From the IMG/VR virus record IMGVR_UViG_3300021400_000885, positions 1-64,000 of that record: a stretch of 64,000 bases of DNA. One strand, written 5' to 3'. The notes below the pieces were generated by a model. That model made no database searches, had not been told where the DNA came from, and worked only from the letters and a program-made list of their open reading frames with translations. Of the stretch, positions 1 through 64,000 are shown piece by piece. This DNA is from a virus (lineage: Duplodnaviria > Caudoviricetes). The position numbers were made by a program, and so were the translations under genes. Positions within the stretch are counted from its first letter, which is position 1, and each line of letters opens with the position of its first letter.

Positions 1-55
1 GTGGTGTGTGTGGGTTTGGGTGTGTGTAGTGTGCCCAACCCCCCATACCCCAACC

Positions 56-87
56 CCCCAATCCCCAATCCCCAATCCCCAATCCCC
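56..87 (+). repeat. Telomeric repeat (CCCCAAT)n, rumen-ciliate type
   Basis: Four perfect CCCCAAT units at 56-83 plus CCCC, preceded by degenerate low-complexity sequence at the contig end; CCCCAAT is the reported macronuclear telomere of Entodinium-type rumen ciliates. Confidence 0.75.
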
Positions 88-165
88 ATGACTAATATTA
101 ATATAAGATTTGTTAAAAGACAAAAAAATATTATTTAAATTTAAATATTTTAAATTTTAAAAAAG

Positions 166-1068
166 ATGAAAAAATTAAATTTGGTTTCTCAAGATTCATT
201 AAATGATGCATTTGAATTAATTAAAAATATTTTTGATAAAGAGAGAAATACTTATGAGAATTCAATAGCATCTTTAAAAAGTAAAATATCAGAATTAGAA
301 GAAGCTTTACTAAGAGTAAATAAAGAAAATATGAAATATCAAGCAAAAATTTCAGCTTTGAAAGGAAAATTAAATTCAATATCAAAAACTGTTTCAAAAT
401 TAGAAGAAAGTGATTTTGATTCAAAAAAGGAAAATAAAGATGTTGAAAAAACAGATATAATTATTAATATGGAAAATTTCAAAAATAATACAAATAATAA
501 TATAAAATATCGAAATAATGAAAAAGCAAATTCTTTTAGGAAAAGAACAAAATTTACATCTAATATAAATAGATCTGCAAGTGATAATTTTAATCTGATT
601 GTTAAAAAAAATTTTATTGATATTAATAATAACAAACAATTTAATAATGGTGAGGATATTAAATTTAATTATAATACAAGAACTCATGAGCAGCATAAAC
701 ATGATAAAAAAGCTTTATCTTCAAGAATCAAAAGTGGATTATTAAATGTAGAACAAACGGAAGATAAGATTAAATCAAAGGATAATAATTTATTTAAAAG
801 TTATAATCGTTATGGAGATAATTACTCATTATATCTTCATTCTAATGGATACGATGAAAGAAAAAGTAATAGAAAAATAGTTGAAAATTTTGAGAAGAAA
901 AATAATGTTAAAAAAGTAAAATATCTAAGTTCAGAAAAATTTAATAAAATTGAACAAAAAATTAAAGGAATAAAATCCGGTTTAAACATATATAAAGATA
1001 AAGAGGAAAGTAAATTAAATGAAAATATAAATAATAATTCAAATGATATTAAAGAAAATGATTTTTGA
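166..1068 (+). CDS. Eukaryote-like (ciliate) coiled-coil, Asn/Lys-rich hypothetical protein
   Basis: 300-aa ORF about 80 nt from the telomere; extremely AT-rich; N-terminal heptad coiled coil; composition unlike the phage DNA that follows. Confidence 0.65.
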   Translation: MKKLNLVSQDSLNDAFELIKNIFDKERNTYENSIASLKSKISELEEALLRVNKENMKYQAKISALKGKLNSISKTVSKLEESDFDSKKENKDVEKTDIIINMENFKNNTNNNIKYRNNEKANSFRKRTKFTSNINRSASDNFNLIVKKNFIDINNNKQFNNGEDIKFNYNTRTHEQHKHDKKALSSRIKSGLLNVEQTEDKIKSKDNNLFKSYNRYGDNYSLYLHSNGYDERKSNRKIVENFEKKNNVKKVKYLSSEKFNKIEQKIKGIKSGLNIYKDKEESKLNENINNNSNDIKENDF

Positions 1069-1256
1069 TAAATGTTTTCTCTATAATAATTGAAATTATT
1101 TTATATAGATAGAAAAATTTCATTTGTTATTTTATAATTTTTTATTTAGTTTCCATATATAAATAATTGATTATTATTTTTAACGTTTTAAAACATTATT
1201 ATATTAATATTTTTAATATAAATTAAAATTTATTTTTTTAAAATTTTCCCCCCTTT

Positions 1257-1292
1257 AAAAGTGGGGGGGGGGGGGGAGAAAACTCCTCCACT
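1257..1292 (-). terminator. Phage intrinsic terminator corrupted by a poly-G run (junction)
   Basis: aaaagtgg(G)n-gag aaaa ctcctccact: the right arm ctcctccact would pair with agtggaggag, but the left arm is replaced by a G-run; lies just downstream of ORF 1334-1735. Confidence 0.5.
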
Positions 1293-1333
1293 GCAATATT
1301 TAATTCTTAATTATCTGCCTTTTTAATTAAGAA

Positions 1334-1735
1334 TTATGATTCTCTTATTACTCCTCCAAGTTTATCAGCCCATCGTTCTGTATAAAACTTGTAGTATCCA
1401 TTTGCTGATGGCTTAACAATTGGTCCATATAACCATGCCCAAATAATTGAAGGTAAGCCAATTACAAGTAAATATAAAGGGCCAAGATATAAGGATTGTC
1501 TTGTGTGTCCCCATTCATGTTTTACAGTATCCCAAGTATAAGGATTATATGGGAACTTATTGACAATAACTACATATCCTAAAGATATTCCACCTGGAAA
1601 TCCCTTACATACTCTAATAGTTCTTCCTTTATAATTAAGAGTATGTGTTTGATTGCAGAATAAAAGGATTATATATCCAAGTAAAGTCTGTGGTAATTGC
1701 CAAATAAAAGATAATAATTCAAGTAAAGCTTTCAT
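1334..1735 (-). CDS. Membrane-associated HExxH zinc metallopeptidase-like protein
   Basis: HEWGH motif, downstream TERWAD glutamate, hydrophobic segments. Confidence 0.55.
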   Translation of the reverse strand: MKALLELLSFIWQLPQTLLGYIILLFCNQTHTLNYKGRTIRVCKGFPGGISLGYVVIVNKFPYNPYTWDTVKHEWGHTRQSLYLGPLYLLVIGLPSIIWAWLYGPIVKPSANGYYKFYTERWADKLGGVIRES

Positions 1736-1737
1736 AG

Positions 1738-2028
1738 TTATACTAAAGTTAATGGTATTAAAGCTAAAGCAATTCCAATTACATCAGCAAGGAGGTCTGA
1801 AAAAGCTGCTGAATGATTTGGAGAGAACTTGTCATACACCTCTTTAACAACACCAACTGCTAAAGTAAAGCAGAATGAGCAAAGAATACTTTCCCATTTG
1901 CCCATAAAAAGATTAAGCAGTGCAAACATAAAGAGTGCAATTACTGTACTAAAAAGAATGTGGAGAACCCTGTCTCCTTCATAGAGCCATTTAATAAGGT
2001 TAGGCACTAAACTCAATAACTTTTTCAT
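1738..2028 (-). CDS. VanZ-like small membrane protein
   Basis: DRVLH...KEVYD...DLLADVIG pattern, 3 TM segments; start taken at MKKLL. Confidence 0.5.
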   Translation of the reverse strand: MKKLLSLVPNLIKWLYEGDRVLHILFSTVIALFMFALLNLFMGKWESILCSFCFTLAVGVVKEVYDKFSPNHSAAFSDLLADVIGIALALIPLTLV

Positions 2029-2464
2029 AATTTTCGTGTGTATCTCTAACATCAACATGAAGCCAAGAAACTCCTTTCTCCATCCTTATTGGATAAGGAA
2101 GCAAGTGCTGATTAGCTTTAATTTTTTGTCTTGCCTGCTCACCAGTCATTGTTTTCATTGAAGCATCAAAAGCTTTACCCAGACCATGAGCAGTTATATA
2201 AAGCCTTCCAGCGAGAGTTTTATCTTTAACAAGTTGACAAAGATTACATCTAAATCCCCTTTGATAAGAGCCCCCATAATTAATAACCATAGGGGTTTTA
2301 AGAATATCTCTTCTAATTACAAGGAGAGTATGAAGAATCTTTGTATCAAAAAACTGCCATGCAGATGCACCGTATGATGCATAGGTATGACTGCAAGCAA
2401 GCTCTCTAATATTAAAATAATTCTTAAGCTCTCTGATGACCTCTTTTCTTGTTAATTCGCTCAT
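2000..2464 (-). CDS. Endolysin, peptidase M15 family
   Basis: R..C..AHGLGKAFD and SWLHVD zinc-binding motifs; adjacent to holin. Confidence 0.8.
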   Translation of the reverse strand: MSELTRKEVIRELKNYFNIRELACSHTYASYGASAWQFFDTKILHTLLVIRRDILKTPMVINYGGSYQRGFRCNLCQLVKDKTLAGRLYITAHGLGKAFDASMKTMTGEQARQKIKANQHLLPYPIRMEKGVSWLHVDVRDTHENYEKVIEFSA

Positions 2465-2978
2465 GTTGTACTTTATTTAAATGTTCTTTTTCAAGTTCTT
2501 TCCTTTTGATTTCATCAATATCTTCCTTGATGAAAATTTCATCAGCTTCTGGACAAGTCAGTTGAGCTGGAGACCTTTTAAGGAAAGCTTTAATGAGAGC
2601 ATTAAGGGAAAGACTTATGCCATGAGGCTTAAGTATATTGCCTATAATACTACCACCTTCAATAATTACAATAAGGAGTGCCGCCCATTTTGCATAATTG
2701 AATCCATCTTGAGCAGCAACATTAATACAACAAATCATGCAGACAAAGGCAGCATATACAAGCATTTTACCCATAGTCTCTCTGCAAGCCTTTGAAAATC
2801 TTATAGGAATCTCAAGTTTATAAGATTTCCATAGTCCTGCAATCAGGTCAGCCATGATTACAAAAAACATGGTTATGAACCAAGGAATCATGAGTACTAA
2901 GGCTTCTCCAAGAAAAGCCAATGCTACAGGAATTGCAACACCACTTGCTAACATCATCATTGTATTAGAAATTTTCAT
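2424..2978 (-). CDS. Holin (phage holin 4-like)
   Basis: Multiple TM segments, ADLIAG and EGGSIIGN motifs, directly upstream of the endolysin. Confidence 0.7.
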   Translation of the reverse strand: MKISNTMMMLASGVAIPVALAFLGEALVLMIPWFITMFFVIMADLIAGLWKSYKLEIPIRFSKACRETMGKMLVYAAFVCMICCINVAAQDGFNYAKWAALLIVIIEGGSIIGNILKPHGISLSLNALIKAFLKRSPAQLTCPEADEIFIKEDIDEIKRKELEKEHLNKVQHERINKKRGHQRA

Positions 2979-2980
2979 AA

Positions 2981-5443
2981 TTATTTACCTTTAGGTCTCC
3001 TTGCTGAAATTCTGGAAATTTGATTACGCTCTTTCTCAAGAGCTAATTTTTTATTATCTTGTTGTATCTTAATGTCAAATTCTCTGATTTGCTCTTTAAG
3101 TCTTTCCTTATCAGCTTCAGACATCCTTTCTTCAATCCCATCTTCTTGTTGGGATATTTGCATAGCTGTTGTGTCCAGCTTGGCATCAGCTTGAATTTGT
3201 GCAGTCAGAATCTTTGTTTCATTGTTTTCAGTATTCATGGCTGCTTGATATTCAAGGTCTGCCTGATGTTGAGCCATTTGTGCTTCAAGAGCTTGTTGCT
3301 GAGCTTCCATTTGAGCCTGCTGGTCTCTTTGGGCTTGCATCATTCTCTTTTTCTCACTGTTTTCAAGTATTCTTATTTTCTCAGCAAGGGAGTTAGTAGA
3401 CTGCCACATTCTCATAATATCACTAAGAGAAGCAGCTTGATTTTGTAAAGCTGCCTGACCAAGAGCTTCAATCTTCTGGTCAAGGTTTACAACATCAGAT
3501 GAGTCATCCATGACAATACCATAGTCATTTTCAGCATACTCATCACCATCAAACTCCATAAGTTTCCAAGTTCCTTCTGAAGTCAGGTATCTAAATTTAA
3601 TTTTCTTACCTCTTGCAGCAATTTTTGCAGTCTCATTGAAACAATCAAGAGCTCTTCTCTTTGTGTCATTATGCTTTGCAAAGAAGCTTTCTGTAATGTA
3701 TGAGGATTGTAAAGTGGCTCTTTCAACACCACCAACAGTTTCTCTGTTTGCAATTTGGCCTTCCCTTTGCCTGTTAATGCCAACAATTTCACCCATCTCA
3801 ACTTTAACCCATTCAGCAAGATTCATAAGTTGCTGAATGTAGTTTCCAGAAGCATCACTTATGATTCTCTGGGTATTATTGTTTAAAGCTCCTGCAAGTT
3901 TACCCTTTGCAGCACCTTCAGTTCCCTCATTAAAGGAAGAAGATATTGCTAAGTGATTAACTTTTGCAAAGTAGAGCCATTTATCAAATGACCATCCTCT
4001 TGGAATCTTGTCAATATCAACCTCAGCAAGAGTTCCCCAAGAAGCAGCAATGGCATCAGAAATTCTATAATGGAGAACATCATATAAATAATTATATGGC
4101 TTCATCATATCAACCATACTGAATGGCTTGTCTCCGTTGAGGTTATATATGGTTCCAACAATACCAAAATGACATCTTGATGGATTGGAAAGTCTGCTAT
4201 ATTGAACAGGTCTTGGTCTTATGTTTACAAATATACCATAAGTACCATCTGTTGCAGACTCTTCAAAATTATGATTATGTCCACCAATCAGTGTTCCTTC
4301 CCAAGCCTCGTTAACCCAAAGTGTCTCAGATTCCTCTCCAAGTTCCTTCTTTGGTACATAATTCTCAGCATAGAAGTTAAACTCTTCTTCTCCAGTTTCA
4401 GCATTATAGCTCTTTACCTTTTGAATTTTTCTTCTGGATTTCCAGAACATTCTCATTACTCTGATGTTTCCATCAGTATCATAAGGCAATAAATTGTCAT
4501 ATTCTGGAGCTCCATGAACAGGAGAAAAGAATTCTTTACTTGAATGGCTGAAGGAAAGAATATCATCCATCATGGAATGCATGGGTAAAAGACCATTCCT
4601 ATAATCAGGAATTCCCATTGCATTAGTTCCTTGTCCTAAATAACTAGGTAAATTTTCAAGATACTCAATATCCCTCTTGGTGAGTTGGTCATAATAAGTA
4701 TCAATAACTCTACCTGGAGACCAGAACTCTTCAATAATTATAATATCAGCATCTTCAATCTTATTAGACCTTCCAGACCTGAATATTCTTATTGAAAGAG
4801 GGTCTACCTTTTGTATAATAGGCTCTCCACCAACAATGTCACATTGGTAAATTTCTTCACCAATAGCTAAAGCATCTACAAATCCCTCATTAAACATAAG
4901 AGGCATATTGTACTCAGAAGAGTAGTGCTTTATGTATTGGTTAGACCTTACTTCTCTAAAGTCTTGCCAATTATAAGTGTAATAATCATTTAACTCTTCA
5001 AGCTTCTGCTCATAATCTTCCTCACTTATTGAAGTGTCTTCAATAATATTTCTAAGGTCATTGAGCAATGCATTCTTCTTTGCATTTTCAATCTCAGAAA
5101 CTGCGCTTGGATTGGTTACAACAGCTCTCCAATTAAATGGTCTTTTAAGCTCCTCACCAATAAGAACTTGTAGTTTTGAGTTCATTATTGGAAAGTGTTG
5201 AATCTTTTCTGGAATATAATCAGCTTCTACATTAGCAGGATTTAAGATAAGAGCCACATCATCCATGTGAATCTTACCTCTTAATAAATCATAATTTATT
5301 CTTTTATTCCAGACGGACTTTCTTACTGGAGAGTAATTCTGAAAACTTCTTGAATCACCCCAGAGTACACACTGTCTTCCCCATTTCAATGTCTTTCTTG
5401 AAAAGGGCAATGCTTGTCTTGGAAATTGAATTGTATCGTACAT
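2981..5443 (-). CDS. Portal protein (crAss-like)
   Basis: 820 aa; FPRQALP N-terminus, RQREGQIANRETVGGVER motif, Gln-rich C-terminal coiled coil; next to terminase. Confidence 0.9.
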   Translation of the reverse strand: MYDTIQFPRQALPFSRKTLKWGRQCVLWGDSRSFQNYSPVRKSVWNKRINYDLLRGKIHMDDVALILNPANVEADYIPEKIQHFPIMNSKLQVLIGEELKRPFNWRAVVTNPSAVSEIENAKKNALLNDLRNIIEDTSISEEDYEQKLEELNDYYTYNWQDFREVRSNQYIKHYSSEYNMPLMFNEGFVDALAIGEEIYQCDIVGGEPIIQKVDPLSIRIFRSGRSNKIEDADIIIIEEFWSPGRVIDTYYDQLTKRDIEYLENLPSYLGQGTNAMGIPDYRNGLLPMHSMMDDILSFSHSSKEFFSPVHGAPEYDNLLPYDTDGNIRVMRMFWKSRRKIQKVKSYNAETGEEEFNFYAENYVPKKELGEESETLWVNEAWEGTLIGGHNHNFEESATDGTYGIFVNIRPRPVQYSRLSNPSRCHFGIVGTIYNLNGDKPFSMVDMMKPYNYLYDVLHYRISDAIAASWGTLAEVDIDKIPRGWSFDKWLYFAKVNHLAISSSFNEGTEGAAKGKLAGALNNNTQRIISDASGNYIQQLMNLAEWVKVEMGEIVGINRQREGQIANRETVGGVERATLQSSYITESFFAKHNDTKRRALDCFNETAKIAARGKKIKFRYLTSEGTWKLMEFDGDEYAENDYGIVMDDSSDVVNLDQKIEALGQAALQNQAASLSDIMRMWQSTNSLAEKIRILENSEKKRMMQAQRDQQAQMEAQQQALEAQMAQHQADLEYQAAMNTENNETKILTAQIQADAKLDTTAMQISQQEDGIEERMSEADKERLKEQIREFDIKIQQDNKKLALEKERNQISRISARRPKGK

Positions 5444-5460
5444 AACTTATAATTAACGAA

Positions 5461-5468
5461 CAAATATA
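5461..5468 (-). promoter_or_regulatory. Bacteroidetes sigma-A -7 element TATATTTG upstream of portal
   Basis: caaatata on plus strand = TAnnTTTG on minus, 18 nt before the portal ATG. Confidence 0.55.
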
Positions 5469-5514
5469 CCTATAATACTAAAGTGTACCAAAAGGCAATA
5501 CTTTTTTACTATAT

Positions 5515-7803
5515 TTACTGCCTCATTCTTACTTTGTAGTTCCTGCTAAAGTATGGGTCATTACCCAAATAATCCTTATCATTTCTTGTATTATTCTTAC
5601 CAAAGTCATCACCAAGAGTAACAACCCTGTCCTCTCTAATAAGCATTAACATTCCAAGAGAAGAAACCCTATCGTAGTTACCATTTTCATTCCATTGTCT
5701 CATCTCTTCAAGGGCTGCTCTATTCCACATTGTCATAAGTCTTGTTACAGTTACCTCTGCTTCATCTTCATCAGTATTTGTATTTTGAACAATTACTGGT
5801 TTAAGAATCCACTCACGAAGCAAGTGTCTTGCATAATTATTTATTGGTTGCGTAGCATTTACTCCATAAGTACTATTACCAATTTTTTGACCTCTAATAA
5901 AGTCTTTATCCTTTAAAAACTCAGGTGTCTCAGCAAGGATGTAAAGACAATTCATTTTCTTGAAGTATCCGTACAATCCCTTCTTATTGTTTTCATAGAG
6001 TAACTTTGCATTATAAAAGATGCACCCAAGTCTTACAAGTTCATAACAATCATCAGCATAAGACAGTCTTCCAGTCCATTCACATACAATACTGTCAGTC
6101 CATGTGTCTAAAACAAAGAAACTTACTAAAGACATAGTGTCTGCCTCATCAGAATCTACAGGGTCACATGATGCTATGTATCTTCCAGAATAAACCTTTC
6201 CATCTTTCTTTTCTGGAAGCTTTGAAATTTCAACAGCTCCTGATATTTTATTGTCTTTAGTAGGGAATTTATGTATAGGAGTTTCTCCAGTAGGCTCAAA
6301 TGAAACTTCTCCATTACTCTTTTGTATGAATTTTCCAACCAAAATAGTATCAAAAAAATTAGGATTTAAATCAATTTCTTGGATTCTGTCAGTTAATTGA
6401 GCCACAGGGAAGTATGCCCCATCCCTTTTCATAATAGCATCTTGCAGAGTAATTGGATTTTCTGCTTTTGTTCTTGTTATCTGGAATGGGTCTGGATTTT
6501 CATACTTTGCTATGTATCTGTCAAAGCAAAGAGCATACAAAGCTTTTGTTACATCAGAAATGCCATCTTTATTGTAGCACCCCTTTCTGTTTACATAAGC
6601 TGGAAAACAAAATATGGAAGTTCCTCTTTGCTGCTGAGCCTTATCCCAAACATTCTCAAAGGAGAGAAAATGTGAACCACTTGGGTGATAAATAAGGTCA
6701 AGTGCACCACTAAAGTCAGCACCTTCCTCACCACCAGTTCCAATACATACAATTATACCAAACACCAAATCACCATCCCTTACAGAAGGCTCTGCAATCT
6801 TAATAACTGAAGCAACATTAGGGAATTTACCAAATTCCTCAAAACCAATTAGTTCTGCACGTTTACCTCTTCCCTTGTCTGGGTCATCCTTAATAGCAAT
6901 TCCAAGAACCTGATTTCCAGTACCTCTCTTAGTTCCAGTGTTAAGGTCAATATATCCCATAGTCCACTCCATGTCACTAAGAGAAGACTTGAGCCTTTTT
7001 CTTGGAAATTCCGTATTTTGAGCAATAAAGTCTGCCATATCTTCAAACATATTGAGAGTACCACTCTTATTAAGGAACTCCTTCTGATATGCCATCAATA
7101 TGCCTCTTGAATTTGCCTTTTCTCCAACAGAACGTACATCATCATGTCTTGTTCCAACAATGAATATTTTAGCTAATGCTGAAGCTAAGGTGTACGACTT
7201 GCTAGCCCCTCTTTTAGATATTTCACCAAAGTTAAGGCCTAGTCTCATTGCAATGTCCCACCCAGTAAATCTCCATAGAATGCCTTCCCAGAACTCTGGA
7301 AAATCCATAGTTCTTACACCAGTATTTGAAGATTCATTTCCAACTGTAATAAGAATTGGGCAGTAATTTAAATACCAATACATATATCCAGGAATCCAAG
7401 CACCATCAGATTCTCTAAGATATCCTTCCCTAATTCTTCTTACCTCTTCATTTTGCCATTTCATATACTCACTTCCAGGAGCTCTGTTTGGCCTTAAGTC
7501 AGTAAACTTACCTGTCTGTTGAAAATGAATGGCTGTTGGTCTAAAATAATCAATATCTTCAATAATTGGAGGTTGCTCTATTCTCCAAATAGCTTTACCA
7601 GACTCATCTCTTGGCAAGTCTTTTATATTAGGTCTATCTGGACTAATCAACCATTGAACTAATGGAATTGTTGCTATGCATTCATTAAACTCATCCTGCA
7701 CTTCCTTTGGAGCATTTTTGAATGCAATGGATACTGGAGTACCATTTAATACTCTCGTAAATACTAAGTCTTCTATTGGGGTTTGGTACTTATTGAATTC
7801 CAT
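5515..7803 (-). CDS. terL: Terminase large subunit
   Basis: Walker A-like KRGASKS, RGKR, FEEFG Walker B, GTGG, RNase H-like CDPVD and NYDRVS nuclease motifs. Confidence 0.92.
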   Translation of the reverse strand: MEFNKYQTPIEDLVFTRVLNGTPVSIAFKNAPKEVQDEFNECIATIPLVQWLISPDRPNIKDLPRDESGKAIWRIEQPPIIEDIDYFRPTAIHFQQTGKFTDLRPNRAPGSEYMKWQNEEVRRIREGYLRESDGAWIPGYMYWYLNYCPILITVGNESSNTGVRTMDFPEFWEGILWRFTGWDIAMRLGLNFGEISKRGASKSYTLASALAKIFIVGTRHDDVRSVGEKANSRGILMAYQKEFLNKSGTLNMFEDMADFIAQNTEFPRKRLKSSLSDMEWTMGYIDLNTGTKRGTGNQVLGIAIKDDPDKGRGKRAELIGFEEFGKFPNVASVIKIAEPSVRDGDLVFGIIVCIGTGGEEGADFSGALDLIYHPSGSHFLSFENVWDKAQQQRGTSIFCFPAYVNRKGCYNKDGISDVTKALYALCFDRYIAKYENPDPFQITRTKAENPITLQDAIMKRDGAYFPVAQLTDRIQEIDLNPNFFDTILVGKFIQKSNGEVSFEPTGETPIHKFPTKDNKISGAVEISKLPEKKDGKVYSGRYIASCDPVDSDEADTMSLVSFFVLDTWTDSIVCEWTGRLSYADDCYELVRLGCIFYNAKLLYENNKKGLYGYFKKMNCLYILAETPEFLKDKDFIRGQKIGNSTYGVNATQPINNYARHLLREWILKPVIVQNTNTDEDEAEVTVTRLMTMWNRAALEEMRQWNENGNYDRVSSLGMLMLIREDRVVTLGDDFGKNNTRNDKDYLGNDPYFSRNYKVRMRQ

Positions 7804-8093
7804 AGTTTCTCCTTATTCTTCAGTAACTCAATAATTACAGTACTTGTTACCTTCTCAGCAATTCCTCCAACCTTTTCATATGAAGATGTCATTGCATCAC
7901 ACTCAAGGATTTTCTTATACTTTCCAGTGTCTCCTTTCTTTCTAAAGAATACTCTTACAGTGTACACTTTTAAAGAGCCTATTGGCCCTTTTCTCTGCGA
8001 GAGGAGGGAAATAAACTCACAGTCTCTTTCTCCTTGAGAGTTACACCATCCAGTTAGAGCATCACTTATGACTTTCTCAATATTATATCCCAT
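7773..8093 (-). CDS. Hypothetical protein
   Basis: ORF overlapping both neighbours; start taken at MGYNIEK. Confidence 0.55.
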   Translation of the reverse strand: MGYNIEKVISDALTGWCNSQGERDCEFISLLSQRKGPIGSLKVYTVRVFFRKKGDTGKYKKILECDAMTSSYEKVGGIAEKVTSTVIIELLKNKEKLWNSISTKPQ

Positions 8094-8634
8094 CTTCAAA
8101 CATTGAATTTTCAATACCTCTTGCTCTTGCACCTTCCTTAATTTCAGAATCAACCTTTCTTTCAAGGTCTTGTAGCTGAGGAATAACTTTATTAAGCCTT
8201 TCAAGCATAGAGATTATTTCACTTGGTTTTGTTACTCTTGCTCCCTTATCAGTCCTCTCTCGAAGAATAGACTCTGTATTTTCAAGTTCATTTTTAAGAG
8301 CTTCTGCAGCAATTCTTGAAGCTTGAAGCAGTCTTTTTGATGTTGTTACTGTTGCATTTTCATAAACTTCCATAGCTTCTTTAAGGTCTTTTGATGGCTT
8401 AAAGTTGCTTGGAAGTCCTTCCTGCTTAATAATTTCTTTTGCTCTCTCCTCTTCGTTGGTGATGTATGCATAAACAGACCTTGGGTCTACCATAAAGTAA
8501 AGATAGGCTATTTGAGTCATAAAACTCTCTTTTTGCTTAGACCTGTCTGCATTATATAATTTCCTAATAGGCTTTATAAGTAAAGCTTCAGCAGTTGGCT
8601 GAACTTGATAGTCTCTAAATTCAATTAGTTTCAT
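8083..8634 (-). CDS. Conserved crAss-like helical protein upstream of terL (terminase small subunit candidate)
   Basis: 183 aa, helical; position next to terL is the only functional clue. Confidence 0.5.
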   Translation of the reverse strand: MKLIEFRDYQVQPTAEALLIKPIRKLYNADRSKQKESFMTQIAYLYFMVDPRSVYAYITNEEERAKEIIKQEGLPSNFKPSKDLKEAMEVYENATVTTSKRLLQASRIAAEALKNELENTESILRERTDKGARVTKPSEIISMLERLNKVIPQLQDLERKVDSEIKEGARARGIENSMFEDGI

Positions 8635-8784
8635 GTTTCTTAGGTTTTGTAATTAGATTTATCAGTTCTCTTCTAAGCTCACCAAGAGCATTGTCTGATA
8701 AATATACATAGTGTCCATTGAAGCATACCTTATTATGTATTGTAATGCTTGGAGGTAAATAAGTCCTTTTCATATTAACAAAAT

Positions 8785-8806
8785 GACCCACCCATATGGG
8801 TGGGTC
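8785..8806. terminator. GC-rich hairpin / terminator
   Basis: gacccacccatatgggtgggtc perfect inverted repeat after the GroES-like gene. Confidence 0.55.
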
Positions 8807-8832
8807 TTCCCGATTTAGTAAAAATGTACTGA

Positions 8833-9276
8833 TTATTTAATTATAGTATCGGGAGATGCTATAATGGGAGTTTCATCAAACTCTTCACCTTCCTCAATGA
8901 CAAAATGAACGTCATTATCATAAATAAACATTACATTATAACTATACTCATTTCCATTTTCATCTGTACCATAGATTGTTTCAGATGGAATGTTTACAGT
9001 TACATGCATATCATCCTTTACAACATTATTTTCAAGGTCTTTTTTGCCTTCCCTGTGCCTAATTTCAGCATATCTTGCAGGATTAATCTTTACAACATCT
9101 CCTACATTAATGCCTTTAACCATAGGACCAACTGCAAGAACAGTCTGATATTCTTTTATTTTATTCTCCTTTACTGTATAGAGACCTGAAATCTTTGCTT
9201 CAGCAGAAGAATAAATATTCTTTGTAACAACAATCTGATTAAACAGTGGACGGATTTTCTTTATCTTGTAAATCAT
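8833..9276 (-). CDS. groES: GroES-like co-chaperonin
   Basis: IRPLFNQIVV...SGLY...VLAVGP...INVGDVV signature. Confidence 0.75.
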   Translation of the reverse strand: MIYKIKKIRPLFNQIVVTKNIYSSAEAKISGLYTVKENKIKEYQTVLAVGPMVKGINVGDVVKINPARYAEIRHREGKKDLENNVVKDDMHVTVNIPSETIYGTDENGNEYSYNVMFIYDNDVHFVIEEGEEFDETPIIASPDTIIK

Positions 9277-9544
9277 TTTCCTTTTCTTTTAGTTTATGTA
9301 TTGAATCTGCAATGCTTTTATGTCTGAAATACCTTTTTTCTGGTAAATACAACTTACCAACATAAGGAATTGAGAAACTTGTCTTTAGCTTTGAAAACTC
9401 TTCTGGAGTAAGGTCTTTATCCAAAGGAAGTGTATTAATAGTCTGTTTGATAAACTTAAATACATCAGTATAAGCCCTTTCACAAACCTCTATAGGAATG
9501 TCAAGATTATGTGCAACTTCCCTTATGATTTCATTAAGATTCAT
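9239..9544 (-). CDS. HU/IHF-like DNA-binding protein
   Basis: N-terminal helices EIIREVA..L.I, FSIPYVGKL strand motif; typical of crAss-like late region. Confidence 0.6.
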   Translation of the reverse strand: MNLNEIIREVAHNLDIPIEVCERAYTDVFKFIKQTINTLPLDKDLTPEEFSKLKTSFSIPYVGKLYLPEKRYFRHKSIADSIHKLKEKENDLQDKENPSTV

Positions 9545-9932
9545 TTTTAAATATGAACATTAATCTGAATGGCTTGCCCTCTTCCCAATCTGGAATATAC
9601 CTTGGATTGACTCTCTTATTAATCAGTACATTATTCTTTCTAAGATTATGAAGAATAATTTTCATGTGAGAATCAGTAATCCCAGCCTCTTTCAGCATCT
9701 CTGCTTTACTTTCCTCCTTGAAGAGAAGACTGTCAATAATAAAACTGTCTTTAATTTCTGAAGCAATCTTAGCTCTCTTTTTCAGCATAATAGCAAAGAA
9801 ATCCATCTCTTTTGGTGTAAGTTTATGAATTGGACGCATAACTTGCAACCAAGCTCTAAAGAAGGAGTTGTTGTCTGTAGGAATCACAACAACTCCATCT
9901 ACAAGCTTTGAAGGATTTTCAGAGCTACTCAT
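9534..9932 (-). CDS. Putative HTH DNA-binding protein
   Basis: LTPKE...GITDSHMKIILHNLRK winged-helix-like pattern. Confidence 0.45.
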   Translation of the reverse strand: MSSSENPSKLVDGVVVIPTDNNSFFRAWLQVMRPIHKLTPKEMDFFAIMLKKRAKIASEIKDSFIIDSLLFKEESKAEMLKEAGITDSHMKIILHNLRKNNVLINKRVNPRYIPDWEEGKPFRLMFIFKNES

Positions 9933-9933
9933 T

Positions 9934-10224
9934 TTATTCCTCCTCTTGCTGAGCAGGTACTGTCATCAAGGACTTGAATTCCTCAGCTTTATCAGCTACA
10001 AAATCTTTGGAAAATACTTCTTCACTTCTTTCCCAAGTAATAACTCTCCAAAGCCATTCAAGTCTTGTAAAGAATTCAGACCTTTGATACATTTGAATCT
10101 GGTCAGAAGCTTGCTTAAGTCTGTTCTTAAGCATTTCATTCTCACTACTAAGATAGGCTACATGTTTTGCAATTTCAGTGGAATCCTGTTTTACAGAATC
10201 ATTTTTTACAACTTCCTTTGCCAT
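9934..10224 (-). CDS. Hypothetical coiled-coil protein
   Basis: ORF packed in operon. Confidence 0.6.
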   Translation of the reverse strand: MAKEVVKNDSVKQDSTEIAKHVAYLSSENEMLKNRLKQASDQIQMYQRSEFFTRLEWLWRVITWERSEEVFSKDFVADKAEEFKSLMTVPAQQEEE

Positions 10225-10235
10225 AATAAAATACT

Positions 10236-10424
10236 CTAATGTTTTGAACTGTGTAATTCTTTATATAACTTCTCCCATACTGTAATGTGTGCTTGTTTTA
10301 TGTCTGTGCTTCCACAATCAGGGCAATAATCCCCAGTTGTTTCATCTGTAAGAATCCTTAAAGATAAACACTTTGCACAGTAATATACAGGCTCATCATT
10401 ATAATTTTCAGTATTATTTGTCAT
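10236..10424 (-). CDS. Zinc-ribbon protein
   Basis: CAKC...CPDCGS. Confidence 0.65.
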   Translation of the reverse strand: MTNNTENYNDEPVYYCAKCLSLRILTDETTGDYCPDCGSTDIKQAHITVWEKLYKELHSSKH

Positions 10425-10541
10425 ATATTACTTTGTATTCATTTTTTACCCATACAATAGCAATAATATCTTTCTTTGTTAGTCCTTTTTCTTGTGCCTT
10501 TTTTACTAATTCATTAGAATCATTAGCACCAAATTCCTGTA

Positions 10542-11051
10542 TCATTTCTTTACTCTTTTAGCAGTCTTTTTCTTTGGAGCTGCTTTAGGTTCAACTGTAG
10601 GTTCAACAACTTCTTCAACAGTAACTTCTTCAGGCTCTTCAATAACTTCCTCAGTATCAAGAACTTCAGGAGTTTCATCTGCTGGAATCTCAACAACTAC
10701 AGTTTCCTTTGCAGCCTCAAGCTCTTTTCTAAGAGACTCTATAGTAGAATTAAGAACCTTACAATTATGCTCAAGATTAGCATTATCATTCAGAAGACTG
10801 GATTTCTCAGATACAAGTTTAGTGTATTCCTTCTTCCAGAATTCCATAGAATCTTCTCCCTTCTCAATAGCTTCATTTTTGTTAGTATAAGAGATAAACA
10901 AAAATCCCTCAGCAAGGAGAAGGATAGCACCAATAACCCATGCAAAAGCATTTGGAGGAAGAACTGCAAGAGCAATAACTGCTAAAGCAAAAAGAACAAA
11001 GCATACCCAAAGTAATACAGGGCTTTTCTTTTGAGTTTTTGTGGATTCCAT
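10542..11051 (-). CDS. Membrane protein with coiled coil and acidic tail
   Basis: Two N-terminal TM segments, coiled coil, E/V-rich tail; own TACTTTTG promoter element at 11089-11096. Confidence 0.6.
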   Translation of the reverse strand: MESTKTQKKSPVLLWVCFVLFALAVIALAVLPPNAFAWVIGAILLLAEGFLFISYTNKNEAIEKGEDSMEFWKKEYTKLVSEKSSLLNDNANLEHNCKVLNSTIESLRKELEAAKETVVVEIPADETPEVLDTEEVIEEPEEVTVEEVVEPTVEPKAAPKKKTAKRVKK

Positions 11052-11134
11052 TTGTAGTAAAAATTATGAATTAAACAATGATGACGAGCAAAAGTAAGTA
11101 TTTTTATAATCAAATCAAAATAAAATATTAATTT

Positions 11135-12070
11135 TTAGAATTTGATTCCTCCAAATGCGTGTTTAAACTTTGTAGCTGCTTTTGCAAAGGCTGCTTTCTT
11201 TCTCATTGCAGTGGAAAAGGCATCTGGATGGGCAGATACATAAGATGCAAATTCCTGCACTCCCATATTATGTTTAGTAGCTGCTGCAGTAAATGTTCCT
11301 TTCTTTGATGGGTCAATATGAATAGAGCCTCCATGTGCTCTTGAACCTCCTCCAAAAGGACCTTGAAAGTACATTCCTAGTGGAAGCATATTGGCTATAT
11401 GATTTGATTGTACTGGTGCTTGTGGAATTCCCTGCTTGAAAAGGTTTCTTTCATAGTCCCTTCTTATTCTCAGTCCTGGATTTTTCTTATCATTGTATCC
11501 AGCATCCATATTAAGTATTACATTCTCCCAGTCTTTATTAGCTAAAGCTTCCTGAAGTTTTGGATGCTTGTTTCTATATGATGTTTCTCCTACATTATAA
11601 TGATAGGATAGTAATGCATCCCTTTGATTTTGTGATAAAGAATTCCAGTTTGGAGTATCTTTAGCAAGAATAGCAACTCTTTTAGCCAAGGAGTCTGCAA
11701 AGTATTTATCTGCTTGAGCTCTTGTTATTCCATTTGGAAAAAGCCTTTTAGCTTCTGGTCCAGTAAACCCATATCCAATTGTAGGTATACCATTGCCATC
11801 AAGATACCAATTAGGTCTAAATGCTTCAGTGTCTTTTATATACTTAATAATATCTTCACTTGGAGTGTATGTGTCTTTACTACCTCCATTAGCATAAGTA
11901 TATGAGACAGGTCTTCCAAAAGTATCAGTTGCTTCCTCAAGGGAAGTGTTAAAGTCAGCAAGCTGTGAGTCATATATATTCTTCATATCAGAAAGAGAAG
12001 TCACTCCGTTTCTCCTCATGATATTCATAAGCTGTGACTTTTGTGCAATTGTGAGATTATTCCAAGACAT
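11135..12070 (-). CDS. GH24 lysozyme fused to crAss-type small domains (likely virion cargo)
   Basis: TEAFRPNWYLDGNGIPTIGYG (E-x8-D-x5-T triad), DALLSYHYNVG, GLRIRR; C-terminal IHIDPSKKGTFT domain; TATATTTG element at 12091-12098. Confidence 0.85.
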   Translation of the reverse strand: MSWNNLTIAQKSQLMNIMRRNGVTSLSDMKNIYDSQLADFNTSLEEATDTFGRPVSYTYANGGSKDTYTPSEDIIKYIKDTEAFRPNWYLDGNGIPTIGYGFTGPEAKRLFPNGITRAQADKYFADSLAKRVAILAKDTPNWNSLSQNQRDALLSYHYNVGETSYRNKHPKLQEALANKDWENVILNMDAGYNDKKNPGLRIRRDYERNLFKQGIPQAPVQSNHIANMLPLGMYFQGPFGGGSRAHGGSIHIDPSKKGTFTAAATKHNMGVQEFASYVSAHPDAFSTAMRKKAAFAKAATKFKHAFGGIKF

Positions 12071-12115
12071 AATTGTGTGATTTATTGGCACAAATATACA
12101 CAATTATATAATATT

Positions 12116-12218
12116 AAAAAAGCAGGTGAGTTTCACAACTAACCTGCTTGCCACACTAATAATCATCAAAAACCTACATGTCAGAAAAGAATCTTTTGTT
12201 CGGCTTTTTCCGTAACAC
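12116..12218 (-). ncRNA. Candidate antisense small RNA (promoter - anti-start-codon segment - UGUGAA hairpin/terminator)
   Basis: TATATTTG at 12224-12231; body complementary to aataatcatcaaaaacctacATGTCAGAAAAG; 3' hairpin 12120-12149 with UGUGAA loop followed by a U-run. Confidence 0.6.
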
Positions 12219-12247
12219 CCATGCAAATATAGAGATAAATTTTTATA

Positions 12248-12335
12248 AAACAAAATAAGCACACTTCACAGCGTGCTTATTTCTAAAATCTTTAGCCCTC
12301 TCATTTCTATGAGAACACTTCAGTGCTATGGAAAA
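12248..12335 (-). ncRNA. Candidate antisense small RNA (same architecture)
   Basis: TATATTTG at 12341-12348; body complementary to ...tttctATGAGAACACTTCAG; 3' hairpin 12253-12282 with UGUGAA loop and U-rich tail. Confidence 0.6.
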
Positions 12336-12355
12336 CACTACAAATATAGTAATTA

Positions 12356-12826
12356 TTATTTAGAATACACAGCTTCAAATGTAACTTTTAACTCTTTTCT
12401 CTTCTCCTTATCTCCTTTCCAGAGCATTTCTGGGTTAATTAAAAAGTCTCCTTGAGATTCAACTTTTTCTCCATTTCTATTTGTATAGTACACTTTTGAA
12501 AGAACTTTTGCATCAACGAGTTGATTAATAGCATTATAGAATCCTGCTCTTGATATGCCAAGCTTTTCTATAATTTCTGCTCTTTTCCCCATAGATATAG
12601 ACACTTTTCCAGTATTGACATATGTCTCTTCCATTAAAGCGTGTAGTACTTTTATAGGGATTACTCCTTTTATATTATACATCCACTGCACATAGTTTAT
12701 AAACACAAAGTAGAAATTCTCATTATCAGAATTGTGTTTAAACACTTTTCTAATAGTGGTAACTCTGTCATTACCAAACTCATCTTTTACAGTAGTTTCT
12801 ACTGATTCTACATAACCTTTTGACAT
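12356..12826 (-). CDS. RepL-like winged-HTH protein
   Basis: LGISRAGFYNAINQL HTH and FLINPEMLWKG motif typical of RepL-like proteins; TATATTTG element at 12861-12868. Confidence 0.7.
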   Translation of the reverse strand: MSKGYVESVETTVKDEFGNDRVTTIRKVFKHNSDNENFYFVFINYVQWMYNIKGVIPIKVLHALMEETYVNTGKVSISMGKRAEIIEKLGISRAGFYNAINQLVDAKVLSKVYYTNRNGEKVESQGDFLINPEMLWKGDKEKRKELKVTFEAVYSK

Positions 12827-12908
12827 AATTATTCTAGTTTAAATATTGATTTGTCTTTTACAAATATACAAAAAATTCTTTAATATCTAAACAGAATGTT
12901 AAACGATA

Positions 12909-12967
12909 TTAGACTATGAGTCTAGTGTACTAGACTCCCAATCCAGTGTACTGGACACCCAGTCTAA
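12909..12967. promoter_or_regulatory. Tandem palindromic operator/iteron-like sites
   Basis: gagtctagt-gt-actagactc (12918-12937) and tccagt-gt-actgga (12942-12955), centres 21 bp apart, flanked by ttagact/agtctaa. Confidence 0.55.
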
Positions 12968-13069
12968 AGTTCAATGTTTTAGAATCTTTGTAGCTTATTG
13001 ATATATGTATAGTTATGGATAAACCTTAAAAAGCTTCCTTATCTTATCTAGTAATAGTTTTACCCACAA

Positions 13070-13250
13070 TAAATTTTTTGAAATTTTTTTGAGTTAGGGA
13101 AAGGAGAAATTTTTTTTTTAAAATTATTTGTGGGAGGGGGGACATAAAATAAAATTTATTTTTTTTTTGATTTGGGAGAGCAGGACATAATACACCCAAC
13201 ACCCCGGAGGGTGTAACCCCGTTGGGGTTATCCCCCCGTGTTGTTTGGTG
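13070..13250. other. Strand-switch region; candidate genome terminus/origin
   Basis: T-tracts followed by repeated tggga..ggacataa, GC-rich hairpins (taacccc-gtt-ggggtta); lies between the divergent late and early arms. Confidence 0.4.
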
Positions 13251-13462
13251 TTTGCCCTGTTCACTCTCTTTTGTCAGACTTTGGAATGAGAAGAGTAGAA
13301 CTCTTTGAAATGTTCTGGAAAGGTGCAGCGAGATGCAGTGCCCTCAATACATGAAGAAGTATTGTGACAAGTACGAACAGAGTAGGAGTGTTTGAAACCC
13401 TCAAACCATTCAGCATGGTGCTGACAGCCTGACCAGCTGTGAATTGGTCTGAGTATAGAATT

Positions 13463-13789
13463 ATGGCAGCAACAATGTCCAACAATTCTTCTTTCACTGG
13501 CAAGTTCATCAACAATGAGCGTCCTGCAATCACCTTTTTCTTTGCCCAGCATGGTGGGCACAGTGGCTCCCGCAAGGTAGTTACAAGTGATGGGGAAACT
13601 CGCATCATGTTCTCTTGCATGGATGGCACCGCTGTCTGGGCAAGTGAGAAAGCCACGGAGAAACTCCTCAACAAGACCCGTCCTGCAAAGGAACTTGTTG
13701 TTGGTGAGTGGCGCGATGATGAAACTGGAAAGACTGGGTTCACCGCTTATTATGAGGGTGGTGAGGAGATTGAAATCTCCTTTGAATAA
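13463..13789 (+). CDS. First early gene, hypothetical protein
   Basis: GC-richer ORF followed by a strong terminator; start taken at MAATM. Confidence 0.65.
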   Translation: MAATMSNNSSFTGKFINNERPAITFFFAQHGGHSGSRKVVTSDGETRIMFSCMDGTAVWASEKATEKLLNKTRPAKELVVGEWRDDETGKTGFTAYYEGGEEIEISFE

Positions 13790-13800
13790 GCCCTTGAAAG

Positions 13801-13833
13801 GACTCCTGATAGTGTTATCAGGAGTCTTTTTTT
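13801..13833 (+). terminator. Intrinsic terminator
   Basis: gactcctgata-gtgt-tatcaggagtc followed by a T-run. Confidence 0.8.
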
Positions 13834-14178
13834 AAGGCGAAATTTGGCTGTGAAATTGGGGAGCAAAAGTGTTGTAAGTATTTAATTTTCAACACTTTAA
13901 ATGTGCCAAAACAGGGCACAATGAACGCTCCCAATTTCACGCCAATTTCAACAAAAACCCAATTTCCGCTCCCCAACAAAAATGTAGCGGTTTTTTGGAT
14001 TCCTCAAAACACCTTGCCACATGGAATGGTACAAAGTAACACTACAAAACTTAGTGTCTTTAGAGACCTTTTCAACCAAAATTTTGGCACCAAATGCCAT
14101 CATAGCACTAAATTATGCCGAAGAAAAGTACAATAATACCGATTATTTGGCAATTCAAGCAGAAATCATAAACACTTA

Positions 14179-14526
14179 AACCTTTAGGCAGTATGAATGC
14201 GAAACAACAAGCCTTAAGAGACATGCGAAAAGCAGGGTTATCCACATCATTCTTCTATTATGAAGAAGCAATTTGTGGGAGAAGAGTGTGGGATGGGAGA
14301 TGCATGAATGGGGGCAAAAGAGCCAAAAAGAGTAACTAATCCTCTTAAATTGATTAGTAGGAACACCTATCCTTGGGGAAACCCTAAAATAAGGCGTGGT
14401 GAAGCACACGTTATAACGCAGGGCAATCAGCATTCCTACCATAAGCTGATACTCATAGTGGTCTGGATTACCAGCATTGGAGTATAAATTTCAACTACTG
14501 CTTGGGCAACCAAGTTTCAAAAGGTT
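14179..14526 (+). ncRNA. Candidate ~350-nt structured RNA
   Basis: End-closing helices aaccttt/aaaggtt, ggcagta/tactgct, gaatgc/gcattc; GNRA hairpins ggg-gaaa-ccc and cttgg-gcaa-ccaag; no plus-strand ORF. Confidence 0.55.
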
Positions 14527-14654
14527 CTTTTCGTCCTTTTCTTACACAAGTAAAAGGGCTTTTATATATCTATCACTCTCAGTAGTATAAATAGTGAGAG
14601 AAGGTTCAGCTACGAATACTAAGTAATAAAATTATAGAGCATTTATTGATGAAC

Positions 14655-14716
14655 TTTATATGTCTTGTTCATCTTTTTCACTTTAGTTCTGATGTGAATC
14701 ACAACTAAAGATTTTT
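14655..14716 (+). ncRNA. Candidate antisense small RNA with UGUGAA hairpin
   Basis: tgtcttgttCATctttttca (antisense to tgaaaaagATGAACAAGACA), then hairpin 14681-14710 with TGTGAA loop and T-run. Confidence 0.45.
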
Positions 14717-14740
14717 ATAAAATAGCACTTACATTATAGT

Positions 14741-14929
14741 ATGATTTCTGTTGATATTCTTCGCATCATAGAATTAGAAGAAGATGCTGAGTGTGGGCTT
14801 GAGGAGCTTTATACTCAATGGAGAGAAGAAGAACTTGCTTGTGAAAGAGATTTTTATAAGTGGTGGGACAATTGTGGTAAGTTCATCATTTCTGGAATAG
14901 CAGAGACTATTCAACAAAGAGTAAAATAA
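14741..14929 (+). CDS. Hypothetical acidic protein
   Basis: 62-aa ORF with AT-rich leader. Confidence 0.5.
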   Translation: MISVDILRIIELEEDAECGLEELYTQWREEELACERDFYKWWDNCGKFIISGIAETIQQRVK

Positions 14930-14946
14930 AATTACTCTTTTTTAAA

Positions 14947-15466
14947 CTCCTAATTACAACAAACCTTTACGTGGTTTAGGAGATAAGTATCCTTCGGGAG
15001 AAACTAATTGTTGTACGGCAGGCTTCTTGTCGTTAGGATAAACCAGCAATGGGATAAAGTGACTGTCTCTCAACAGGGAGATAGTTGCGCTATTTGATTT
15101 CATCAAGTAGTCTGTAAGAAAGCCAGATTATGCAAAGCAGTTCATGGTGTATCATCGGGCAGATGAGATAGTGAATTGCGGAGGGCTTGACCAGCTCTCC
15201 TTGAGGAGTAATCCTGACAAACATAACTGCTTAAGGACCAAAAAGGATTAGCCATCCATATAGTTCTTATGATGAAAGCTTTTAGACCTATGTCTTGGCG
15301 GACACAATTGAATTAGCCATTCAATTGATATCAGAAATGGTAGGTTTGTATAGTTAGTAAAGTGAAAGTCTTGGCGGATAAGTAGCATAACCGTGTTGAT
15401 GGGTAAACTCCTCAAAAGGGAGCATTCCATTCAAGCACAACCACACGGTTAGTCAGGTCATCTGTT
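14947..15466 (+). ncRNA. Candidate large ornate RNA (~520 nt; ROOL/GOLLD-like class)
   Basis: 5' pseudoknot (tacaacaa/ttgttgta), C(UUCG)G and GNRA loops, many helices, two gtc-ttggcg-ga hairpins; no ORF. Confidence 0.65.
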
Positions 15467-15509
15467 ATTTTAATTTATTATTCATGATGTATAATTTATT
15501 AATTTAGCA

Positions 15510-15830
15510 AAGAGTGTTGTGCACACTTGATAACAACAGAGTTATCCTTCTGTAATATGGAGGCATCATGCGCTCGCAAGGCAATTGATGAAGTGAAACA
15601 AGTATCCAAGTTCTAACTGGGGGCACCCAGCTAACCCGCAAGGAGTTCTGGAGAAAGGAGTATCTTATATAATCAAGTGTAGGAGTTGCGGAACTTGTTA
15701 ATCCGTCTCTGTGTTGCCTACCCCAAAAGGGTGTGTTCTAGTCAGGTAAACTGGTGAAAATGGCAATTATATGGGTCATGACTCAGCCCATATGCAAATT
15801 CTGAACGAAGTGAAATTTTTTCAGAGTTCA
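15510..15830 (+). ncRNA. Candidate ~300-nt structured RNA
   Basis: acacttgat/atcaagtgt long-range helix, crossing acagag/ctctgt pairing, GCAA/GUAA loops; no ORF. Confidence 0.55.
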
Positions 15831-15834
15831 AATT

Positions 15835-15918
15835 TACAACATTGTTTCGCAAAGCATATTGTTTATTTGTTTATGGTTAGGTAAATGGAGTAACTATTAT
15901 AGCTCCATTTACCTTTTA
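15835..15918 (+). ncRNA. Candidate antisense small RNA ending in a terminator
   Basis: aagCATattgtttatttgtttatgg followed by the 12-bp stem aggtaaatggag/ctccatttacct and Ts. Confidence 0.45.
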
Positions 15919-15950
15919 CTTAAAAAGAAATCAATTAAAACAGCCCTGAT

Positions 15951-16301
15951 ATGAAAAGATTTATTATTTCACTCCTTTGTGGAGTCATCTGTGTTCTTAG
16001 TGGTGCTAAGGACAGTCCTTGGAAAGAAATCCAAACAGTTATTCTTCCTCAAAGTGTAACTATCTATGAAGGTGTTACACGTTCTGGAAATGCTAAATAC
16101 TGGATTGAAATTGAGAACATCAAAGTCTCAGTTGCCCCTACAAATGTAGCTAAATTTCAAAGGGGAGAAACTAAGCTAGAGCTTGTAAAATGGCAGAATA
16201 TGGAAACTAAAAAGTTTAAATATTCTACAAGGCAGGTAAAAAGCTCAGGTTCATCCACAAGGAAAGAGGAAAAGAATATTGACTTGACCAGCCTCTTTTG
16301 A
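15951..16301 (+). CDS. Secreted/periplasmic hypothetical protein
   Basis: Signal peptide MKRFIISLLCGVICVLSGA; terminator at 16332-16367. Confidence 0.6.
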   Translation: MKRFIISLLCGVICVLSGAKDSPWKEIQTVILPQSVTIYEGVTRSGNAKYWIEIENIKVSVAPTNVAKFQRGETKLELVKWQNMETKKFKYSTRQVKSSGSSTRKEEKNIDLTSLF

Positions 16302-16381
16302 TAATGCTGCCTTAAATATTTATGCTAACACGAATCAGGATAGTCTTTTTGTCCTGATTCTTTTTTACAGTTGATTTACAT

Positions 16382-16792
16382 ATGGGGAATTTTGAATATT
16401 ATGGAGTATTTGTTGATAGGTCAACCAGAGAGAAAATACTCAAGCTTGTACAAGATAAAATACCTGAAGGATGGATTGCTTATGCAGAACACATAACTAT
16501 GTTGCATAGAACCCATAAAAATCATTATATTGAGAAATACTTAGCTGCTTTCCTTGGGGAGAGAATGTTCTTTAAGATTATTGGATGGGGAATAAGTGAC
16601 AGAGCTTTTGCTGTTATTACTGATTGTCCTAGTGAAAATAAAGTATCACACATGACAATTGCAGTTGCTCCAGGTGCAAAACCTGTTGAGTCTAACAATA
16701 TTACAGATTGGCACTATGAGCAAATAGGTGATATTTTTCACGGTTATCTTAGTGTACAACCTCATGTAAAGTATAAAAATTATGAGAAATAA
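16382..16792 (+). CDS. 2H phosphoesterase family protein
   Basis: Two HxT motifs (HITM, HMTI), KPVESN; adjacent to the tRNA cluster. Confidence 0.7.
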   Translation: MGNFEYYGVFVDRSTREKILKLVQDKIPEGWIAYAEHITMLHRTHKNHYIEKYLAAFLGERMFFKIIGWGISDRAFAVITDCPSENKVSHMTIAVAPGAKPVESNNITDWHYEQIGDIFHGYLSVQPHVKYKNYEK

Positions 16793-16817
16793 GTAGTACA
16801 ATTTAACTTATTTTATC

Positions 16818-16825
16818 TATATTTG
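16818..16825 (+). promoter_or_regulatory. Bacteroidetes -7 promoter element for the tRNA/sRNA cluster
   Basis: TATATTTG ending 4 nt before the 16830 stem. Confidence 0.6.
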
Positions 16826-16829
16826 CATA

Positions 16830-16915
16830 GCCCCAATTACAGAGTTTCTGTCAATAATTACGTAGTTAGAAGGCCATAAGAATAAGTTAATGTATTTCAA
16901 TCAAGTAATTGGGGC
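16830..16915 (+). ncRNA. Candidate panhandle antisense RNA
   Basis: 11-bp stem gccccaattac/gtaattggggc enclosing ggcCATaagaataagttaatg; ends 5 nt before tRNA-Gln. Confidence 0.55.
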
Positions 16916-16920
16916 ATTAT

Positions 16921-16992
16921 TGAGGTATGGTGTAATTGGCAACACTAGGGATTTTGGTTCCCTCATTTGAGGTTCGAGTCCTCATACCTCAA
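16921..16992 (+). tRNA. tRNA-Gln(TTG)
   Basis: Cloverleaf; anticodon arm aggga-ttTTGgt-tccct; GGTTCGAGTCC T-arm. Confidence 0.92.
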
Positions 16993-17006
16993 CAACATTA
17001 ACTTTG

Positions 17007-17060
17007 GGGATACTCAAATTATGTTAAACATGATACTGAATAAAACCATTTGGGTATCCC
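17007..17060 (+). ncRNA. Candidate panhandle antisense RNA
   Basis: gggatactcaaat/atttgggtatccc stem enclosing aaaCATgatactgaataaaacc. Confidence 0.45.
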
Positions 17061-17097
17061 TTTAATTAGAACATTAACTATTTAAACACATAAAGCC

Positions 17098-17259
17098 ATG
17101 CTAACAATCAAAATGAAACAAGGAACAACACTCCTAGCTGCATCTTCCACTCTTGAGGAAGTACAGAGAAAAGCACTGAGTTATCAGTGCAAGAATGCTA
17201 AACAACCTTATGTTAGAAAAGACATATTTATTTCAATAAACGGAAAAGAATCATTTTAA
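17098..17259 (+). CDS. Small hypothetical protein (53 aa)
   Basis: MLTIKMKQG... ORF with A-rich leader; below the ORF-track cutoff. Confidence 0.5.
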   Translation: MLTIKMKQGTTLLAASSTLEEVQRKALSYQCKNAKQPYVRKDIFISINGKESF

Positions 17260-17260
17260 T

Positions 17261-17557
17261 ATGGATGCAATATTTATCATATTTTGCTATGCTTTTATGT
17301 TTGCTTGCTTGGCAATTCCAATATACAAACTCATAGACAGACGTAACAAGCAAAAGCAAATTGAAGAATCTTCAAAAGAGATAATCAAGACCACTTACAT
17401 ATACACAGATGGGAAATGTGAATATGAGCTTTATCTTAAACCTGCATCAAAAGCAGTATTTTATGTAAGAAATAAAGTAAGTAATGGCTATTCCTACAAA
17501 GTGTATATTCAAGGAGACCTAAAGAATACAGTCTTAAAAGCTTATGGACTGATATAA
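17261..17557 (+). CDS. Membrane-anchored hypothetical protein
   Basis: N-terminal TM segment. Confidence 0.55.
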   Translation: MDAIFIIFCYAFMFACLAIPIYKLIDRRNKQKQIEESSKEIIKTTYIYTDGKCEYELYLKPASKAVFYVRNKVSNGYSYKVYIQGDLKNTVLKAYGLI

Positions 17558-17564
17558 TAATCCT

Positions 17565-17639
17565 GCCCTCCTAGTATAAAGGTTATTACAGATGATTTGT
17601 AATCTTCAAATAGCTGTTCAACTCAGCTGGGGGGCTCCA
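17565..17639 (+). tRNA. tRNA-Thr(TGT)
   Basis: Cloverleaf; anticodon loop ttTGTaa; encoded CCA. Confidence 0.85.
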
Positions 17640-17709
17640 AGCAGTTTAAATGGATATAATAAAGGTTGTTTATGTTTATTTTTCGTTTCAGGGCACATTT
17701 AAACTGCTT
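17639..17709 (+). ncRNA. Panhandle RNA filling the Thr-Ile spacer
   Basis: Perfect 14-bp stem aagcagtttaaatg/catttaaactgctt enclosing a U-rich loop (no CAT). Confidence 0.5.
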
Positions 17710-17713
17710 ATTT

Positions 17714-17787
17714 AGTGGCGAAGCTTAATGAGTATAAGCACCAGTCTTATAAACTGGAGATATTGGGTGCAATTCCCAAGGCCACTA
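17714..17787 (+). tRNA. tRNA-Ile(TAT)
   Basis: Anticodon arm ccagt-ctTATaa-actgg; atypical T-loop (GTGCAAT). Confidence 0.8.
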
Positions 17788-17789
17788 CA

Positions 17790-17873
17790 GGTTACTGTAC
17801 AACATGCTGTAACCCATGAAGTTTTACTTTTTGTACATTAAGTGTACATACTGTTGTGAAATATTATGTACAC
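17790..17873 (+). ncRNA. Candidate antisense RNA with UGUGAA hairpin filling the Ile-Arg spacer
   Basis: aaccCATgaagttttactttttg, then gtgtacata..TGTGAA..tatgtacac hairpin. Confidence 0.55.
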
Positions 17874-17877
17874 ACAC

Positions 17878-17949
17878 TCCTCCATAGTTCAAGGGATAGA
17901 ACAGCAGTCTTCTAAACTGTCAATATGTGTTCGAGTCACATTGGAGGAA
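17878..17949 (+). tRNA. tRNA-Arg(TCT)
   Basis: Cloverleaf; anticodon loop ctTCTaa. Confidence 0.9.
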
Positions 17950-17980
17950 CTAATAATTAACAATTAAAAACATTAACATT

Positions 17981-18349
17981 ATGGCACTTAAAGTAAGTAT
18001 TACCTCAACAAAGTTTACTACAATTGGTAAGAATGTAGTATGTACAATTGCTACAACTATAAAGAATGACAACCCTTTGCCTTCAGAACCAGCTTATCCA
18101 TTCCTCATAAAAGTATTTACAGGTGAGGCTAAATACAATGAAGAAGATAAGTATGATTACAAGAAAGGTAGAGCAATTGCCCTTGCCAAAGCTGAAAGAG
18201 CATCTTACAAATACTGGAAGGAATTTCTTAAGAAATTGATGGATAAATACACAAGAGGGATTGCTCTTTGTACTCCATTGTATGGCAAATGCAGTGAAGT
18301 CATTGCACACAATACATTATTTATTGATGATTTAGTATCAAATAAATAA
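17981..18349 (+). CDS. Conserved phage hypothetical protein
   Basis: GEAKYNEEDKYDYKKGRAIA motif of a type common in phage proteins. Confidence 0.6.
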   Translation: MALKVSITSTKFTTIGKNVVCTIATTIKNDNPLPSEPAYPFLIKVFTGEAKYNEEDKYDYKKGRAIALAKAERASYKYWKEFLKKLMDKYTRGIALCTPLYGKCSEVIAHNTLFIDDLVSNK

Positions 18350-18358
18350 TTAGCTCAT

Positions 18359-18433
18359 CGGGGTGTAGTTCAGTTGGTAGAATGCCTGGTTTGGGACCAG
18401 GAGGTTGCGCATGTTCGAGTCATGTCACCCCGA
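18359..18433 (+). tRNA. tRNA-Pro(TGG)
   Basis: Cloverleaf; cctgg-ttTGGga-ccagg. Confidence 0.92.
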
Positions 18434-18434
18434 C

Positions 18435-18686
18435 ACTTAGTTTTTATCCATAACTAAGTTATAAAAACCTTGTTTCATTCGGACTAATCTTGCTGTGAAG
18501 TAAGAAAAAGTCAAAAGTACTCTTACATTAAACTAATTGTTAGTTGGTAGCTCCATGCGGTTTAAAGACAATGTAAGAGTACTTTTTTATTATGTCATTT
18601 CCACAAGGGAAGAGGATAATCCTCATTAAACTATATTTTCTTGCTTGCGCTATCTAATCTAAGGTTTCAGTTCACCCTCTTCCCTT
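18435..18686 (+). ncRNA. Three tandem candidate antisense RNAs behind tRNA-Pro
   Basis: Unit 1: CAT at 18449 plus TGTGAA hairpin 18482-18512. Unit 2: 17-bp stem 18513-18586 enclosing CAT at 18554. Unit 3: 11-bp stem 18605-18686 enclosing CAT at 18624. Confidence 0.55.
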
Positions 18687-18876
18687 TCTTTTTAATATTC
18701 ATATCTAACGAAATATAAAACACTAATCAAAAAAATTATAAAAATACACTGAAAAGGAAGTAATCATAATCTATAAAAATAGATGCATCCATTTCTTTGC
18801 TGTAAGTGATAAAATTGTACAAAGAGAAAAACGAGCCTTTTAAGGCTAAAAAAGTTAAATTTTAAAAAGTTTTAGT

Positions 18877-19344
18877 ATGGAAACAAAAATAAAAATAGAT
18901 GAATTCGCTAAAAGGGTAAAAATGGAGTTTGAGGGATTCAGGGAAATCTTAAAAAGAAAAGGAATTGACTTTCAACCAACTGAAATGGAGTGGAAAGACT
19001 TTACTGCAAGATTTTTATGGATTACAAAAGACTTTATCGAACTAAAAGATTCCATAAAAATATTAGAGCAAAAAGAGCCCTTTATACAAAAAACAAAAAT
19101 GGAAGAAGTTGAAATAACTGGTGAAGTAAAAATGACTGGCTGGGTAGCAAGAGATGCAAATGGATTACTTCTACTCCATTTCAGGAAACCAGTAAGGGAA
19201 GATGCCCTTCATATATTTACACCATATTGGTATTCAGGAAAATGGGGAGCAATCAAAATAAGAAACAAAAATGCATTCAAAGCCTTACGATGGGAAGACG
19301 AACCTGTAAAAGTAAAGGTAACAATAAGAGCGGAGGAAAAATAA
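18877..19344 (+). CDS. Hypothetical protein
   Basis: C-terminal WVARD...L.WEDEPVKV module of a type seen in Bacteroidales phages. Confidence 0.6.
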   Translation: METKIKIDEFAKRVKMEFEGFREILKRKGIDFQPTEMEWKDFTARFLWITKDFIELKDSIKILEQKEPFIQKTKMEEVEITGEVKMTGWVARDANGLLLLHFRKPVREDALHIFTPYWYSGKWGAIKIRNKNAFKALRWEDEPVKVKVTIRAEEK

Positions 19345-19448
19345 AATACAAACCAAGAAGACAATTTAAGATGAATTGCAACCCTCGAATATTCAGCACA
19401 CATTATTTTTATATAAAATAAAGAGCAATAAAATAAAAAGAATACAAT

Positions 19449-19688
19449 ATGGATAACAAACTAATAATTCTATTAGATAATTGCAAAGATGCAGTTATTA
19501 AAAAGGACATAGTTGCTCTTATAAGTTCTGCTAAATCTCTTGGTTTAGATGGCAATTCAAGGTCTCCATTATTAGAGTTCATCAGAAATCTTATAATAGA
19601 AGATATTAAGAACTTTATAGTTCAAAATAAAAAGGATTCCATTAGAATCAGTAGGAAGAATGCATATCATCAAGATACATTCGACTGA
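19449..19688 (+). CDS. Hypothetical protein
   Basis: ORF with A-rich leader. Confidence 0.5.
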   Translation: MDNKLIILLDNCKDAVIKKDIVALISSAKSLGLDGNSRSPLLEFIRNLIIEDIKNFIVQNKKDSIRISRKNAYHQDTFD

Positions 19689-19825
19689 TACTCTTTAAAG
19701 GATGGAGAGTTATTTAGAAATGGATTTAAAGTAACTTTCGATTCTATCAGTAAACTTTATATAGCATATAAAAGAATACATAATATTGATTAATTAACAA
19801 AATAAAACTATTACAACAAATGTTT

Positions 19826-20309
19826 AAAATATAAACCTCCCTAATTCGGTGAAAGCTAAGTAAATGTGGTGTAAACACTTGGTAAATTCCTCTCAGCTGC
19901 GTACTGGAGTAATCATGGATGAAGCCACATTTATATGTCAATACCGAGCCAATGTTATTAACAAGTATGGGATTTATGTATCCTCCTTATTACTAGTGTA
20001 TAAGCAGAGAAAACTTGTTATAGACAGTGTGTAGAGACGAGATACAGGAGGAACCTAAGTTGAAGTGGGTTATAGATGGAAATGAATTGTCTTTCCTTGT
20101 AACAGCCCAACTCATGAGACTTCAATATGGTTAAGATACAGTCCAGACCACAAATATTATAAAGACCCGAAATAATAGGAACATAAAAGGGATGTTACGG
20201 AATGACTGCAATCCTATTGTGCTGTAGGTCATTTTTAGTCTTTATAATAGTAGTGAAAACTATAGTGGTAAAAGTTGCCTTACTCTAAGGAAACTTAGAG
20301 ATATGGTAA
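19826..20309 (+). ncRNA. Group I intron-like ribozyme core without host gene or homing endonuclease
   Basis: P aattcggtgaaag, Q aataccgagc, R gtagagacga, S aagatacagtcc; P3 cctcc/ggagg, P4 tcggt/accga, P8 and P9 helices. Confidence 0.8.
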
Positions 20310-20356
20310 TAGAATGATTATTTTCATATTTTTAATTACTTTAAAACAGAATAGAT

Positions 20357-22285
20357 ATGACACAAGAAGATAAACAACTATTACTTAAAGACCTTTGTGC
20401 AAGAATTCCATATTACACTTTTGTGCAATTAAATCCCGGTGCTTACAATAAGCCAGAAACATGCATACTGACTGGGGTTCATGGAGAAAAAATTCATTTG
20501 AATGTTGATTCTGACCCTTTCAGAATTGACCATATAAAACCTTATCTCCGTTCAATGTCTTCCATGACTGAAGAAGAGTATATCCACTATTGTGAAACCC
20601 GTGAGTGGAAGTATGTTGATGATGACCACTATGAATATTTTGATACTCTCAAAACCTTTGATTGGCTTCTTGAACATCATTTTGACTATCGTGGCTTAAT
20701 TACTATGGATTTAGCTATTGAAGCAAAAGAAGGAATGTATAAATAATATAGATATTAGTTTTACTTGTTTAAATTTTTAAATTTAGTTAGTTATGGAAAA
20801 AATGTATAAAGTTTATAATATTGATATTTCATTTACGGAGTACAGTGTTGATGATATAATTGTTGGCGCAATAGATGAGGAAGATTTGGTTAAGCATCTT
20901 GAAGAAATTGCGTTGGATAATGACTTTAAAGATATAATTGAAAACATAGAGTTGATGAAATATTCATACGAACATCGTATAATTGAAGTACCTAATTGTT
21001 ACACTGATAAACCATATACTGTTCTTAGTAGAACTTTTTATTATGAATAAGATTTTGGCATAGAATGTACATGGCATAGTTATATAACGGAAAAAGAGAT
21101 ATGATTACAGAAGACTATTGCTCTTTTGAAACAGCAAAACTCTTGAAAGAAAAGGGGTTTGATGTATATGTGCGTTCTTTTTACGAGAAAGATAAATATA
21201 GGACAAAAGAAGAGTTTAGCACAAATAACGCACTGTGGAACTACAATATTTCAAGTTTTCGCTATTCAGCCCCAACTCTTCAAATGGCAATGAAATGGTT
21301 AAGGGAAGTGCAGCATTGTGTAATATGTATAACCCCACTGACATTTTATTGTGGAGAAATAGTTTCAAAATGGGGATATTGTATCTGGGCTGATGATAAT
21401 ACAGAAGTAGATGAAGAAAGTTCTCCAAGACTTGAATCTTACGAAGAAGCTTGTGAGTCTGCAATTAAGTATTGTCTTGAAAATTTAATTTAATATGAAA
21501 TGGTATCAGCTTAAATACAACTACAATGTTGAAGAATGGTGGCGTCATAATGGAATTTTTGACAGAGAACAAGCAAGTGGAATACCATATATGGCAGGTG
21601 ATAACTATCTCCAAAAGACTGATGAATGGTGGGAATCACTTTCAAATGAAGCAAAATTGGAGATTTATAATGAATTTTTTAACGAATGCTAATTTAATTT
21701 AATCATGGATTTGAATAAAATTAAATACAATCTTAAATGGTTTTTCATTAAAACAAATCTTTTCAAGCACCATTTTAATGTAGAAGGATTTGTTTATATG
21801 GATACATTTAGAAATCCTGTACATGATACTACTAAAGAAGTAAAATGGCTTGGAACTGTTGATGTTCATTGTCGTTACAAAGACATGAATAAAAAAGCTA
21901 TTGAAGCATTTGGTAATATGTACCCACGATATAGAGGATATATTAATTTATATTAAAAAGATTAATTATGTTGATAGCGTTAATTTTAACAGTTGGTTGT
22001 ATAGCCCTTCTCTTAATAGGAGCTGTAATTTCTTCTTGGGCAGGAATGGAAATACAAGATGATGGTCCAGATATCAAGAATATAATAATGTTTCTAGTTG
22101 GGACAGGAATACTTACTTTTGCTTGTTTCTGTATATATAAAGCAAGTAATTATTATCACGAAAAAGAAAGTCCTAAAACGGAAATTACCACTTCTGTTCC
22201 AGCTCAAATTGATACTATTATTACTATAAGAAATAGTGTTCCTGATACTGCTTATATCTACAAGTTTAATCTTACTGAAAAATAA
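20357..22285 (+). CDS. Run of six small accessory ORFs (20357-20746, 20793-21050, 21101-21493, 21495-21692, 21705-21956, 21968-22285)
   Basis: Tightly packed co-oriented ORFs; families (LLKDLCARIPY; MITEDYCSFETAKLLKEKGF) typical of Prevotella/Bacteroides phages; the last has 2 TM segments. Confidence 0.65.
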
Positions 22286-22430
22286 GTATGACACAAGCAG
22301 AGAAAGAAAGGCTAAAAGATTTACTTTATCAAGCAAAATTTATTACTGATAAAGAAAATGAAGACCCATTTGTTGGTATATATTTGACAGACCTTATTGA
22401 TTTGTTAGATGATTACAAAAATGAGAAAAT

Positions 22431-24377
22431 ATGACTGATAAAGAAAAAGCAAGAGCCTATGATGAGGCTCTGGAACGAGCAAGGAAAAGAATAATGGTAG
22501 AACCGCAAGACCATACTGATAAAATACTAAAAGACATCTTTCCGCAACTCGCAGAGAGTGAGGATGAGAGGATAAGGAAGTTTCTCATAGACATATTGAG
22601 TCACGGCACTTGGCGAAAAGAATGGCCATTTGGACCAAACGAAGTCGTTGCCTACCTTGAAAAGCAGAAAGATAATCAATATTTCATTGGTTATGCTAAT
22701 GGGTATTCAGATGGACAATTAAATCCAAAGCAGAAAGAGCCTAACTACACCAAGCGTAATGAATTGTTTGATAAATGCGTAGAGAACTGTGACCCGAAGG
22801 TAATGAAAGAAGTATCTGACAATGTTGATAAGATGTTAGAACCTAAAATAGCATTTGGAGACTGGGGAGATAAAGAAAAGAAAGAAGCTATTAGCACTTG
22901 TCTTAAATATATGAGATTTATCAAGAAAATAACAAATCAAGAATATGATGATTTGACTGAATGGCTTAATGATAATCTTGTATCTAATGTATTATTAAAG
23001 AAAAAGCAGAAAGAGCATCAGAAAAAATCTGATGCTCAAGAAAAAGCTCTTGGACGGGATTTGACTTTTCCGCAAGACAAAGATAAGAATTTGGATGAAA
23101 TTGCACAAGACTATGTTGAAAGGGTGAAGGAGTATAATCCAGAGCCTACTTGGAACTTGATGCAAACTGCTGTATGCTATGGTTATCATTGTTGTGAGCA
23201 GAAAGAGCAGAAGCAAGAGTGGAAACCACAGCCAGAGTCTTTGGAAGCATTAATGTATGCAATAGAGGGCAAGTGGGATATGATATTGCCTACAAGTTAT
23301 CTATCTCGCAGACTGGAAGACCTTTATGAGGGGCTGGTTAATACTTTTAATATTGACGAATCGTTTCTGGCTGAATTGCCAAAAGCAGCTTCTCTTGCTT
23401 ACACTGCGGAGGACATAGAGGAACTGAAGGAATTAAAACGTAAAATTGAAGCATCAATGGAGCAGAAGCAAGTACCAATTTCGTGCAGTCACGAAAATGG
23501 TACACCAGCAGAGAGTAAAGCCACAATAAATGGTGAGCCTATTCAAACTGAGAATCAATCTGTAGACATTCCATTAGCGGTGTGGAGTGAAAAATATATT
23601 GCTGATGTCTTTGAAAAGGTTGGTCTTGCTAAGATTGTAAGAGAACAAGGGAATGATGCTCTTACCAATGCCATTCAGTCTGCTATGATTGAATTAAGTA
23701 AGGTAGAAAACACAGAGTGGAACGAGGAAGATAAGACTACAATGAATGACTTAATCTCCCTTCTTTGGATTTTACAAGGTTCTACTAATCTTAGAGAAGG
23801 AACGGCAAGTAAATATACCCATTGGCTTAAATCTCTTCCAGAAAGATTCAATCTCCAACCAAAAATTGAGTGGAATGAGGAAGATGAGAAGCCATCAATA
23901 TTCCCTCCTGGCCTTGGTGAAGTACACTGGAATCCTATTCCGTCCGCAAAGAAGGAATTAATGGAGAAGGCTGCGGAGAAACTATCCAAAGAAGAATATG
24001 TAAAAAAGTTCAAGGCTCTTTGCGAGGCCTACGAGATTAAACTTCCTAATCGTGAATATGATATCTACGGGTTATGTGAGGACTTGCATAAACTTTTTGG
24101 AGATATTCAGAATCCGGTTGAATGGAGCGATGAGGATGAGAATATGAGGAACTTAATAATTGAGACTCTTGATGACAACTCACACTATTTTCCGTTCAAG
24201 GAAACCAAAAAGAAGATGATGGACTGGCTCAAATCCCTCCGTCCTCAATCTCATTGGAAACCCAGCGAGGAACAGATGACTAATTTACTTAGGGCAGAAG
24301 GAAGATTAAGAATAGAAGGAGAGGATGTCCTTGCAAGTAAGTTGGCTGAAATTTACGAACAACTGAAGAAATTGTAA
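22431..24377 (+). CDS. Mosaic repeat protein (W-S/N-E-E-D modules)
   Basis: ESEDERIRK, repeated EKQK linkers, WSEKY/WNEEDK/WNEEDE/WSDEDE, WKPQPE/WKPSEE. Confidence 0.7.
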   Translation: MTDKEKARAYDEALERARKRIMVEPQDHTDKILKDIFPQLAESEDERIRKFLIDILSHGTWRKEWPFGPNEVVAYLEKQKDNQYFIGYANGYSDGQLNPKQKEPNYTKRNELFDKCVENCDPKVMKEVSDNVDKMLEPKIAFGDWGDKEKKEAISTCLKYMRFIKKITNQEYDDLTEWLNDNLVSNVLLKKKQKEHQKKSDAQEKALGRDLTFPQDKDKNLDEIAQDYVERVKEYNPEPTWNLMQTAVCYGYHCCEQKEQKQEWKPQPESLEALMYAIEGKWDMILPTSYLSRRLEDLYEGLVNTFNIDESFLAELPKAASLAYTAEDIEELKELKRKIEASMEQKQVPISCSHENGTPAESKATINGEPIQTENQSVDIPLAVWSEKYIADVFEKVGLAKIVREQGNDALTNAIQSAMIELSKVENTEWNEEDKTTMNDLISLLWILQGSTNLREGTASKYTHWLKSLPERFNLQPKIEWNEEDEKPSIFPPGLGEVHWNPIPSAKKELMEKAAEKLSKEEYVKKFKALCEAYEIKLPNREYDIYGLCEDLHKLFGDIQNPVEWSDEDENMRNLIIETLDDNSHYFPFKETKKKMMDWLKSLRPQSHWKPSEEQMTNLLRAEGRLRIEGEDVLASKLAEIYEQLKKL

Positions 24378-24384
24378 AACCAAT

Positions 24385-24451
24385 AGGGTGTGGAAAGAGG
24401 TTTGGGCAACATCGCAATAGGTTTATTTAACATTACTCAAGTACACACCCT
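24385..24451 (+). ncRNA. Candidate panhandle antisense RNA
   Basis: agggtgtg/cacaccct stem enclosing ggcaaCATcgcaataggtttatttaa, followed by Ts. Confidence 0.45.
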
Positions 24452-24464
24452 TTTATTGATTTAT

Positions 24465-24626
24465 ATGGAAGATTACGAAATTATAGGATGGCCTGAAATC
24501 CAATATTTCATGGACATTGAAGGATTTGATGATAACGCTACACTCATAGAGGAAAACGATGCTATGGGTATTGATAGCAGTACCTATTTAGTCAGTAAAG
24601 ATTGGCTGAAGTCTTTAGAAGAATAA
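24465..24626 (+). CDS. Small hypothetical protein (MEDYEIIGWPEIQ...)
   Basis: Start moved to the ATG downstream of the RNA element. Confidence 0.55.
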   Translation: MEDYEIIGWPEIQYFMDIEGFDDNATLIEENDAMGIDSSTYLVSKDWLKSLEE

Positions 24627-24637
24627 ATAAAATAACG

Positions 24638-24699
24638 GGGTGTAGAAAGTAAGTTACCACCATTCAAGATTAAGTGATAGCCGAACCTACACCCTTTTT
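24638..24699 (+). ncRNA. Candidate panhandle antisense RNA
   Basis: gggtgtag/ctacaccc stem plus T-run, enclosing accacCATtcaagattaagt. Confidence 0.45.
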
Positions 24700-24712
24700 A
24701 AAATTATTTGAT

Positions 24713-25409
24713 ATGAAAATGCCAGATAAAGTATACATAAGAGAATACCCTGATGTAGTTGCTCATTTTTGGGAAGAAAGGAAAAAGGAAGATGTAGTTG
24801 CAACTATTCCTCACGAATATATCCGTAAGGATACCTTGATAGAGTGGCTATTAAAAGGCATTGAAATGTCTGAAATATGTCATTCAGAATATGGTGATGC
24901 TTGCGCTCAAACATATCAAGCAGTAATTGACAAAATTAACTCATTATGACAGCACCAGATAAGATATACCTACCCATCATTGAAGAAGAAGGTAAAAGAC
25001 TTCTTTGTACAAATTGGTGGGAAAATGATGCAAGAAGTACATACGTAAAAGAAACTATTCCATATATCCGTAAAGATGCCATTTTGGAATGGTTGAAAGG
25101 ATACAATCATCCTATTACTCGAATAATTGTTAAAAAAATAATAAACAAAATAAACTCTATGTAAATATGCAAGCACCAGATAAATTATACTTGTCTCCAG
25201 TAATATATGGAACAATTACAAATATATCTCCAAATCCTGATTGTGAAGGAGAAGTTGAGTATGTCAGAAAGGATGCTCTGATAAAATGGGCTTGGGAGCT
25301 TAATGAAACCTACCATAAGGAGTATGAAGAAAGTAATTATACCTGCGGAGAACATTGGGGTCAGATGGTAGCTTTCCAAAAAATTATTGATAAACTAAAT
25401 TCTATGTAG
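24713..25409 (+). CDS. Three tandem paralogous small proteins (24713-24949, 24946-25164, 25167-25409)
   Basis: Shared PDKxY...Y(I/V)RKD..W...KINS/KLNS pattern. Confidence 0.65.
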
Positions 25410-25411
25410 AT

Positions 25412-26750
25412 ATGGCAAAATACATTGACGCAGATATTCTCTGTGAGAGAATCAAGAAGAATCAATATGTAATAGAACCAATGTTTCTTAAAGGAGATGA
25501 TTCTTATTACGAAGGAGAGAATGATGGCTATAATCGCATACTTGATATTATTGATTCTCTCCAGCAAGAGCAAGAAAGTGTCGCTGAAAGATTTGCCAAA
25601 ATAGTTCGTGCAAATCTGTCTGAAATTGGCAAGAATGCACAATCTCAATTTGAACAACTTTATCTTGAAATTACTGGGAATAAAATGTACGGAGGATATA
25701 ATGACTAAAGCAGAAGCATTTGCCATGCAATATGGCTATTATGACAAAGAGAAAAAACATGCTTGCTGCATTGGATATAATGCTGGCTATAAGCAGGCTA
25801 AGAAAGACAATGAGCTTACCATTAAGGACTTGGAATTGCTCCATACATTTCTCTATGCCGTGAAGAATAATAAGCAAGGAGTATTCACTTTTACAAGACT
25901 TTCTGATGAACAGTATAATGAAGTCTTGAGAAGATTCAAGGAGGCGAAAAATGCCAACATATAAGAGATACATAATGCGGGATGGAACTGTATTAAGACT
26001 ATTTACCGCAAAACCGAGAACTTGGGGAATTACCACTTGGAGTGACTATGCTTTGCACCAGTATAAAGCAATCAAACTCTCGAAGGATGAAGTAGAGAAT
26101 TATAAAGACCTTATGAGCCTTCCAGAGTGGCAATTAATTGAAGTTGAAATGAAAATCAAAGTAAAAGTATAAAGGAAATGACTAAAGAATTAGCAAAAAC
26201 GCTTGCCACTGCCCTTGTACAATTTATTGACAAGGAGAGGCCAGAAGGTACAATGGATTGTTCCAGTTATGAATGTGAAAAGATTGAAAAGGCTTTTGAG
26301 GGAGGAATGTATGATGAGGTAGAAAATCTTATCAAAAAGAAACTCACGGGACTAACGGAGTTTGAACAAGAACTTTCTTGGATTATATGTGAATGGGGGA
26401 ATAGTGAGGAAACCAAGATTTCCAACTTTGTCAAGAAGTATGCTCCAAAACTTCTCGCTATTACCAAAAAGGATTTCCTCAAAGTATGGAATGAAAATAT
26501 GAAAGCTGAGTATGAAAGAGGAAAGAGAGATGGGATTACAATAGGCTACAATAAGGCAATGAAGGAGTATAATGAATCAGTAGCTTACCATTTTCCCAAT
26601 ATGCCTGTAAATCCTTATGGATGGGGATGTGATGGTACACATTGCATCAATCCTCATGGTGATTGCATTAACTGCCCCAAAAGATTTACATCTGGCGAAA
26701 CAATCACAACACCAAATACATCTTCAGGAACACTTAAAGCAGAAGGGTAA
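25412..26750 (+). CDS. Four small accessory ORFs (25412-25708, 25701-25964, 25951-26172, 26178-26750)
   Basis: Overlapping start/stop packing; the last has a CDGTHCINPHGDCINCP cysteine cluster. Confidence 0.6.
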
Positions 26751-26751
26751 T

Positions 26752-27519
26752 ATGATTGAAAAAGTAGTAATTAAAGATAATAAGAATTCTCCAATACATT
26801 ATCTATCTGAACTTGAAAATTTCAGTAATGGGAAAGAGTTTATTTTCAAGCCGGGAGTAAACATTATTGTTGGAGAGAATGGGTCTGGAAAAACAACTCT
26901 ATTAAAGCTTATTCAAAGATACCTTTTAGTAGATAAAGAGGAATGCAGTATAGGTATTTATAATAGTGTAGTAAATGCCTTAGTAGGACTTAAACAAAAA
27001 GTTCCTGAAGGAGTAGATGTTTATGCTGACTATGATAAAAACATATTCAAACTTTGTCATGCATCTGAGAAAGAAAATGATGATGCAATGTCATCATTTG
27101 ATGCATTTGGAGAATTCTTTACACAAAAACATGCCTCTACTGGAGAAGGAGTATCAGTTGCTCTTCACTCTTTATTTAATAGAATGTTCAGTCCAAATGC
27201 AAAATTGAAATTTGATTATGACAAAGTAGGTAAAAAGGTAAAATCCTATGGAGAATACATCGAAAAGCATAGAACAACTGAACATGATGAATGGACTGTC
27301 TTAATGGATGAGCCTGACAGAAATCTCAGTATTGACAACATTAAACAAATTAAGGGGATTCTCTCTTTTCATAAACCTCAGACACAGATAATTGCAGTTA
27401 TTCATAATCCTTTAATTATTTATGCTTTAGCAGATAATAAAGAGATAAACTTTATTGAAATGACTCCAAACTATGTTCATAAAGTAAAACAGACAATTAA
27501 CGAAATAATGCATAGTTAA
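26752..27519 (+). CDS. ABC/AAA-type ATPase
   Basis: GENGSGKT Walker A, STGE signature, LMDEPD Walker B, H-loop. Confidence 0.8.
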   Translation: MIEKVVIKDNKNSPIHYLSELENFSNGKEFIFKPGVNIIVGENGSGKTTLLKLIQRYLLVDKEECSIGIYNSVVNALVGLKQKVPEGVDVYADYDKNIFKLCHASEKENDDAMSSFDAFGEFFTQKHASTGEGVSVALHSLFNRMFSPNAKLKFDYDKVGKKVKSYGEYIEKHRTTEHDEWTVLMDEPDRNLSIDNIKQIKGILSFHKPQTQIIAVIHNPLIIYALADNKEINFIEMTPNYVHKVKQTINEIMHS

Positions 27520-27524
27520 AGAAA

Positions 27525-28019
27525 ATGAGCAGTAAAGATGAAAAAGATTTGTGGATAAAAATCTACAATGAAATTGAAGTAAAGACTTGGGAAATTGACT
27601 CCCATTTTAATTATGTGTTAGCTAAAATAGTTTGTGAAACTCATAAATTTGATAAATTATTGAGTGATTTTAACAAAGCAAGTGGGGCCCTTAAGAGGGC
27701 TGTAGATGAACATATAACAAAAAATTATAAATAATACTTGCTTTTTAAAAGAATAATGTTCATCTTTGGATATGTTTAATTAAATCCAAAGTTCATGAAC
27801 ACCACAAAAGAAAACAACATCAAGATTGTAGCTATTTGGCTTTGCTTTATTGTGATTACAATCGGTCTTGCGCTTAACATGTCATTCTGCCTTGATGCAG
27901 GAGAAACTTGGAGAGTTATTGTAGGCATTGTCTCTTTTATTTTCCTTATCGTTGAAACTGTTAAATTTGGACAGTGGGTAAGGGCCTACTATGTATCCTT
28001 AGACAATAAAAAAGAATAA
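27525..28019 (+). CDS. Two small ORFs (27525-27734; 27795-28019, 2-TM membrane protein)
   Basis: ORF track; hydrophobicity. Confidence 0.5.
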
Positions 28020-28043
28020 GGCTAATTAGGGATTTATTCCCAT

Positions 28044-28128
28044 GCTAGAGTGGCGGAATGGTCTACGCGAAAGACTTAAAATCTTTTGGACAGAATTGTC
28101 CTTGTGAGTTCGAGTCTCACCTCTAGTA
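28044..28128 (+). tRNA. tRNA-Leu(TAA)
   Basis: Cloverleaf with long variable arm; aaaga-ctTAAaa-tcttt. Confidence 0.92.
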
Positions 28129-28444
28129 CAATGGTATCAGATTTTATAGTACGTCTAAAGAGTACTAAAATACAAGTGTTTCAATCAAGAAACTATTATG
28201 AATGCTTGGAGTATGTTTCCAAGCATTCTTCTACTATTAAAGAACGTAAACAATACGAAATAATATTATTATCAAACCAAATCTTTAATTCTACAAGCCA
28301 TGAAACGAAAATTCAAGAGGACTGCTGAGAAATGTGCAGTTTGCTTTTTCCTTGCTGGAAAAGCCCATGTAACTATCCAAGAAACATCAGACAAAGAATT
28401 TAACAATTCACTAATTTCAAACATTTATTTAACACCCAAAGCTT

Positions 28445-28789
28445 ATGGCAAACAGAAGAAGTAATTCCAGAAACCAGAGAAGAGGAAGAATTATCAGATG
28501 GACTTCCTCTGAAGAACAAGTTCTGATTGATGCAATTGGTCAGAATCCTACATGTCTTAAAGCTGCATTTCTTGCAGCCTCAACAAACCTTACCAGAACT
28601 CCTGCTGCATGTTCATACCATTGGTATAAACATATGGCAATGAGAGATGATGTAGTAGCAAAACTCACCATTGGCAATGGTGTTGTAATCAAAAATAAAA
28701 CTGTCAAAGTTCATGAAGACAGTATTCTTAGGAAGAGTATTGTAAGAGGAATCTGGGAAAGAATCTGCAATCTTATCTATAGAAATTAA
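28445..28789 (+). CDS. Myb/SANT-like HTH protein
   Basis: RWTSSEEQVL...RTPAACSYHW. Confidence 0.55.
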   Translation: MANRRSNSRNQRRGRIIRWTSSEEQVLIDAIGQNPTCLKAAFLAASTNLTRTPAACSYHWYKHMAMRDDVVAKLTIGNGVVIKNKTVKVHEDSILRKSIVRGIWERICNLIYRN

Positions 28790-30042
28790 TGACTAGAGAA
28801 GAGCACTACAATAACATTAAGGACTTGTTTAAAAAGAACAAGTCCTTAATGCTTAAATTACCAACAAGTTTTGGTAAATCAAAGATTGCCATTGATTTAA
28901 TCAATGATACAGATATTACTCAAGAAGAAACTCTGTTTGAAAGTACTACCAATGTGCTTATTGTAGTGCCAAGATTAGTTCTAATTGATAATTGGAAGGC
29001 TGAAATAGCAAAATGGAAACTAAAAAATACTTGTAAAGTAACCTTTACAACATATGTATCTTTTCCAAAACATGCTGAAACTCATTGGAACTTTATCATA
29101 TTTGATGAAGGGCACCATTTTACAGATAATTGTGCTGATGCATTCATATCATTCACTTATGATAAAGTAATATTTATGAGTGCAACCTTTCCAAAGCAGC
29201 AAAGGTTTAGAATTAAATCTACAGTAAGAGGTATTTCTGAGTATACTGTAACTGCAAGAGATGCAATAAATGACGGTATTCTTCCAGACCCTAAGGTTAT
29301 TCTTGTGCCTATAATGCTTGATAACACTAAGATTTCACAGGTATTTATTAAGAATAAAAGTAAATCTGGAAGTCCTGTAAAATGTTTCTTCAAGGATAGG
29401 TTTAACTATCAGAGGAGTTACCCAAACAGGCCCTTACATATTTATTGTACCCAACAGGAGTATTACAACGAGCTCAATTATCTGATAGACTTTTGGAAGC
29501 AAAAGTTTTTATCTTCAGGAGTACAGTTCCAAAAGAATCTTTGGTTAAGAAAAGCTAAAGACAGATTGGATTGGCTTGCTCTGCAAAAAGAAAAAATAGT
29601 TGAGCATATACTATCTTGTACTGATGAGTATAGAACTTTGACATTTTGCACATCTATTGAACAGACTGAAAGATTAGGAAAATACCCAGTAAATAGTAAA
29701 AATGCTGAGTCAAATAATAATCTTGAAATGTTTAATACTGGACAGATTAAACACATCACTTCAGTAGGAATGCTTAATGAAGGAGTAAATCTGCTCAATT
29801 GTCAGATAGGAATTTATGCTAACATAGGTTCATCGGAAATACTTGAGATTCAACGACTTGGTAGGAATCTTAGAGTCAGCAATCCTTTAATCATTATTCC
29901 TTTTTATGTAGGAACAAGAGAAGAAGAGATTGTTGAAAAGATGAAAAAGAATTATAATCCAAGTCTAGTGAAAACTCTCTTTCCATCACAATTAACTAAA
30001 GATAAAATAGGAGGAATACTAAATGAAAATAGTGTTGGATGA
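28789..30042 (+). CDS. Superfamily 2 helicase
   Basis: PTSFGKS, DEGHH, SAT, LNEGVN, QRLGR motifs. Confidence 0.88.
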   Translation: MTREEHYNNIKDLFKKNKSLMLKLPTSFGKSKIAIDLINDTDITQEETLFESTTNVLIVVPRLVLIDNWKAEIAKWKLKNTCKVTFTTYVSFPKHAETHWNFIIFDEGHHFTDNCADAFISFTYDKVIFMSATFPKQQRFRIKSTVRGISEYTVTARDAINDGILPDPKVILVPIMLDNTKISQVFIKNKSKSGSPVKCFFKDRFNYQRSYPNRPLHIYCTQQEYYNELNYLIDFWKQKFLSSGVQFQKNLWLRKAKDRLDWLALQKEKIVEHILSCTDEYRTLTFCTSIEQTERLGKYPVNSKNAESNNNLEMFNTGQIKHITSVGMLNEGVNLLNCQIGIYANIGSSEILEIQRLGRNLRVSNPLIIIPFYVGTREEEIVEKMKKNYNPSLVKTLFPSQLTKDKIGGILNENSVG

Positions 30043-30604
30043 TAACGCTATTAAAAATAGCGGATTAACACTAAATGAGTTTGCCTATTTATTCTTATAT
30101 ACAAACTCATTAGATGTTATTGAAGGAGCAAAATCCCTTAAGGATAAGGGACTTGCTTTTACAAGTACTGAGGGGTTATTTGACCATAAGCCAACAAGAA
30201 CTGCATTATCAAAATATACTAATGCAGTTATTGCTGCTGAAGATAATAACCTAAGCTCTGATGAAGAGCTTGCTGATTTGGCTCAAAAGCTCAAGGACAT
30301 TTATCCAAAAGGTAAAAAGGAAGGTAAATGGCCTTGGACTGAAGGCCCTGCTTTAATTATCAGAAGACTCAAGATTTTTGAGAAAAAGTATGGTAAATAT
30401 CCTGCACAGGATATTATTGATGCAACTCAAAAATATGTCAATGATAATTTTGGCAGCCAAGAAATGAGGCTTTTGAAATATTTTATATTCAAAGAAGCTG
30501 TTGGAGCTGGAGGAGACAGGGAAAGTACTTCTGATTTATATACAATGCTTTGTAATAAAGAAGAAGATACTCAAGTTGAAAATTGGGCTCAAACTCTTTT
30601 CTAA
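30023..30604 (+). CDS. Putative replication initiator/helicase-loader-like protein
   Basis: IYPK...YV...LKYFI pattern, near dnaB; function inferred from position. Confidence 0.45.
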   Translation: MKIVLDDNAIKNSGLTLNEFAYLFLYTNSLDVIEGAKSLKDKGLAFTSTEGLFDHKPTRTALSKYTNAVIAAEDNNLSSDEELADLAQKLKDIYPKGKKEGKWPWTEGPALIIRRLKIFEKKYGKYPAQDIIDATQKYVNDNFGSQEMRLLKYFIFKEAVGAGGDRESTSDLYTMLCNKEEDTQVENWAQTLF

Positions 30605-30605
30605 T

Positions 30606-30836
30606 ATGTTTAATGTTGGAGATAAAGTAAAGTTTGGAAAGTTCAGTGGAAAAATTATCAGGGTTAACAGAGATAAACAAATTGGTTTTTCTGCTGAACT
30701 TTCCAGAACTTCTACATATAACATATTAATTGAAGGTATTACAGAAGATGATTTTAAAGAAAAAAAGGAGGTAAATGATGGGACTTGTGAAACAAGTGAT
30801 GGACTACCTGTGGGAGAGGAGACAAAATCTGATTGA
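30606..30836 (+). CDS. Small SH3-like hypothetical protein
   Basis: MFNVGDKVK...G.I pattern. Confidence 0.45.
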   Translation: MFNVGDKVKFGKFSGKIIRVNRDKQIGFSAELSRTSTYNILIEGITEDDFKEKKEVNDGTCETSDGLPVGEETKSD

Positions 30837-31947
30837 TGGTAAGGTAAATTGTATTCCAAGCCCATTTAAAGACTTTAGTGATAATTTCATAGGTATTGAG
30901 CAGGAAACTTATTATACCATCACTGCAGGTCAGAAAACTGGCAAATCTCAGTTTCTTTCCTTCATGTTTCTTTATAATCCAATCCTTTATGCTTATTATA
31001 ATCCAAGCCAGATAAGAGTAAAAATCTTTTATGCGCCTCTTGAGGAGTCAAAAGAAAAGGTAGTAATGAGATTTATGAGGTATCTTTTATTCTTATTGTC
31101 AGACCATAAGATAAGAGTAACTCACCACGAACTTACCTCAGCAAGAGCTGGACATCCTGTAAATGATGAAATTCTGGCAATCCTTGAATCTGAAGAGTAT
31201 CAGAAAATTCTATCTTTCTTTGAAGAGCATATTGTATTTATGCAAGCTAAAAATCCAACTGGACTATATAAAGAGCTTGTAAAGTATGCTGTAAATAATG
31301 GAGAAAGAGTTACTGAGAAAGTAAAAATTAAGAATGAGTTTGGAGATGAGCAAGAGGTTAATAAGTTTGTAAGATATATACCAAAAGACCCTGATGAGTA
31401 TGTAATCATTGCCATAGACCATGTTTCTCTTCTTCAAGAGGAGTCTGGCAAAGATAAAAGGCAAACCATAAGGAAGTGGTCTGAGTACTGTATGGAACTA
31501 AGGGATTATTATAGATACATTCCTGTTAATGTTCAGCAACAATCCATTGAAATTATGGGTAATGAGGCATTTAAATTAAATAGGATAAGACCTACCCCTG
31601 CAGGCTTAAGTGATTGCAAAGACACCAGATATGACGTCAATGTAATGCTCGGATTATCAAATCCTTACGCTATGGAAGTTCCTTCATATATGGGATATGA
31701 CATTACTAAACTCAAGGATAATCAAAGATTTCTTGAAGTGATGTTGTCAAGAGATGGAACTGCTAATGCTGTTAAAGCTCTTTATTTTGATGGAGCAGTA
31801 TCATTCTTTTCAGAATTACCTAATCCAAGAGATGAAAACTTTACTCCTTTTATGGAAAGGGTATATGCACTTATTGAATCTATTAGGAGGCCTGCAGTAT
31901 CAATGATGATTGTTAGGAAAATTCTTTCAATTTTTAGAAAAAAGTGA
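30775..31947 (+). CDS. dnaB: DnaB-like replicative helicase
   Basis: AGQKTGKS Walker A, LEES, IAIDHVSLL, VQQQ, SRDG. Confidence 0.85.
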   Translation: MMGLVKQVMDYLWERRQNLIDGKVNCIPSPFKDFSDNFIGIEQETYYTITAGQKTGKSQFLSFMFLYNPILYAYYNPSQIRVKIFYAPLEESKEKVVMRFMRYLLFLLSDHKIRVTHHELTSARAGHPVNDEILAILESEEYQKILSFFEEHIVFMQAKNPTGLYKELVKYAVNNGERVTEKVKIKNEFGDEQEVNKFVRYIPKDPDEYVIIAIDHVSLLQEESGKDKRQTIRKWSEYCMELRDYYRYIPVNVQQQSIEIMGNEAFKLNRIRPTPAGLSDCKDTRYDVNVMLGLSNPYAMEVPSYMGYDITKLKDNQRFLEVMLSRDGTANAVKALYFDGAVSFFSELPNPRDENFTPFMERVYALIESIRRPAVSMMIVRKILSIFRKK

Positions 31948-31988
31948 CCTATAAAATCACTATATTTGAATTCTAAACCCAAATAAAA

Positions 31989-32675
31989 ATGTCACATTTA
32001 GTAGTTATTTTAGGAGCCACTGGCTCTGGAAAATCAACAAGTATTAAGAATCTGAATCCTCAAGAGACAGTAATTCTTGCCCTTAAAGCTGTTGATAAGG
32101 ATTTGCCCTTCAAGGGAAGTAGAAAGCTTTATAATGCTGCAAATAAGAACTATTTTGCACTAAAAAATTACAGTGAGTTCCTTACTCTTATGGATAGTAT
32201 TTCTAATAATGTTCCTAAAGTAAAGAATATTATACTTGAGGATTCTACATATATCATGAGGACTGAGTTCTTTGACAGAGCCTCTGAAGTAGGATTCACA
32301 AAGTTCACGGAACTTGCGGACCACTTTAGAAAGATTATCTCAAAGGGAACTTCTCTTCGTTCTGATATTAATGTATTTATGCTCTTGCATTCAGAAACTA
32401 TTATGCAAGATGGAAGCCCTATTGGATATAAAGCAGCAACTGTTGGAAAGCTTCTTGATGAAAAGTATAATCCTCTTGAGAGTGTAACAGTAACATTATT
32501 CTGTCAGCCTAAATATGATGATAAAGGAAATCCTCAGTATGGATTTTATACCAAGAGAATGAAGGTTGATGGAGTAGAAATTCCTGCCAAAACTCCAGAT
32601 GGAATGTTTGAGGAAGACTTTATTCCTAATGACCTTAACTATGTAATCAAAGCTATGGATGAGTATTACGGATAA
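31989..32675 (+). CDS. AAA_24/Sak4-like ATPase
   Basis: GATGSGKSTS, LEDSTY, AKTPDGMF; TATATTTG element at 31961-31968. Confidence 0.8.
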   Translation: MSHLVVILGATGSGKSTSIKNLNPQETVILALKAVDKDLPFKGSRKLYNAANKNYFALKNYSEFLTLMDSISNNVPKVKNIILEDSTYIMRTEFFDRASEVGFTKFTELADHFRKIISKGTSLRSDINVFMLLHSETIMQDGSPIGYKAATVGKLLDEKYNPLESVTVTLFCQPKYDDKGNPQYGFYTKRMKVDGVEIPAKTPDGMFEEDFIPNDLNYVIKAMDEYYG

Positions 32676-32715
32676 TCCATAGTATAAATATTAACTTAAT
32701 TAACACCCAAAAATT

Positions 32716-33051
32716 ATGGCAAACACAAATGTCAATGCACTCGGATTTACCCGATTTGAAATTGCAAATGCTAAAAGAGCACTTTCTGCAAACAAAACTC
32801 TCTATCGTAAAATGGATACCTTAGAGAAAAAGATTAAGGAACTTGCAGCTGAATATGAAGCTACTGAAGCACAGACAAAGGCTTGGGAAGCTCCTGTAGC
32901 AGCTCTTACTGAGCAGAAACTTGGAGTTGTACTTACCTCTCGTCAGTTGCTTGCTTATTGTGCAAATCCTGAGCAGTTTAAGGCAGATTATCCAGATACT
33001 GTGCTTCCAGAGGCAGCTCCTCAAGAGGAGAATAATCCATTTGAAGCATAA
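32716..33051 (+). CDS. Coiled-coil hypothetical protein
   Basis: ORF with NPF-type acidic tail. Confidence 0.6.
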   Translation: MANTNVNALGFTRFEIANAKRALSANKTLYRKMDTLEKKIKELAAEYEATEAQTKAWEAPVAALTEQKLGVVLTSRQLLAYCANPEQFKADYPDTVLPEAAPQEENNPFEA

Positions 33052-33088
33052 TCAAAAGTTCATATACTAACTATTAAATTATTCACTT

Positions 33089-34105
33089 ATGGCAATTGCT
33101 AGAGGAAAAGAAAGTAAAGAGGTTAAAGTAGTTCTTCATGAAGGAATTGCTGCCCTTGGTGTTCTTGCTATTAATCCTACAAGAGCAGAGCTTAATAATA
33201 TTTACCATTCCAACAATGGAAGTACTGAGGAGCCTAAATATGTAGGAACTACCACAGCAAAAAATTATAAGGGAGAAGATGTAACAGTTCCACAGGTTAG
33301 AATTTCTTTCATTACAAGAACTGATACTTCTATTGCAAGGAATAATAACATTGATGCTATCTTTCCTATAAATTTCTTCCTAACCAAAGAGTACAACTAT
33401 TCTAATAAGAATGGTGTTCTTAAGGTTCAGGTTATTGATAAATATGGAAGAACTGGTTGGGTAACTTCTGAAGAGCTTAAGACTGGTGCAATTCCAGAGT
33501 ATACCATTAAGAATGGGCCCAATGCTGGAACAACCATGAGGGCAAACCTTGCTCAAGGATACAGAAGATGTTATATTGGTGAGGAAAACCTCGTTAAATT
33601 CCTCATTGCACTTATTAACATTGACCGTCCTGATGAGTGGAATGAGAGTACTCATACTTATGTAATGAAGACTAATCCTGCAGAGCTGGAGCAGTCTGAG
33701 TGTATGCTTTCTGATATTGAAAAGTATTTCAGTGGAAATATCAAAGAGCTTAAAGATGCTATTAATTTCCAGCCCAATAACAGAGTTGCTATGGGTATTG
33801 GTGTAAGAACTGCAAGAGATGGTAAGCAATATCAGTGTGCTTATCTTAATATGCCTGGTAAACTTGGTGATACCAGATTTGCAGAAAGACTTGCCAAGCA
33901 GCTTGAGGAAGATGCTAAATTTGGAAGACATCCATCTGAGCATTATTGCACTGAAAATCTTAGGGAATATACTGTAAGTGCTACTGACTATTCTAAGAAG
34001 GAAGAGCCTGTAAATGACCCATTTGCAGCACCTGTTATTGATGACCTTCCAGCAGATAATGCAACTCAGATGCCACTTGATGTTGACCCATTTGCAGGCA
34101 TGTAA
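33089..34105 (+). CDS. Putative single-stranded DNA-binding protein (crAss-like)
   Basis: VLAINPT, QVIDKYGRTGW, acidic DDLP/DPF tail; between AAA ATPase and primase. Confidence 0.55.
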   Translation: MAIARGKESKEVKVVLHEGIAALGVLAINPTRAELNNIYHSNNGSTEEPKYVGTTTAKNYKGEDVTVPQVRISFITRTDTSIARNNNIDAIFPINFFLTKEYNYSNKNGVLKVQVIDKYGRTGWVTSEELKTGAIPEYTIKNGPNAGTTMRANLAQGYRRCYIGEENLVKFLIALINIDRPDEWNESTHTYVMKTNPAELEQSECMLSDIEKYFSGNIKELKDAINFQPNNRVAMGIGVRTARDGKQYQCAYLNMPGKLGDTRFAERLAKQLEEDAKFGRHPSEHYCTENLREYTVSATDYSKKEEPVNDPFAAPVIDDLPADNATQMPLDVDPFAGM

Positions 34106-34111
34106 AATTTT

Positions 34112-35113
34112 ATGATTAGTGGAGGAACATATAATGGGGGAATTGACTCTTTGTTACAAAGAGTTTCAGAAGCTAATATTGCGGCATATTACCTTCAGGA
34201 ATTAACTCAAATTCCTCAGGTAATATGTTCCCCACTAAGAAAAGATGAGCACCCATCATTCAGAATTTATAGTCCAGATGGCATAAAAGTCAGATATTAT
34301 GATTATGTGACTGGAGAGACTGGAGGGATAATTGACTTTGTATGTAAGAAATTCAATCTTACACTGCCACAAGCCATCAATAAGATAAATAGTGAGGTTG
34401 GAAAGAAAAATCCTGTAAGAATTTCAACTTCTAATGGTATTACTATTAGGAAGGACAAAGCAATTTTTACAGTTAAATCAAGGAGGAGAGAATGGCAAGA
34501 CTATGATTTTGAATATTGGGGCTCATATGGAATAAGCAAGCCTTGGTTATTACATAGTGATATTTATCCAATAGATTACATATTTATCATATCTGAAAAT
34601 GGTTACACAAAGACCATTAAAGCAGATAAATACGCATATACTTTTATTGAAAGAAAGGATGGAGTAATTTCTGAAAAGATTTATCAGCCATTTAATAAAG
34701 AAGGAGTAAAATGGAGGTCTGGACATGATAGCTCTGTTTGGGATTTATGGACAAAACTTCCACAAAGAGGAGAAAGATTACTGATAACATCTTCAAGAAA
34801 AGATGCTCTTTGCTTATGGGCAAACCTTGGGATACCAGCAGTATCTCTACAAGGAGAAGCAATGAATGCCAAGCCTCAGGTAGTAAATGAGCTAAAGGAG
34901 AGATTTAAAAAGATATACGTATTATATGATAATGATTTTTCTAAAGACAGAAATGCAGGGAGGATTGATGGAGAGAAATTCTGTAAAACATTTGGATTAA
35001 TACAACTTGAAATACCAGAATACCTAAAAAGCAAAGACCCAAGTGATTTATATAAGAATCACGGAAAAGAAACATTCAGAAAAACAATCTTAGATTTAAT
35101 TAAACATGGTTAG
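34112..35113 (+). CDS. dnaG: DNA primase (Toprim)
   Basis: SPLRKDEHPSF degenerate Zn-finger region, ITSSRKD, YDND, KDPSD. Confidence 0.88.
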   Translation: MISGGTYNGGIDSLLQRVSEANIAAYYLQELTQIPQVICSPLRKDEHPSFRIYSPDGIKVRYYDYVTGETGGIIDFVCKKFNLTLPQAINKINSEVGKKNPVRISTSNGITIRKDKAIFTVKSRRREWQDYDFEYWGSYGISKPWLLHSDIYPIDYIFIISENGYTKTIKADKYAYTFIERKDGVISEKIYQPFNKEGVKWRSGHDSSVWDLWTKLPQRGERLLITSSRKDALCLWANLGIPAVSLQGEAMNAKPQVVNELKERFKKIYVLYDNDFSKDRNAGRIDGEKFCKTFGLIQLEIPEYLKSKDPSDLYKNHGKETFRKTILDLIKHG

Positions 35114-35708
35114 GAATATTACTGTTTATGAAAAGGAAGCACAGAAAAAGACTGTGTTTGAAAATGTTGATGTAAACACCCTTGCAGACATTAAGACTCT
35201 GCTTGACAATAAGGGCATCAATTACTATAATATGGAGTTCCTTGAAGGAGTTTCCAAAGTAAGACTTATGGTAGATGACTCTGTTCTGCCAAGCAATATC
35301 CCTTATAAGGGAAGTGTAACCAATGATTTGGTTATTCTCATGACCTTGAAGAATGAGAAAATCTCTTCTGGAGCACAGACAAGACAAGACCTTTATGACT
35401 TCATCAAGACTAACCATCTTGAAGATGCCATTAAGGAAAAATTTGGTAAGAATTTTACCAATGTTTCAACTCTTGACCTTATCAATTTTGCTGCTGACCA
35501 TGCTTGTGTAGAAGAAAAGCCTGAAAAATCTCTAACTGAAAAGGCTAAGGAAATTATTGAAAACCTTTATAACTATGGACACATTACTGAGGAAGAATAT
35601 AAAATTCTCCGTAATGCAATTCTTAGTGTAAAGGAAGTACAGGAAGATGATTCCAAAGGCTTCTCAAGAAATGAAATTGAAGAAATGATTGATAGCCTTA
35701 ATTTCTAA
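35106..35708 (+). CDS. Ubiquitin-like (beta-grasp) domain ending KISSG, fused to a helical C-terminal domain
   Basis: beta-beta-alpha(TLADIKTLL)-beta..DDSVLP..beta(LVILMT)-KISSG89 pattern; first gene of the E2/JAB/E1 cluster. Confidence 0.6.
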   Translation: MVRNITVYEKEAQKKTVFENVDVNTLADIKTLLDNKGINYYNMEFLEGVSKVRLMVDDSVLPSNIPYKGSVTNDLVILMTLKNEKISSGAQTRQDLYDFIKTNHLEDAIKEKFGKNFTNVSTLDLINFAADHACVEEKPEKSLTEKAKEIIENLYNYGHITEEEYKILRNAILSVKEVQEDDSKGFSRNEIEEMIDSLNF

Positions 35709-35725
35709 TTATACTAACTTAAAGT

Positions 35726-35758
35726 GCTGGGGTCTATAAAATAGGCCCCAGCTTTTTA
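35726..35758 (+). terminator. Intrinsic terminator between the Ubl and E2 genes
   Basis: gctggggtctat-aaa-ataggccccagc followed by TTTTT. Confidence 0.75.
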
Positions 35759-35764
35759 TTTATT

Positions 35765-36850
35765 ATGGATAATCAAGCATTACAAGAAAAATTCTCTATA
35801 TATGAGAGAACTATGCAAAATGATGCTATTGCATATCCAGTAAGCCTAGCTTTCAAATGTGCTAAGGAGTATTTTGGAGAAGAAAGAGTAATGCTGAAAG
35901 TTGCCTGTCCAACAAACAAAAGAGCTGAAGACAATATATCCAGTATACGCAATATTTATAATTGGAATATTAATAATATTCCTTGGACAAGGCAAACCAT
36001 TACTGTTCATTACCCAAAAGTTACTGTAACAAATGAATTGCATAATTCAACTGAAATATATGATTTATTTGTGCTTTTACAGTTCCAAGAAAATGGGGCT
36101 TTCCAAGACATTCATTATATAAGAACTACTTTTACATCTTCACAATGGGAAAGTGGATATATTCATTCTCATACTCCATCTTTACATAGTAGTGAGATAT
36201 TTTGGGGACATGTTTGTCTTGGTACGGGCCCAATAAATGGTACAATTGACCAATTAAGAAGAGGAGAGCAATACTCTGAATTTACTTGGGAATTGTTCTT
36301 TTGGGAACTTGACAAAATGGTACAAACAGAGTCCTTGGAAGGAGGGCCCTACATGAGGATGGAACATATTGTAAACAATCTAAAGAAAGTAAATCCCCAA
36401 GACTACTTTTGTACAGCTTCATTTTCCTCAGAATTTTCTACAGACTTCATAGAAAGCTATATTAAAAGCAAAAGGCTTAAACTTGTATTTAGAAATGGCA
36501 AGTTCTGTCTTGGAACATCTTTTCTTGAGTGGTACTTAGACTTTAATGCATATAGAAATGCTTATTATAAAATCTTAAATCGTACAGATGATATAAGAAG
36601 GCAAGACTATTATTATAATGATACTGCCCTATATGTAAAAACAAGAACAAGACTCTATAACTCAAGACCAACACCTTCAGAAAATCCTGTTTTAGTGTTT
36701 AATGGTGTTGTATATAAGGTTAAAATCATTCAAGAAGAAGAGAAGCTTGGGTTAAGAAAGATTTATGGAATAAATCTTCCCATTGCAAAAAGGTTTCTTG
36801 ATGTTCTTATTTGTACTTACAACAATGCAATAACTTTTGACAATGACTAA
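35765..36850 (+). CDS. Prokaryotic E2/UBC-like conjugating enzyme
   Basis: GYIHSH...HVCLGTGP (Cys151) matches the E2 HxH/N...C-L-G active-site arrangement; context with JAB and E1. Confidence 0.6.
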   Translation: MDNQALQEKFSIYERTMQNDAIAYPVSLAFKCAKEYFGEERVMLKVACPTNKRAEDNISSIRNIYNWNINNIPWTRQTITVHYPKVTVTNELHNSTEIYDLFVLLQFQENGAFQDIHYIRTTFTSSQWESGYIHSHTPSLHSSEIFWGHVCLGTGPINGTIDQLRRGEQYSEFTWELFFWELDKMVQTESLEGGPYMRMEHIVNNLKKVNPQDYFCTASFSSEFSTDFIESYIKSKRLKLVFRNGKFCLGTSFLEWYLDFNAYRNAYYKILNRTDDIRRQDYYYNDTALYVKTRTRLYNSRPTPSENPVLVFNGVVYKVKIIQEEEKLGLRKIYGINLPIAKRFLDVLICTYNNAITFDND

Positions 36851-38009
36851 TTTTACACTGGAAAGCTGTGAACAGCACTATAAAATGTTTATTCCACAAG
36901 AAGTGGAAAAGAAGATAAGAACTTGGTGTGCTTTACTGCCAGACAAAGAGTGGTCTGGAGTTCTCTTTTATTCTGTAAATGGCAATTTTGAGGATAATTC
37001 TCTTGAGGTAATCTGTAAAGATATTCTTGTAATGAATATTGGAGAATCTGCCTATACAGAATTTTCTTATGATGAAGATGTTGCTTTCTATATGGCTCAG
37101 AATCCTGAACTTCTGGATTGTTATCAGGCACTTATTCATAGCCATAATAACATGAAAGCGTTCTTCTCTGGCACTGATGTCAACACTATCCTTAAAGAGG
37201 GGAGTAAGACTGATAATTTCGTATCTCTTGTTGTAAATAATGCTGGTCAGTATGTTGCTATTGTAACAAGAAAAGTAATCAGCAACTCTTGTATTAAAGG
37301 CAAAAAGACTATCCATACATTAACAAAATTCTTTGGAGAAAGTGTTGAAAAAGATACTACTGTTGAAGATGCTGAAGTTAACTCAGAATCTAATATGGTA
37401 GAGTACTATCCTTTGGATATTACTATTGAAAAGAGTAGTTGGGATGAGGAAATATCAAGATATTCTGAGCTTAAAGCAAAATCCTATAAGCCAGTAACAC
37501 CTTTTTATAGTCCTAAAAGTACAATACTTCCAAAAGAAACTACTCCATTTAAGAGCAACAATACTTGGGAGCCTAAACTCTTTGAAGATGATGATAATTT
37601 AGAGCTTGATACTACTATTCAAACTTACCTTTCTCCAAAGTATGATAAGGCATGGAAGAATGCTGGATTGTATAATCTAATCAATAAGATTATTCTGGGC
37701 ACTCCTTATACAACAAAGGATATTGACCTTAATGTTTTTAAGAAAACAGTTGATTTTGATAAAGATATATGTAAGTATTTCTCTCAACAGAAGAATCAAA
37801 AGGCTGCTGAAGAAGACTTTTGCATTTGGGTAAGCGATTACTTAAATTATCTTATTGAAAGCTTTGATGTATCAAAAGTTAGTAAGGATATTCCTTTTGA
37901 TTTTGAAGAAGAAGTACTCATTTCAAAGCTTATTACTGAACTTGAAGACATTAAATCTGACTATATGCAACTTATTGTAGAAGAACTTAAATCAAGAATT
38001 GATTTATGA
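36837..38009 (+). CDS. JAB/MPN (JAMM) metalloprotease
   Basis: E38 (EWSG) and H101-x-H103-x7-S111-x2-D114, the canonical JAMM motif. Confidence 0.88.
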   Translation: MTMTNFTLESCEQHYKMFIPQEVEKKIRTWCALLPDKEWSGVLFYSVNGNFEDNSLEVICKDILVMNIGESAYTEFSYDEDVAFYMAQNPELLDCYQALIHSHNNMKAFFSGTDVNTILKEGSKTDNFVSLVVNNAGQYVAIVTRKVISNSCIKGKKTIHTLTKFFGESVEKDTTVEDAEVNSESNMVEYYPLDITIEKSSWDEEISRYSELKAKSYKPVTPFYSPKSTILPKETTPFKSNNTWEPKLFEDDDNLELDTTIQTYLSPKYDKAWKNAGLYNLINKIILGTPYTTKDIDLNVFKKTVDFDKDICKYFSQQKNQKAAEEDFCIWVSDYLNYLIESFDVSKVSKDIPFDFEEEVLISKLITELEDIKSDYMQLIVEELKSRIDL

Positions 38010-39043
38010 GAGAATCAGTTGAAGATATTATGAGAAGATTAAACCTTCGTCCACAAACGCAAGCACAAGAGATTGCAGCTAATCCTGCAGCATATACTGT
38101 GTATATTGCAGGCACAGCAGCTCCTACACCTTTGCCAGTAAATGCTAATGAAGTACTTAATGATTTACTTAATGGAGCTGCAGTTGCAAGTGATTCTAGT
38201 GTATCTGATGAAGAACTTGATGATATTGTTGAAGACTCTTTGGTGGAACCTGCACAGTCTCCACAAGAGGAAGATAATAGTATTAATGCTCAAATTGCTA
38301 GATATGAGGCTCTTCAGACTGAAGACACTGTTGTAAGGGAAGAAGTATTAAGATTTTCTGGAGCTGAATGGTTTAAGAAAGTCCAAGAACAAACTATTAT
38401 TGTTGGAGGAGCTGGAGGAATATCAAGTTATGTAGTATATAATCTTGCTAAACTCCATCCAAGCAGTATTTATGTGTATGACCCTGATACAGTAGAAACT
38501 GTGAATCTTGCTGGTCAGTTATTTAAGGTATCTGATGTTGGTAAAAGAAAAGTTGATGCTGTAACTCAGACTGCAATAGATTTTTCTGGATTTAGGAGTA
38601 TATTTGCTCTCCCTATGTGGTTTAAAGAAGATTGTGAGGCTGCACCAGTAATGATTTGTGGGTTTGATAATATGCAAGCTAGAAGAACATTCTTTACTGT
38701 ATGGGAGCAAGGAGTAAAACATGTTCCAGAAGCTTCCAAAGCAAACTCTCTGTTTATTGATGGTAGGCTTGCTGCTGAAAAGTTTCAAATATTTACAGTC
38801 CAAGGAAACAATTCTTGGGCAATTGAAGAATATAAAAAGTATCTATTTGATGATTCTGAAGCAGTAGAAGCACAGTGTTCTTTCAAACAAACTGCTTTTA
38901 TGGCAAACATGATTGGGAGTTACATTACAAATCTCTTTGTAAATTTCTGTGCTAATCTTTGTAATACTTCAGGACTGGACAGACCTTTACCATTCAAGCT
39001 TGAGTATTCTGCAGATAATATGTTTTTAATAACTGAAGAGTAA
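38006..39043 (+). CDS. ThiF/E1-like activating enzyme
   Basis: GAGGIS nucleotide-binding loop, DPDTVETVNLAGQ, K, FDNMQAR, DGRL, candidate catalytic Cys291 (AQCS); acidic N-terminal extension. Confidence 0.9.
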   Translation: MRESVEDIMRRLNLRPQTQAQEIAANPAAYTVYIAGTAAPTPLPVNANEVLNDLLNGAAVASDSSVSDEELDDIVEDSLVEPAQSPQEEDNSINAQIARYEALQTEDTVVREEVLRFSGAEWFKKVQEQTIIVGGAGGISSYVVYNLAKLHPSSIYVYDPDTVETVNLAGQLFKVSDVGKRKVDAVTQTAIDFSGFRSIFALPMWFKEDCEAAPVMICGFDNMQARRTFFTVWEQGVKHVPEASKANSLFIDGRLAAEKFQIFTVQGNNSWAIEEYKKYLFDDSEAVEAQCSFKQTAFMANMIGSYITNLFVNFCANLCNTSGLDRPLPFKLEYSADNMFLITEE

Positions 39044-39594
39044 TGTTAACTAGAACTGCACAAAATAATATATCTTGGCTCCCCGGTTATGAAGCAATTC
39101 ATTTGGATAGTGATAACTCTACACTTATTTCAACCATACGAACATATGGAGATTTTAAACTTCCATTTGCTGTAAAAGGACAGGCTACTATAGGATATAC
39201 TGAAACAAAGAACATGAGTCTTGCAGAATTTAAGAGACTTAATGAATTTGGCAGTGCTTCCTTTACAAAGTGTATTATTGAAGATAAGGATGAGTGCATC
39301 TGTGGATACCAATGTATTATAAAGGATGATATTATTGTTTATGCTCAAGCTACAGATAGTACAGTTTATATTTCAAAGAAATTGTTTAGAGACCCTAAGA
39401 GTGTTGTTAATAAATTCATTATTAATGATATTCTACCAAGTCTAGCTTCTGAAGGAGAAATTATCTGTGGGGATGAGTATATTAAGCAAGCACAAATTCC
39501 AGTGTATATGTGGTATACACATCCAAAAGAGTTAGATGAATCTATTGAAAAGTTGCTTCTAAAGCACTTAACTGAAATTTCTGCATTGCTATGA
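39043..39594 (+). CDS. Hypothetical protein translationally coupled to E1
   Basis: TAATG overlap with E1, ATGA overlap with ung. Confidence 0.6.
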   Translation: MLTRTAQNNISWLPGYEAIHLDSDNSTLISTIRTYGDFKLPFAVKGQATIGYTETKNMSLAEFKRLNEFGSASFTKCIIEDKDECICGYQCIIKDDIIVYAQATDSTVYISKKLFRDPKSVVNKFIINDILPSLASEGEIICGDEYIKQAQIPVYMWYTHPKELDESIEKLLLKHLTEISALL

Positions 39595-40265
39595 CAACAG
39601 AGGAATACTTTGGAGACTGGTTGGATATTATACCAAAAAGTAGTATTCTTACCTACACTAAAATGCTCATGCAAGCTCAACTTAATGGAGTTCCCATTGA
39701 GCCTAAAGATGGTTTTGGTGTATTTAAGGCATTCAACAGAACTCCATTAAAATCCTGTAAAGCTGTTATTTTAGGTCAAGACCCTTACTTTGATGGGTCA
39801 GCAACTGGGCTTGCTTTTGCTAATGATGTAGAAAGAAAAGACTTTTCAAAAGTCAGTCCGTCTCTTAGTGTAATAAAAAATAGTGTCATTTCTTTAGCAA
39901 AATCAGAAGATTTGATTAACTTTGATTTTAGCCTAGAAAGCTGGGCAGCACAAGGAATTTTGCTTTTAAATTCAGCATTGACTGTAAGAAAGGGAGTTCC
40001 TGGGAGTCACACAGAAGCTTGGAAACCTTTTATTAAATTAGTTGCAAAGAATCTTTCAGCCTATAAACCAAGGATTTTTTGGATACTTTTTGGTAAACAA
40101 GCTTGGGATTTTAAGGAATACATAAATCCTAAAAGTCCTATACTGATGGAGTATCACCCAGCTTTCTATGCAAGAAATAATAAGGAAATGAGCCCACATG
40201 TATGGGAGAAACTCATTGATTATTACCAACAAGAGTATAATCAAGACTTGCTTTTATATGAATAG
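39591..40265 (+). CDS. ung: Uracil-DNA glycosylase family 1
   Basis: GQDPY, ATGLAF, SPSL, LLLNSALTV, YHPA. Confidence 0.92.
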   Translation: MTTEEYFGDWLDIIPKSSILTYTKMLMQAQLNGVPIEPKDGFGVFKAFNRTPLKSCKAVILGQDPYFDGSATGLAFANDVERKDFSKVSPSLSVIKNSVISLAKSEDLINFDFSLESWAAQGILLLNSALTVRKGVPGSHTEAWKPFIKLVAKNLSAYKPRIFWILFGKQAWDFKEYINPKSPILMEYHPAFYARNNKEMSPHVWEKLIDYYQQEYNQDLLLYE

Positions 40266-40692
40266 GAAAGTATTAAATGCTACTCCAGTTATTGCAAAAG
40301 ATGGCACACATCTTAAATCTAAGATGGAAAGAACTGTTTATGAGACACTTTTAAATCTTGGATATGATGTACAATATGAGCCAGAGTCTTTTACTTATTG
40401 GACAGGGTTTTATCCTACAGTTCCTTTCTTTGATTTAGATAAAAAGAGAAAGTTAAGGAAAAACTCAAAGAAACTGATAAGTATGGCATACACTCCTGAC
40501 TTTATATTCATGCATAATAATACTAAAGTTATAATTGAAGTAAAGGGTTGGGAGAATGACCAATTTGCAATAAGGAAGAAATTGTTTAGAGCATATCTTG
40601 AAACAGTTCCTTATAAAGTAGTATATGCTGAAATATTCACTAAAAGACAATTATTAGAATTTTTAAATGTTTTAGAAAATGAGGATTATTAG
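40258..40692 (+). CDS. PD-(D/E)XK endonuclease (resolvase-like)
   Basis: KSKME, YEP, YTPDF...IEVKG. Confidence 0.8.
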   Translation: MNRKVLNATPVIAKDGTHLKSKMERTVYETLLNLGYDVQYEPESFTYWTGFYPTVPFFDLDKKRKLRKNSKKLISMAYTPDFIFMHNNTKVIIEVKGWENDQFAIRKKLFRAYLETVPYKVVYAEIFTKRQLLEFLNVLENEDY

Positions 40693-40984
40693 AGCCAAAA
40701 GGATTGTTCCAGTAGCAAGAGCAATTATCTATGATGGAACAAATGGCCAAGAGATTTTTGACTTTACTGGAACTCGGTGGGATGCCCTCTCAAGAAAGAT
40801 TGGAGCATCTTGCTCAAAGCAAGAGTATATAGATGCCAATGCTAATAGTACTATCTATGCAATGTATAAAGATGTTCCTTGGTCAGTTTCTGTAGGAAAT
40901 GTTCTTTGTATTGAAAATGACGAGCTTTACATCTACAAGGATGCTGAAAAATTTGCAACAATTTTTGAACAAATAGAAGTATGA
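40679..40984 (+). CDS. Hypothetical protein
   Basis: Packed ORF. Confidence 0.55.
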   Translation: MRIIRAKRIVPVARAIIYDGTNGQEIFDFTGTRWDALSRKIGASCSKQEYIDANANSTIYAMYKDVPWSVSVGNVLCIENDELYIYKDAEKFATIFEQIEV

Positions 40985-42045
40985 GACACTCATTTGCAGA
41001 CATTGCTTGGGATGTTCCTGAGCCAACATATAGAGAAGATGAGGCCCTTTCATATTCAACTCTTGCAAAATATGAAAGAGAAGGAGGATTTAATTCTCTA
41101 CCAACACTCTTTGATAAAACTTCAACTCCATCACTACGCTTTGGCAGTATGGTAGATACTCTCCTTACTGATGGAGAGGATGCCTTCAACAATAATTTCA
41201 TAGTTGTTGAAGACCCAGGAATTTCAGAAACTCTGAAGGATATTACTTCCACTCTTGTGGAGATGTATAAAGAAACACAGACAGCTTTCCAAAATATTCC
41301 AGACAGTGTTATTGCTGAAGTTGGCAAACAAAAGGAATTCTGGGCTAATGATAAATACACAGAGGTAAGGGTTAAGAAAATCAGAGAAGCCTGTAATTCT
41401 TATTATAATCTTCTCATGCTTGCTGAAGGAAAGACTGTGGTTACTTTAAAAGATGTTGAAGATGCTAGAAGATGTGTAGATATCCTCAGGAATGATGAAA
41501 TGACCAGAAAGTATTTCACAGATGACCCATTTAATGATAATATTGAAGGCTTTTATCAACTTAAATTTAAAGGAGAAGACCCTGCTACACACATTCCTTA
41601 CAGGTGTATGGCAGATAGAATTATTGTCAATCATGCTGACAAAAAGGTTATTCCAATTGATTTAAAGACTTCTTCAAGCAATGAGTGGGAATTCTATAAG
41701 TCTTTCATTAAGTGGCGGTATGATTTACAATCAAGGAACTACTGGAGATTGATTAGACAAATAATGGATAAAGACCCTTACTATAAGGATTTCAGTCTTG
41801 AGAACTATCTGTTTATTGTCATTAATAGAAACACTCTGTGTCCTTTGGTTTGGGAATATTCTGATACAAAGACTGTAGGAACTATCAGATATACAACTAA
41901 ATCAAATGCTTGCATTAATCTTAGAGACCCTTATGAGATTGGTAAAGAGCTTTGGGAATATCTCCACAAGGAAGGTCCAAGCAAATATCCTATTGGAATC
42001 TCTCAGATTAATGATATAAGGAAATATATTGAGGAGAAACTTTAG
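40981..42045 (+). CDS. PD-(D/E)XK exonuclease (RecE/exonuclease VIII-like)
   Basis: LSYSTL, FGSMVD, ADRI...IDLKT, YDLQSRNY. Confidence 0.8.
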   Translation: MRHSFADIAWDVPEPTYREDEALSYSTLAKYEREGGFNSLPTLFDKTSTPSLRFGSMVDTLLTDGEDAFNNNFIVVEDPGISETLKDITSTLVEMYKETQTAFQNIPDSVIAEVGKQKEFWANDKYTEVRVKKIREACNSYYNLLMLAEGKTVVTLKDVEDARRCVDILRNDEMTRKYFTDDPFNDNIEGFYQLKFKGEDPATHIPYRCMADRIIVNHADKKVIPIDLKTSSSNEWEFYKSFIKWRYDLQSRNYWRLIRQIMDKDPYYKDFSLENYLFIVINRNTLCPLVWEYSDTKTVGTIRYTTKSNACINLRDPYEIGKELWEYLHKEGPSKYPIGISQINDIRKYIEEKL

Positions 42046-42221
42046 TATGGTTATAAAATTTGTTGGTAAATACAATCTTGTAGTATGTGATTATTCTACT
42101 TGTTCAGTAGATTTTTACTACATTGAAGATAATGTTATTACTGAAGATTTTCTTAAAGATAAAGGATATAGAGAATCTGAAATCTCTTGGATGAGAGCTG
42201 ATAATTTAGACGTTAATTGCC

Positions 42222-42692
42222 ATGAAAATTAAATATGTAAGAGAGAATGACAGTATTCTCAAAGTTATAAAGCTTTCACAAGGTGATTGGCTAGACCTTG
42301 CAACTGCTGAAGATGTTACCCTTACAAAAGGAGATTTCTATTTAATTTCTCTTGGAATAAGGATACAACTTCCTAAAGGATTTGAAGCACACCTTGTGCC
42401 AAGAAGTAGCACATTTAAAAAGTGGGGAATTATACAAGGTAACTCCATTGGAATAATTGATAATTCTTATCAAGGAAGACAAGATATTTGGAGATTTCCT
42501 GCTTATGCTATCAGAAAGACTGAGATTCCTAAAGGCACAAGGATATGCCAATTTAGGATTGTACCAAGCATGAATGCAGGATTCTGGGTTAAGTTAAAAT
42601 GGTTGTTTACAAAGAAAGTTGAATTTATTGAAGAGGAGTATATAAGTGATGAGGATTCTAGTAGGGGTGGGTTTGGCTCAACAGGTAATTAA
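42222..42692 (+). CDS. dut: dUTPase (trimeric)
   Basis: DLA, PRSS, GIIDNSYQG, RICQ, RGGFGSTG. Confidence 0.95.
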   Translation: MKIKYVRENDSILKVIKLSQGDWLDLATAEDVTLTKGDFYLISLGIRIQLPKGFEAHLVPRSSTFKKWGIIQGNSIGIIDNSYQGRQDIWRFPAYAIRKTEIPKGTRICQFRIVPSMNAGFWVKLKWLFTKKVEFIEEEYISDEDSSRGGFGSTGN

Positions 42693-43176
42693 ACTGCTGG
42701 GCTGTATTGTGATATTGACAATTTTAGCAATCTTATATACTATGATATTTAATAAAAAAATAAAGAGATTCAGCTTTAGGGAATCTATGGCTTTATCAGG
42801 ATTGCCAATAATTTCTTTTGAGAATAACAATCACTGGGTAAACATGCTTTTGGATACTGGAGGCACAGACTCTATAATTGATAGTAATTATATAAAATAC
42901 CTAGAATATACAGATACAGATAAACCAACATCTTCCTTTGTTGGAACAACTGGTAAAACAGATATTGGTCAAAAGATAATTAATATAATTCTTACTAAAG
43001 ATGATGATAAAACTTTCAATATTGACTGTACTGTAATAAATCTAGGAGAAGCATTTACTGCAATTAAGGAGTCTTATGGAGTTCAGTTGCATGGAATCTT
43101 AGGCACAGACTTTCTTGATAAATATAAGTATGTAATTGATTTTGAAAAGATGATTGCATATAATAAAGCAGAATGA
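42646..43176 (+). CDS. Retropepsin-like aspartyl protease, N-terminal membrane anchor (start uncertain)
   Basis: LLDTGG and GILGTDFL motifs. Confidence 0.8.
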   Translation: MMRILVGVGLAQQVIKLLGCIVILTILAILYTMIFNKKIKRFSFRESMALSGLPIISFENNNHWVNMLLDTGGTDSIIDSNYIKYLEYTDTDKPTSSFVGTTGKTDIGQKIINIILTKDDDKTFNIDCTVINLGEAFTAIKESYGVQLHGILGTDFLDKYKYVIDFEKMIAYNKAE

Positions 43177-45233
43177 TTTATTTAGTAACCAAACAACAAG
43201 AGCTGTTTGAGTCTGACCTATATAAAATTATAGATGCTCAGACAGCTCTTGATTTTATGAAAGATTGGACTATTGTTCAGTTTGATACTGAGACAAATGG
43301 AAGAGATGCTCACTTATGTGAATTGCTCTCAGCTCAGTTTGGTAATGATGCTGCTAATAAAAGAATTGTAGTTGACTGTAAGACTGTTGACATAACTCTT
43401 TTTAAGGAAGTACTTGAGAATAAGAGAGTTATAGGGCACAATCTAAAGTTTGATTTACAGTTCCTTTATAATTATGGTATTATACCAAGAAAAATTTATG
43501 ATACTATGATTGTAGAGCAGCTTCTTTATCTTGGTTATCCTTCAGGAATCAAACAGTATTCTTTAAAGGCTGTTGCTTGGGAAAGACTCAAAATTGATAT
43601 TGATAAGTCAATTAGAGGTGAAATTATATGGAGAGGATTATCACCAGAAGTTATACAGTATGCTGCCGGAGATGTCACATTCCTTGAAAAGATAATGCAA
43701 AGTCAACTCATCGAGGCAAAGAAGAAAGACTGTTTAATTGGAGCTAAACTTGAATGTGATGCAGTTCCTGCAATGGCGTATCTTGAATGGTGTGGGATTA
43801 AACTTGATGAAAATAAGTGGAAAGTTAAAATGCAAAAAGACCAAGAAAGACTTAATGAAAGGCTTTCTGCTTTAAATAAATTTGTTGAGGATGACCCACA
43901 CACATATAAAGATTTTGTTGTTGTAGACCTTCAAGGAGACCTTTGGGCGGGATATGATACTTCTCCAAAATGTCAGATTAACTGGGACTCTTCAAGGCAA
44001 GTAATACAGTTTTGTAAAGTACTTGGTTTTGATACTACTGTACAAGATAAAAAGACTGGTGAGGATAAAGACAGTGTTCTTGAAAAAACTTTAAGAACAC
44101 AAAAAGGAATCAATGATGAATTCCTAAATCTTTATTTTGACTATAAAGAATCTTCAAAGGTATGTTCTACTTATGGGCAAGGACATTTGAATGTAATTAA
44201 TCCTAAAACAGGGAGAATTCATACTACATTTAAACAAATTGGAGCTTCTTCAGGAAGAATGTCTTGTGGAAGCAATCAGCCAAATACTGACCTTGCTAAA
44301 GTAAATAAAGTTACTCCATCAAAATGTACATATCCAAATCTTCAACAGCTCCCTGCTGATGAGCCTACAAGAAGCTCTTTTGTACCTCCAGAAGGAAATT
44401 TAATGGTTTCTGCTGATTTTAGTGCAGAAGAGTCAAGACTTGCTGCTGATATTTACCAAGACAGAGAATTTATTAAAGAGTTTACTGAAAGGTCAGGCGA
44501 TATGCACAGTCTTTTCGCGTGGGCTGTGTTTAAAAAAGAGTGCCAAGAGTGTGGATGCTCTGGAGTACAAGATGTTAAAAAGAAAGCACCACAATGGAGA
44601 AAAGCAGTTAAAGCTGTGGAGTTTGCTTATCTCTTTGGGGCTGCTGCACATACAATAAGTCAAGCAGCAAATTGTAGTGAAGAACAAGCTCAAAAATATA
44701 TTGATGCTATAGATAGTGAATTTTCTGGAGTATCCTCCTTTGCAAAAAGAGGGAGTAAATTTGTTAGAGAACATGGATATATTCTTATTTGTCCTTATAC
44801 TGGACATAAGATGTATTGGTGGGATTGGAAACAATGGAAAGAAAGACAAAAAGAATTTACTCCTGAGTTTTGGGAAGAGTATAGGCTACACCATAAAGGT
44901 ACTGGAGATAATATTGCTCAAATGGTTAGAGAGCATTTCCAAGCTGCTGGTAAGTACGATAGAATGGCACGTAATTCCCCAACACAAGGCACTGGAGCAA
45001 TTATCTTAAAAGATGCTATTACTCAATTATTTAACTGGATTTGTCTAAACAATTACTTCAATAAAGTGCATCTTTGTTGTTGTGTTCATGATGAAATTGT
45101 TTGTGATTATCCTAAAGAGCTTAATGAATTTCCCAAAGTACTTGAAACTATTATGGAGAATGCTGCTGCAAAATATTGTAAAACACTACCAATCCCTGCA
45201 GAAGCTTCTGTTGGAGACCATTGGATTCATTAG
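43173..45233 (+). CDS. polA: DNA polymerase family A with 3'-5' exonuclease
   Basis: FDTET, HNLKFD, YAAGD exonuclease motifs; SGRMS, NLQQLP, ADFSAEESR, RKAVKAVEFAYLFG, VHDE. Confidence 0.93.
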   Translation: MIYLVTKQQELFESDLYKIIDAQTALDFMKDWTIVQFDTETNGRDAHLCELLSAQFGNDAANKRIVVDCKTVDITLFKEVLENKRVIGHNLKFDLQFLYNYGIIPRKIYDTMIVEQLLYLGYPSGIKQYSLKAVAWERLKIDIDKSIRGEIIWRGLSPEVIQYAAGDVTFLEKIMQSQLIEAKKKDCLIGAKLECDAVPAMAYLEWCGIKLDENKWKVKMQKDQERLNERLSALNKFVEDDPHTYKDFVVVDLQGDLWAGYDTSPKCQINWDSSRQVIQFCKVLGFDTTVQDKKTGEDKDSVLEKTLRTQKGINDEFLNLYFDYKESSKVCSTYGQGHLNVINPKTGRIHTTFKQIGASSGRMSCGSNQPNTDLAKVNKVTPSKCTYPNLQQLPADEPTRSSFVPPEGNLMVSADFSAEESRLAADIYQDREFIKEFTERSGDMHSLFAWAVFKKECQECGCSGVQDVKKKAPQWRKAVKAVEFAYLFGAAAHTISQAANCSEEQAQKYIDAIDSEFSGVSSFAKRGSKFVREHGYILICPYTGHKMYWWDWKQWKERQKEFTPEFWEEYRLHHKGTGDNIAQMVREHFQAAGKYDRMARNSPTQGTGAIILKDAITQLFNWICLNNYFNKVHLCCCVHDEIVCDYPKELNEFPKVLETIMENAAAKYCKTLPIPAEASVGDHWIH

Positions 45234-45235
45234 TT

Positions 45236-46484
45236 ATGACACAAGAAATACAAACAAGAAAAGCAGGCTCCTTTGTCATTGTTGACAATGGAGCTTGCCG
45301 TTATATGGGAGTACTTAAAGATGTTTTTACTGATGAAAGAGGATATATCTGTTGTAATCTTTATGCAGCAGTTCCTTGTGGAGCAGTAAAGACCACTGGT
45401 TATGGTAATGGACATTACTATCCTTATCAAATGAGTACAGTATTCATAGGAAGAATTGATAAGATTTATAAACTTACAAAGAAAGATTTCTATGAAGACT
45501 ATATTAACAAATGTGTAGAGATAAGTAAATATAATGAAAATGCTGCCTATCCATCTGATTACTAGTAATTATTTGTATCTTTACACAAACAAATAATTAT
45601 TACTTATGGATTGTGAATTAGAACAAAAAGAGCCTTGTGAAAGAAAGCTTTCAGCTTGGGTTATTACTTATCATTTACACACTGATACAGATTATTATGA
45701 AGGAGTTGCTGTGGTTCAGGCTTATGAAGTAAAGGAGGCTGAATGCATTTTCCTTGCAAACAGCTGCTTTAATTCTTGCAGAGAAAGAATCTGTATTGAA
45801 GCAATTAAAGAAATTTACTGTTTGCCTGAACCAGACCTTCTTGCTGAAGTAAAGGTTAAAGAGTTTAATATTTATGACAGAAGAGCTAAGCTTAAGGGAA
45901 AAAATAGAGGTTAATGTAACAATCTCTATGACTTGCAGCAAATCTACGACAGTTAAAGTTCCTGTAGATTATACAGTAAAAGAGCTAAGAGAAGCAGTAG
46001 TACAAAGTACTATTCTTCCTCTTGATGATATAACTGAGAAAAAACTGACTATCGAGCAACAACTTAAATCTAAAGAATTTATTCCAAACCCAAGAAGGAA
46101 ATACCTTGAAATTCTTCATAAGGAATATGACGGATGGAATATTGACGAATTTGAGGTTATTGAGGATTAATTCTAAATGATGCTAAAGTATTGGTGTATA
46201 GAGTATATCAATGTTTTTAAAGAGTACTGCTACTTCTGGACAAAGGCTTATTCCCCAGAAGCAGCAGTAATTAATCTTAATGATGAAGAATCTGATGTAT
46301 CAAAAATTATTTCAATCAACCAAACATTCCCATTCTAATGGAAACATTTAAAATCATTTACAAAGACTTAGATGACAATATCAAGTCTCAGTATGTTCAA
46401 GCTGACCATGCATCTGAAGCAATAAGTAATGCTGAAGATGATATTTGGGATTTAAAAGAAGTTGTTAGAGTAGAGCAGCTATGA
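45236..46484 (+). CDS. Five small ORFs (45236-45565, 45606-45914, 45874-46170, 46177-46338, 46338-46484)
   Basis: Packed co-oriented ORFs, no recognisable motifs. Confidence 0.5.
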
Positions 46485-47266
46485 AATATGTTAATCAAGA
46501 TGTTAGTCTCTTCAATCAAGGAGAGGGGATTCAAGGAATCTATGACATTATTGCTCAATGTGCTGCAACTTGCTATCAATCTGAAGCTAAGAGTGGTGAA
46601 AGTGCAGAAACTTTCGTAGAAAAGCTTATTAAGAATAAGCATACTGCAATGCTTGAGTTTGGCACTGTGTATTTAAAATGTCCTTCAGAAGAATATCTGT
46701 ACAGACGTTACCATTATAACCCATACTCTAAAACTTACTATACAAAGGAATGCCTTGCAATTACAACAAACTATAGAGTATTAGTTGAAAATGGCTGGCT
46801 TGAAGATTTAAAGTACCTATGTAAGCCTACAGAAAATCACTATAAAAGATATACAGTCAAGGCTATTACATCTATTGGTGTTGCAAGAGAGTTGACAAGG
46901 CATAGAACATTCAGCTTTGCACAAGAGAGCACAAGGTATTGTAATTATAGTAAGAGTAAGTACAATAAACAGATTACATTCATCAAGCCAGAATGGTACT
47001 ATACTGCCAATGATGACGAAAGAAAGATTCTTGATATGCACCTTGCTGATGCAGAGAGGTCTTATAATGCTTTAATTAACTGGGGAAGAGTTGCTCAAGA
47101 TGCAAGAGAAGTACTGCCATTAGCAACAAAGACAGAGATTTGTATGTGTGGATTTGAGGAGGATTGGAAACATTTCTTTGATTTAAGGCTAAGAAACACT
47201 ACTGGTTCAGCACATCCTGATATGTCAGCTCTTGCAGAAAAAATTCATAACTTTATAGACCTTTAA
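46481..47266 (+). CDS. thyX: Flavin-dependent thymidylate synthase
   Basis: HTAMLE, RELTRHRTFSFAQESTRY, AREVLP, AHPD. Confidence 0.95.
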   Translation: MKYVNQDVSLFNQGEGIQGIYDIIAQCAATCYQSEAKSGESAETFVEKLIKNKHTAMLEFGTVYLKCPSEEYLYRRYHYNPYSKTYYTKECLAITTNYRVLVENGWLEDLKYLCKPTENHYKRYTVKAITSIGVARELTRHRTFSFAQESTRYCNYSKSKYNKQITFIKPEWYYTANDDERKILDMHLADAERSYNALINWGRVAQDAREVLPLATKTEICMCGFEEDWKHFFDLRLRNTTGSAHPDMSALAEKIHNFIDL

Positions 47267-47401
47267 TATGTTAGAATCTCTACTTGCAATTGTGCTGAAA
47301 TTGCTTATTGTACTACTAATATATGAGGTTATTATGAGAACACCTTATATATTATCTATGCTACTTGAGACTATACTTTCAATATTTAAAATACGCAAGT
47401 T

Positions 47402-47605
47402 ATGACAACAGAACAATGGAACTCTTTAAGACTTAATGACAAAGAAAAGTTAATCAGTACGGTATTTAATAATGATTATATATCAGCAGTTCATGCATAT
47501 AAAGACCCAGAGAAAGACCCTGTAATTAAAGAAGTATTAAGTGTATGCTCAATAAATGGAGATACTATATACATCAATATTCATAAAGAACTAAAAATTA
47601 AATAA
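47402..47605 (+). CDS. Hypothetical protein, last gene of the plus arm
   Basis: ORF ending at the convergent terminator. Confidence 0.5.
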   Translation: MTTEQWNSLRLNDKEKLISTVFNNDYISAVHAYKDPEKDPVIKEVLSVCSINGDTIYINIHKELKIK

Positions 47606-47607
47606 AG

Positions 47608-47638
47608 AAAAGCTCTGATGTTTTATCAGAGCTTTTTT
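47608..47638. terminator. Bidirectional terminator between convergent arms
   Basis: aaaagctctgat-gtttt-atcagagcttttt. Confidence 0.8.
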
Positions 47639-47661
47639 CTTTAATATTGAGAATCTTTTCT

Positions 47662-50600
47662 TTAAATGTTCTTAAAGACATTGAAGAGGTCATCATTTTC
47701 AATAAGGTCTATTTGCTTCTTAATCTGGCCAACAAAGAGCAGATTCTTGTCAAGATTGTGAAGATATTTGTTTTCTCCATCATATTTGCCACCCTCAATA
47801 GTATCAAACAGGTCAAGTACATTCATAGTATCTGCAATCTTGTTAATTGTACTAAGAGCAGCAAATGGAGAGTTCATTATACTTATAAAGTTTGAAACCA
47901 TTCCAAGAGGGTTTGTTAATCCAGGAATAAATACTGGAGTGGAGGCTTCAACTTCCATGAGCATACGTTTAGTTTCATACATAAGATTTCTGTATGCCCA
48001 GTTTCCTTTTTTGTCCTTGTAACTGCCTAAGCTAAGGTTACTCAACGAGAGGAGGAGTAATACCTCAACTTCTGCAATGGCTCTTTTACAGTTATATCTG
48101 TCCATCTCAGACATTGCATTCCATGATGCTGCAATGCTGGTTCTGTTTTTCACAAGGCCAGATACTGCGTCTTTAAGAAATACAAATGTTGAAGTGTAGT
48201 ATCCTCTTCTAAACTCTCCAAGGTCAGCATCTCTGTGTAATGCATTGAATCTTCTTGCATAGTGTTCAGGCATCCATTGTCTAAAGTTAATAAAGAGTCT
48301 ACCAACAGCCAATCTATGAATAGTGCCCCTATCAATAGCTGAGAATGCACCATGCATTGACTTATTGCAGTAGGTAATCTGTTTTTCAATACCCTCAATA
48401 TCATCATCATTTATCTCTCTTGTAGAGGCAATACTTCCATCTGGATTTCTTTCAATCCACTTGTACCTTACCCTGTCTTCAATGAGTTTTCCATTGTTAC
48501 CTTCCTCTTGAACACTAAAGATATTAAGAAGTGGAACTTCAGTATTTGTTTGAGTATCAAAGACTTTCTGATGATTTAATATTGCAAACATTGTCTGATT
48601 GTGAAGAAGGTGTTCACCAGCTCCATATAGGAACATTAAAGCTGTATTATCTAATACTCTACCAATCAGGCTAGATTTAAATCCATTGCTCTTAAGAGTA
48701 TCATAGTAGTCTTCCATTACATCAAATCTCTCTCCAAGGAGAGTAATAAGAGCCTTTTTGTTATTACTATAAAGCTCTGCCATATATGCTGGAAGATGTC
48801 TTAAGTATTGACCTTCAGCAACTGCAAAGTCCTTTAAATTAAAGAACTCTCCAGCTTGTCCATCAATAAACATTTGAATCTGTCCAACCAAAAGGTTAGC
48901 CTCAGCACCCAGCAAGTTAACTGTCAAACCAGAAATTGATGTGAGTTGAGTAAGTGTATCAACAGCTCTTCCTGTAGAGATATCAATACCAAAAAGAGAA
49001 AATTCACCAGTTCTATTCTTTCTTTGATTATAAATATTAGAAGCTACAAACTGATTTAATTGCTCTGCTGACCTTGAAGTTCTTATATCCTTTGATACAG
49101 TTTCCATAGCAGTATCTCTACCATACTTCATAATATTAATGTAGCTTCTATTGCCACCAGTTGCAGTAAATCCTCTCTTTGTGGTAAGATAATCTTGAGC
49201 CAATGTAAAAGCATCAATCATTTTTGACATTTCACCATAGTTAACTGCTGAAGTGGCAAATGCTGACATTGCCATACTCATATCAGTGGTTACTCTGGTT
49301 TGGTCTTTCAATTTATGTGTAAAGAAGAGTGGAAGTTGCATAAGCTGCATGCCTCTCATATCAGTTGCAACAGCTTGAACATTATTTCCAGCTAATAAAT
49401 CACTGAAAGAGTCTCCATATTCAGTACTGTCTTCACGAATGGTGTAAGTATCAACAAAGGCATCTCTAAGAATCTTAAGCTGCTCTTTTGGATTAAATCC
49501 AGCTCTTCCAACTCTTTCAATAGTGTCTGCTGATACCTGAATTGTTTTAAAGAAATCCTTTTCTCCAAAAGGAAGAGGCACAGTAAGAATGGATTTTAAA
49601 GCCATCATCCTTAAATAGTATTCTCTTTCAGCAGGATTTAACCCTAAAGTCTGGGCATCTGGAATTCCATACTTCTCAGCCTTTGGCATTAAAATTTTTA
49701 AAGTATACTCTAATGGATTGATTTGAGCAGTGTCAATACCATAAAGCTCATGTACATACTCTTTAATATATCCTAAGAAATCTGTATAATTCTGACCAGA
49801 GAAAGGGGCCCTTGCTTTAAGGTTCTCTCTTTCCCATTTCATCATTGCCTTATCAAGCTTATCTCCACGCAGACCCTCTTCCCATTTTTGCCTTTTAAAT
49901 TCAGCCTTTTCTTTATTAAACTTTTCAAAGTCAACCTCAGCCTTTAAATACTCTGAAGGAATTCCATCTTTAAAGTTGAATACTGAGGAAGTTTTTCCAC
50001 CTTTTGATGCTAAGTCATCAGTAATAGTTCTAATGACATAATCAACATTTCTTAATATCTTATCTCTTTGACGGTTGTTTGTTTTCACAGCCTCGTAGAA
50101 AAGACCTAAGGCAGCATCTGTACTTTCATTCATTGATAAGAAAAGCTTTTCTACAATATTGACATCTTGTGAAAGAGTAGATATTATTGAGTTTAAGCTA
50201 TAAGTCTTATCTCCAAAAGTCTTAACGTCATTATCTCCCCAGAACTTCTGTAAAAACATGTAAGTTAAATCAAACTCAGCACCCTGAGCAAAAGTTCTAA
50301 CATCATTTATAATAAAGTTAAGACCTTTTGCAGTCTTTTCAATGTCTTTAAGTATTTGCTCTGGAATACCTTCTTGGTCAATATCAAGATTTTCAATGTT
50401 TGTAAGGCTTCTTACAACATCTTCATAGGCATCCACAAGAGAAAGTGCTTCCATTACAACTTTACTCCAGACATTGATTTTACCAAGGTCATCAGTTTTA
50501 GCTGCAATGAGTGGCTTAATTGACTCTATAGTTTTTTGAAGTTTCTCAAAGTCACTGTAAACATTACCAAGAAGATTTACAACTCCAGTAACATAGTCCT

Positions 50601-51759
50601 CATCATCAATAAGCTTCTTATTTTTCCTGTTTATATTCCTAAGCTTTTTGTCCTCAGAACCAGTTTTTATTGTTTGAAGTTGCTGCTTTCTTGAAGATGT
50701 ACTTAAAAGTCTTTTAGCAACATCTGACAAGCTCCTTATTTGCTTACCAGACTCTACAATTAAATCTTGCTTTATATGAAACCTTTTATCAAGGTCATTT
50801 AAAACATCATCAACCTCAAGTATGGGTACTCCAAGTACTTTTTCAGTATTAATAGGAAGTCCTTGTACAGCAGCATTTTCTGCATTAATAAGTGCATCTG
50901 TATCAAAGTTTTGGAATATTGTAATCCCATTATTTATTGCTGCAGTAATTTGCTTTTTCCAGTAAGCACTGTCCACACTGCTCATTCCAGGCAAATCACC
51001 TTGAAATCCTGTAGAAACAAGTGAAACTATTTTACCAGTATCATCACCAAACTGACTTAATATTCTGTTTGCAAGAGCTCCATACACAGAGTGTGTTGCA
51101 ACAAGCTCCATTAGGAGTCTTGCTTTGACCTCACTCATATTCCTTACACCTTCAGAGCCACCCTGAAAGTCAATAATTAAATTTCTTAAGGTTCTATAGT
51201 TCCTAAAGTTTGCAATAGTATTCTTTAAAAACTCTGAGTATGTTGGAGTAATACCAATAGTTCTTAAATAATCATTCATTGCATTAAACCTTGCTGTTAA
51301 ATTTTCAATAACAGCATTTGTCTTAAAGTTTGTTGCATCTGTAACATCAAGAACTATAGTATATTTACCTCTTGAATAGTCAATTTTTGCATGGAAAACA
51401 TTATGATTATTATTATAATCCAAGACCCTATCTTTGATAAGGTCTGGATTATCATAATATATAGTCTGACCATTTGAATCAATTGCTCCAATTGAAAGCC
51501 TTTCTCCTTGAAGAGCTTGCTGAGCATTTACATATTGGTCAAGGTTAAATTTGGCTTTTAGAGCTTTAAAGTCTATCTCATTTTGGTCATTAAATTCCTT
51601 CTGAGTAAAAAGACTTTTAACTTGGTCAGATAAAGCTGCTGCATACAAAAGGTTGGTAAGGGGTCTGTTTTTACCTGTATAGTCAAGAATATCTTTATAC
51701 AATTTACTTCTTTTACGATTCACAGTTGGAATCAAGGTACATATGTCATCAGTAGCCAT
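47662..51759 (-). CDS. Large virion (cargo/ejection) protein, crAss-like
   Basis: About 1365 aa, helical; downstream of the vRNAP gene, as in crAss-like genomes. Confidence 0.65.
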   Translation of the reverse strand: MATDDICTLIPTVNRKRSKLYKDILDYTGKNRPLTNLLYAAALSDQVKSLFTQKEFNDQNEIDFKALKAKFNLDQYVNAQQALQGERLSIGAIDSNGQTIYYDNPDLIKDRVLDYNNNHNVFHAKIDYSRGKYTIVLDVTDATNFKTNAVIENLTARFNAMNDYLRTIGITPTYSEFLKNTIANFRNYRTLRNLIIDFQGGSEGVRNMSEVKARLLMELVATHSVYGALANRILSQFGDDTGKIVSLVSTGFQGDLPGMSSVDSAYWKKQITAAINNGITIFQNFDTDALINAENAAVQGLPINTEKVLGVPILEVDDVLNDLDKRFHIKQDLIVESGKQIRSLSDVAKRLLSTSSRKQQLQTIKTGSEDKKLRNINRKNKKLIDDEDYVTGVVNLLGNVYSDFEKLQKTIESIKPLIAAKTDDLGKINVWSKVVMEALSLVDAYEDVVRSLTNIENLDIDQEGIPEQILKDIEKTAKGLNFIINDVRTFAQGAEFDLTYMFLQKFWGDNDVKTFGDKTYSLNSIISTLSQDVNIVEKLFLSMNESTDAALGLFYEAVKTNNRQRDKILRNVDYVIRTITDDLASKGGKTSSVFNFKDGIPSEYLKAEVDFEKFNKEKAEFKRQKWEEGLRGDKLDKAMMKWERENLKARAPFSGQNYTDFLGYIKEYVHELYGIDTAQINPLEYTLKILMPKAEKYGIPDAQTLGLNPAEREYYLRMMALKSILTVPLPFGEKDFFKTIQVSADTIERVGRAGFNPKEQLKILRDAFVDTYTIREDSTEYGDSFSDLLAGNNVQAVATDMRGMQLMQLPLFFTHKLKDQTRVTTDMSMAMSAFATSAVNYGEMSKMIDAFTLAQDYLTTKRGFTATGGNRSYINIMKYGRDTAMETVSKDIRTSRSAEQLNQFVASNIYNQRKNRTGEFSLFGIDISTGRAVDTLTQLTSISGLTVNLLGAEANLLVGQIQMFIDGQAGEFFNLKDFAVAEGQYLRHLPAYMAELYSNNKKALITLLGERFDVMEDYYDTLKSNGFKSSLIGRVLDNTALMFLYGAGEHLLHNQTMFAILNHQKVFDTQTNTEVPLLNIFSVQEEGNNGKLIEDRVRYKWIERNPDGSIASTREINDDDIEGIEKQITYCNKSMHGAFSAIDRGTIHRLAVGRLFINFRQWMPEHYARRFNALHRDADLGEFRRGYYTSTFVFLKDAVSGLVKNRTSIAASWNAMSEMDRYNCKRAIAEVEVLLLLSLSNLSLGSYKDKKGNWAYRNLMYETKRMLMEVEASTPVFIPGLTNPLGMVSNFISIMNSPFAALSTINKIADTMNVLDLFDTIEGGKYDGENKYLHNLDKNLLFVGQIKKQIDLIENDDLFNVFKNI

Positions 51760-51769
51760 ATCTCTATTT

Positions 51770-54700
51770 TTAATTAACACACAAATTTAACTCTTTTTCA
51801 ACCTCTTGCAACTGCTCAATAGATAAGTTAGAAACATTAATATCTTTAAGTATCTTTTTCATTTTCGCTGCTGCTGAGTTGTTATCAATATCATCCTTCT
51901 TGTCAAGAATTCTTTGAGCAATCTCAAGTCTGTCAGATATATTATCAGTATCAGCAAAAATAATCTGGTCTAAAATATCAAGAGACTCATTTATTTCATT
52001 GACAGTTTTATAGTATCTTGGCATTACTGGAGCCTTCTTAGGCTTTTCAGGCTCTTTCTTTTCTCCCTGAGATTGGCTTGGAGTAACTACTTTAAACATA
52101 CTATGCATGTCTTCAACATCTCTAGATGGGTCAATTTCAAAGCCTTGATTGAGACCACCAAGTTTTTCAAGAGGATGAACCTTAATTAAGTAAGTTCCTT
52201 TAATCTTATAAAACTTCTTCTCAGAACTCTTTTCGTTCTTCTTAATGGCAACAATACCATTAGGGAAAGTGGGACTTAAGGTATCAAAGGTTGTAATGCC
52301 ATTTGGATTAAGAGACACTCCCATCAGCTTTTCAAACTCCTCTTGAGTATAAACTCCAACATTAGCTATACCATTATTAAGCATAAACTGCTCCAAGAGT
52401 CTGTCAATATGAATATCATTATAAACAGCTGCAGCATCAAGATTCTGTAAGTAATTAGGAAGAGCTTGCTTAACTGAACTTGGAACAAGACTCATGAAAG
52501 ATTTGCCACTAAAACCAAATCCAGCAAGGACAAAGTTATATTGAACAAGCCTTAAAGCAAGATTTTCATCCACATCAAAAGCATTTTCACCAAGTCTCTT
52601 TGCTTCATCTTCAAGAAGCTTAGACCACCCTTGCTTTAAATCTTGTATTTCAGTAGCATCTCTTCCTCTTGTAGGAACTCTCAGTATCTTATTACCATGT
52701 TTATCCTTATTAACTCTAATAGCCTTTAAGAACTTATTATCTGGATATAAAGCTTTTGCACTAGTTACAACATCTGGAGTAGTTTCATATATCATATCTC
52801 TATGGTACTGCTCACCATTGTCACTTAAGTCAAATATTGGATTGTCAATATTGACCACATAAGACATAATAAAGTCTGAAAGCTTCTGGGCAGTTTTATC
52901 ATTTAAATATCCAAGTTTGGCATCTGCAGCTCTATATATGTTATTAGCAAATTCCCCTCCTTGAATAAAGTTTTGTCCAATTAATTTACTTTCAAGTTCA
53001 TATGCTTTTTCCCTAAAGGCTTTAATTATAGGATTCTGAAGGATGGATTGAGCACTTGGAGAAATGCTATCATTAGTACTAAAATTAATATCCTGAATCT
53101 TTGAAACTGCTGTATGTGCTGCAAATGGACCAACAGCAGCTGCTATTGAATTATACCTTGTAACATGAGTAACCTGTCTAAATGCATTGGCTATTTTATT
53201 GATTCTTGACACAGTTTCAAGAATTTGGTAATCCATTCTAGCAATTGCCTCATCATCTCCTTCCCAATTATGAACTCTTATAAGGTCATCAACTGAAAGG
53301 TCATACTCAGCATCAAAAGTTATATCGTTGTACTTGTCAAGGATATTATCCTTCATCTTGGCTATAGTACTTTCAATACTTGTACTTCCATCAACACTGT
53401 CTCTTTCATATTGTTCAGTCATTCTCTTAATGACTGGTGTTGTAAGAAGCCATCCTATTGTATCAATATCATAGCCAAGTCTTATCAGAGCAACTGCAAT
53501 ATTTACAGTTGTCATATTAAGGTTAAACAGGTTAAGCACAGGGTCTTTTACAGCATCTACAGAAGCTGCAAGCAATGCTGCAAGATTCTGACTAACTCTT
53601 GTTACTCTATCAAAGGCATACATAGGGTCAATTCTTACTTCCCCACCAATTCTGTGGCCAGCAAGAACAAAATCTCCATGTTCACCTTCTCCAAAATCCT
53701 TTACCTTAAATGTAGGATTATCAAGAAGCCCCATAAACCCATGCGACACGTTAGCTTGAGCAAATACACCAATAAGTTTACCTGCCACACTATTCTGTCT
53801 ATGGAAGTTTACCTGCACATTAGCAAACAGAAGGCTTGATTTCTTGTAAGCAAGGTCTTTAAGTTCACTAATACTTTTATCCTCAAGAGTGCTGGCAATA
53901 TACTCAGTTCTGTCTGCAATATCTCCAAGTTCTTCATTAGGACGAGCACCTTCATTAAATGCCACATCAGCAGCCTTAATAAGATAACCAATCCTCTTAG
54001 GAACATCAAAGTTACCCGGAGAGAACATTTGGTCTACAACCTGAGGAGAAGTGAGAATTGCCTGTGTAATAGAGAGAATTGTGTTATTATTAGCTTCTCT
54101 CTTATCCTTCATATTGGTTGTGTAGTAAACCTCTCCTTTATACTTATTCCAAGCATCTTGAACCTCTTTCCAGTCATTCAGCTCTTCCTCAGATACTTCT
54201 TCTTTGGACTTTTTAAGAAGTCCTATTATTCTTTGTTTTTCTTCATATAGCTCCTTTCCACTAAGTTCATTATCAGCATTTGTAAGAGCTTGTTCCTTAG
54301 CAAAATCTTCAAAAGATTTTTTCCTTCCCTTGCGGAAGGCATACCTCATTATATAGAGTTTATCAATATCAAAGTCTGAGCCTGTCAGAGTGGTAATATC
54401 AGCAGGAAGCATAATTCCTTCACCACCATTTCTCGGCAAGAATCCTACAATTTTTATAGGAACTATGGAATACTTAGCTTCTGTAGGGATACGATACCCA
54501 ATCATTTCAAGAAGCTTAGGATTCATCTTTTCAATGGCTTTAACATCAATTACGCCATCCTCATCAGCAAAATCCATTAAAGCCTCATCATATATTGGAG
54601 CATAAGCTTCAAAATAAGCAAGACTATGCTGATTATCCCTTACATAAGACTCATACCACAAATCAAGAATACCTTTAAGCTCTTCCTCTGTAGTACCCTT

Positions 54701-57700
54701 AGGTACTTGTTGTACATAATCCTTAAAGTCAACATATCTTGCAGAGAATGAAGCACTACGTTTCTTTTGCTTCCTAATATATTGTTCAAACTCTTTTCTA
54801 CTTAAAAGAAGCTTGCCATTTTCACTCTTAAACCTAATATTAAGGTCTTCAGATGTGCCATAAGCAGATACTTGAACAACTGGACCACCAGAGATTTCCT
54901 GCTTATTAATATGATTTTTAATTACACTATTCAGTAGTTGCTGAAGTCTGCCAGAATGTATAGGGTCACTTAAAGGAATATTAAAATCGCCGTCCTCATT
55001 TACATCAACTGCCCAAAGCATGTCAGCACCAAGTCTTCCATCTCTTAGAATCTCCTTCTTGAGGAGTCTACTTAATGCAATGTTTCTAAATTTCTTACTC
55101 TGACTGAATCTTCCATCAAGACCAAGCTCCTTACTAAGCTCTTCAAAACTAAGTTCAATGTTTTCAGCAGTTGCTGCCATATATCTCTTCTTAGCCTCAG
55201 CTACAGTAACATGCTCTGTAGTTACTCTTCCACCTCTTTCAGTTGTAATATCAACATAAAGGTCTTCTCCATTCTCTTTCTCAACAAGGTCAGCAATTGT
55301 ATGAATTCTTACCTGAGAACCAATTTGTTGCTCTCCCTTAAAGTGTGGTGGAACCTCTTGTTGGATAGTATAATCATCAAATGGAATTGCAGTTACATAA
55401 TTTGCATTGTATCCATCAGGTTGGGATGCATCATAAATTGCATTTCTAAGTGTAGAAAGTGCAGCATTATAATCCATCCCATTGATACTGATGACACCTT
55501 TAGCTCCAGTTTTTACACAGCTTTCAAACTGTACAGTATCAATACCTTTACCATTTGGAATAAATCTCTCTCCATCCTCAGACCAAGCTCCCTGAGATTC
55601 TTCCATAGCATCAAATATGGCTGCTAATGGAGACTCAACACCTTGACTCTTCATTAAGGCATCTGCCATAACAAGCAAGAACTCAGAGTTTTTGTATTGA
55701 ACACCAGTCTTAACAAGAGGCATTGCATCAGAACCTGTAGGTCTTGTTATTTGAGAATATACGAAAGGTTTAAGAGGCTGCCAAATAACATTCAAATCCT
55801 CTTCACTAAAGTCTCCTTTCAGTACCTTTTCATAAGCAGTCTCATCTTGTTTAGACCACTTACCATACATATGCATTTTCTTACGGTAAGATGTTGGAGA
55901 TGAATATGCTTGACCATCAGTCCATTTGTTGCTCTCAGCAGAGAATACCTTAATTACACTATCAAATTTCTTTTTAAGGGATTTGCCTAATTTAGTAAGA
56001 GGAGCATTTACATTGTCTCCTTCATGATACTTTGGATTAGCAAGCATATTGCTAAGTGCCTGCTTAATATTGATTAAAGCTACAGAAGCAACCTCTTCAT
56101 CTTTTATAATAAGGCTTCTGTGCACACCATCAGAAACATTCTTTTTATAGGTAATATCCTTTGCTTGAATGTTTGCTCTCATTCCTGGAGCATGTAACTG
56201 AGCAAGTCTCTTCTGTAAATTCTCTGCATTTTTATAAAGAGCAATATCACCAACTGTAAGCTGAAGAATATTCAGTGTTGCAAAGAAATCATTGTAGAAA
56301 TACTCTCTTAGTACTTCTTTTCTTGTGCCATTCTTTGTTACAAGCTTATCAATCTGGAACACACTTACAACACCAGAATCAGGATTTCCTTTCTCTCCAA
56401 GGGTAAGGAAACCAGCTTTTTCAGCATCAAGCAAGTACTCATTAAATCTTTCATCAAGACCTTCTTTAATTGCTTGAGAAAGTAATTGTCTGAATTCCTT
56501 AGCTTCAGTAGAGTCTCTTTCAAGGCCTTCACCATTAACAACTTTTCTTAAAAGTTCCCCAAATCTGTCTTTTCCATTCATTCTCTCGTTGAGGAAAGGA
56601 AGGAAATGAAAAACTGTTCCATTCTTATCAAAGTTGTCAATCTTTTGGTCTTTAGGAATACTGTTTTGCCTGTCTCTTACAGCTTTGATTCTGTTTAATT
56701 CTTGATAGAATGTATAATCTGTAAGCCAATTAACTATGGTGGATTCATAGTTTTCAGTAATTCTCTCAAACTTGAGGTACTCTTCTGAAGGCTTGTTGGA
56801 CATTGTTGGCATCCTAAAGTAGCTGTAATTTTTATGTGCATCATACAGATACATTGATAAAAGGGATGCATAATACAAAGGGTCACTCTTATCTGAGTAA
56901 GCAGTTCCTTCATATGTTAAGGAAGTGACATGCTCAAGCATTCCTTTGTATCTCTCACCATCAGACCCATTAAGCTTGGCAAGCCAGTAATTCATAAATC
57001 CCTTAGGGCCTCTTGCACCATCTTCACTATTATAGAACCATCCTTCATATTTACCATACTCTCTCTGCATGAATGTCTGATAATTTTCAGGATTGCCTAA
57101 ATAAGTCTTACCTACTCTTCCCTTAAGCTTGTCTACTAAAATGCCTAAGTATGATGGAGTAACATATCCATAGTAAAGCTTACCGCCTTCATATGATACT
57201 GCCTCAGTTGCTGAAGCCATTACTGGGCTTATATATTTAATGATGGCTTTATAATTGCTTGAAGCATTTGGAATCTCAGTACCATTAATCTTTTCACCTT
57301 TTCTTCCAAATAGCTCAAACCAGCCACCTTTCTCTTTAGCAAGATTTGCAGAAACCTCAATATTTCTGGTAGTTAAGTATCCTAAAGTTTTTACAAAATC
57401 AGTTAAATTCTGCTTGTTATTTGAGAATATATTAACAAGTTGACTTGCTTCTGGAGACTCAATATTTAATATCTCATAGATTTCCTTAATAGCATTGGCA
57501 ACTCTAAGCTTGAGGTCTTGTGTAAGCTCCTCTCCCTTATCAAGCCTTTCAACAATTTGATTAAGGCCTGTTGCAGCAATCTCTGGCTTTCCTTTAACTT
57601 TTTGTCTTGGAGTACCTAAAATTTCTTTTAACCTATAGTAATCTTTAGTTAGTCCATTAGCATCTTTATCCCAAATTCTGAGCATTCCATAGTCAGCACT

Positions 57701-60700
57701 TTGAGCTAAAGATTGAATATTCTCAAGTGTTTCAACCTCAAAGGATGGACTATTAACAGACTTTGTAACTACATTACCCTTTGCATCAAGATAAGTTACA
57801 AAGTAACTCTGGAAATACTTTCTAAAATTAGTAAAGAACTGAGACTGGAATTGTTGCTCTTCAGGATTAACAAGTAATCCCTCAACAAGTTTAGAATTAT
57901 CTGTACCATTAGCATAATATGCAGTATCTCCTTTACCAACAAGTTGCCTTAACCAAGGGTCTGTACTAAGATGGGATGTAAGCATATCAACCATTTCTTC
58001 AAGGGTTGTTGCTTTTTGAGTCCATTGAAGAATCTTTGATATGGCTTCAGCAGTATCAATTGTTTTTGCCATACCAACAGAGTCAATCTTCATAGTTCCA
58101 TCTTCATTCAAGTCATAAAATCTGCTTACAGTATTCTTTATGAGTTGAGAAAGGGAATTAAAAGCACTTACCTGCCTAAATCCAACTTGCCAATGCTCAA
58201 CAGTACTTCCAAATACCTCAGCAAGCTCCTGCTCAGTTTCAGCATTTACATTATTTTCATTAGTGCCATCCTCATTTTCAATTACAAGCTGCTCTGTAAC
58301 TCTTGCTTTAGGATTATCAAGAGTTACCTCTTCCAAATTAATAAGGGTATCATAAGCAAGCTGTTTAAATGCTTCAAAGTTATTGTAAATGACAGCAAGC
58401 TTATTTTTCATCACAGAGCTCTTGATGTCAGTTCTTTTAGGACTGAATATTGCTTCCCTAATCTGAGTGTCAAAGAGAGTCCCCAATCCAATCTTATTCA
58501 GAATATCAATTCTGGACATCTGAGTATAATCAATCTCTTTGCCCTCAGCATCATAAATAAGTGATTGATAATCCTTATTATTTCCAAATAGCCTCTTAAC
58601 AGCTCCTTGCTCATTCTGAATAATACTGATACGCTCACTGACTTTAAATACTGACCTCTTAGCAAACTCTCTCAGTTCAGTTTGTGTGAATTTATTCTGC
58701 CCAAGAAGGTTATTTAACTCATTCCTTAAGGACATTTCATACTCTGTAAATCCTACAGTGAATGTAGGGATATAATACTTACCATCAGCATGAGGAATCT
58801 TTGCTTTATTAAGAGCATCAACTTGTTCAGCAGTAAGGTTTTCTTCAGAAAGTGGAGTTGTTACATCAAGAGATTCAAAGATACTGTCACTCTTCATTCT
58901 CCTTAATACTGTAATAGTATCAAGAATATCAGACACACTCTCTCCACCTATTTGAATCCTTGTACTTATATCAAGCTCTCCAGACAATACAAGCCTTATA
59001 ATATGCTCACGCTTGTCTTCTTGAGAAGTTTTCTCCTGCAAGGGAGTGATTGTAACGGTCTTTTTTGTATTTCCTTGATTCTCAGAAACTTCTATACTAT
59101 AAGCATTTTTAACTGGAGTATTGCTTGCAGGCTTTTCTCCTGGGTCTTGGCTGGCAAGTTCCCTTGTAATTAAGGATGACATTGAAGCATCTTTAGGCAT
59201 GCTCTCTAAAAATAAAGGCCTAGCAAATGAAATGGGATTTTCCTTCATTTGCTGGACAGTCTTTGCATATACCTGTCTTATTGCTTCAAGTCCATTGTCG
59301 TTAATTTCTCTTGTTCCAATTCCTGCAAAGTCTTTGGAAAGAGTAGGAGTTTCAGTTTCTACAAAGCTCTTAGTACCATAGTCATATTGATACCATTGGT
59401 TTTTCTCTTGGTCAAAAACATGTACTGGCTTACCTAAATTAATACCTATTTGTACAGCATATCCAGTGCCCCCTTTAACTTGAGTACCATCTAAAACTCC
59501 AATGGCAAAAATCTCAGATGCTCTGGTTGCCTGAGTAACATCTCTACCAATTAAATCTTGATATTTGGTAACAGTTTCAGCTTTTCTTCCCATATCTTTG
59601 GCTGCTTGATATGCCAAAGGAAGTCCTTCTTTAAACTCTTTATCTGAAACTTCAACATTGCCTGCTGGAGTAGGATTGCCATGATAATAGTGCTTTAAAG
59701 ATACACCATATTGCTCACCAACTCTTCCCCACCAAGTATCACTTCCAGCAGCACCACCACTATGCAAAGTGAACTCACCAAGGATGGGTAATTGAGATGT
59801 TTTAGATACTTTACGGGGAGATTTATTATTATCTATAGTTTCACTAAGTTCTGTATATGAGCCTATATTTTCATTATTTCCTTGTTCTGAAACTACTACA
59901 GAGACATTTCTACTCCTTGTAAGGGCAGTATACATCATTTCTGCTCTTTCAATGTCTCCCCAAATTCCTGCCTTGAGTATATTATCTTTATCAACAGCTA
60001 CTATATCATATGTTGAGCCCTGAGCCTTGTGGTCAGTTACTGCATATCCGTATGATATATCTGCATATTTACCGAATTCTTGCCAGTATGCTTTCCAAGC
60101 AGTTCTATATGGTATTCTGTTTGATTTTGGTATTCTCTTAGCCTCCTCATGAAGAGCTTTAACCCTACTTTCATGCAAGTTTAAACTTTCTTTGTCTTTA
60201 GGGTCAATTCTTCTTACTGTAACAGAGCTTCCATCACTTAAATCAATAGAAATTTCTCTATATTTTACACCATCATCTTCATATTCATCTGAAACCTCTG
60301 TTACCTGACCCTCTGCAGAGTTTTCAATTATAGGACTATCAAAGCTGTTTAGAGAAATTTTATATGGCTCATTAAATATTATTAAGTCTCCTTCGCAAAT
60401 AAGGTTTGGACTTTCTGGGAAAAGAACTCTACGAATATCATCATTCCAAGAGTCTACTGATCCATTTGTAGCTGTGACAATTTTTACATGAGTAGGATTA
60501 CCTTCTTTTACAGCCTTTTTAAATCCATCCATGATACTTGACAGCACAAAAGGCTTTGTCTCAAATATAAGAGCTCCAAGCTTTGTAATACTTGTTTCTC
60601 CACTTATTGAGTAAATACTATTGTCAGTTTTTCTAGTACTAATATTCCAGAATTTGTCTGCATATGAAAGGATAGGAGAGTTCTCACCTTGTCTTATTCT

Positions 60701-61957
60701 CTTGGTGAGATTCTCTACTTGCATATCTTTACTACTAAATATGGTGGATTTGTGACTCCTTTCTCCTTTTTTAGGTATTGGACGTATTTGTCCTTCATCA
60801 CCTAAGAAACACACAACAGTCCTTGGATGTTCACTTACATACTTGTCAATGTTTCTCATTATGGTATCAGATACCATAGAGGCCTCATCAACAAAAATAA
60901 GGTTATACATACTGTATTTAGCCTTATTCTCATCAACTGCAAACTTTTCTGGACCACTTAAAGGGTCTGCTCCAGCAAGAGTATATAAAGTTTCTGTCTG
61001 AGCTCCTAAGTCTTGCATTTTTTCAGAAAGAACGTGGACTGCTTTTCTTGAAAGAGCAGCAACACAAAAACTTGGATATACTCTCTGTTTTTCAAGACTT
61101 TGTACAATACTACGTACAATAGTAGTTTTACCAGTTCCTGCCATACCTTGAATAAGCAGGAACTTCTTACCACTTGGAGACTCCCCAGTTCTCATTTTTT
61201 TGGATATGAAAGAAACTGCATTGTCTACAGCAGTTTGTTGTTCTTTGGTAAGAACAATCTTTGACATGTCCTGAGTACTTACTGGAAGGTCTTCTTCTGC
61301 AGAAACAGTTTCTGTCTTTCTTACTTGAGAATGACCAAATTCATTAATATAAACTTCTGATGTTCCATCTTCCAGTCCTTTATAAAGAGCCTGACTTTCT
61401 TTTAGTTTTTGTTGAAACTCTGCAAGGTCATCCTTGTCTTGCTGGGTGGCACGATTCCATTTTATTTTTTCTTGAAGTTTTTCAATAACCCCCTCTTCAA
61501 ACTCAATTTTATTGCGAAGTAAGTCTTTCGCAGACTTAATGTCTTCTTCTGTTACATTTGTTGTAGCCTGACTCGTTTTGCTCTGAATGGGTTTTGCAAT
61601 ATGAATCTCATTCTCTCCAGTATCTTTAGTGACTAAGAACACATTAGGTTCACCAAAAACTCTTTTAAGTTGAGTAAACTGTTCTACACTGCTAAGACTG
61701 GCAACTTCTCCTTCTGGAACAAATATTCCATCATTGGTATACTTATTATAGAAATCTATAATTTCTTGTCTTTGTGTTAAAAATGTTTGGTCTCTATAGT
61801 AAGTCTTTGCTTCATCCTCACTTGGGAAGCCATCTTCAGAACCAGTTTTTGCTCTCCAAAGGTATACAATTCCTGCTGCAGATGGAGCAGTTAACCCAAG
61901 ACTTTTTGCATAGTTCTGAAAAGTCTTACCGTTAATATCAATACAAGATTTTGCCAT
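51770..61957 (-). CDS. Virion RNA polymerase polyprotein with N-terminal SF1B (Dda/RecD-like) helicase and SLOG-like domain
   Basis: GYRIPTE and GSDFDIDK catalytic motifs; GMAGTGKT, DEASM, GDEGQ, HKAQGST, YTALTR; HSGGAAGSD...GGTG...FAGIGTR. Confidence 0.9.
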   Translation of the reverse strand: MAKSCIDINGKTFQNYAKSLGLTAPSAAGIVYLWRAKTGSEDGFPSEDEAKTYYRDQTFLTQRQEIIDFYNKYTNDGIFVPEGEVASLSSVEQFTQLKRVFGEPNVFLVTKDTGENEIHIAKPIQSKTSQATTNVTEEDIKSAKDLLRNKIEFEEGVIEKLQEKIKWNRATQQDKDDLAEFQQKLKESQALYKGLEDGTSEVYINEFGHSQVRKTETVSAEEDLPVSTQDMSKIVLTKEQQTAVDNAVSFISKKMRTGESPSGKKFLLIQGMAGTGKTTIVRSIVQSLEKQRVYPSFCVAALSRKAVHVLSEKMQDLGAQTETLYTLAGADPLSGPEKFAVDENKAKYSMYNLIFVDEASMVSDTIMRNIDKYVSEHPRTVVCFLGDEGQIRPIPKKGERSHKSTIFSSKDMQVENLTKRIRQGENSPILSYADKFWNISTRKTDNSIYSISGETSITKLGALIFETKPFVLSSIMDGFKKAVKEGNPTHVKIVTATNGSVDSWNDDIRRVLFPESPNLICEGDLIIFNEPYKISLNSFDSPIIENSAEGQVTEVSDEYEDDGVKYREISIDLSDGSSVTVRRIDPKDKESLNLHESRVKALHEEAKRIPKSNRIPYRTAWKAYWQEFGKYADISYGYAVTDHKAQGSTYDIVAVDKDNILKAGIWGDIERAEMMYTALTRSRNVSVVVSEQGNNENIGSYTELSETIDNNKSPRKVSKTSQLPILGEFTLHSGGAAGSDTWWGRVGEQYGVSLKHYYHGNPTPAGNVEVSDKEFKEGLPLAYQAAKDMGRKAETVTKYQDLIGRDVTQATRASEIFAIGVLDGTQVKGGTGYAVQIGINLGKPVHVFDQEKNQWYQYDYGTKSFVETETPTLSKDFAGIGTREINDNGLEAIRQVYAKTVQQMKENPISFARPLFLESMPKDASMSSLITRELASQDPGEKPASNTPVKNAYSIEVSENQGNTKKTVTITPLQEKTSQEDKREHIIRLVLSGELDISTRIQIGGESVSDILDTITVLRRMKSDSIFESLDVTTPLSEENLTAEQVDALNKAKIPHADGKYYIPTFTVGFTEYEMSLRNELNNLLGQNKFTQTELREFAKRSVFKVSERISIIQNEQGAVKRLFGNNKDYQSLIYDAEGKEIDYTQMSRIDILNKIGLGTLFDTQIREAIFSPKRTDIKSSVMKNKLAVIYNNFEAFKQLAYDTLINLEEVTLDNPKARVTEQLVIENEDGTNENNVNAETEQELAEVFGSTVEHWQVGFRQVSAFNSLSQLIKNTVSRFYDLNEDGTMKIDSVGMAKTIDTAEAISKILQWTQKATTLEEMVDMLTSHLSTDPWLRQLVGKGDTAYYANGTDNSKLVEGLLVNPEEQQFQSQFFTNFRKYFQSYFVTYLDAKGNVVTKSVNSPSFEVETLENIQSLAQSADYGMLRIWDKDANGLTKDYYRLKEILGTPRQKVKGKPEIAATGLNQIVERLDKGEELTQDLKLRVANAIKEIYEILNIESPEASQLVNIFSNNKQNLTDFVKTLGYLTTRNIEVSANLAKEKGGWFELFGRKGEKINGTEIPNASSNYKAIIKYISPVMASATEAVSYEGGKLYYGYVTPSYLGILVDKLKGRVGKTYLGNPENYQTFMQREYGKYEGWFYNSEDGARGPKGFMNYWLAKLNGSDGERYKGMLEHVTSLTYEGTAYSDKSDPLYYASLLSMYLYDAHKNYSYFRMPTMSNKPSEEYLKFERITENYESTIVNWLTDYTFYQELNRIKAVRDRQNSIPKDQKIDNFDKNGTVFHFLPFLNERMNGKDRFGELLRKVVNGEGLERDSTEAKEFRQLLSQAIKEGLDERFNEYLLDAEKAGFLTLGEKGNPDSGVVSVFQIDKLVTKNGTRKEVLREYFYNDFFATLNILQLTVGDIALYKNAENLQKRLAQLHAPGMRANIQAKDITYKKNVSDGVHRSLIIKDEEVASVALINIKQALSNMLANPKYHEGDNVNAPLTKLGKSLKKKFDSVIKVFSAESNKWTDGQAYSSPTSYRKKMHMYGKWSKQDETAYEKVLKGDFSEEDLNVIWQPLKPFVYSQITRPTGSDAMPLVKTGVQYKNSEFLLVMADALMKSQGVESPLAAIFDAMEESQGAWSEDGERFIPNGKGIDTVQFESCVKTGAKGVISINGMDYNAALSTLRNAIYDASQPDGYNANYVTAIPFDDYTIQQEVPPHFKGEQQIGSQVRIHTIADLVEKENGEDLYVDITTERGGRVTTEHVTVAEAKKRYMAATAENIELSFEELSKELGLDGRFSQSKKFRNIALSRLLKKEILRDGRLGADMLWAVDVNEDGDFNIPLSDPIHSGRLQQLLNSVIKNHINKQEISGGPVVQVSAYGTSEDLNIRFKSENGKLLLSRKEFEQYIRKQKKRSASFSARYVDFKDYVQQVPKGTTEEELKGILDLWYESYVRDNQHSLAYFEAYAPIYDEALMDFADEDGVIDVKAIEKMNPKLLEMIGYRIPTEAKYSIVPIKIVGFLPRNGGEGIMLPADITTLTGSDFDIDKLYIMRYAFRKGRKKSFEDFAKEQALTNADNELSGKELYEEKQRIIGLLKKSKEEVSEEELNDWKEVQDAWNKYKGEVYYTTNMKDKREANNNTILSITQAILTSPQVVDQMFSPGNFDVPKRIGYLIKAADVAFNEGARPNEELGDIADRTEYIASTLEDKSISELKDLAYKKSSLLFANVQVNFHRQNSVAGKLIGVFAQANVSHGFMGLLDNPTFKVKDFGEGEHGDFVLAGHRIGGEVRIDPMYAFDRVTRVSQNLAALLAASVDAVKDPVLNLFNLNMTTVNIAVALIRLGYDIDTIGWLLTTPVIKRMTEQYERDSVDGSTSIESTIAKMKDNILDKYNDITFDAEYDLSVDDLIRVHNWEGDDEAIARMDYQILETVSRINKIANAFRQVTHVTRYNSIAAAVGPFAAHTAVSKIQDINFSTNDSISPSAQSILQNPIIKAFREKAYELESKLIGQNFIQGGEFANNIYRAADAKLGYLNDKTAQKLSDFIMSYVVNIDNPIFDLSDNGEQYHRDMIYETTPDVVTSAKALYPDNKFLKAIRVNKDKHGNKILRVPTRGRDATEIQDLKQGWSKLLEDEAKRLGENAFDVDENLALRLVQYNFVLAGFGFSGKSFMSLVPSSVKQALPNYLQNLDAAAVYNDIHIDRLLEQFMLNNGIANVGVYTQEEFEKLMGVSLNPNGITTFDTLSPTFPNGIVAIKKNEKSSEKKFYKIKGTYLIKVHPLEKLGGLNQGFEIDPSRDVEDMHSMFKVVTPSQSQGEKKEPEKPKKAPVMPRYYKTVNEINESLDILDQIIFADTDNISDRLEIAQRILDKKDDIDNNSAAAKMKKILKDINVSNLSIEQLQEVEKELNLCVN

Positions 61958-61958
61958 G

Positions 61959-63998
61959 TTAACAAGTATATTTATCTAATAATTGTTCTAAATCTTCTTG
62001 AGAGTGTACATTCATATACATTCCTTTTGTATGAGGATTAGCCTCCAATAAAGAAATAACTCTGTCTATAGTAAGGTCTCCATTTTCATCTAATCCAAAT
62101 AATTCAATTACTCTATCTAAGTTAGCATCATTCTCTACAAAGGTACTGAAAAGATTCTCAAAATTCTCTTGTGCGTGCTGGAATCTTAACTCACTTGCAG
62201 ATATTTTTCCCTCTGTAGTCATACCATTAATTGAGTTACCCTTAGAAGCTGGTGTTGTTGGAGTTTGACTGGAATCTTTTTCACCTTCCTCTTGAGGAGT
62301 TAACTGAGGAGTTTCTCCAGCCAGTGCTTCAAGGTCTTTCAGTGCTTGTGTTGACCTTTCTGCATCTTGTTGTTCGAGCAAATAATCTAGAACCTCTTTG
62401 TATTTATCATCTGATGGATTTAATTTCCAGAATCCTGCCTCAGCTGTTTTAGCATATATTCTGAGATTTTCACCAGTTCCAAATACCCAGTATTTTACTT
62501 TTTGTGAACCTGTCGGAAGTTCTATTGCATTATCATTAGTTGCTTGAATTACATCTTCAAGAATTGCTAAAATATTAGGGTCTGTGACAGTATTTCTTCC
62601 AACCATACCATTAGTTGAGAAAGTGCCATCAGACATATATGAATATTTAATTCCCTTTATATAAACAACACCTTGAACTTGATTAACAGCTCTTTGGTTC
62701 TTTCTTTCAACAGTTGGTTCTGGAGAAGTGTTGATTGTACCATCTGTATTAGGTACATACATATATGCTTTAGCATTTACTGCTCCCCAGTTTCTTAAAT
62801 TAACTTGAAGTACATTAGAATTCACATAGTATTCAGGATTATCCGTAAGAGTTTTTGTATTGATAGCAACTCTTGGATTTAATGTACTTACAAGATTAAT
62901 TAATGACTGAAGCTTTTCTTCTGCAGACATTCCTCCATCTAAGAATAAGGCCGAATCGTCCTTAACATCTCCAAATTGTTGGATTCTTATAGAGTTATAA
63001 TTAAGGTTTGTCTGTCCATCAACTTCTTCTCTTGTATCATAGAATATCTGATTACCAGCAACTGAACCAAATACCAACTGGCTTCTTAGAACACCAAATA
63101 AGCCTTCAAGCTGATTAATATCAGTTGGGTCTGTAGAAGCAATACTTCTAAGTGTATTCATAATATCTTGATACACTTGACCATTTTGTTCTGAGAGTTG
63201 GTTAAATGTAAAAGGACTTATAAATTGAGCTATGTATCTTCCATCAGCAACTGGCATCCATACAATTACTTGACCCGGATGATGAAGGTACTCTGTATCA
63301 TAGATTTGGTCTTCAGGATTAACTCTGATGTGTCTATGAGTCACAGTTCCTTCCTCTTCATCACCATAAACAACAGTGAATTTAAGGTCTTTGACCTGAG
63401 CTCCTGTTGGATTATTGTTGTCTAAAACAGCTTTTAAGCTTGTATCATTATCTTCCTCTTCAGAGTTCTTTCTAAGTACAGTTCCTGGAGAAACATCATA
63501 AATATAGTTTGTCCATTCTCCATTTTCTCCTTCATCAAGAATTTCGTAAAGAGCATCTGAGTTCTTATCATTTCTTTGTTTGGAGATTCTGTCACTTATT
63601 GCTTTATGAGCTTTTTCAAGCTTTTTCTGACCTGTAGAATATCCATAATTACCTACAATAAGATACTTACCATCTGGAGTAATATTTCTTTGAATGTTTA
63701 CATCAGATTGAGGAAGAATCTTTTTAACTTCATCATTATACTCAGTTACTAAAAGAATATGAGGTTTTCCTCCTTTGCCATTCTTTTTTCTTACTCCAGT
63801 AGCTAAAATACCATCAGGATAATACATGGCATATTGTACTTTTAATTTGCCATCATTTCCCTTGATATTCATTAGTTTGTGTAGGAAATTATTAACAATA
63901 TAATCTATTCCCTCAGCAAAGGGGAATGAATACCATTGCTGTGAGGAAGGGTTTGTATCTTCAAGTTTTCTCCCAATACCGTCAGCAATTCCTAAGTT
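61959..63998 (-). CDS. Large virion protein, C-terminal part (runs off the window edge)
   Basis: Frame stays open upstream of the track's ATG at 63872 to the window edge (NLGIADG...AEGIDYIVNNFLHKLM). Confidence 0.7.
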   Translation of the reverse strand, partial: NLGIADGIGRKLEDTNPSSQQWYSFPFAEGIDYIVNNFLHKLMNIKGNDGKLKVQYAMYYPDGILATGVRKKNGKGGKPHILLVTEYNDEVKKILPQSDVNIQRNITPDGKYLIVGNYGYSTGQKKLEKAHKAISDRISKQRNDKNSDALYEILDEGENGEWTNYIYDVSPGTVLRKNSEEEDNDTSLKAVLDNNNPTGAQVKDLKFTVVYGDEEEGTVTHRHIRVNPEDQIYDTEYLHHPGQVIVWMPVADGRYIAQFISPFTFNQLSEQNGQVYQDIMNTLRSIASTDPTDINQLEGLFGVLRSQLVFGSVAGNQIFYDTREEVDGQTNLNYNSIRIQQFGDVKDDSALFLDGGMSAEEKLQSLINLVSTLNPRVAINTKTLTDNPEYYVNSNVLQVNLRNWGAVNAKAYMYVPNTDGTINTSPEPTVERKNQRAVNQVQGVVYIKGIKYSYMSDGTFSTNGMVGRNTVTDPNILAILEDVIQATNDNAIELPTGSQKVKYWVFGTGENLRIYAKTAEAGFWKLNPSDDKYKEVLDYLLEQQDAERSTQALKDLEALAGETPQLTPQEEGEKDSSQTPTTPASKGNSINGMTTEGKISASELRFQHAQENFENLFSTFVENDANLDRVIELFGLDENGDLTIDRVISLLEANPHTKGMYMNVHSQEDLEQLLDKYTC

Positions 63999-64000
63999 TC

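Follow-up and report, generated by a model that had tools for sequence, protein, structure and literature searches.

The small RNAs most closely comparable with those described here are encoded by the Bacteroidales themselves. FopS, a multicopy RNA whose CAU-containing seed pairs at start codons, blocks translation there; its single-stranded part is bound by RbpB, and one copy has been noted in a phage (PMC11697453). Several Bacteroidales FopS-like genes end in a GUGA-loop hairpin. The published probes for GibS and MasB contain the same loop motif as the phage units reported below (PMC11697453 supplement), and the GibS probe has an exact match in B. thetaiotaomicron. Phages also use RNA against CRISPR, in the form of Racrs and viral sgRNAs (10.64898/2026.06.01.729453).

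The window analysed here, a stretch of 64,000 nucleotides, belongs to a crAss-like phage of the Steigviridae with a genome of 104 kb. Few base-pairing sRNAs have, to our knowledge, been described for lytic phages, and none from crAss-like phages was found in the literature searched. The window contains two classes of small unit, hairpin-ended (class A, n=5) and panhandle (class B), with fold z-scores of -1.8 to -4.6; an Rfam search returned no family for any of them. A sequence-only reading had taken them as guides displaying the reverse complement of translation starts, in a candidate silencing system with plausible targets among host defence genes. Its two scaffolds are confirmed, hairpins and panhandles both being rare in shuffles, and its listed units are real, save that one 14-bp panhandle was missed; the design, rather than a new kind of system, is the host's known Hfq-independent sRNA plan carried by a phage.

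The class A hairpin units

Class A units run from a promoter or tRNA end, through a variable region of ∼35–65 nt, to a GUGA-tetraloop terminator hairpin. On the (-) strand, A1 (12112–12219) comprises a variable region, the hairpin (12120–12149) and a U tail, and is preceded by a Bacteroidetes -7 promoter box (TAnnTTTG) read from the sequence at 12224–12231 (-), a placement that recurs in relatives and in host FopS-like genes. A2 (12247–12337, (-)), again a variable region with a GUGA hairpin (12252–12283), has its -7 box at 12341–12348 (-), immediately past the stop codon of a RepL-like gene (12356–12826, (-); Pfam PF05732, E=1e-5), which in relatives is the landmark immediately upstream of the A2-A1 tandem. 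The other three lie on the (+) strand. A3 (14625–14716, approximate 5′ end) places a U-rich region before its hairpin (14681–14710), and no consensus promoter was seen for it; A4 (17788–17873) fills the spacer between a tRNA at 17714–17787 and tRNA-Arg (17878–17950), and A5 (18435–18512) begins at the 3′ end of tRNA-Pro (18359–18434). A further proposed guide unit, A6 (15790–15920, (+)), consists of a U-rich stretch and a plain hairpin (15879–15914) that has no GUGA loop; it lies directly 3′ of a GOLLD-like RNA and is probably the terminator of that RNA, its membership of class A being doubtful.

All five UGUGAA hairpins fold as the sequence-only reading described. Between 11.5 and 28.5 kb there are five such hairpins at or below -11 kcal/mol and none in 40/40 shuffles, and the 104-kb genome holds one other, a weak one inside a gene. 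The hairpin has a 4-bp apical stem and the GUGA tetraloop, in most cases together with a pyrimidine mismatch; its apical pairs covary and the GNGA loop is invariant, with lower stems that vary from unit to unit. The scaffold is present in every Steigviridae record examined (rumen relatives, DAC15, cr112_1, tikkala, crAss001, 25 Bcn phages and eight further genomes, related phages that do not count as independent samples), including unannotated units in crAss001 (MH675552, about 1830–1921) and DAC15 (MT074136, about 2684–2758). The predicted combination of conserved scaffold and variable front end is borne out for the hairpin class across Steigviridae. A1 is 99.2% identical in strain L012, where its flanking genes are only 94.7–94.8% identical, making the unit more conserved than its neighbours; the counterpart of A2 in the same strain has its front end replaced and its hairpin nearly unchanged. 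In the relative L003 the 19-nt core of A4 reappears within another unit, joined to a different hairpin. At the level of sequence, these comparisons show front ends exchanged between lineages on a constant scaffold.

The class B panhandles

Intergenic inverted repeats with arms of at least 11 bp number five (one being tRNA-Gln itself), compared with 0–1 in six shuffles. The panhandles all lie on the (+) strand. A -7 promoter box at 16818–16825 (+), read from the sequence, precedes B1 and tRNA-Gln (16921–16993); B1 (16830–16915, 11-bp arms) ends 5 nt upstream of this tRNA and B2 (17007–17060) lies downstream of it. B7 (17639–17709), the panhandle missed earlier, has 14-bp arms and a loop without CAT, and occupies the spacer between tRNA-Thr (17565–17639) and the tRNA at 17714–17787. 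B3 (18513–18586, 17-bp arms) and B4 (18605–18686, 11-bp arms) are each followed by a U tail. B5 (24385–24451) has a syntenic copy in L003/L014 whose arms resemble its own while the loop is unrelated, and B6 (24637–24695), with a U tail, has 9-bp arms akin to those of B5.

The class B panhandles are genuine structures of modular make-up; as a class they are not anti-start guides, contrary to what had been proposed: their loops contain 15 CAT where 16.8 are expected, and held-out panhandles, with CAT in 6/12 against 7.6 expected, carry no anti-start signal. They are probably end-protected small RNAs freed from the same transcripts as class A. A Y RNA reading was rejected, the genome having no TROVE gene and the panhandles no Rfam Y RNA match, as was a MITE/REP-like origin, since the arms differ among units except for the partial likeness of B5 and B6. 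Repeated panhandles do occur in hosts, unlike the B units with their differing arms.

CAU excess and candidate host targets

CAT is found in 12/13 window units against 8.1 expected (p=0.006). An anti-start score across the window gives p=0.006 for class A and p=0.10 for class B; the signal belongs to the hairpin class alone. Among 35 class A guides, drawn from related phages and not independent samples, CAT is the top trinucleotide (z=4.4) and ATG is not enriched (z=0.8). Held-out class A guides give the same picture (CAT in 14/18, 8.0 expected, p=0.002), compared with p=0.29 for control sequence upstream of host terminators, and with CAT held fixed the flanks of class A guides look like anti-start sites (p=0.017). 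The CAU excess in class A is strand-specific. It is not the invariant CAU that had been predicted: 25/35 guides contain it and 10/35 do not, and a 12-unit gut-phage subset (6/12) shows no enrichment (p=0.35).

Searched against all 104 kb of the phage, no guide has a complement beyond chance expectation, in line with the lack of extended matches to phage gene starts reported for the window. In the known host of DAC15, B. thetaiotaomicron, DAC15 guide 1 favours start windows (z=3.1, with 5.4 for a FopS control), and six of its top 30 matches fall at starts, as for FopS, against 0–3 for shuffles. Its best match (score 85) forms 22 contiguous pairs across the start of a signal-peptide protein of >500 aa, a score reached by 1/25 shuffles in 2 Mb; the full scan covered 2.0 of 6.3 Mb. 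Candidate start sites for the DAC15 unit in the tRNA-Gln/Glu spacer are one at about 4,404,100 of NC_004663 (minus strand) and an OmpA-like one near 1,865,555. A preference for host starts is seen for this guide, with little or none for DAC15 guide 2 and the crAss001 guide. DAC15 guide 2 has no match in the host of DAC15, and the pairing of the crAss001 guide with a sugar transporter start in Bacteroides sp. 51, which is not a known host, is not conserved and was taken as chance.

For the window phage itself, a host search by BLAST of the whole region matched only tRNAs. A1 complements the start of a GH172 gene in the metagenome-assembled genome G541 at 32/38 positions across codons 1–12 (score 45), with its CAT opposite codon 5 and not the AUG. 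We treat this as a weak lead rather than a target: it is absent from close orthologues, other units are unmatched in G541, and A3 reached 44 by chance at a site away from a start. The peptides earlier read from implied target starts are unreliable, several meeting stop codons within a few codons. An A1 18-mer gave 12 unrelated matches in JGI metagenomes. The exact 19-nt A4 core gave 18 scattered matches in GTDB, none in Prevotella or Bacteroides, and with two mismatches it matched 251 Bacteroidaceae genomes about as often as a reversed control, and not at starts. When A3 and A5/B3/B4 were compared by BLAST with 136 genomes, 3/24 inspected matches were antisense at starts and three same-sense. 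Long complements of the guides were absent from samples of 221–251 Bacteroides or Bacteroidaceae genomes, from GTDB and from JGI metagenomes, and the best scores lie close to the chance level of large searches. Start-site matches are weak, none being significant individually, and mostly involve exported (signal-peptide) proteins; no recognisable defence gene is among the guide matches, and the proposed defence-gene targets are not supported.

Interpretation and comparison with known systems

We favour, with moderate confidence, a reading of class A as phage-encoded trans-acting sRNAs on the host sRNA plan, with swappable seeds and with class B separate. Judging by position, host sigma-A RNA polymerase would transcribe A1 and A2, each from its TAnnTTTG promoter, whereas A4, A5 and the crAss001 and DAC15 units would be excised from tRNA operons by tRNA-processing nucleases. 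The GUGA hairpin, its structure backed by covariation, presumably ends and stabilises the RNA. The 35–65 nt 5′ region may then pair through short imperfect seeds (∼12–25 nt, with wobble and bulges) with host mRNA starts, and pairing at several of them would block initiation in the manner of FopS and GibS, as the statistical signal suggests. The likeliest targets may be surface and other exported proteins whose starts are A-rich, and their silencing would serve superinfection exclusion or resource diversion, not anti-defence. More tentative is the wider proposal of a modular, reprogrammable Steigviridae sRNA arsenal in which a host-derived GUGA scaffold, seeds swapped between lineages, tandem promoters and tRNA-punctuated processing would silence chosen host mRNAs (surface or defence) in lytic infection, with the panhandles as a second, unexplained class. 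If class A units do silence host genes, they would add an RNA layer to the dominant gut phages' control of host surfaces and persistence, and their natural scaffold could be put to use for programmable knock-down in Bacteroidales. The hosts of crAss001 and DAC15 are cultured, and B. thetaiotaomicron is genetically tractable with sRNA tools; the claim is therefore open to immediate testing.

The units could instead be decoys, whose U-rich strands and host-type hairpin soak up host RNA-binding proteins (the RRM proteins RbpA/B/C, ribosomal S1, nucleases), their anti-start look reflecting FopS/GibS-like descent. Many class A guides are indeed plain U/G-rich runs without CAU, one crAss001-type unit and one L022 unit have a 9-nt motif in common with the FopS consensus, RbpB is known to bind the single-stranded part of FopS (PMC11697453), and a strong target was not found. 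A decoy, however, has no need of lineage-specific, strain-conserved front ends swapped wholesale, or of a CAU excess confined to one strand and flanked by start-like sequence, and we consider this account unlikely. The loops themselves invite a purely cis-acting explanation, UGUGAA being the joint commonest among ordinary B. thetaiotaomicron terminators and CGUGAG also common there: the units would punctuate phage transcripts as terminators of host type, as insulators and as processing stems (for the panhandles, RNase III-like), with filler in front. The exact fit of panhandles into tRNA spacers, with no anti-start signal, agrees with this. Assembled contigs of long-insert RNA libraries cover two large RNAs and not the units, a result uninformative for RNAs <110 nt. 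Such a role is the best account of A6 and possibly of class B. As an explanation of everything it is quite improbable, given that A1, A2 and their counterparts are ORF-free and in tandem, each between its own promoter and terminator, that the gene downstream has a separate promoter, and that the front ends are non-random and more strongly conserved than protein genes.

Least probable, in our view, is a single arsenal of one-to-one guides against host defence genes that takes in the panhandles. The prevalence of CAT among window units, their position in the early/accessory region and the known deployment of phage RNA against CRISPR (10.64898/2026.06.01.729453) speak for it; the held-out panhandles, the lack of any recognisable defence gene among the matches, the predominance of signal-peptide proteins at start sites and the failure to find long one-to-one complements speak against it.

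CRISPR and TIGR systems provide only partial likenesses to our favoured reading. Like Racrs and vsgRNAs (10.64898/2026.06.01.729453), the units would be small phage RNAs with their own promoter and terminator, a co-opted host scaffold and a short guide; Racrs and vsgRNAs, however, load into Cas proteins and need a repeat or tracr. The phage units have neither, their scaffold is another one, and no Cas gene is present. In phage, TIGR arrays and CRISPR mini-arrays also join variable guides to a scaffold that repeats, but the units here are dispersed and separately promoted; they lack edge repeats and box C/D motifs, and no partner nuclease gene was found. We rejected a CRISPR, TIGR or Racr identity, as lower stems and arms differ between units and no Rfam CRISPR or tracr match was obtained. 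Class B recalls Y RNA/Ro60 in that its 5′ and 3′ ends form a long stem enclosing a loop that varies; crAss001-like phages encode a TROVE protein, unlike the phage analysed here.

Closer are the trans sRNAs of Bacteroidales that block start codons (the GibS, MasB, FopS and BatR type). GibS and MasB of B. thetaiotaomicron share the YUGUGAAR-capped hairpin with the phage units, the apical 12 nt of MasB recurring unchanged in the crAss001 and DAC15 units; their seeds have no sequence homology with the phage seeds, and they are host-encoded, single-copy RNAs with tested targets, GibS being longer. Like FopS, A1, A2 and their relatives have a sigma-A promoter, a single-stranded 5′ region and a 3′ intrinsic terminator, and many FopS-like host genes show the same order of promoter, seed and GUGA hairpin. 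A4 and A5, beginning at tRNA ends, and A3, without a clear promoter, depart from this layout, tRNA operons are apparently the source of some units, and they are carried by a crAss-like phage that is lytic. A single, highly conserved seed is common to the FopS paralogues (51/301 Bacteroidales genomes), and its R1/R1′ consensus is absent from all window guides; in the phage each unit has a seed of its own. Class A would on this comparison be a phage-borne, variable-seed variant of the Bacteroidales FopS/GibS-type sRNAs.

Genomic setting and structure of the units

The 103,909 bp virus record, of which the window covers bases 1-64000, encodes a portal and terminase 44–55% identical to those of Steigviridae (for example crAss001, DAC15 and IAS virus), and its closest relatives come from gut-type metagenomes as contigs of uncultured viruses. 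The units are located in an accessory region around the divergence point, with the endolysin on one side and replication genes on the other, which also holds five tRNAs, a GOLLD-like large RNA (14950-15789, +; Rfam RF02032, 76 bits, E=1.8e-18 over 15391-15789, below the gathering score) and a second large intergenic RNA (19830-20300, +) with group I intron-like core motifs, for which we saw no flanking exons and obtained no Rfam match. A tRNA with the anticodon UAU (Ile), unusual among bacteria, was detected at 17714-17787 (+) by Rfam and missed by ARAGORN, while a tRNA-like gene with an 8-nt anticodon loop is called in a related lineage (contigs L003, rc 13065-13148, L004, L014 and L016). The 2H-phosphoesterase-like protein at 16382-16792 (+; weak tRNA_lig_CPD match, E=3.5e-4) could act in RNA 3'-end processing; in many relatives its gene has stayed next to the tRNA region.

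An unbiased scan of the whole genome returned six UGUGAA-capped hairpins, namely the five picked out by the sequence-only reading and one weak, intragenic example, and none arose in 40 shuffles of the unit region. The five belong to the class A units A1 (12112..12219, -), A2 (12247..12337, -), A3 (14625..14716, +), A4 (17788..17873, +) and A5 (18435..18512, +), each with a variable front end, or guide. The class B panhandles of the same reading also proved to be real structures, to which we add B7 (17639-17709). A Bacteroidetes -7 box precedes A1, A2 and the panhandle B1, whereas the 3' end of a tRNA is the start point of B7, A4 and A5; B1, B7 and A4 stop 4–5 nt ahead of the next tRNA. It therefore seems likely that tRNA processing would release B1, B7, A4 and A5.

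In two studies, contigs derived from RNA span one early gene, the GOLLD-like RNA (three gut metatranscriptome runs) and, with good coverage, the 19830-20300 RNA (19.8-20.2 kb), divergent homologues of which occur in the same samples. The small units fall outside this coverage which, since libraries of that type lose RNAs so short, is evidence neither way.

A conserved, modular class across Steigviridae

In relatives located via the RepL-like gene, its stop codon is immediately followed by one promoter-variable region-hairpin unit or by two in tandem, with front ends that differ lineage by lineage. In a close strain (L012) A1 is kept at 99.2% while genes are only 94.7% identical, and A2 has a different front end on a nearly unchanged hairpin; two other relatives have units in common at 97.7%, their repL genes being 66.5% identical. 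A 19-nt core of A4 recurs in another lineage, where both the unit and its hairpin are different. With tRNA-spacer units in DAC15, DAC17, cr112_1, tikkala, crAss001 and 25 Bcn phages, and one to three class A units in each of eight further genomes, class A is family-wide. In a set of 27 distinct hairpins the loop conforms to GNGA and the apical pairs show covariation, with a pyrimidine mismatch in most cases at position five. These comparisons establish the promoter- or tRNA-delimited hairpin units as a class that is both conserved and modular. Among the panhandles, the syntenic partner of B5 in relatives is related to it in the arms but not in the loop, and others are present in corresponding regions of relatives.

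Several relatives have, in their early region, a separate conserved family of CGUGAG-capped hairpin units with a common upstream motif (L003 rc 11150-11241; L012 rc 11330-11427; L022 rc 11210-11303), which the window lacks.

Possible complementarity to translation starts, and putative targets

CAT is present in 12 of the 13 window units (8.1 expected), and taken together the units score high on a host start-site matrix (p=0.004), a signal due to the hairpin class (p=0.006) and not the panhandles (p=0.10). As a class, the hairpin units carry this anti-start signal: among 18 held-out guides from other phages, selected on structure alone, 14 contain CAT against 8.0 expected (p=0.002), although the p-values of these cross-phage comparisons, those below included, are somewhat optimistic because related phages are counted as independent. 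A control set of 33 host sequences lying 5' of ordinary terminators showed no excess (p=0.29). In all 35 class A guides pooled, no trinucleotide is more enriched than CAT (z=4.4), and ATG shows no enrichment (z=0.8); with CAT held fixed, flanks match start sites better than shuffled flanks in class A (p=0.017) but not in class B (p=0.36). The last result, and CAT in 6 of 12 held-out panhandle loops (7.6 expected), give no support to panhandles as anti-start guides. Nor is CAU invariant, as had been proposed, since 12 additional gut Steigviridae guides, many of them U/G-rich runs, contain it in 6 cases against 5.1 expected, which is no enrichment.

Complement searches of the units in the phage's own genome gave no match above chance. 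We searched for the host of the window phage and did not find it; DAC15 guides were run on the genome of the identified DAC15 host, B. thetaiotaomicron. DAC15 guide 1 favours start windows there (z=3.1; 5.4 for the positive control, the Bacteroides sRNA FopS), with 6 of its 30 top matches in 2 Mb at starts (0–3 in shuffles). Its best match, 22 contiguous pairs across the start of a signal-peptide protein, has a score reached by 0/300 shuffles on 1527 starts and by 1/25 in 2 Mb overall; further matches include an OmpA-like gene. Target searches with DAC15 guide 2 and the crAss001 guides found little. A1 also gives z=3.1 on the DAC15 host, a non-host for the window phage, and in one Bacteroidaceae MAG it pairs, at 32 of 38 positions, with codons 1-12 of a GH172 gene whose product is secreted; scores of this kind arise by chance in searches of comparable size. 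This match is absent from GH172 orthologues, and the remaining window units have no match in that MAG. For A5 and for A3, one antisense match each fell on an exported protein's start, at chance level. No match pointed to the defence genes once suggested as targets. We infer that the hairpin units are expressed and pair with host mRNAs, with a bias to exported proteins; the targets are putative, and the hypothesis is directly testable in two model phages.

Likeness to host repressor sRNAs

FopS RNAs, each made up of a sigma-A promoter, a single-stranded CAU-bearing seed and a terminator, act on SusC-like genes by blocking translation at their start codons (PMC11697453); BatR likewise acts at initiation regions (PMC10861873). 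The FopS 5' consensus occurs in 51 of 301 genomes of our Bacteroidales sample and reaches at least one family besides Bacteroidaceae (G138), a range wider than published. Other Bacteroidales phages (L025, represented by 27 near-identical IMG/VR contigs, L040, L073 and L096) carry promoter-seed-GUGA hairpin units whose seed, the complement of ATG AAA, is near that of FopS. In B. thetaiotaomicron (G465 C1 1,850,300-1,864,332, -) there are three tandem pairs of UGUGAA/UGCGAA hairpins, one directly 3' of an OmpA-like gene, a host counterpart of the phage tandem arrangement.

We found no report of the hairpin units in the literature searched. Their YUGUGAAR loop is common to the northern probes of GibS and MasB (PMC11697453 supplement). 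GUGA-type loops are also frequent in ordinary host terminators, and the loop therefore marks a host-type terminator, not necessarily a dedicated protein site. Many FopS-like genes from Bacteroidales genomes have the promoter spacing of the phage units together with a GUGA loop; the FopS seed is missing from the phage units, which are not FopS members. The class A architecture is that of host repressor sRNAs.

Follow-up and report, generated by a model that had tools for sequence, protein, structure and literature searches.

Two adjacent candidate small RNA genes with a Bacteroides GibS/FopS-like layout downstream of the RepL-like gene of a crAss-like gut phage

Several short sibling small RNA (sRNA) genes arranged in tandem, each with its own promoter and terminator, are present in Listeria (LhrC1-4); these belong to an unrelated phylum, differ in chassis and seed from the RNAs considered here, and are chromosomal rather than viral. 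In B. thetaiotaomicron, FopS comprises 14 RNAs with sigma-ABfr promoters, a single-stranded 5′ seed and a terminator, which act as translational repressors of SusC-like transporters by pairing beside the start codon, and which are bound and antagonised by RbpB (PMC11697453). One FopS copy was reported in a Caudovirales phage that targets Bacteroides (PMC11697453). The same seed is employed by GibS to pair with the start-codon regions of two other mRNAs, BT_0771 and BT_3893 (PMC7366714). Sigma-ABfr, the housekeeping sigma factor of Bacteroidota, has a −7 box that reads TAnnTTTG (PMC7366714). Among phages, the T4-type PeSLs (promoter-early stem-loops) are terminator/promoter cassettes that mediate shuffling (PMC2839356, PMC4122927).

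The locus described here lies in the IMG/VR virus record IMGVR_UViG_3300021400_000885, which has 103,909 bp and represents a whole 104-kb phage. The window analysed is the stretch from position 1 to 64,000 of that record, and coordinates refer to it unless another source is named. The phage is a crAss-like gut phage, with the hallmarks of this group: giant genes of 3395 and 1372 aa, a tRNA cluster and a GC content of 34%. When GenBank phages were searched by megablast, blastn and tblastn, no relative was found of the region, of the RepL-like protein or of the array of another phage. Long poly-C/poly-G hairpins with runs of 11-15 G were observed near both ends of the record (window 1244-1276, plus strand; G000 103840-103880, plus strand); they may be linked to the genome termini, or be a packaging or replication signal.

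The initial annotation of this DNA had proposed two self-contained sRNA genes, each of which starts from its own promoter of the host type and ends in a U(GUGA)A terminator. Every element it quoted was recovered at its minus-strand position, and the proposal proved to be the best-supported explanation of the locus: the architecture recurs, the stems covary and arrays of the same type occur in unrelated phages. We infer transcription from the promoter boxes, termination at the hairpins, pairing with start codons and use of the loop as a protein handle; the locus is fairly likely to consist of two adjacent, independently transcribed small non-coding RNA genes built on the chassis of Bacteroides GibS, FopS and BTnc231.

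Architecture of the locus

Both units are on the minus strand, in a gap of ∼252-285 nt between a RepL-like gene and a lysozyme gene. The upstream gene (12356..12826, minus strand) encodes a RepL-like replication initiator of 156 aa (Pfam RepL PF05732, E 1.1e-5), and the downstream gene (11135..12070, minus strand; ATG at 12070) a phage lysozyme or endolysin of 311 aa (Pfam Phage_lysozyme, 4e-18; PHROG 7 endolysin, 2.5e-31). The stop codon of the RepL-like gene is 7 nt ahead of promoter box 1, which is followed on the minus strand by a 57-nt body, hairpin 1, a U-rich tail, box 2, a 74-nt body, hairpin 2, U6 and box 3.

The three boxes all read TATATTTG on the minus strand. Boxes 1 (12341..12348) and 2 (12224..12231) are exact matches to the TAnnTTTG consensus used to define the −7 box of sigma-ABfr, and a box stands at the position of box 1 in all relatives; box 3 (12091..12098) belongs to the lysozyme gene and lies 21 nt 5′ of its ATG. 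The window contains 12 exact copies of TAnnTTTG, against 6.6 expected. Those checked against the ORF list (at 5461, 12091, 12861, 22379 and 31961, and at 16818 before the tRNA cluster) are just upstream of co-oriented genes. A TTTG in the tail of terminator 1, 21 nt upstream of box 2, could serve this box as a −33 element.

Unit 1 (12245..12338, minus strand) is predicted to produce an sRNA of ∼92 nt with a seed at the 5′ end, a 7-bp hairpin in the interior and terminator 1; the alignment to the GibS model begins exactly at 12338. Unit 2 (12113..12222, minus strand) is predicted to produce an sRNA of ∼107 nt, in which a 5′ body lacking the GibS/FopS seed precedes terminator 2. Compared with shuffled sequences, the folds rendered z values of −5.0 (unit 1) and −2.3 (unit 2), and consist of a loosely structured 5′ part followed by the terminator. 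Terminator 1 (12252..12283, minus strand) is a 14-bp hairpin with a U-GUGA-A loop at 12270-12265 and a U-rich tail, UUGUUUUAU, that reaches ∼12245. Terminator 2 (12120..12149, minus strand) is a 12-bp hairpin with the loop UU-GUGA-AA (UUGUGAAA; 12137-12132), a U.C mismatch at the fifth pair and U6 after it. A covariance model of the hairpin scored them at 39.0 and 39.9 bits, respectively. A promoter motif and a terminator are thus present and no conserved ORF is found on either strand, which is how an intergenic sRNA gene is canonically defined, the transcription start site and the 3′ end being predicted in this case.

T-tailed hairpins with a GUGA loop occur three times in the whole 104-kb phage. 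Only the two that belong to the units precede a −7 box, at +20 and +21, and these are also the only terminator-like hairpins of any kind in the genome with a −7 box after them. The possibility that UGUGAA is simply the general terminator loop of the phage was discarded, since its other strong terminators use AAA, UAA, UUA, AUAC, AAAAC and similar loops. The hairpin covariance model found only five sites in this genome, none of them in the last 40 kb, and just a single weak one in crAss001; all five UGUGAA hairpins are co-oriented with local transcription.

UGUGAA-capped hairpins were also observed outside the locus. One of them, which has no U tail (17842-17873, plus strand), is 4 nt upstream of tRNA-Arg(UCU). 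In crAss001, a cultured and distantly related phage, a like hairpin with a different stem is directly upstream of tRNA-Arg (MH675552, ∼100102-100131, minus strand). The placement is therefore conserved, which suggests a processing or stability element of the tRNA precursor. Another hairpin (14681-14710, plus strand) has a T tail, lies 30 nt before a small ORF and has no −7 box upstream, and a short one with a 6-bp stem (18488-18505, plus strand) follows tRNA-Pro.

The 5′ seed and its relation to GibS, FopS and BTnc231

The first copy of the seed in unit 1, GUGUUUUCCAUAG (12326..12338, minus strand), begins 2 nt after the −7 box, that is, at the predicted +1, and is unpaired in the MFE fold. 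It is identical at 12 of 13 positions to the 5′ block common to the Rfam consensus sequences of GibS and FopS, which start with GUGUUUUUCAU(A/g)G. A second copy, GUGUUCUCAUAG (12307..12318, minus strand), is the place from which the FopS model aligns (from 12318, with 18.5 bits); its 3′ part is paired in the internal hairpin. The first copy is the sole match with at most one mismatch in the window, where 0.21 such matches would be expected by chance, and it is meaningful only through its register at the predicted +1 and through its recurrence in other units. Among 27 non-redundant unit bodies, some of which are homologous to each other so that the independent units are fewer, TCATA was found in 12 (a value reached in none of 500 dinucleotide shuffles), T[TC]CATA or TCATA[AG] in 11, at 11-33 nt past the box (2.3 expected; maximum of 7 in 1000 shuffles), and seed matches of at least 10/13 in six (1.0 expected; maximum of 5 in 500 shuffles).

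When Rfam was used at its gathering thresholds, only tRNAs were found in the window. When unit 1 was compared with 4227 Rfam families using lax filters, the best Bacteroides matches were GibS (27.1 bits), BTnc231 (19.9-21.2 bits) and FopS (18.5 bits). All scores were far below the cut-offs for membership, which are 115 bits for GibS (RF04182), 56 bits for FopS (RF04319) and, with matches of 17-21 bits, 80.4 bits over a 154-nt model for BTnc231 (RF04180); the units are therefore relatives of the FopS-like chassis rather than members of these families. The GibS alignment of unit 1 involves only the first ∼40 and the last ∼45 positions of the model, the middle being deleted. In whole-genome searches with prefilters, GibS did not return the unit-1 match, which was lost at the prefilter, and FopS rendered no match on the locus; the FopS model was likewise without a match at E ≤ 1 when five further phage records with arrays were searched. 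BTnc231 rendered a single match in the whole genome, on this locus (17 bits, E 0.025). It aligned end to end with two adjacent units of phage L061 (35.1 bits, local E 7.8e-6), and 35.1 bits were also obtained for L097 and L118.

The phage locus resembles FopS in its sigma-ABfr promoters (exact TAnnTTTG boxes) and in its Rho-independent, T-tailed GUGA-A hairpins, the terminator loop of FopS being GuGaa, and it shares with FopS the single-stranded 5′ GUGUUUUUCAU(g/A)G, the lack of a second domain and the presence of multiple sibling copies. A single-stranded seed block containing R1 at the 5′ end is a feature of unit 1, but not of unit 2. In contrast to FopS, which has ∼71 nt, unit 1 has ∼92 nt, its seed is present in two copies with a U-to-C change, and there is an internal hairpin. 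The phage units also follow one another head to tail, each terminator tail being fused to the promoter of the next unit; their loop is flanked by U and A (often by UU and AA), the stem often has a Y.Y mismatch, and many sibling units, unit 2 among them, lack the seed. With GibS, unit 1 has in common its first 13 nt (12 of them identical), an unstructured 5′ seed and an intrinsic terminator at the end, but it is much shorter, lacks the R2 region and the central domain, and GibS is transcribed from a promoter of motif PM2. BTnc231, an RbpB-bound sRNA candidate of B. thetaiotaomicron, has UUUUUUUCAUAG at its 5′ end and two C-GUGA-G hairpins, the second of which is the terminator; however, it is annotated as one RNA of 154 nt, while each phage half has its own promoter. 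The BTnc231 consensus has the look of a fusion of two phage-type units, in which a seed, a GUGA hairpin and a U run precede a second body and a GUGA terminator; BTnc231 may derive from a tandem pair of phage or mobile origin.

Unit 1 is best read as a diverged, phage-borne sRNA of the GibS/FopS type. It probably works like FopS and is distantly related to it, not being a FopS itself. The element is of a known functional kind, that of the Bacteroides sRNAs made of a seed plus a terminator, in a phage-specific, arrayed and diverged form.

According to the initial annotation, the opposite strand of each unit reads as a leader followed by ATG. For unit 1 this acquired a meaning, since the quoted tttctATGAGAACA is the complement of the second GibS/FopS-like seed copy; for unit 2 it did not, as there is no seed match, nor any target among the phage's own genes beyond chance. 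When the starts of the phage's own genes were analysed as targets, RNAduplex energies were no better than those of shuffled sRNAs, and complementarity anchored at an AUG extended over 11-12 pairs at most, which is close to the chance expectation for 315 ORFs. No RRM-type (RbpB-like) protein is encoded by the phage.

Conservation and exchange of the units in other phages

Homologues of the RepL-like protein were found in 30 cases in public assemblies, and the DNA was compared in nine distinct contexts (L002/L003, L012-L020). In all nine, where RepL is 57-97% identical, one to three units of the same design stand directly after RepL: a −7 box, a body of 30-75 nt, a hairpin capped by U-GNRA-A, and a U tail that continues into the following −7 box. 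The units are absent from a more distant RepL phage (L007, 32% identity). When 17 hairpins were aligned, the loop was GUGA in 15, GAGA in one and GCGA in one, within a nearly invariant U-GNRA-A; the stems of the relatives have no sequence in common, although the loop is kept. Pairing was possible in 87.7% of the cells of the alignment, and double changes were seen at 12 of the 12 pairs. The covariation score was 0.99, compared with 0.21 in shuffles (reached in 0 of 500) and with no more than 0.33 when the register was slid. In 11 of the 17 hairpins, a pyrimidine-pyrimidine mismatch occupies the fifth pair from the loop. Since the stems covary and the loop is nearly invariant, selection acts on structure and loop but leaves the stem sequence free. 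The reservation made in the initial annotation, that the loop is also a plain GNRA tetraloop, was well founded: the GAGA and GCGA variants occur, and the same type of hairpin ends ordinary protein genes.

Some departures from this design were observed. In L013 (2030-2080, plus strand) there is a single unit, with a hairpin capped by A-GUGA-U instead of U-GUGA-A and an AT-rich spacer of ∼80 nt before the next promoter; the tetraloop, rather than the closing pair, is therefore the constant part. In L018 (2150-2460, plus strand), the second unit after RepL is a longer promoter-led stretch (∼300 nt) without a UGUGAA hairpin, which leads into a small ORF; this is a homologue of the 52-aa ORF situated ahead of the lysozyme gene in L002 and L020. 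Upstream of RepL, the opposite strand has a 16-bp terminator-like hairpin with a C-GUGA-G cap, the loop context of host BTnc231, in L002 (2268-2231, minus strand), L003 (1735-1698, minus strand), L015 (708-671, minus strand), L016 (768-731, minus strand) and L019 (790-753, minus strand); the stem changes that distinguish L019 from the others are compensatory.

Unit 2 shows no difference from that of L017 over 133 positions, and two from that of L012, although the flanking genes differ by 2-10% or more; the RepL DNA of L017 is only 60-78% identical, and identity jumps to 95-100% at unit 1. In L012, RepL is 92-98% identical. The body of unit 1 has been replaced in both L012 and L017 and its terminator has been kept, which indicates mosaic exchange at the units. 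Unit 2 has no detectable relatives outside near-identical genomes, and its conservation may therefore merely reflect recent shared ancestry. The gene that follows the array varies as well among the relatives (lysozyme, lysozyme2, amidase, SLT or small ORFs).

A wider search was performed with the pattern TTGTGAAA-N7-16-TTTT-N0-8-TATATTTG, which combines loop, tail and box. In IMG/VR it was present in more than 118 contigs, and 60 of 135 matches were true hairpins, with many different stems. In a species-level collection of cellular genomes, only nine of 120 matches were hairpin-like; two or three of them were strong and lie on small MAG contigs, so that the junction could be discarded as a feature of host genomes. 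The contrast between these two values indicates that the composite is a phage feature. The junction is used in two ways: as a terminator of ordinary genes, e.g. after ORFs of 263 and 664 aa, and in arrays of two to four short units in unrelated phages (L044/L042/L062, L061, L127, L097, L118), which adjoin ferritin-like, DUF6549 or portal genes. The occurrence of arrays of two to four units in such varied contexts makes an accidental 'empty cassette' unlikely.

The mosaic breakpoints in the gap, the exchange of the gene downstream of the array and the use of the same junction after ordinary genes would all fit a punctuation element like the T4 PeSLs, which are documented as shuffling cassettes (PMC2839356, PMC4122927). 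The functional element would then be the junction of terminator hairpin, U tail and promoter, which would insulate genes and offer a patch of homology for modular recombination, the 60-100 nt between junctions being filler with no function of its own. The likeness to PeSLs extends to the combination of a terminator hairpin with a strong host-type promoter, repeated in variable regions, flanking exchangeable cargo and found at mosaic breakpoints. However, PeSLs flank ORFs and are conserved over ∼100 bp, whereas the phage slots are short, non-coding and seed-bearing, and their conservation is limited to the loop, the tail and the −7 box (∼20 nt); an identity of only ∼20 scattered bases offers little for homologous recombination. 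Recombination between two junctions would leave a single chimeric junction behind and would not create an empty slot whose size is conserved. Arrays of two to four slots recur in unrelated phages. The bodies are enriched in a seed motif at a 5′ position, the GibS/FopS block stands exactly at the start of unit 1, and no product of recombination was seen. As a full account of the locus this explanation is rather unlikely; a PeSL-like property is regarded as a second, compatible property of the junctions and not as an alternative to the sRNA reading.

Other explanations and the possible role of the RNAs

The position of the region directly upstream of the endolysin gene raised the question of whether it might act in cis on the timing of lysis. 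The tandem terminators would stop early or middle transcription coming from RepL, until a phage factor bound to the loop permitted read-through into the lysozyme gene, as lambda N does on the GNRA-like boxB. A conserved loop on variable stems, with the Y-Y mismatch at the fifth pair in 11 of 17 hairpins, is indeed typical of hairpins recognised by proteins. Nevertheless, the lysozyme gene is preceded by a −7 box of its own, 21 nt ahead of the ATG, a new promoter after each terminator would make the control of read-through pointless, and arrays are also found before unrelated genes and at operon ends with no co-oriented gene downstream (L044). This explanation is thus very unlikely.

The units adjoin the RepL-like gene in all close relatives, are AT-rich and have strong promoters, as might be expected of a replication origin or of a site that supplies RepL with primer transcripts, where tandem promoters open the DNA or provide RNA primers as at the T7 and T4 origins. 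The same arrays, however, stand beside ferritin-like, DUF6549 and portal genes in other phages, which excludes an origin function specific to RepL, and the distant RepL phage L007 has no units; moreover, the terminators would release the transcripts after 90-105 nt, and the loop, being specific to one orientation, points to a role played by the RNA. An origin is accordingly a most improbable explanation.

The claim of the initial annotation that neither unit has a sense ORF has to be qualified. Sense ORFs exist mechanically: one of 31 aa from a GTG at 12338, one of 52 aa from a GTG at 12262, both of which cross terminator hairpins, and one of 13 codons. The claim does hold for coding capacity in the case of the 31-aa ORF, since L012 has the conserved CATAGCA motif of unit 1 in another reading frame. 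The 13-codon ATG ORF (MGVTEKAEQKILF; 12222-12181, minus strand) is at the extreme 5′ end of unit 2; it begins 1 nt after the −7 box and would therefore be leaderless. On the opposite strand, a protein was discarded as a candidate: an ORF of 75 aa runs across the L127 array, but is broken in the homologue L061. When the units and their relatives were compared, no conserved ORF was found on either strand. That the units encode micropeptides, be it the 13-codon ORF of unit 2 (intact in L012 with one V-to-I change), the 31-codon GTG ORF of unit 1 or opposite-strand mini-ORFs, is hardly credible: apart from the hairpin crossed by the unit-1 ORF, the frame change of its motif and the interruption in L061, the substitutions in the hairpins preserve structure and are not synonymous, and most units of the relatives have no ATG.

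If the sRNA reading is followed, the two units would be siblings with a common plan, namely a sigma-ABfr promoter of the host, a 5′ region that is mostly single-stranded, and an intrinsic terminator capped by GUGA. In the host RNAs, the seed block pairs across the start codon of the target and blocks the initiation of translation, the known targets being SusC-like glycan transporters and others. The unit-1 RNA would most likely do the same to host, and possibly phage, mRNAs with a start close to CUAUGRAAAAC; start regions complementary to its seed would read roughly CUAUGGAAAAC. It may also compete for host RbpB. Unit 2 would be a sibling with the same promoter and terminator; its 5′ body is different, so its targets should be different as well. 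The phage probably uses small RNAs of the host style to reprogram its host.

A broader proposal, which we put forward tentatively and consider possible though doubtful, is that Bacteroidota phages, the crAss-like phages included, carry interchangeable arrays of sRNAs directed against start codons. Each RNA would have a 5′ guide centred on UCAUA(A/G), the complement of AUG and its context, and the U-GUGA-A terminator with its Y.Y mismatch would be the common handle for a dedicated RNA-binding protein of host or phage, translation being silenced by mimicry of the FopS network. Were this the case, SusC-like transporters or receptors could be switched off, leading to superinfection exclusion or to a redirection of resources, or RbpB could be titrated.

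FopS and GibS, together with RbpB, form the only well-studied post-transcriptional network in Bacteroides, and control SusC-like glycan transporters, outer-membrane proteins that are central to colonisation of the gut. The U-GUGA-A loop on free stems, common to host FopS and BTnc231, points to an unrecognised recognition element in the biology of Bacteroidota sRNAs. Diverged sRNA copies of the kind proposed here, often in arrays, would, if real, explain the spread of FopS-type RNAs between genomes, about which the authors of the FopS study speculated (PMC11697453). The crAss-like phages count among the most abundant viruses in the gut of humans and animals, and how they manipulate the host after infection is almost undescribed; if the present reading is true, such RNAs would be a concrete and testable way by which gut phages rewire the nutrient uptake and the surface composition of their hosts.

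Follow-up and report, generated by a model that had tools for sequence, protein, structure and literature searches.

The question raised by this locus is what kind of RNA is encoded at positions 14947-15466 of the window, i.e., the 64,000-nt stretch of phage DNA that was analysed. An earlier sequence-only reading had seen here a large ornate RNA of the cage-forming kind beside tRNA genes in a Bacteroidales phage, and had proposed either a ROOL-like RNA or a new class, ending at 15466 and followed by an AT-rich intergenic spacer and a separate "third RNA" at 15510-15830. ROOL is an octameric, rumen-derived cage RNA. GOLLD RNA (Rfam RF02032), reportedly described by Weinberg et al. in 2009, belongs to our knowledge to the very small number of natural RNAs for which cages without protein are known. 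Our results make it very likely that a crAss-like phage here encodes a single RNA of the GOLLD family, ~845 nt long, of which 14947-15466 represents the 5' domain together with the first hairpin of the 3' domain.

To identify known RNA families, the region 14400-16100 was scanned with Rfam models with E-value reporting (E<=10). The GOLLD model RF02032, which represents only the conserved 3' region of the family, matched positions 15391-15789 with all of its 416 positions, at 76.1 bits and an E-value of 1.7e-19, and against the whole 103.9-kb phage record the 3' domain was matched with an E-value of 2.5e-21. ROOL, OLE and HEARO gave no match in 14400-16100 even at E<=10. The score of 76.1 bits is half of the RF02032 gathering score of 150 bits, and standard Rfam annotation therefore misses the GOLLD of this phage; Rfam at gathering scores returned tRNAs only for the whole window, again with no ROOL match. 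The first hairpin of the RF02032 model is the taaccgtg/cacggtta helix, in which TAACCGTG at 15388-95 pairs with CACGGTTA at 15444-51 and which lies inside the region flagged earlier, and the long unpaired A/U-rich stretch of the model aligns to 15461-15520. According to this alignment, the flagged region is what sits upstream of the GOLLD 3' domain. The RNA thus does not end at 15466 but continues to ~15791, the presumed intergenic spacer is the GOLLD variable linker, and the "third RNA" is the 3' half of the same molecule. Judged by its sequence, the RNA is a divergent, sub-threshold GOLLD and neither ROOL nor a new class. The two-domain GOLLD layout was found as well (~845 nt, with a 5' region of lower conservation and a linker that varies), and so was the phage-borne, tRNA-adjacent context expected of the family. 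Kretsch et al. (2025; PMC12286853) accepted E<=1e-5 as cut-off for GOLLD.

The elements of the RNA and the neighbouring tRNA genes are the following:

14947 to ~15791, + strand: whole RNA, very likely of the GOLLD family (5' domain, linker, 3' domain; ~845 nt), based on the RF02032 match, the homologue layout, the HMM and an RNA-library contig
14947-15015, + strand: 5' extension with hairpin, loop pseudoknot and UUCG hairpin; compensatory changes in homologues L071, L072, L067, L084 and L077
14947-53/14976-82, + strand: 5' hairpin CTCCTAA/TTAGGAG, covarying in the close sub-clade
14955-62/15008-15, + strand: pseudoknot of the 5' hairpin loop TACAACAA with TTGTTGTA, covarying in the close sub-clade
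14990-99, + strand: UUCG hairpin with C(UUCG)G at 14992-97, covarying in the close sub-clade
15016-32, + strand: hairpin H1; 93% of cells paired, compensatory change in 4/5 pairs
15022-25/15120-23, + strand: PK1, pairing of the H1 loop; 93% of cells paired, compensatory change in 3/4 pairs
15038-61, + strand: junction motif of AUAAA, GNRA hairpin (15043-52) and AUAAAGUG, invariant in 23/23 sequences
15059-66/15081-88, + strand: helix H3; 96.5% of cells paired, 5 pairs with compensatory change
15089-93/15107-11, + strand: helix H4; 88.7% of cells paired, 5 pairs with compensatory change
15124-15229, + strand: multi-branch arm closed by H5, holding H6, the GGGCA-loop hairpin, H7 and the GUAA hairpin; inner helices 80-97% paired
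15139-45/15171-77, + strand: helix H6, within the multi-branch arm
15153-65, + strand: GGGCA-loop hairpin, within the multi-branch arm
15180-15200, + strand: hairpin H7, every pair with compensatory changes
15204-15, + strand: GUAA hairpin AGGA-GTAA-TCCT, every pair with compensatory changes
15188-92/15456-60, + strand: PK2, H7 loop UGACC with GGUCA at the start of the linker; 23/23 sequences
15233-68, + strand: GCCA-loop arm, with loop 15251-54 as a KL1 partner; helix 96.7% of cells paired
15285-15346, + strand: arm closed by H10; H10 95% of cells paired
15291-15304, + strand: hairpin with loop UUGGCG (KL2 partner), within the H10 arm
15305-27, + strand: hairpin with loop UUAGCCA (KL2 partner), within the H10 arm
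15331-40, + strand: GAAA hairpin H13, within the H10 arm
15368-79, + strand: hairpin H14, with loop UGGC at 15372-75 as second KL1 partner; 94% paired, compensatory change in 4/4 pairs
15388-15451, + strand: first hairpin of the GOLLD 3' domain (RF02032 model positions 1-60), its helices included in the 141-pair test
15391-15789, + strand: conserved GOLLD 3' domain (RF02032 match)
15461-15520, + strand: A/U-rich variable linker, aligned with the part of the Rfam model that is A/U-rich and unpaired; 42-137 nt in homologues
16921-18434, + strand: tRNA gene cluster, 1.1 kb downstream of the RNA

All motifs listed by the sequence-only reading were present at their positions when the segments were printed and read, among them two copies each of TTAGCCAT (at 15248 and 15313) and GTCTTGGCGGA (at 15292 and 15368). 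H14 stands 9 nt before the 3' domain, and the first 3'-domain hairpin holds an invariant CAAAAG loop at 15413-18. Folding of the region was strand-specific, with z = -4.19 on the + strand, where 0/100 shuffles were as good, versus z = -1.72 on the - strand. The + strand of the flagged region contained no ORF of at least 40 aa, and on the - strand only ORFs of 44-60 aa occurred.

To obtain homologues, the invariant 5' motif and a relaxed form of it were used as probes against viral and metagenome collections. Twenty-four distinct full-length RNAs of 797-972 nt were recovered, which share a common layout in that the spacing from the 5' motif to the GOLLD 3' domain downstream of it is fixed, and both domains were detected in the homologues by nhmmer. 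Their 3' domains scored 54-103 bits with Rfam, none reaching the 150-bit gathering score. Identity to the window RNA ranged from 77% down to 45% with the helices maintained, and divergence proceeds at a similar pace in both domains; one further copy (L006) was 99.8% identical and therefore uninformative. A search with RF02032 over 44 related crAss-like records, the first pass of which missed two known carriers, yielded one more carrier, the more distant crAss-like phage G018, which has a GOLLD match of 102.9 bits and upstream of it shares an invariant 21-nt motif with window positions 15041-61. An HMM built without the window sequence found 15016-15387 on the + strand with an E-value of 1e-62 as its sole match in the 64 kb. 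The RNA and three diverse homologues gave no blastn match among 50,697 GenBank phage records, and no cultured phage with this GOLLD clade was thus found among GenBank phages at blastn sensitivity. Seven matches to the 5' motif in 185,579 prokaryote genomes were motif-only and were taken as chance matches. In the homologue L106, a complete tRNA (56.7 bits; L106:10520-10593, minus strand) was located inside the linker, which is 137 nt long there and lies within the GOLLD match at L106:10166-10683. A tRNA within the linker is a known feature of the GOLLD family.

Covariation was analysed on 23 homologous sequences. Of the 65 pairs that RNAalifold predicted, 53 had compensatory changes, and a column-pair scan also recovered pseudoknots. 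An explicit structure of 141 pairs in 29 helices, including all pairings of the sequence-only reading, was then scored on the 23 homologues. Pairing was observed in 79.8% of cells, as compared to 60.1% for shuffled columns and 39-45% for slid partners; the covariation score was 0.457, versus 0.159 for shuffled columns and 0.092-0.162 for slid partners, and was reached by 0/500 shuffles. Changes on both sides that preserve pairing occurred in 111/141 pairs. H1, PK1, H3, H6, H7, the GUAA hairpin, KL1, H10, H13 and H14 were 93-97% paired, and H5, with poor MAFFT alignment, was 45% paired. The helices of the 3' domain covary in the 23 homologues, including the pseudoknot 15523-31/15672-80 and 15536-41/15707-12. 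The predicted helices are hence kept, and nearly all of the pairings proposed earlier are backed by compensatory changes in the ~24 homologues. The 5' extension (14947-15015) is variable across the wider family and the 5'-terminal 70 nt are clade-specific; in L084, AUUGAGA/UCUCAAU replaces UACAACA/UGUUGUA of the 5' hairpin-loop pseudoknot, and double changes in the extension recur in an RNA contig of run X13.

Between clades, MAFFT misaligns H5, the 15233-68 arm, KL2 and PK2, which results in low paired percentages, and PK2 and the two loop-loop pairs KL1 and KL2 were re-tested sequence by sequence with permutation controls. The long-range pairing proposed between the loop at 15188 and 15456 (PK2) proved to have at least 4 Watson-Crick pairs in 23/23 sequences, in ~10 sequence versions and with 0/2000 permutations as good. 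PK2 joins a loop of the 5' domain to the stretch after the first 3'-domain hairpin, indicating that the two halves belong to one molecule or one assembly. The suggestion that gcca loops pair with tggc loops was borne out as well, as both GCCA/UGGC loop pairs covary. KL1 (15251-54 with 15372-75) was found in 23/23 sequences, with 14/2000 permutations as good, and occurs as GUCA/UGAC in L088, ACCA/UGGU in L090 and GCAA/UUGC in L106. For KL2 (15296-99 with 15316-19), 1/2000 permutations was as good, and the versions GCCA/UGGC, ACCA/UGGU, AACCA/UGGUU and UAGC/GCUA were observed, the order of the two hairpins being swapped in L052, L079 and L083. KL2 lies within an insertion that is present in most members of the rumen/gut-type clade; nine homologues are without it. 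The 5' domain thus adopts a multi-branched fold that contains, in addition to KL1 and KL2 as its two covarying loop-loop pairs, three pairings of pseudoknot type.

We compared the 5' domain with that of GOLLD env-38, using short motifs and the order of the loops as given in the supplement of PMC12286853 rather than an alignment; the GOLLD alignment in that supplement, as stored, comprises the 3' end only. In this work, env-38 is a 14-mer cage of D7 symmetry determined by cryo-EM, with caps made of the 5' domains, a 5' region at 1-420, a 3' region at 421-833 and a disordered linker at 497-538. Its 5' domain opens with an H1-like hairpin, AUAAA, a GNRA (GAAA) hairpin and GAUAAAGUG, i.e., with the invariant motif of the window RNA, and GGCAnnUGAGAUA follows further along. 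In this motif of env-38, the A-runs are engaged in ribose zippers, and the GNRA adenines reach across to another subunit as bridge B1. Bridge B4 of env-38 is an inter-subunit kissing loop between a hairpin just before the 3' domain, like H14, and a mid-domain loop, like the window loop at 15251. B5, another inter-subunit contact, is made by the loops GUGGUG and UACCAG, which are identical in their letters to KL2 in homologue L084. The chain order B4a, B5a, B5b, B4b of env-38 equals the order KL1a, KL2a, KL2b, KL1b of the window RNA. By this homology to B4 and B5, KL1 and KL2 are probably contacts between RNA copies.

Further likeness to GOLLD is seen in the overall build of ~800-870 nt with 5' domain, A/U-rich variable linker and conserved 3' domain, in the full-length match to the 3' model, the CAAAAG loop, the GNRA hairpin and the 5' junction motif that contains it, and in the phage-borne location near tRNA genes with a relative that carries a tRNA in the linker. 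With ROOL the window RNA has in common that it is a large ornate phage RNA near tRNA genes from a rumen/gut habitat, with a kissing-loop cage architecture that is predicted here. However, the halves of ROOL are intertwined, whereas the domains of the window RNA are separate, as in GOLLD. The window RNA differs from env-38 by the additional pseudoknotted 5' extension of ~70 nt. PK2 is absent among the legible env-38 contacts of PMC12286853, where bridge B2 (daisy-chain loop) is the contact of the loop in the corresponding position. In the window phage, KL1 and KL2 share identical letters (GCCA/UGGC).

By analogy with env-38 (PMC12286853), a closed shell would be built from copies of the RNA alone, without protein. 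Its two caps would consist of the 5' domains and be held through kissing-loop contacts, with KL1 in the role of B4 and KL2 in that of B5, and the GNRA loop within the invariant motif of the junction may dock on the 3' domain of a neighbouring copy (like B1). The CAAAAG loop would make an A-minor bridge (like B6), and the linker would face the interior of the cage. In the homologues, KL1 and KL2 are conserved, as are the GNRA and CAAAAG loops. The neighbouring tRNA cluster is in keeping with a published proposal in which the role of the RNA is linked to translation or tRNA while the phage grows lytically. As a more speculative and rather doubtful extension, the crAss-like GOLLD clade might be a structurally distinct variant, with the 5' extension, with PK2 replacing the inner-ring contact and, in the window phage, with cap loops that could cross-pair. 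If this were the case, a different subunit number or a tethered linker would be possible, and with it a different arrangement of cargo.

With regard to expression, the stretch is present in nine metatranscriptome runs, all sampled from animal gut or bovine material, and four runs from four studies were compared over 13500-17500. Contigs from these RNA libraries, which give neither strand nor ends and may include DNA carry-over, cover the RNA, and one of them of 787 nt (14981-15767) runs through 5' domain, linker and 3' domain. Variant contigs showed paired, helix-keeping changes at 14990/91 with 14998/99 and at 15311 with 15321. No RNA contig of the four runs lay on 13900-14950 or 15790-17500, where missing cover does not mean that the flanks are silent. 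At 13500-13858, a region of overlapping small ORFs on both strands, RNA contigs occurred in two studies (X3, X9), which may reflect another abundant transcript. A scan for sigma-70 promoters and terminators gave no more candidates than in shuffled sequence, Bacteroidetes-type and phage promoters being outside the scope of the scan; the one "terminator" called inside the RNA was helix H3. Directly before the first base of the RNA, at 14919-14945, a hairpin AGAGTAA/TTACTCT followed by a T-run resembles a terminator of the 62-aa ORF at 14741-14929, and a promoter of the GOLLD RNA is therefore not obvious. Downstream of the GOLLD 3' end, within 15792-15915, lie a hairpin TCTGAA...TTCAGA (~15809-15834) and, ~100 nt past this end, a long terminator-like hairpin followed by a T-run (15879-15912).

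Against this background, other explanations of the locus were considered. The 520-nt region could be an independent RNA, new or ROOL-like, next to a separate RNA similar to the 3' part of GOLLD, as the A/U-rich stretch 15461-15520 has the look of a spacer between genes, coverage by the Rfam model is limited to 15391-15789 and the 5'-terminal 70 nt are clade-specific. However, ROOL did not match at E<=10, the two halves co-occur at fixed spacing in 24/24 full-length homologues, the beginning of the putative spacer is joined through PK2 to a loop of the 5' part, the first helix of the Rfam model falls inside the 520-nt region, and a single RNA contig crosses both halves; moreover, env-38, a single molecule, bears the same 5' motif. 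We regard two separate RNAs as highly improbable. Slightly less probable still is that the RNA belongs to the small genes and the tRNA cluster downstream of it, either as their long structured leader or as a precursor that is processed, and acts as cis regulator or processing scaffold and not as a free cage RNA. The downstream ORFs and tRNAs are on the same strand, no clear sigma-70 promoter or terminator brackets the RNA, and a hairpin with T-run follows ~100 nt past its 3' end, but among the homologues the downstream genes differ while the RNA persists, and the conserved loop-loop pairs together with the solved structure of the family point to a self-contained particle. In addition, the RNA contigs end near 15767-15782 and not in the next gene, which is a weak hint in the same direction.

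Next to no probability remains for a non-functional RNA, i.e., for chance pairings or for a region that serves minus-strand small proteins of 44-60 aa: three minus-strand ORFs of this size do overlap the region, but the fold signal is specific for the + strand, 111 of the 141 pairs have pair-keeping changes on both sides, and helices are maintained down to 45% identity. Thus, a single GOLLD-family RNA is the explanation that we prefer by far.

The host group named by the sequence-only reading agrees with the phage proteins: the portal protein of the window phage shares ~55% identity with its counterparts in crAss-like phages of Bacteroides, which places the phage in this Bacteroidales-infecting group. 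crAss-like phages are a major group of gut and rumen phages. A portal homologue was present in 5/5 near-complete phage records with this GOLLD clade at 20-54% identity, two of them being distant (20-24%). tRNAs 1-2 kb downstream of GOLLD were also found in L054, L058, L059, L098 and L106. We found no paper mentioning GOLLD together with crAss or with a term beginning with Bacteroid. Placing a divergent GOLLD clade in crAss-like phages widens the reach of the family, the members of this clade being hidden by the catalogue threshold, and adds new covariation support for 5'-domain contacts that apparently match B4 and B5 of env-38 (PMC12286853) by position and chain order. The finding leaves the nature of GOLLD as known unchanged.

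Several other elements were noted on GOLLD-carrying contigs and related phages. Among matches to self-cleaving ribozymes, one to Pistol (L056:1434-1498; 42.1 bits, cut-off 34.5) lies ~400 nt downstream of GOLLD, and a Hatchet match (L103:9177-9379; 55.4 bits, cut-off 51) ~1.1 kb upstream of it. In L093, a GOLLD-carrying crAss-like contig, a Hammerhead III match near GOLLD (2074-2132) scored 43.4 bits, under the cut-off of 48.5, and a weak match to permuted tmRNA was obtained at 13034-13294 (39.3 bits, cut-off 47). In-frame TAG codons occurred in portal genes, with 21 in G018:C1:5559-7922, 7 in G061:C1:67156-69510 and 9 in G062:C1:5358-6413, which suggests TAG recoding in these three crAss-like phages. 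The portal gene of the window phage is open under the standard code.

Follow-up and report, generated by a model that had tools for sequence, protein, structure and literature searches.

A group I core in a phage genome, apparently derived from a large tRNA-intron family by loss of its exons and followed by a conserved 3′ hairpin

What is the catalytic core of a group I intron doing in a phage genome at a place where there is nothing for it to interrupt? The question is raised by a locus in the window (i.e., the whole stretch of 64,000 nucleotides analysed here, corresponding to the first 64 kb of the 103.9-kb virus record IMGVR_UViG_3300021400_000885, which is rated complete), where such a core is located ~1.4 kb downstream of a tRNA cluster, inside a 563-nt ORF-free gap between an ORF at 19449-19793 and another at 20357-20746. 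An original prediction, made from the letters alone, had described this element as an orphan and possibly circularly permuted group I intron without exons. The comparisons reported below indicate that the element is, as judged from its sequence, an exon-less derivative of a large family of phage tRNA introns of the group I IC3 type; the P3-P9 core is whole, including both tetraloop receptors and the L9 loop, and the 5′ exon, the guide, P1, P2, the 3′ exon and the terminal G have been lost.

The segment 19834-20272 is genuinely a catalytic core of the group I IC3 type and can be aligned block by block with ~50 introns located in the anticodon loops of phage tRNAs; the four conserved group I blocks, read by eye, are good copies and occur in the right order. 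Exact searches with two of the core blocks retrieved 13 and 49 IMG/VR stretches, many of them on phage contigs of 90-430 kb. In an alignment of 30 sequences (A1, consisting of the window and 29 relatives) the helices P2-P9 are 98.3% paired and 21 pairs have changed on both sides, while in a control in which the partners were slid by 1-3 columns pairing falls to 30-43%; in light of the exact block matches and of this difference the core helices cannot be attributed to chance. The P3-P9 helices that had been named beforehand are all present in the sequence and the core fold is backed by covariation across the family (Table 1).

Table 1. Positions in the window of the core, of its peripheral domains and of the neighbouring features
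Feature	Position	Strand	Basis or remark
P3 5′ strand and start of homology	19834..19841 (strand 19836-19840)	+	alignment A1; P3 covaries in 4/5 pairs
P4	19845-51 with 19942-48, spanning 19845..19948	+	alignment, covariation
P5 base, 11-nt-type tetraloop receptor	19855-60 with 19934-38	+	alignment, covariation
P5 extension	19861-19933 (stem 19861-69 with 19925-33)	+	95% identical to canonical tRNA-Leu intron L067
P6	19953-56 with 20023-26, in 19953..20026	+	100% paired across the family
P6a extension	19959-66 with 20013-20	+	100% paired across the family
R block: P7 5′ strand 20036-38, J7/3, P3 3′ strand 20047-51	20030..20051	+	alignment
P8, second tetraloop receptor	20054-59 with 20126-30, in 20054..20130	+	alignment, covariation
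P8 stem, with P8 extension	20060-66 with 20119-25, in 20054..20130	+	alignment, covariation
8-nt perfect palindrome	20111..20118	+	bulge just before the P8 3′ strand; alignment A1
S block: J8/7, P7 3′ strand 20141-43, P9 5′ strand 20147-51	20131..20151	+	exact 17-mer common to 13 IMG/VR stretches
P9 domain: P9a extension 20155-66 with 20238-49; P9 3′ strand 20265-69	20155..20269	+	alignment, covariation
P9b hairpin, GAAA L9 loop	20250-63	+	alignment, covariation
A-rich linker	20270..20273	+	20272 is the family terminal-G (omega) position, A here
15-pair hairpin	20274..20310	+	minimum-energy fold in all four homologues; conserved
Downstream gene, 129 aa, function unassigned	20357..20746	+	uninterrupted; full-length homologues in 29 viral loci

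P7 does consist of three pairs only (20036-38 with 20141-43), as had been noted, and its triplets are nearly invariant in the family, with a single unpaired cell out of 90; P3 (19836-40 with 20047-51) and P7 cross each other, giving rise to a pseudoknot. The R block has the same sequence in the splicing-type relatives L037, L038 and L063 and, more generally, no difference in the P7 triplets or in the R and S blocks sets the window apart from relatives whose flanks join into a tRNA, so that by its sequence the guanosine site appears intact. At the columns conserved in at least 90% of the family, P3-P9 of the window deviates only by a compensatory pair in P8 (20065 with 20120, G-C instead of the A-U of the family), a compensatory pair in P9a, the switch from one palindrome to another and the replacement of the omega G by A; omega aside, no unpaired core change is found at these columns. 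The fold of the whole region is mildly more stable than that of shuffled sequences, and not decisively so (z -2.4 and -1.4 on the + and - strand, respectively).

Nearly all relatives display the canonical order, namely a tRNA 5′ half ending in the anticodon loop, the P1 loop, the guide, P2, P3-P9, the terminal G and the tRNA 3′ half. The guide pairs with the anticodon loop, with a G.U involving U34 in the CUU-type hosts, P2 has 6-7 bp and a GAAA loop, and the terminal G lies two bases past the P9 strand. With the two flanks put together, ARAGORN recognises a complete tRNA in 25 of the 31 distinct units, the restored species being Leu(UAA), Leu(UAG), Arg(UCU), Ser(UGA), Lys(UUU), Met/Ile(CAU) and Pro(UGG). 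The tetraloop receptors of P5 and of P8 and the GAAA loop of L9 are conserved in the family, whose architecture is that of the IC3 introns of bacterial tRNAs. This family is overlooked by Rfam: no group I, ROOL or GOLLD match was obtained over window 19300-20800 either at the gathering score or at E up to 10, and searches of the whole genome yielded nothing at this place with RF00028 and no match anywhere with ROOL (RF03087). Since RF00028 scores none of the canonical family members either, this silence is uninformative and was rejected as an argument against a group I nature of the element.

Some family members depart from the canonical form. In L060, L073 and L047:1035-1554 (-) the tRNA 5′ half lies ~195-220 nt before the guide, P1 carrying a very large insertion, and L075:6221-6708 (+) is a tRNA-Leu(UAA) intron with matching exon halves, yet with A at the terminal-G position. 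Mismatched exon halves flank two further copies, L045:4517-4935 (-), hereafter L045a, with a tRNA-Ser 5′ half and a tRNA-Lys 3′ half, and L063:4159-4584 (-), with a tRNA-Arg 5′ half and a tRNA-Leu 3′ half; apparently, recombination between intron copies scrambles the tRNA genes of these phages. Tandem copies without evident tRNA exons occur at L172:1400-2792, the contig being 2.8 kb long and assigned to the bin of a Lachnospiraceae MAG; the first copy, divergent and ending in G, follows a tRNA-Gln and the second, ~110 nt later, begins at P3 without P1/P2. A different, small group I intron (RF00028, 39.7 bits, E 1e-6) is found at L049:4648-4853 (+), ~1.3 kb upstream of a family member.

What has the window copy lost with respect to this family? 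Homology begins exactly at 19834 and the sequence upstream is unrelated and A/U-rich (alignment A1); in the canonical relatives the guide, P2 and J2/3 directly precede the equivalent point. A covariance model of this guide-P2-J2/3 module of the family (R1), which gives 47 bits on the P2 of L039, detected no guide-P2 module upstream of the core nor elsewhere in the genome. The lack of P1/P2 upstream of P3, which had been proposed from inspection, is therefore confirmed by both the start of the homology and the genome search; a split intron, whose guide and P2 would be supplied from elsewhere in the genome, was considered and discarded, no such module having been found with R1. The omega column (949 of A1) is occupied by G in 27 of the 30 units and by A in the window, L039 and L075. 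The earlier proposal of G20274 as a candidate omega-G is not supported, the family position being 20272 and G20274 not being conserved in the relatives.

As to the surroundings, the two flanking ORFs are found whole in relatives without the RNA (L032, a close relative devoid of it entirely, and L003, the close relative examined in which no RNA precedes the homologue of the downstream gene), no tRNA halves were found flanking the core and no credible ORF exists within the 563-nt gap, so that the earlier statements that neither a gene nor a tRNA is interrupted and that no endonuclease gene is present hold true. A hidden ORF read with an altered genetic code was also ruled out, the gap being full of stops of all three kinds. 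Deprived of tRNA halves, guide, P1/P2 and terminal G alike, the window copy cannot self-splice.

The core is followed by a hairpin whose inner stem (20283-89 with 20294-300) closes a GAAA loop (20290-93) and whose outer helix contains a U.U mismatch (20280 with 20304) and a G20277.U20307 wobble. The P2-like hairpin that had been noticed at 20283-20300 is real and conserved. The search of relatives for the same arrangement revealed the module also behind related exon-less cores in two phages, L057 (170 kb, terminal repeats) and L039 (177 kb), and in the metagenome contig L126. In these four distinct sequences, all of shared ancestry, the hairpin shows 93% pairing, with both partners changed in 5 pairs, has z values of -4.2 to -6.9 and keeps the GAAA loop, the U.U mismatch and the G.U wobble in 4/4 cases. 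The 5′ boundary without P1/P2 is the same in L057 and in the second copy of L172 (whose 3′ end is lost at the end of the contig), and the boundaries are shared by different compact phage genomes despite the divergence of the peripheral domains. Three of the search patterns fixed the hairpin 5′ strand or the A-run preceding it, so that the A-run is partly an effect of ascertainment; in the pattern scans for this subfamily 28/31, 9/12 and 2/5 matches were due to chance and had no core, and the hairpin pattern had no match in bacterial genomes. Downstream of the module, L039, L057 and L126 have terminator-like hairpins and the window only a weak one; no U-run directly follows the hairpin in the window.

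The relationship of this hairpin to the canonical P2 is one of form. It has a GAAA loop and closing pairs resembling those of P2, and the P8 receptor is retained; furthermore, 13 nt separate the wobble G from the loop and 14 nt the loop from the wobble U, exactly as in the canonical stack of guide, P2 and exon (alignments A1, A3, A4), and the G.U has the polarity of the P1 splice-site pair. These features suggest that the hairpin may be a fused stand-in for P1 and P2. On the other hand, the covariance model yields no significant homology to the canonical P2 (E about 0.5 to 8): R1 gives 13 bits and E 0.48 on the window hairpin and E 7-8 in L039 and L057, scoring it as a generic GAAA hairpin. 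L039 is instructive in this respect, since it keeps the guide and P2, with an AAAA instead of a GAAA L2 loop and with A at omega, and by its sequence looks like an intermediate form. Because the old P1/P2 stand there alongside the new hairpin, the layout of the window can be read as the loss of a 5′ part accompanied by the gain of a 3′ hairpin, and not as a clean rotation. The alternative that the relatives might display the simple decay of a normal intron is borne out in part, the relatives being ordinary tRNA introns and L039 being intermediate-like.

The P5 extension shares 95% identity with that of the canonical intron L067, the P8 extension 82% with that of L084 and the P9 extension 93% with that of L045b. 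In the P9 extension six of the seven differences from the tRNA-Arg(UCU) intron L045b form three compensatory pairs, and at least one compensatory pair change distinguishes the P8 extension from that of its nearest relative. With modules so similar to three different canonical introns, the copy is, to judge from these alignments, a mosaic, and selection has acted on structure in the lineages from which the modules came. Consequently, the intactness of the core may have been borrowed by recombination rather than selected in place; in-genome gene conversion cannot account for it, since no second copy of the element exists in the genome.

The sequence is found in runs from animal-gut and rumen metagenomes and metatranscriptomes. 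Contigs from RNA libraries of two studies (X4, X5) are identical to the window over 19844-20064 and 20021-20150; these contigs, among which are other members of the family, are assembled and document presence in RNA libraries and not ends, strand or level. The RNA-run contigs as a whole span 19808-20311 and do not include the flanking genes; the uncovered flanks, the contig ends at 19844 and the depth carry no weight as evidence. In many related contigs the five core blocks are kept and the four peripheral hairpins are replaced by other sequence, and a fixed core with variable outer domains is the signature of a large family. One RNA contig of X5 runs through window 20198-20271, continues with 35 other bases and returns to 19834. 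These 35 bases are identical to positions +4 onward of the intron 5′ sequence common to L049 (tRNA-Arg(UCU)) and the chimeric L063, joined directly to the terminal G, and circles of the Azoarcus intron are known in which the terminal G is joined 3 or 5 nt inside the intron (PMC13168695). By this analogy, the contig looks like an ordinary L-3 circle of a canonical tRNA-Arg-type intron and, because it matches the L-3 circle shown for Azoarcus, suggests that the family is catalytically active in vivo, in the rumen.

Could the window element itself stem from a circle? Its DNA would then go back to an intron RNA circle that had been opened in J2/3, or its transcript would circularise so as to restore the P2-P3 order; core, short linker and P2-like hairpin indeed follow each other with the connectivity of a circularised intron, and both the Azoarcus circles and the X5 contig, which carries such a junction for a relative, provide precedents. 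Nevertheless, this origin is very improbable. The X5 junction contains the canonical guide and P2 of L049/L063 and not the module of the window, for whose locus no circle junction was seen among the RNA-run contigs; the window is devoid of the terminal G for the chemistry; L039 has the old P2 and the new hairpin at the same time; and no link to a reverse transcriptase is known. The ‘atat’ tetramer occurring both before P3 and after the hairpin, which had been taken as a sign that joining the two ends would restore the canonical order, is absent in L057 and hence not conserved, and was rejected as a circle or permutation scar, being a coincidence. Likewise, no exon located between splice sites and released as a circle, as in a permuted intron-exon arrangement, was found; the terminal G is missing and P9 is separated from the hairpin by no more than a 4-nt linker.

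A further element of the fold is the palindrome of the P8 bulge. A palindrome of 8-10 nt is present once per unit in 30/30 aligned units, in six sequence versions, and L057 and L060, two copies in one phage, have different palindromes. Because palindromicity is kept through sequence change, the site may well serve for RNA-RNA self-pairing, i.e., for the formation of a homodimer. The group II-derived HYER ribozymes are known to dimerise by palindromic pairing, and the review that describes them contains no report of group I intron dimerisation (PMC12990946).

We consider the best explanation of these findings to be that the exon-less derivative has been retained as a folded RNA standing on its own, with the 3′ hairpin in the role of P1 and P2, an explanation to which we give about an even chance of being correct; the balance is equally even as to whether the RNA is maintained for a function. 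That the function maintained would be self-cleavage after U20307 is only a tentative proposal. In this mechanism the GAAA loop of the hairpin would dock on the P8 receptor normally used by L2 and the base of the hairpin would offer its G.U wobble to the empty guanosine site, whereupon free guanosine or GTP would cut after U20307 (between 20307 and 20308), 49 nt before the start of the downstream gene. The cleavage would trim the 3′ trailer of the RNA itself and release the downstream message with an added 5′ G, in a single step and without exon ligation. Taken as a whole, the picture of a rearranged group I ribozyme, with P1/P2 fused in a 3′-tethered hairpin, that by one guanosine-dependent cut brings its 3′ end to maturity and adds a G, which might be a triphosphate G, to the 5′ end of the downstream message, perhaps acting as a homodimer by virtue of the palindrome, is slightly more doubtful than the cleavage alone. 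Since the arrangement recurs in other phages (L057, L039 and L126), the domesticated or rearranged ribozyme of the original prediction is a fair reading.

Opinion can be divided roughly evenly between a maintained rearranged ribozyme and the other readings, among which the strongest is that of an inert relic, although in absolute terms this too is rather unlikely. Recombination between the many intron copies of the tRNA arrays would have left behind a truncated, exon-less intron that is co-transcribed with the neighbouring genes and whose RNA persists only by virtue of its tight folding, the hairpin being a terminator or stabiliser. Scrambled copies are indeed common (L045a, L063), L172 has its tandem copies without evident exons, modules are swapped between copies, L032 does without the RNA, omega is lost in the window and the covariance model lends no support to a P2 homology of the hairpin; furthermore, the compensatory changes of the hairpin weigh less in favour of a maintained ribozyme insofar as a terminator or stabilising hairpin would show them too. 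A relic, however, would hardly be expected to have no unpaired change besides omega at the core columns conserved in at least 90% of the family, nor to keep its boundaries across distinct compact phage genomes in spite of diverged peripheral domains, and a plain terminator needs neither the GAAA loop nor the U.U and G.U found in 4/4 hairpins, and would not lack a U-run directly after it. Separated group I domains can reassemble in trans, and the RNA could accordingly be folded and not self-cleaving, either acting in trans on P1-like helices of host or competing-phage pre-tRNAs or serving as a decoy or a scaffold, which may be a homodimer held together by the P8 palindrome. An intact core whose guanosine site is left unoccupied by the absence of an omega-G and a covarying palindrome in 30/30 units would fit such a role; yet the element has no guide, no RNA partner came to light and the palindrome, common to the whole family, does not set the exon-less copies apart, so that this possibility appears quite improbable.

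Bacterial IC3 introns of tRNA anticodon loops have been catalogued (Williams 2020, bioRxiv 10.1101/2020.01.27.920355). With those of Azoarcus tRNA-Ile and of Anabaena and plastid tRNA-Leu(UAA) the window element shares the core blocks, the helix order and the two clamps between a GAAA loop and an 11-nt receptor (L2-P8 and L9-P5), and the canonical phage relatives are inserted at the same anticodon-loop positions, e.g., CUU/AAAA in tRNA-Leu(UAA). The window copy differs from them in having no exons, guide, P1/P2 and terminal G, and in having long P5, P6, P8 and P9 extensions together with the P8 palindrome. The likeness presumably extends to the Azoarcus sequence itself. The core blocks are near-identical to those of the canonical rumen-phage introns L067, L084 and L045b, which nonetheless possess the guide and P2, the omega G and, except for L084, joinable tRNA halves, whereas the window has none of these and has the additional 3′ hairpin.

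Natural group I ribozymes kept after the loss of their exons are few, the lariat-capping ribozyme (GIR1) being the classic case. The latter is a group I derivative that by one cut makes the 5′ end of the downstream mRNA (cited in PMC8637638). The resemblance would be functional only and consists of a non-splicing group I-derived core before an ORF and of the 5′-end role proposed here; the two differ in that GIR1 uses branching chemistry, an attack by free guanosine being proposed here, and in that the region has no Rfam match. Together with it, the HYER ribozymes and the circularly permuted group II introns (PMC12990946; PMC8637638) are the nearest precedents, being self-splicing introns that persist as ORF-less, exon-less or rearranged ribozymes, and HYER1 and HYER5 dimerise through a palindrome (PMC12990946); these are group II elements whose activity has been shown at the bench, whereas the RNA of the window is a group I element. 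Searches of open-access text turned up no account of phage group I ribozymes of the tRNA type without exons.

An untranslated leader, rather than the inside of a gene, is also the site of the allosteric group I ribozyme that Lee et al. reportedly described in 2010 in a 5′ UTR of Clostridioides difficile and whose processing is said to affect the downstream ORF; that ribozyme has a complete P1-P10, splices and is coupled to a c-di-GMP aptamer, unlike the element of the window. To our knowledge, ‘rearranged ribozyme’ designs have so far been built only in the laboratory. Should the element be active, it would represent a natural example of such designs and of a selfish intron turning into a viral RNA-processing tool; should the self-cleavage be real, a new job of a natural ribozyme would have evolved from phage tRNA introns. 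A very large family of phage tRNA introns, undetected by the standard catalogue, has given rise to non-splicing copies with an intact core and a new conserved tail hairpin, in different phage records and in a metagenome contig. Even if inert, these copies would illustrate the scrambling of phage tRNA arrays by recombination among introns; the covarying palindrome, present in every family member, points to RNA-RNA dimerisation.

A few further observations concern the locus and the remainder of the genome. A blastn search among deposited phages gave no match, and a scan for promoter and terminator consensus sequences found nothing exceeding shuffled controls and no strong terminator in the window. 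At 17714-17787 Rfam identifies a tRNA (52 bits; anticodon loop UAU, hence Ile) that is unreported by ARAGORN. The largest ORFs of the genome gain no length under any single codon reassignment, so that the genome otherwise looks standard-code. The upstream ORF contains an in-frame TGA at window 19686-19688, where Tyr is encoded in the homologue of L032 and TGG (Trp) is read in a DNA contig of run X1; given this standard-code look, the TGA is a nonsense allele or a read-through site.

Follow-up and report, generated by a model that had tools for sequence, protein, structure and literature searches.

Organization of the locus

Five open reading frames (ORFs), all on the + strand, form a cassette at positions 35106-39594 of the window, the 64,000-nucleotide stretch of phage DNA analyzed here. 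The cassette is flanked by genes for a primase (34112-35113; PHROG E 3.5e-49) and UDG (39591-40265; Pfam E 1.3e-13). The phage is crAss-like, and it has the cassette, positioned among DNA-replication genes, in common with the cultured phage crAss001. In order, the ORFs encode a ubiquitin-like (Ubl) precursor, a probable E2-like protein, a JAB protease, an E1 and a fifth protein. An earlier note on this DNA had placed the ORFs between primase and UDG with mostly overlapping start and stop codons, and each was found where it had been put; all junctions overlap except that between the Ubl and E2 genes, a 56-nt gap holding a terminator hairpin. The motifs quoted in that note are present as given, and their invariance across relatives shows that they are not due to chance. 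Its description of a complete operon holds for the gene set and does not extend to demonstrated activity; the four genes that it listed were all found, and a fifth ORF (39043), conserved in position, had been left undescribed.

The order Ubl-E2-JAB-E1 is constant in every locus with sufficient flanking sequence (about 110). Matches in GTDB amounted to 14 contigs, nearly all of which show the phage primase/UDG context. Genes of nucleotide metabolism are also neighbors of the cassette. In agreement with the earlier claim that genes for thiamine, molybdopterin or sulfur transfer are missing nearby, no rhodanese, cysteine desulfurase or ThiS was found in the whole 103.9-kb record, and no thiamine or MoCo family among the 42 other ORFs of the window. 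Sulfur-relay enzymes for the phage Ubl could come from the host.

The Ubl precursor

ORF 35106 (35106..35708, +, 200 aa), the ortholog of crAss001 gp79, is assigned as a Ubl precursor on the basis of an AF2 model, fold searches, invariant residues and split genes in relatives. It consists of a beta-grasp domain (residues 1-83), a flexible linker leading to Ser88-Gly89, a small helical domain that is conserved (about 93-133) and an acidic, variable tail. The beta-grasp fold proposed earlier was recovered in all 50 top structural matches of the modeled Ubl domain. Ser88-Gly89 is invariant in the 40 Ubl sequences aligned (40/40), and Gly89 (codon 35370..35372, +), which sits 2-3 residues beyond the position aligning with ubiquitin Gly76, is where the mature Ubl is predicted to end once JAB has cut. 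Four relatives, cr106_1 among them, encode the Ubl domain as a stand-alone gene ending in Gly plus two residues, and because of these split genes we consider ORF 35106 to be a precursor; the Gly89 boundary, after which JAB would cleave, rests on the same natural splits. The Ubl profile did not match the PRTRC-C protein of phage Dina or the jumbo-phage Gly-Gly protein, its ESM Atlas neighbors were all unnamed, and the domain after the glycine had no reliable match in Pfam or the PDB. The searches with this domain and the fifth ORF also gave a short phiKZ gp101 match (E 0.016), which is kept as a lead.

The tail is a separate gene in cr106_1 and is retained alone in IAS virus, whereas neither IAS virus nor cr108_1 has a detectable Ubl domain, E2, JAB or E1. 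As IAS virus lacks these four and yet keeps the tail, the cassette behaves as one unit and is dispensable. The independent existence of the tail also bears on a very unlikely reading, in which the main product would be the released helical tail or a polymerizing beta-grasp scaffold, with E1 and E2 serving only in regulation, for example through self-conjugated chains for a replication compartment. DIX/SOSEKI polymerizing domains tie with ubiquitin-like proteins among the best fold matches, bacterial Ubl3 proteins form filaments and several Ubl lysines are conserved, all of which would suit such a scaffold. However, the Ubl domain was lost along with E1, E2 and JAB rather than with the tail, the filament-forming Ubls have three domains whereas the phage Ubl has one, and the DIX matches lie within 1 Z of ubiquitin.

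The E2-like protein

ORF 35765 (35765..36850, +, 361 aa; gp78 ortholog) encodes a probable E2-like conjugating enzyme (AF2 pLDDT 86.6). A UBC-like domain at about residues 20-205 carries H134-S135-H136, C151 and E189-S190, and is followed by an extra C-terminal domain. The family comprises 3,298 clusters at 50% identity, and H134, S135, H136, C151 and G153 are invariant in 150/150 sequences; the motif was kept in 72/72 sequences from a held-out set of 80 loci. In relatives, group I introns lie inside the His-Ser-His motifs of both E2 and JAB, and such motifs are the kind of conserved site that introns target.

As to the UBC fold claimed earlier, E2, UEV and RWD domains make up about 46/50 and 50/50 of the top structural matches, which supports it, while the structural Z of only 4-6.4 (below 8; rmsd 3.4-5 A) can mean a mere common arrangement, and the profile searches gave no significant match. 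Foldseek against the PDB yielded no match at E<=0.001, the weak rows including Atg3 and UFC1; the profile of the E2 family likewise found none among PDB sequences, and hhalign comparisons of the family with 41 canonical viral E2s and four PRTRC-B proteins were not significant. With a Xanthomonas jumbo-phage protein, hhalign aligned only the His...Cys-Leu-Gly segment (E 0.09), and Prok-E2_D was found on 13% of the members of the ESM neighbor cluster. Taken together, ORF 35765 probably resembles the UBC/E2 superfamily above all else, with a modest match.

UEV and RWD pseudo-E2 domains score level with active E2s against the model, and the His136-to-Cys151 spacing of 12-20 residues across the family exceeds the 8 of canonical E2s. 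Both points would fit a UBC-fold adaptor, or a metal enzyme in which H134, H136 and C151 could serve as ligands, the E1 then transferring the Ubl directly or onto ORF 35765 as its one substrate. We regard this as quite unlikely, since Cys151 is invariant throughout the family in a Cys-x-Gly context shared with Prok-E2_D and the jumbo-phage protein, and since BilB likewise has a long variable loop ahead of its catalytic cysteine.

The JAB protease, the E1 and the fifth ORF

The third ORF (36837..38009, +; 390 aa counted from a TTG, with an ATG at 36843) encodes a JAB/JAMM metallopeptidase, the gp77 ortholog, which is annotated metalloprotease/MPN in crAss001. The Prok-JAB match (E 0.004) is below the Pfam cut-off and the C-terminal half is variable, and the JAMM residues E38, H101, H103, S111 and D114 are intact in 36/36 sequences and in 72/74 of a second set. 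The earlier note considered the JAB call firm.

The E1 call was considered equally firm, and ORF 38006 (38006..39043, +, 345 aa; gp76 ortholog) indeed matched ThiF PF00899 with 50.5 bits (cut-off 28.1). This minimal, single-domain E1/ThiF protein has an acidic, variable N-terminal stretch of 108 residues and a core of about 235 aa (the entire FpV4 E1 is 228 aa), with a nucleotide-binding GxGG, D159/D161 and Cys291, which is invariant and positioned where the crossover loop ends. GxGG and C291 were conserved in 32/32 sequences, and the motif in 77/77 from the held-out set of 80 loci; a CxxC zinc motif was found in 0/77, and no rhodanese domain was found in the E1. Profile matches included MccB, UBA5, ThiF and Uba1.

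The E1 profile is equally near MccB/PaaA/ThiF/TcdA and UBA5, and MoeB/ThiF likewise have a cysteine near the Cys291 position. The relay may run with an acceptor other than protein lysine, such as a lipid, a nucleic acid or a small molecule, or with the Ubl as a thiocarboxylated sulfur carrier served by host desulfurases; the Atg3 and UFC1 rows and the adjoining nucleotide-metabolism genes would also accord with it. We consider this reading unlikely and prefer conjugation to proteins.

The last ORF (39043..39594, +, 183 aa), at the gp75 position, evolves fast and is conserved by position, an ORF after E1 being present in all 41 loci examined. Its alignment contains no invariant column and hence no invariant catalytic residue, and it had no reliable match in Pfam or the PDB; it is possibly an adaptor or a substrate.

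Terminator and expression

An intrinsic-terminator-like hairpin with a T-run (35726..35762, +; -23.9 kcal/mol, z -4.8) lies between the Ubl and E2 genes, the hairpin itself occupying 35726-35752. A terminator was found 3' of the Ubl gene in 97/104 loci (36/39 and 61/65 distinct loci), and the same search 3' of the primase gene found 0/43 and 0/55. A promoter scan gave a result at chance level. In crAss001, gp75-79 rise about 2^10-fold together with the middle genes (RNA-seq supplement, PMC8375218); this supplement provides fold changes only, and the time order is deduced from how early, middle and late genes behave. No phage proteins were found in the accessible text of the supplement to PMC12118408.

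Comparison with known systems

RefSeq labels the phage E1 a "thiamine biosynthesis protein", an identity that was rejected given the lack of ThiS, desulfurase and rhodanese in the record and of thiamine families among the 42 window ORFs. The carrier and sulfur donor/acceptor genes of a ThiS/ThiF or MoaD/MoeB sulfur relay were not found either, and the host could supply such enzymes. On the features tested, membership in Bil, Bub, CBASS and PRTRC was rejected as well.

The closest known systems also show differences. Like Bil (BilABCD, types I/II; PMC10557695), the cassette has four separate genes in the same order (Ubl, E2, JAB, E1), with a pro-form Ubl that JAB is predicted to trim, E1 and E2 enzymes that are probably cysteine-based, a long loop before the E2 cysteine and no E3. 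However, BilD is a multidomain E1 (IAD-AAD-CYS) with a four-Cys zinc site, whereas the phage E1 is a single adenylation domain lacking CxxC; BilB has its His after the Cys (CEHH), whereas the phage His pair precedes Cys151 with no conserved His after it; and Bil is a host antiphage defense, whereas the cassette lies in the replication block of a virulent phage. PADLOC found no BilA/B/C match in the cassette. In type I Bub (6E.1: BubAB, BubCD, BubE; PMC11601596), JAB frees the Ubl from a longer precursor at an internal Gly, as predicted for the phage; the E1 is of the minimal homodimer type, as is probable for the phage, and the domain order is likewise Ubl-E2-JAB-E1. In contrast to the phage, with its invariant Cys291 and Cys151 and separate ORFs, type I/II Bub dispenses with catalytic Cys, using an E1 crossover Tyr and E2 Ser oxyesters, and has Ubl-E2 and JAB-E1 (BubAB/BubCD) or BubBD fusions together with BubE/DUF6527, and DUF6527 matched none of the cassette ORFs.

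PRTRC (operon 6d of Iyer 2006: Prok_Ub, Prok-E2_D, JAB+DUF2016, ThiF and alpha-hel2), itself uncharacterized, resembles the cassette in its separate Ubl, E2-like, JAB and ThiF genes, its phage-borne examples and the Prok-E2_D members of the neighboring ESM cluster. However, all parts of the phage set score below the PRTRC/Pfam cut-offs (PRTRC_ThiF, 34.6 against 144.75 bits), while the control proteins B, C and A of Dina reach theirs, and the cassette lacks ParB and proteins E and F and differs in gene order and E2 motif. In CBASS Cap2/Cap3, too, enzymes of the E1, E2 and JAB types, as predicted for the cassette, act in the conflict between phage and host, but Cap2 fuses E2 to E1 and has a CD-NTase as its conjugation substrate, whereas the phage genes are separate and include a true beta-grasp Ubl; no CD-NTase family was found among the scanned window ORFs. 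The eukaryotic UFM1-UBA5-UFC1 system offers a likeness, which need not mean orthology, in its minimal E1 with a cysteine at the crossover loop end and in a single C-terminal Gly, which in the phages trimming would expose (by removal of two residues in those with split genes); the phage set differs in having a JAMM rather than a cysteine protease and neither zinc site nor E3 complex.

The earlier note had regarded conjugation sets as characterized on the host side. This is true of the bacterial ubiquitination pathways whose activity has been demonstrated (CBASS Cap2, Bil, Bub), but PRTRC cassettes occur in temperate phages (Ralstonia phage Dina, Burkholderia phage AB2) and a Ubl and JAB pair in lambdoid phages. 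The same genes were drawn at the same place in the crAss beta-group block of Yutin 2021 (Suppl. Fig. 2B, PMC7886860: AXQ62722, AXQ62721, MPN, ThiF, AXQ62718), where only "ThiF" and "MPN" were named, three were "uncharacterized" and neither a Ubl nor an E2 nor a pathway was put forward. A literature search, covering papers outside subscription, found none describing the cassette as a Ubl pathway.

Proposed pathway and significance

We propose that the cassette probably encodes a phage-run Ubl pathway that works in the middle (replication) phase and conjugates proteins. The terminator after the Ubl gene would cause the Ubl to be transcribed in excess, and the JAMM protease, by precedent of BubC and BilC, would cut the precursor after Gly89, yielding the tag and, as a protein of its own, the helical part. 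The UBA5-like E1, probably homodimeric, is expected to adenylate Gly89 with ATP and to load it onto Cys291 as a thioester, from which the tag would pass to the E2-like protein and its Cys151; in the register suggested by the modestly supported fold, His-Ser-His would there take the place of His-Pro-Asn. Ligation to target lysines may proceed without a canonical E3, the extra E2 domain or ORF5 picking the targets. The most likely use is to modify proteins of the host or of the phage while the cell is taken over and DNA is replicated, with a conditional advantage, since the unit, although ancient and constant in location, has disappeared from some members of the family. More tentatively, and short of what we would call probable, an autonomous cascade of a new type in virulent crAss-like phages may covalently tag host defense or replication proteins as the viral mirror of Bil/CBASS; its new features would be the zinc-free minimal E1, the His-Ser-His E2 and a Ubl made together with another protein, in the manner of ubiquitin-fusion genes.

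The cassette is a new, phage-run variant of the prokaryotic Ubl operons. As the cultured phages crAss001 (gp79-gp75), DAC15 and FpV4 carry it, and as the predictions name the catalytic residues and the cleavage site, the pathway is directly testable, with IAS virus providing a natural null. A phage-encoded cascade would also put right the public "thiamine biosynthesis" annotation, which is mistakable for an auxiliary metabolic gene. Common crAss-like phages probably tag proteins via a pathway whose operation has so far been demonstrated in cells alone, and if the cascade holds true, the same chemistry would be used by viruses, both in Steigviridae from the guts of humans and animals and in phages of Flavobacterium.

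Genomic setting and distribution of the cassette

The virus record totals 103.9 kb, of which the window represents the first 64 kb. The window terminase shares 46-49% identity with the terminases of cr111_1, IAS virus and crAss001-like phages, and crAss001 has the same gene order around the cassette; these sequence markers place the source among the crAss-like phages, close to Steigviridae. The five cassette ORFs, all on the plus strand and starting at 35106 (Ubl precursor), 35765 (E2-like), 36837 (JAB), 38006 (E1) and 39043 (fifth ORF), were confirmed at the places between primase and UDG that an earlier note had given them, and together they constitute a real, conserved and novel form of Ubl operon. 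The order primase-Ubl-E2-JAB-E1 is kept in 40/40 loci of the first set, as far as the contigs extend (FpV4 is exceptional in that UDG is relocated upstream), and the 72 held-out loci whose upstream flank is full all show it too. A search of 185,579 prokaryotic genomes matched only 14 contigs, nearly all with phage primase or UDG context, which indicates that the cassette family is viral. Full cassettes were observed on two long contigs filed as bacterial, L056 (Puia sp. MAG, 374 kb) and L052 (Bacilli MAG, 640 kb); these may represent larger phages, or crAss-like phages that are integrated or mis-assembled.

Elsewhere, the window carries five tRNA genes (Gln, Thr, Arg, Pro and Leu; 16921-18434 and 28044-28129), with no suppressor tRNA among them. 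A retropepsin-like aspartyl protease (42646-43176), a second protease in the replication block, adjoins dUTPase and PolA and is kept in beta-group crAss phages.

The Ubl domain and its boundary

In the AF2 model of the ORF 35106 product, residues 1-83 form a beta-beta-alpha-beta-beta-beta domain, followed by a low-confidence linker (84-90) and helices. The beta-grasp fold claimed earlier is borne out by this model and by a structural search independent of Foldseek, in which the top 50 of 50 matches were beta-grasp proteins (best match with Z up to 7.5 and rmsd 2.1 A over 72 residues). Model residues 1-87 align with ubiquitin residues -1 to 76, which puts Gly89 where the C-terminus would be expected. 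Ser88-Gly89 is invariant across the family alignment.

Two natural experiments, read from gene structure, fix the boundary of the Ubl at Gly89. Firstly, a free-standing HNH endonuclease gene splits the precursor in four relatives, including RefSeq cr106_1 (L169:1740-2943, NC_055871.1 43376-44579) and loci L113, L134 and L147, always two codons past the Ubl Gly, leaving a 91-92 aa Ubl gene that ends in Ser-Gly plus two residues and a downstream gene of its own for the tail, the region beyond Gly89. The endonuclease has decayed in L147. Secondly, the gene after primase in IAS virus (L191, NC_049978.1 82597-86060) encodes the tail domain alone, with 1 kb of unannotated sequence behind it; the Ubl-domain, E2, JAB and E1 profiles matched nothing in this virus, and in cr108_1 all of these are absent by profile search. 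The split genes and the tail-only gene therefore mark the tail as a separate product, and the split genes and the two losses imply that the Ubl domain and the three enzymes are kept or lost together. A conserved GKNFT motif in the tail (35445-35480, residues about 114-125) has a short match to phiKZ gp101 (PDB 9xph, E 0.016), probably by chance.

The E1 and JAB enzymes

Both enzyme calls of the earlier note, an E1/ThiF with candidate Cys291 and an intact JAMM protease, held. The ThiF match of ORF 38006 exceeds the Pfam cut-off; the catalytic core begins near residue 109, after an acidic, variable N-terminal part that is missing in FpV4, and the invariant positions comprise the glycine-rich motif, D159, D161, K182, the DGR motif and Cys291. 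Orthologs include crAss001 gp76, DAC15/17 and FpV4-like Flavobacterium phages, and more distant ones occur in Xanthomonas jumbo phages. Cys291 lies just ahead of the long helix after the crossover loop, which, in the register we infer, would be the place of the UBA5 catalytic Cys250. The Cys motif is retained in 77/77 held-out sequences, and CxxC was found in 0/77. The family profile matches MccB, UBA5, ThiF and Uba1 about equally, and beside these matches stands the reading that the acceptor is not a protein or that the Ubl acts as a sulfur carrier, which we consider unlikely. For JAB, the full JAMM set is present in 36/36 and 72/74 sequences despite a weak Prok-JAB score (E 0.004), and RefSeq and Yutin et al. 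(PMC7886860) labelled the crAss001 ortholog metalloprotease/MPN.

The E2-like protein

The E2-like family comprises 3,298 clusters at 50% identity, with no direct match to Pfam E2 models; in a neighboring ESM cluster, 13% of the members carry Prok-E2_D. The AF2 model (150 sequences, pLDDT 86.6) has a helix, a four-stranded meander, His-Ser-His, a loop, Cys151 and two helices, a modeled UBC topology, with a second domain beyond. Rows for E2, UEV or RWD proteins made up about 46 of 50 in a wide structural search (including BubB, Z 4.2-5.9) and 50/50 in a second one (best UBE2L6, Z 6.4, rmsd 3.4 A over 122 residues), Z-scores that we grade as modest; Foldseek alone gave nothing significant and sequence-profile comparison with canonical E2s gave no link. 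The earlier E2 claim thus stands as a probable UBC fold, with Cys151 as the putative catalytic residue. A UBC domain that is non-catalytic, as UEV matches would allow, or metal-binding is likewise considered unlikely. Group I introns cut the His-Ser-His of E2 in one relative (L050:2669-3674, with a LAGLIDADG-like ORF) and that of JAMM in another (L164:3657-4757), both at the same His/Ser-His junction.

In Xanthomonas phage PhiXhv-12 (227 kb), a related E1 is preceded by an 892-aa protein with His-Pro-His then Cys-Leu-Gly, adjoining a 140-aa ORF that ends in Gly-Gly. This motif hints at a bridge toward His-Pro-Asn, and the region (L041:3763-7639, between DNA ligase and topoisomerase), in which no JAB motif was seen, is probably a second phage Ubl cassette.

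Expression and relation to known systems

A strong hairpin with T-run lies 3' of the Ubl gene in the window (z -4.8), and of the distinct loci surveyed, 36/39 and 61/65 have one there too; none follows primase (0/43 and 0/55), and terminator-like matches after the remaining cassette genes are fewer and weaker. A terminator here is what would be predicted for a consumable tag with catalytic partners; the tail shares the transcript, and Ubl excess is a prediction. Within the Ubl gene, 35203-35231 matches the sigma-70 consensus perfectly (12/12); promoter counts overall are at chance, and the promoters of Bacteroidota are of another kind. Expression of gp75-79 in crAss001 increases about a thousandfold in step with primase and UDG (PMC8375218), during the middle phase, which sets in at 10-30 min post infection.

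The cassette resembles Bil in gene order and, as its residues suggest, in cysteine chemistry, and Bub and UBA5 in its minimal E1 and cleavable precursor. Membership of Bil, Bub, CBASS or PRTRC was rejected, the cassette being without defining features of each. The earlier statement that Ubl sets are known from the host side needs narrowing, as phage precedents exist, yet these are different: lambdoid phages carry the Ubl-JAB pair TAPI/TAPK, and temperate Ralstonia/Burkholderia phages carry PRTRC cassettes. In phages of 37-42 kb (Ralstonia phage Dina, L043:1395-5747, and L103-L107) the PRTRC set is complete (E, C/Prok_Ub, F, B/Prok-E2_D, A/JAB, ThiF); its members are described as partitioning genes, one paper naming the set a partitioning cassette. 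Yutin et al. (2021; PMC7886860) drew the crAss block and named ThiF and MPN only, and our literature search found no paper reading it as a Ubl pathway.

Proposed pathway and biological role

We propose, as the reading we favor with reasonable confidence, that JAB would mature the precursor at Gly89, E1 would activate the Ubl with ATP and carry it as a thioester on Cys291, and E2 would receive it as a thioester on Cys151 and, with no canonical E3 involved, ligate it to lysines of proteins. A scaffold role appears improbable. The fixed position and the age of the cassette favor a role linked to the phase of replication, and the losses in IAS virus and cr108_1, which make the cassette dispensable at the family scale, argue that this role is conditional. 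At this slot, IAS virus has as its next annotated genes a pair of rII-like ones ('protector from prophage-induced early lysis'), which weakly hints at a counter-defence function of the slot. As the cassette is viral and can be tested in cultured phages, it is of high interest.
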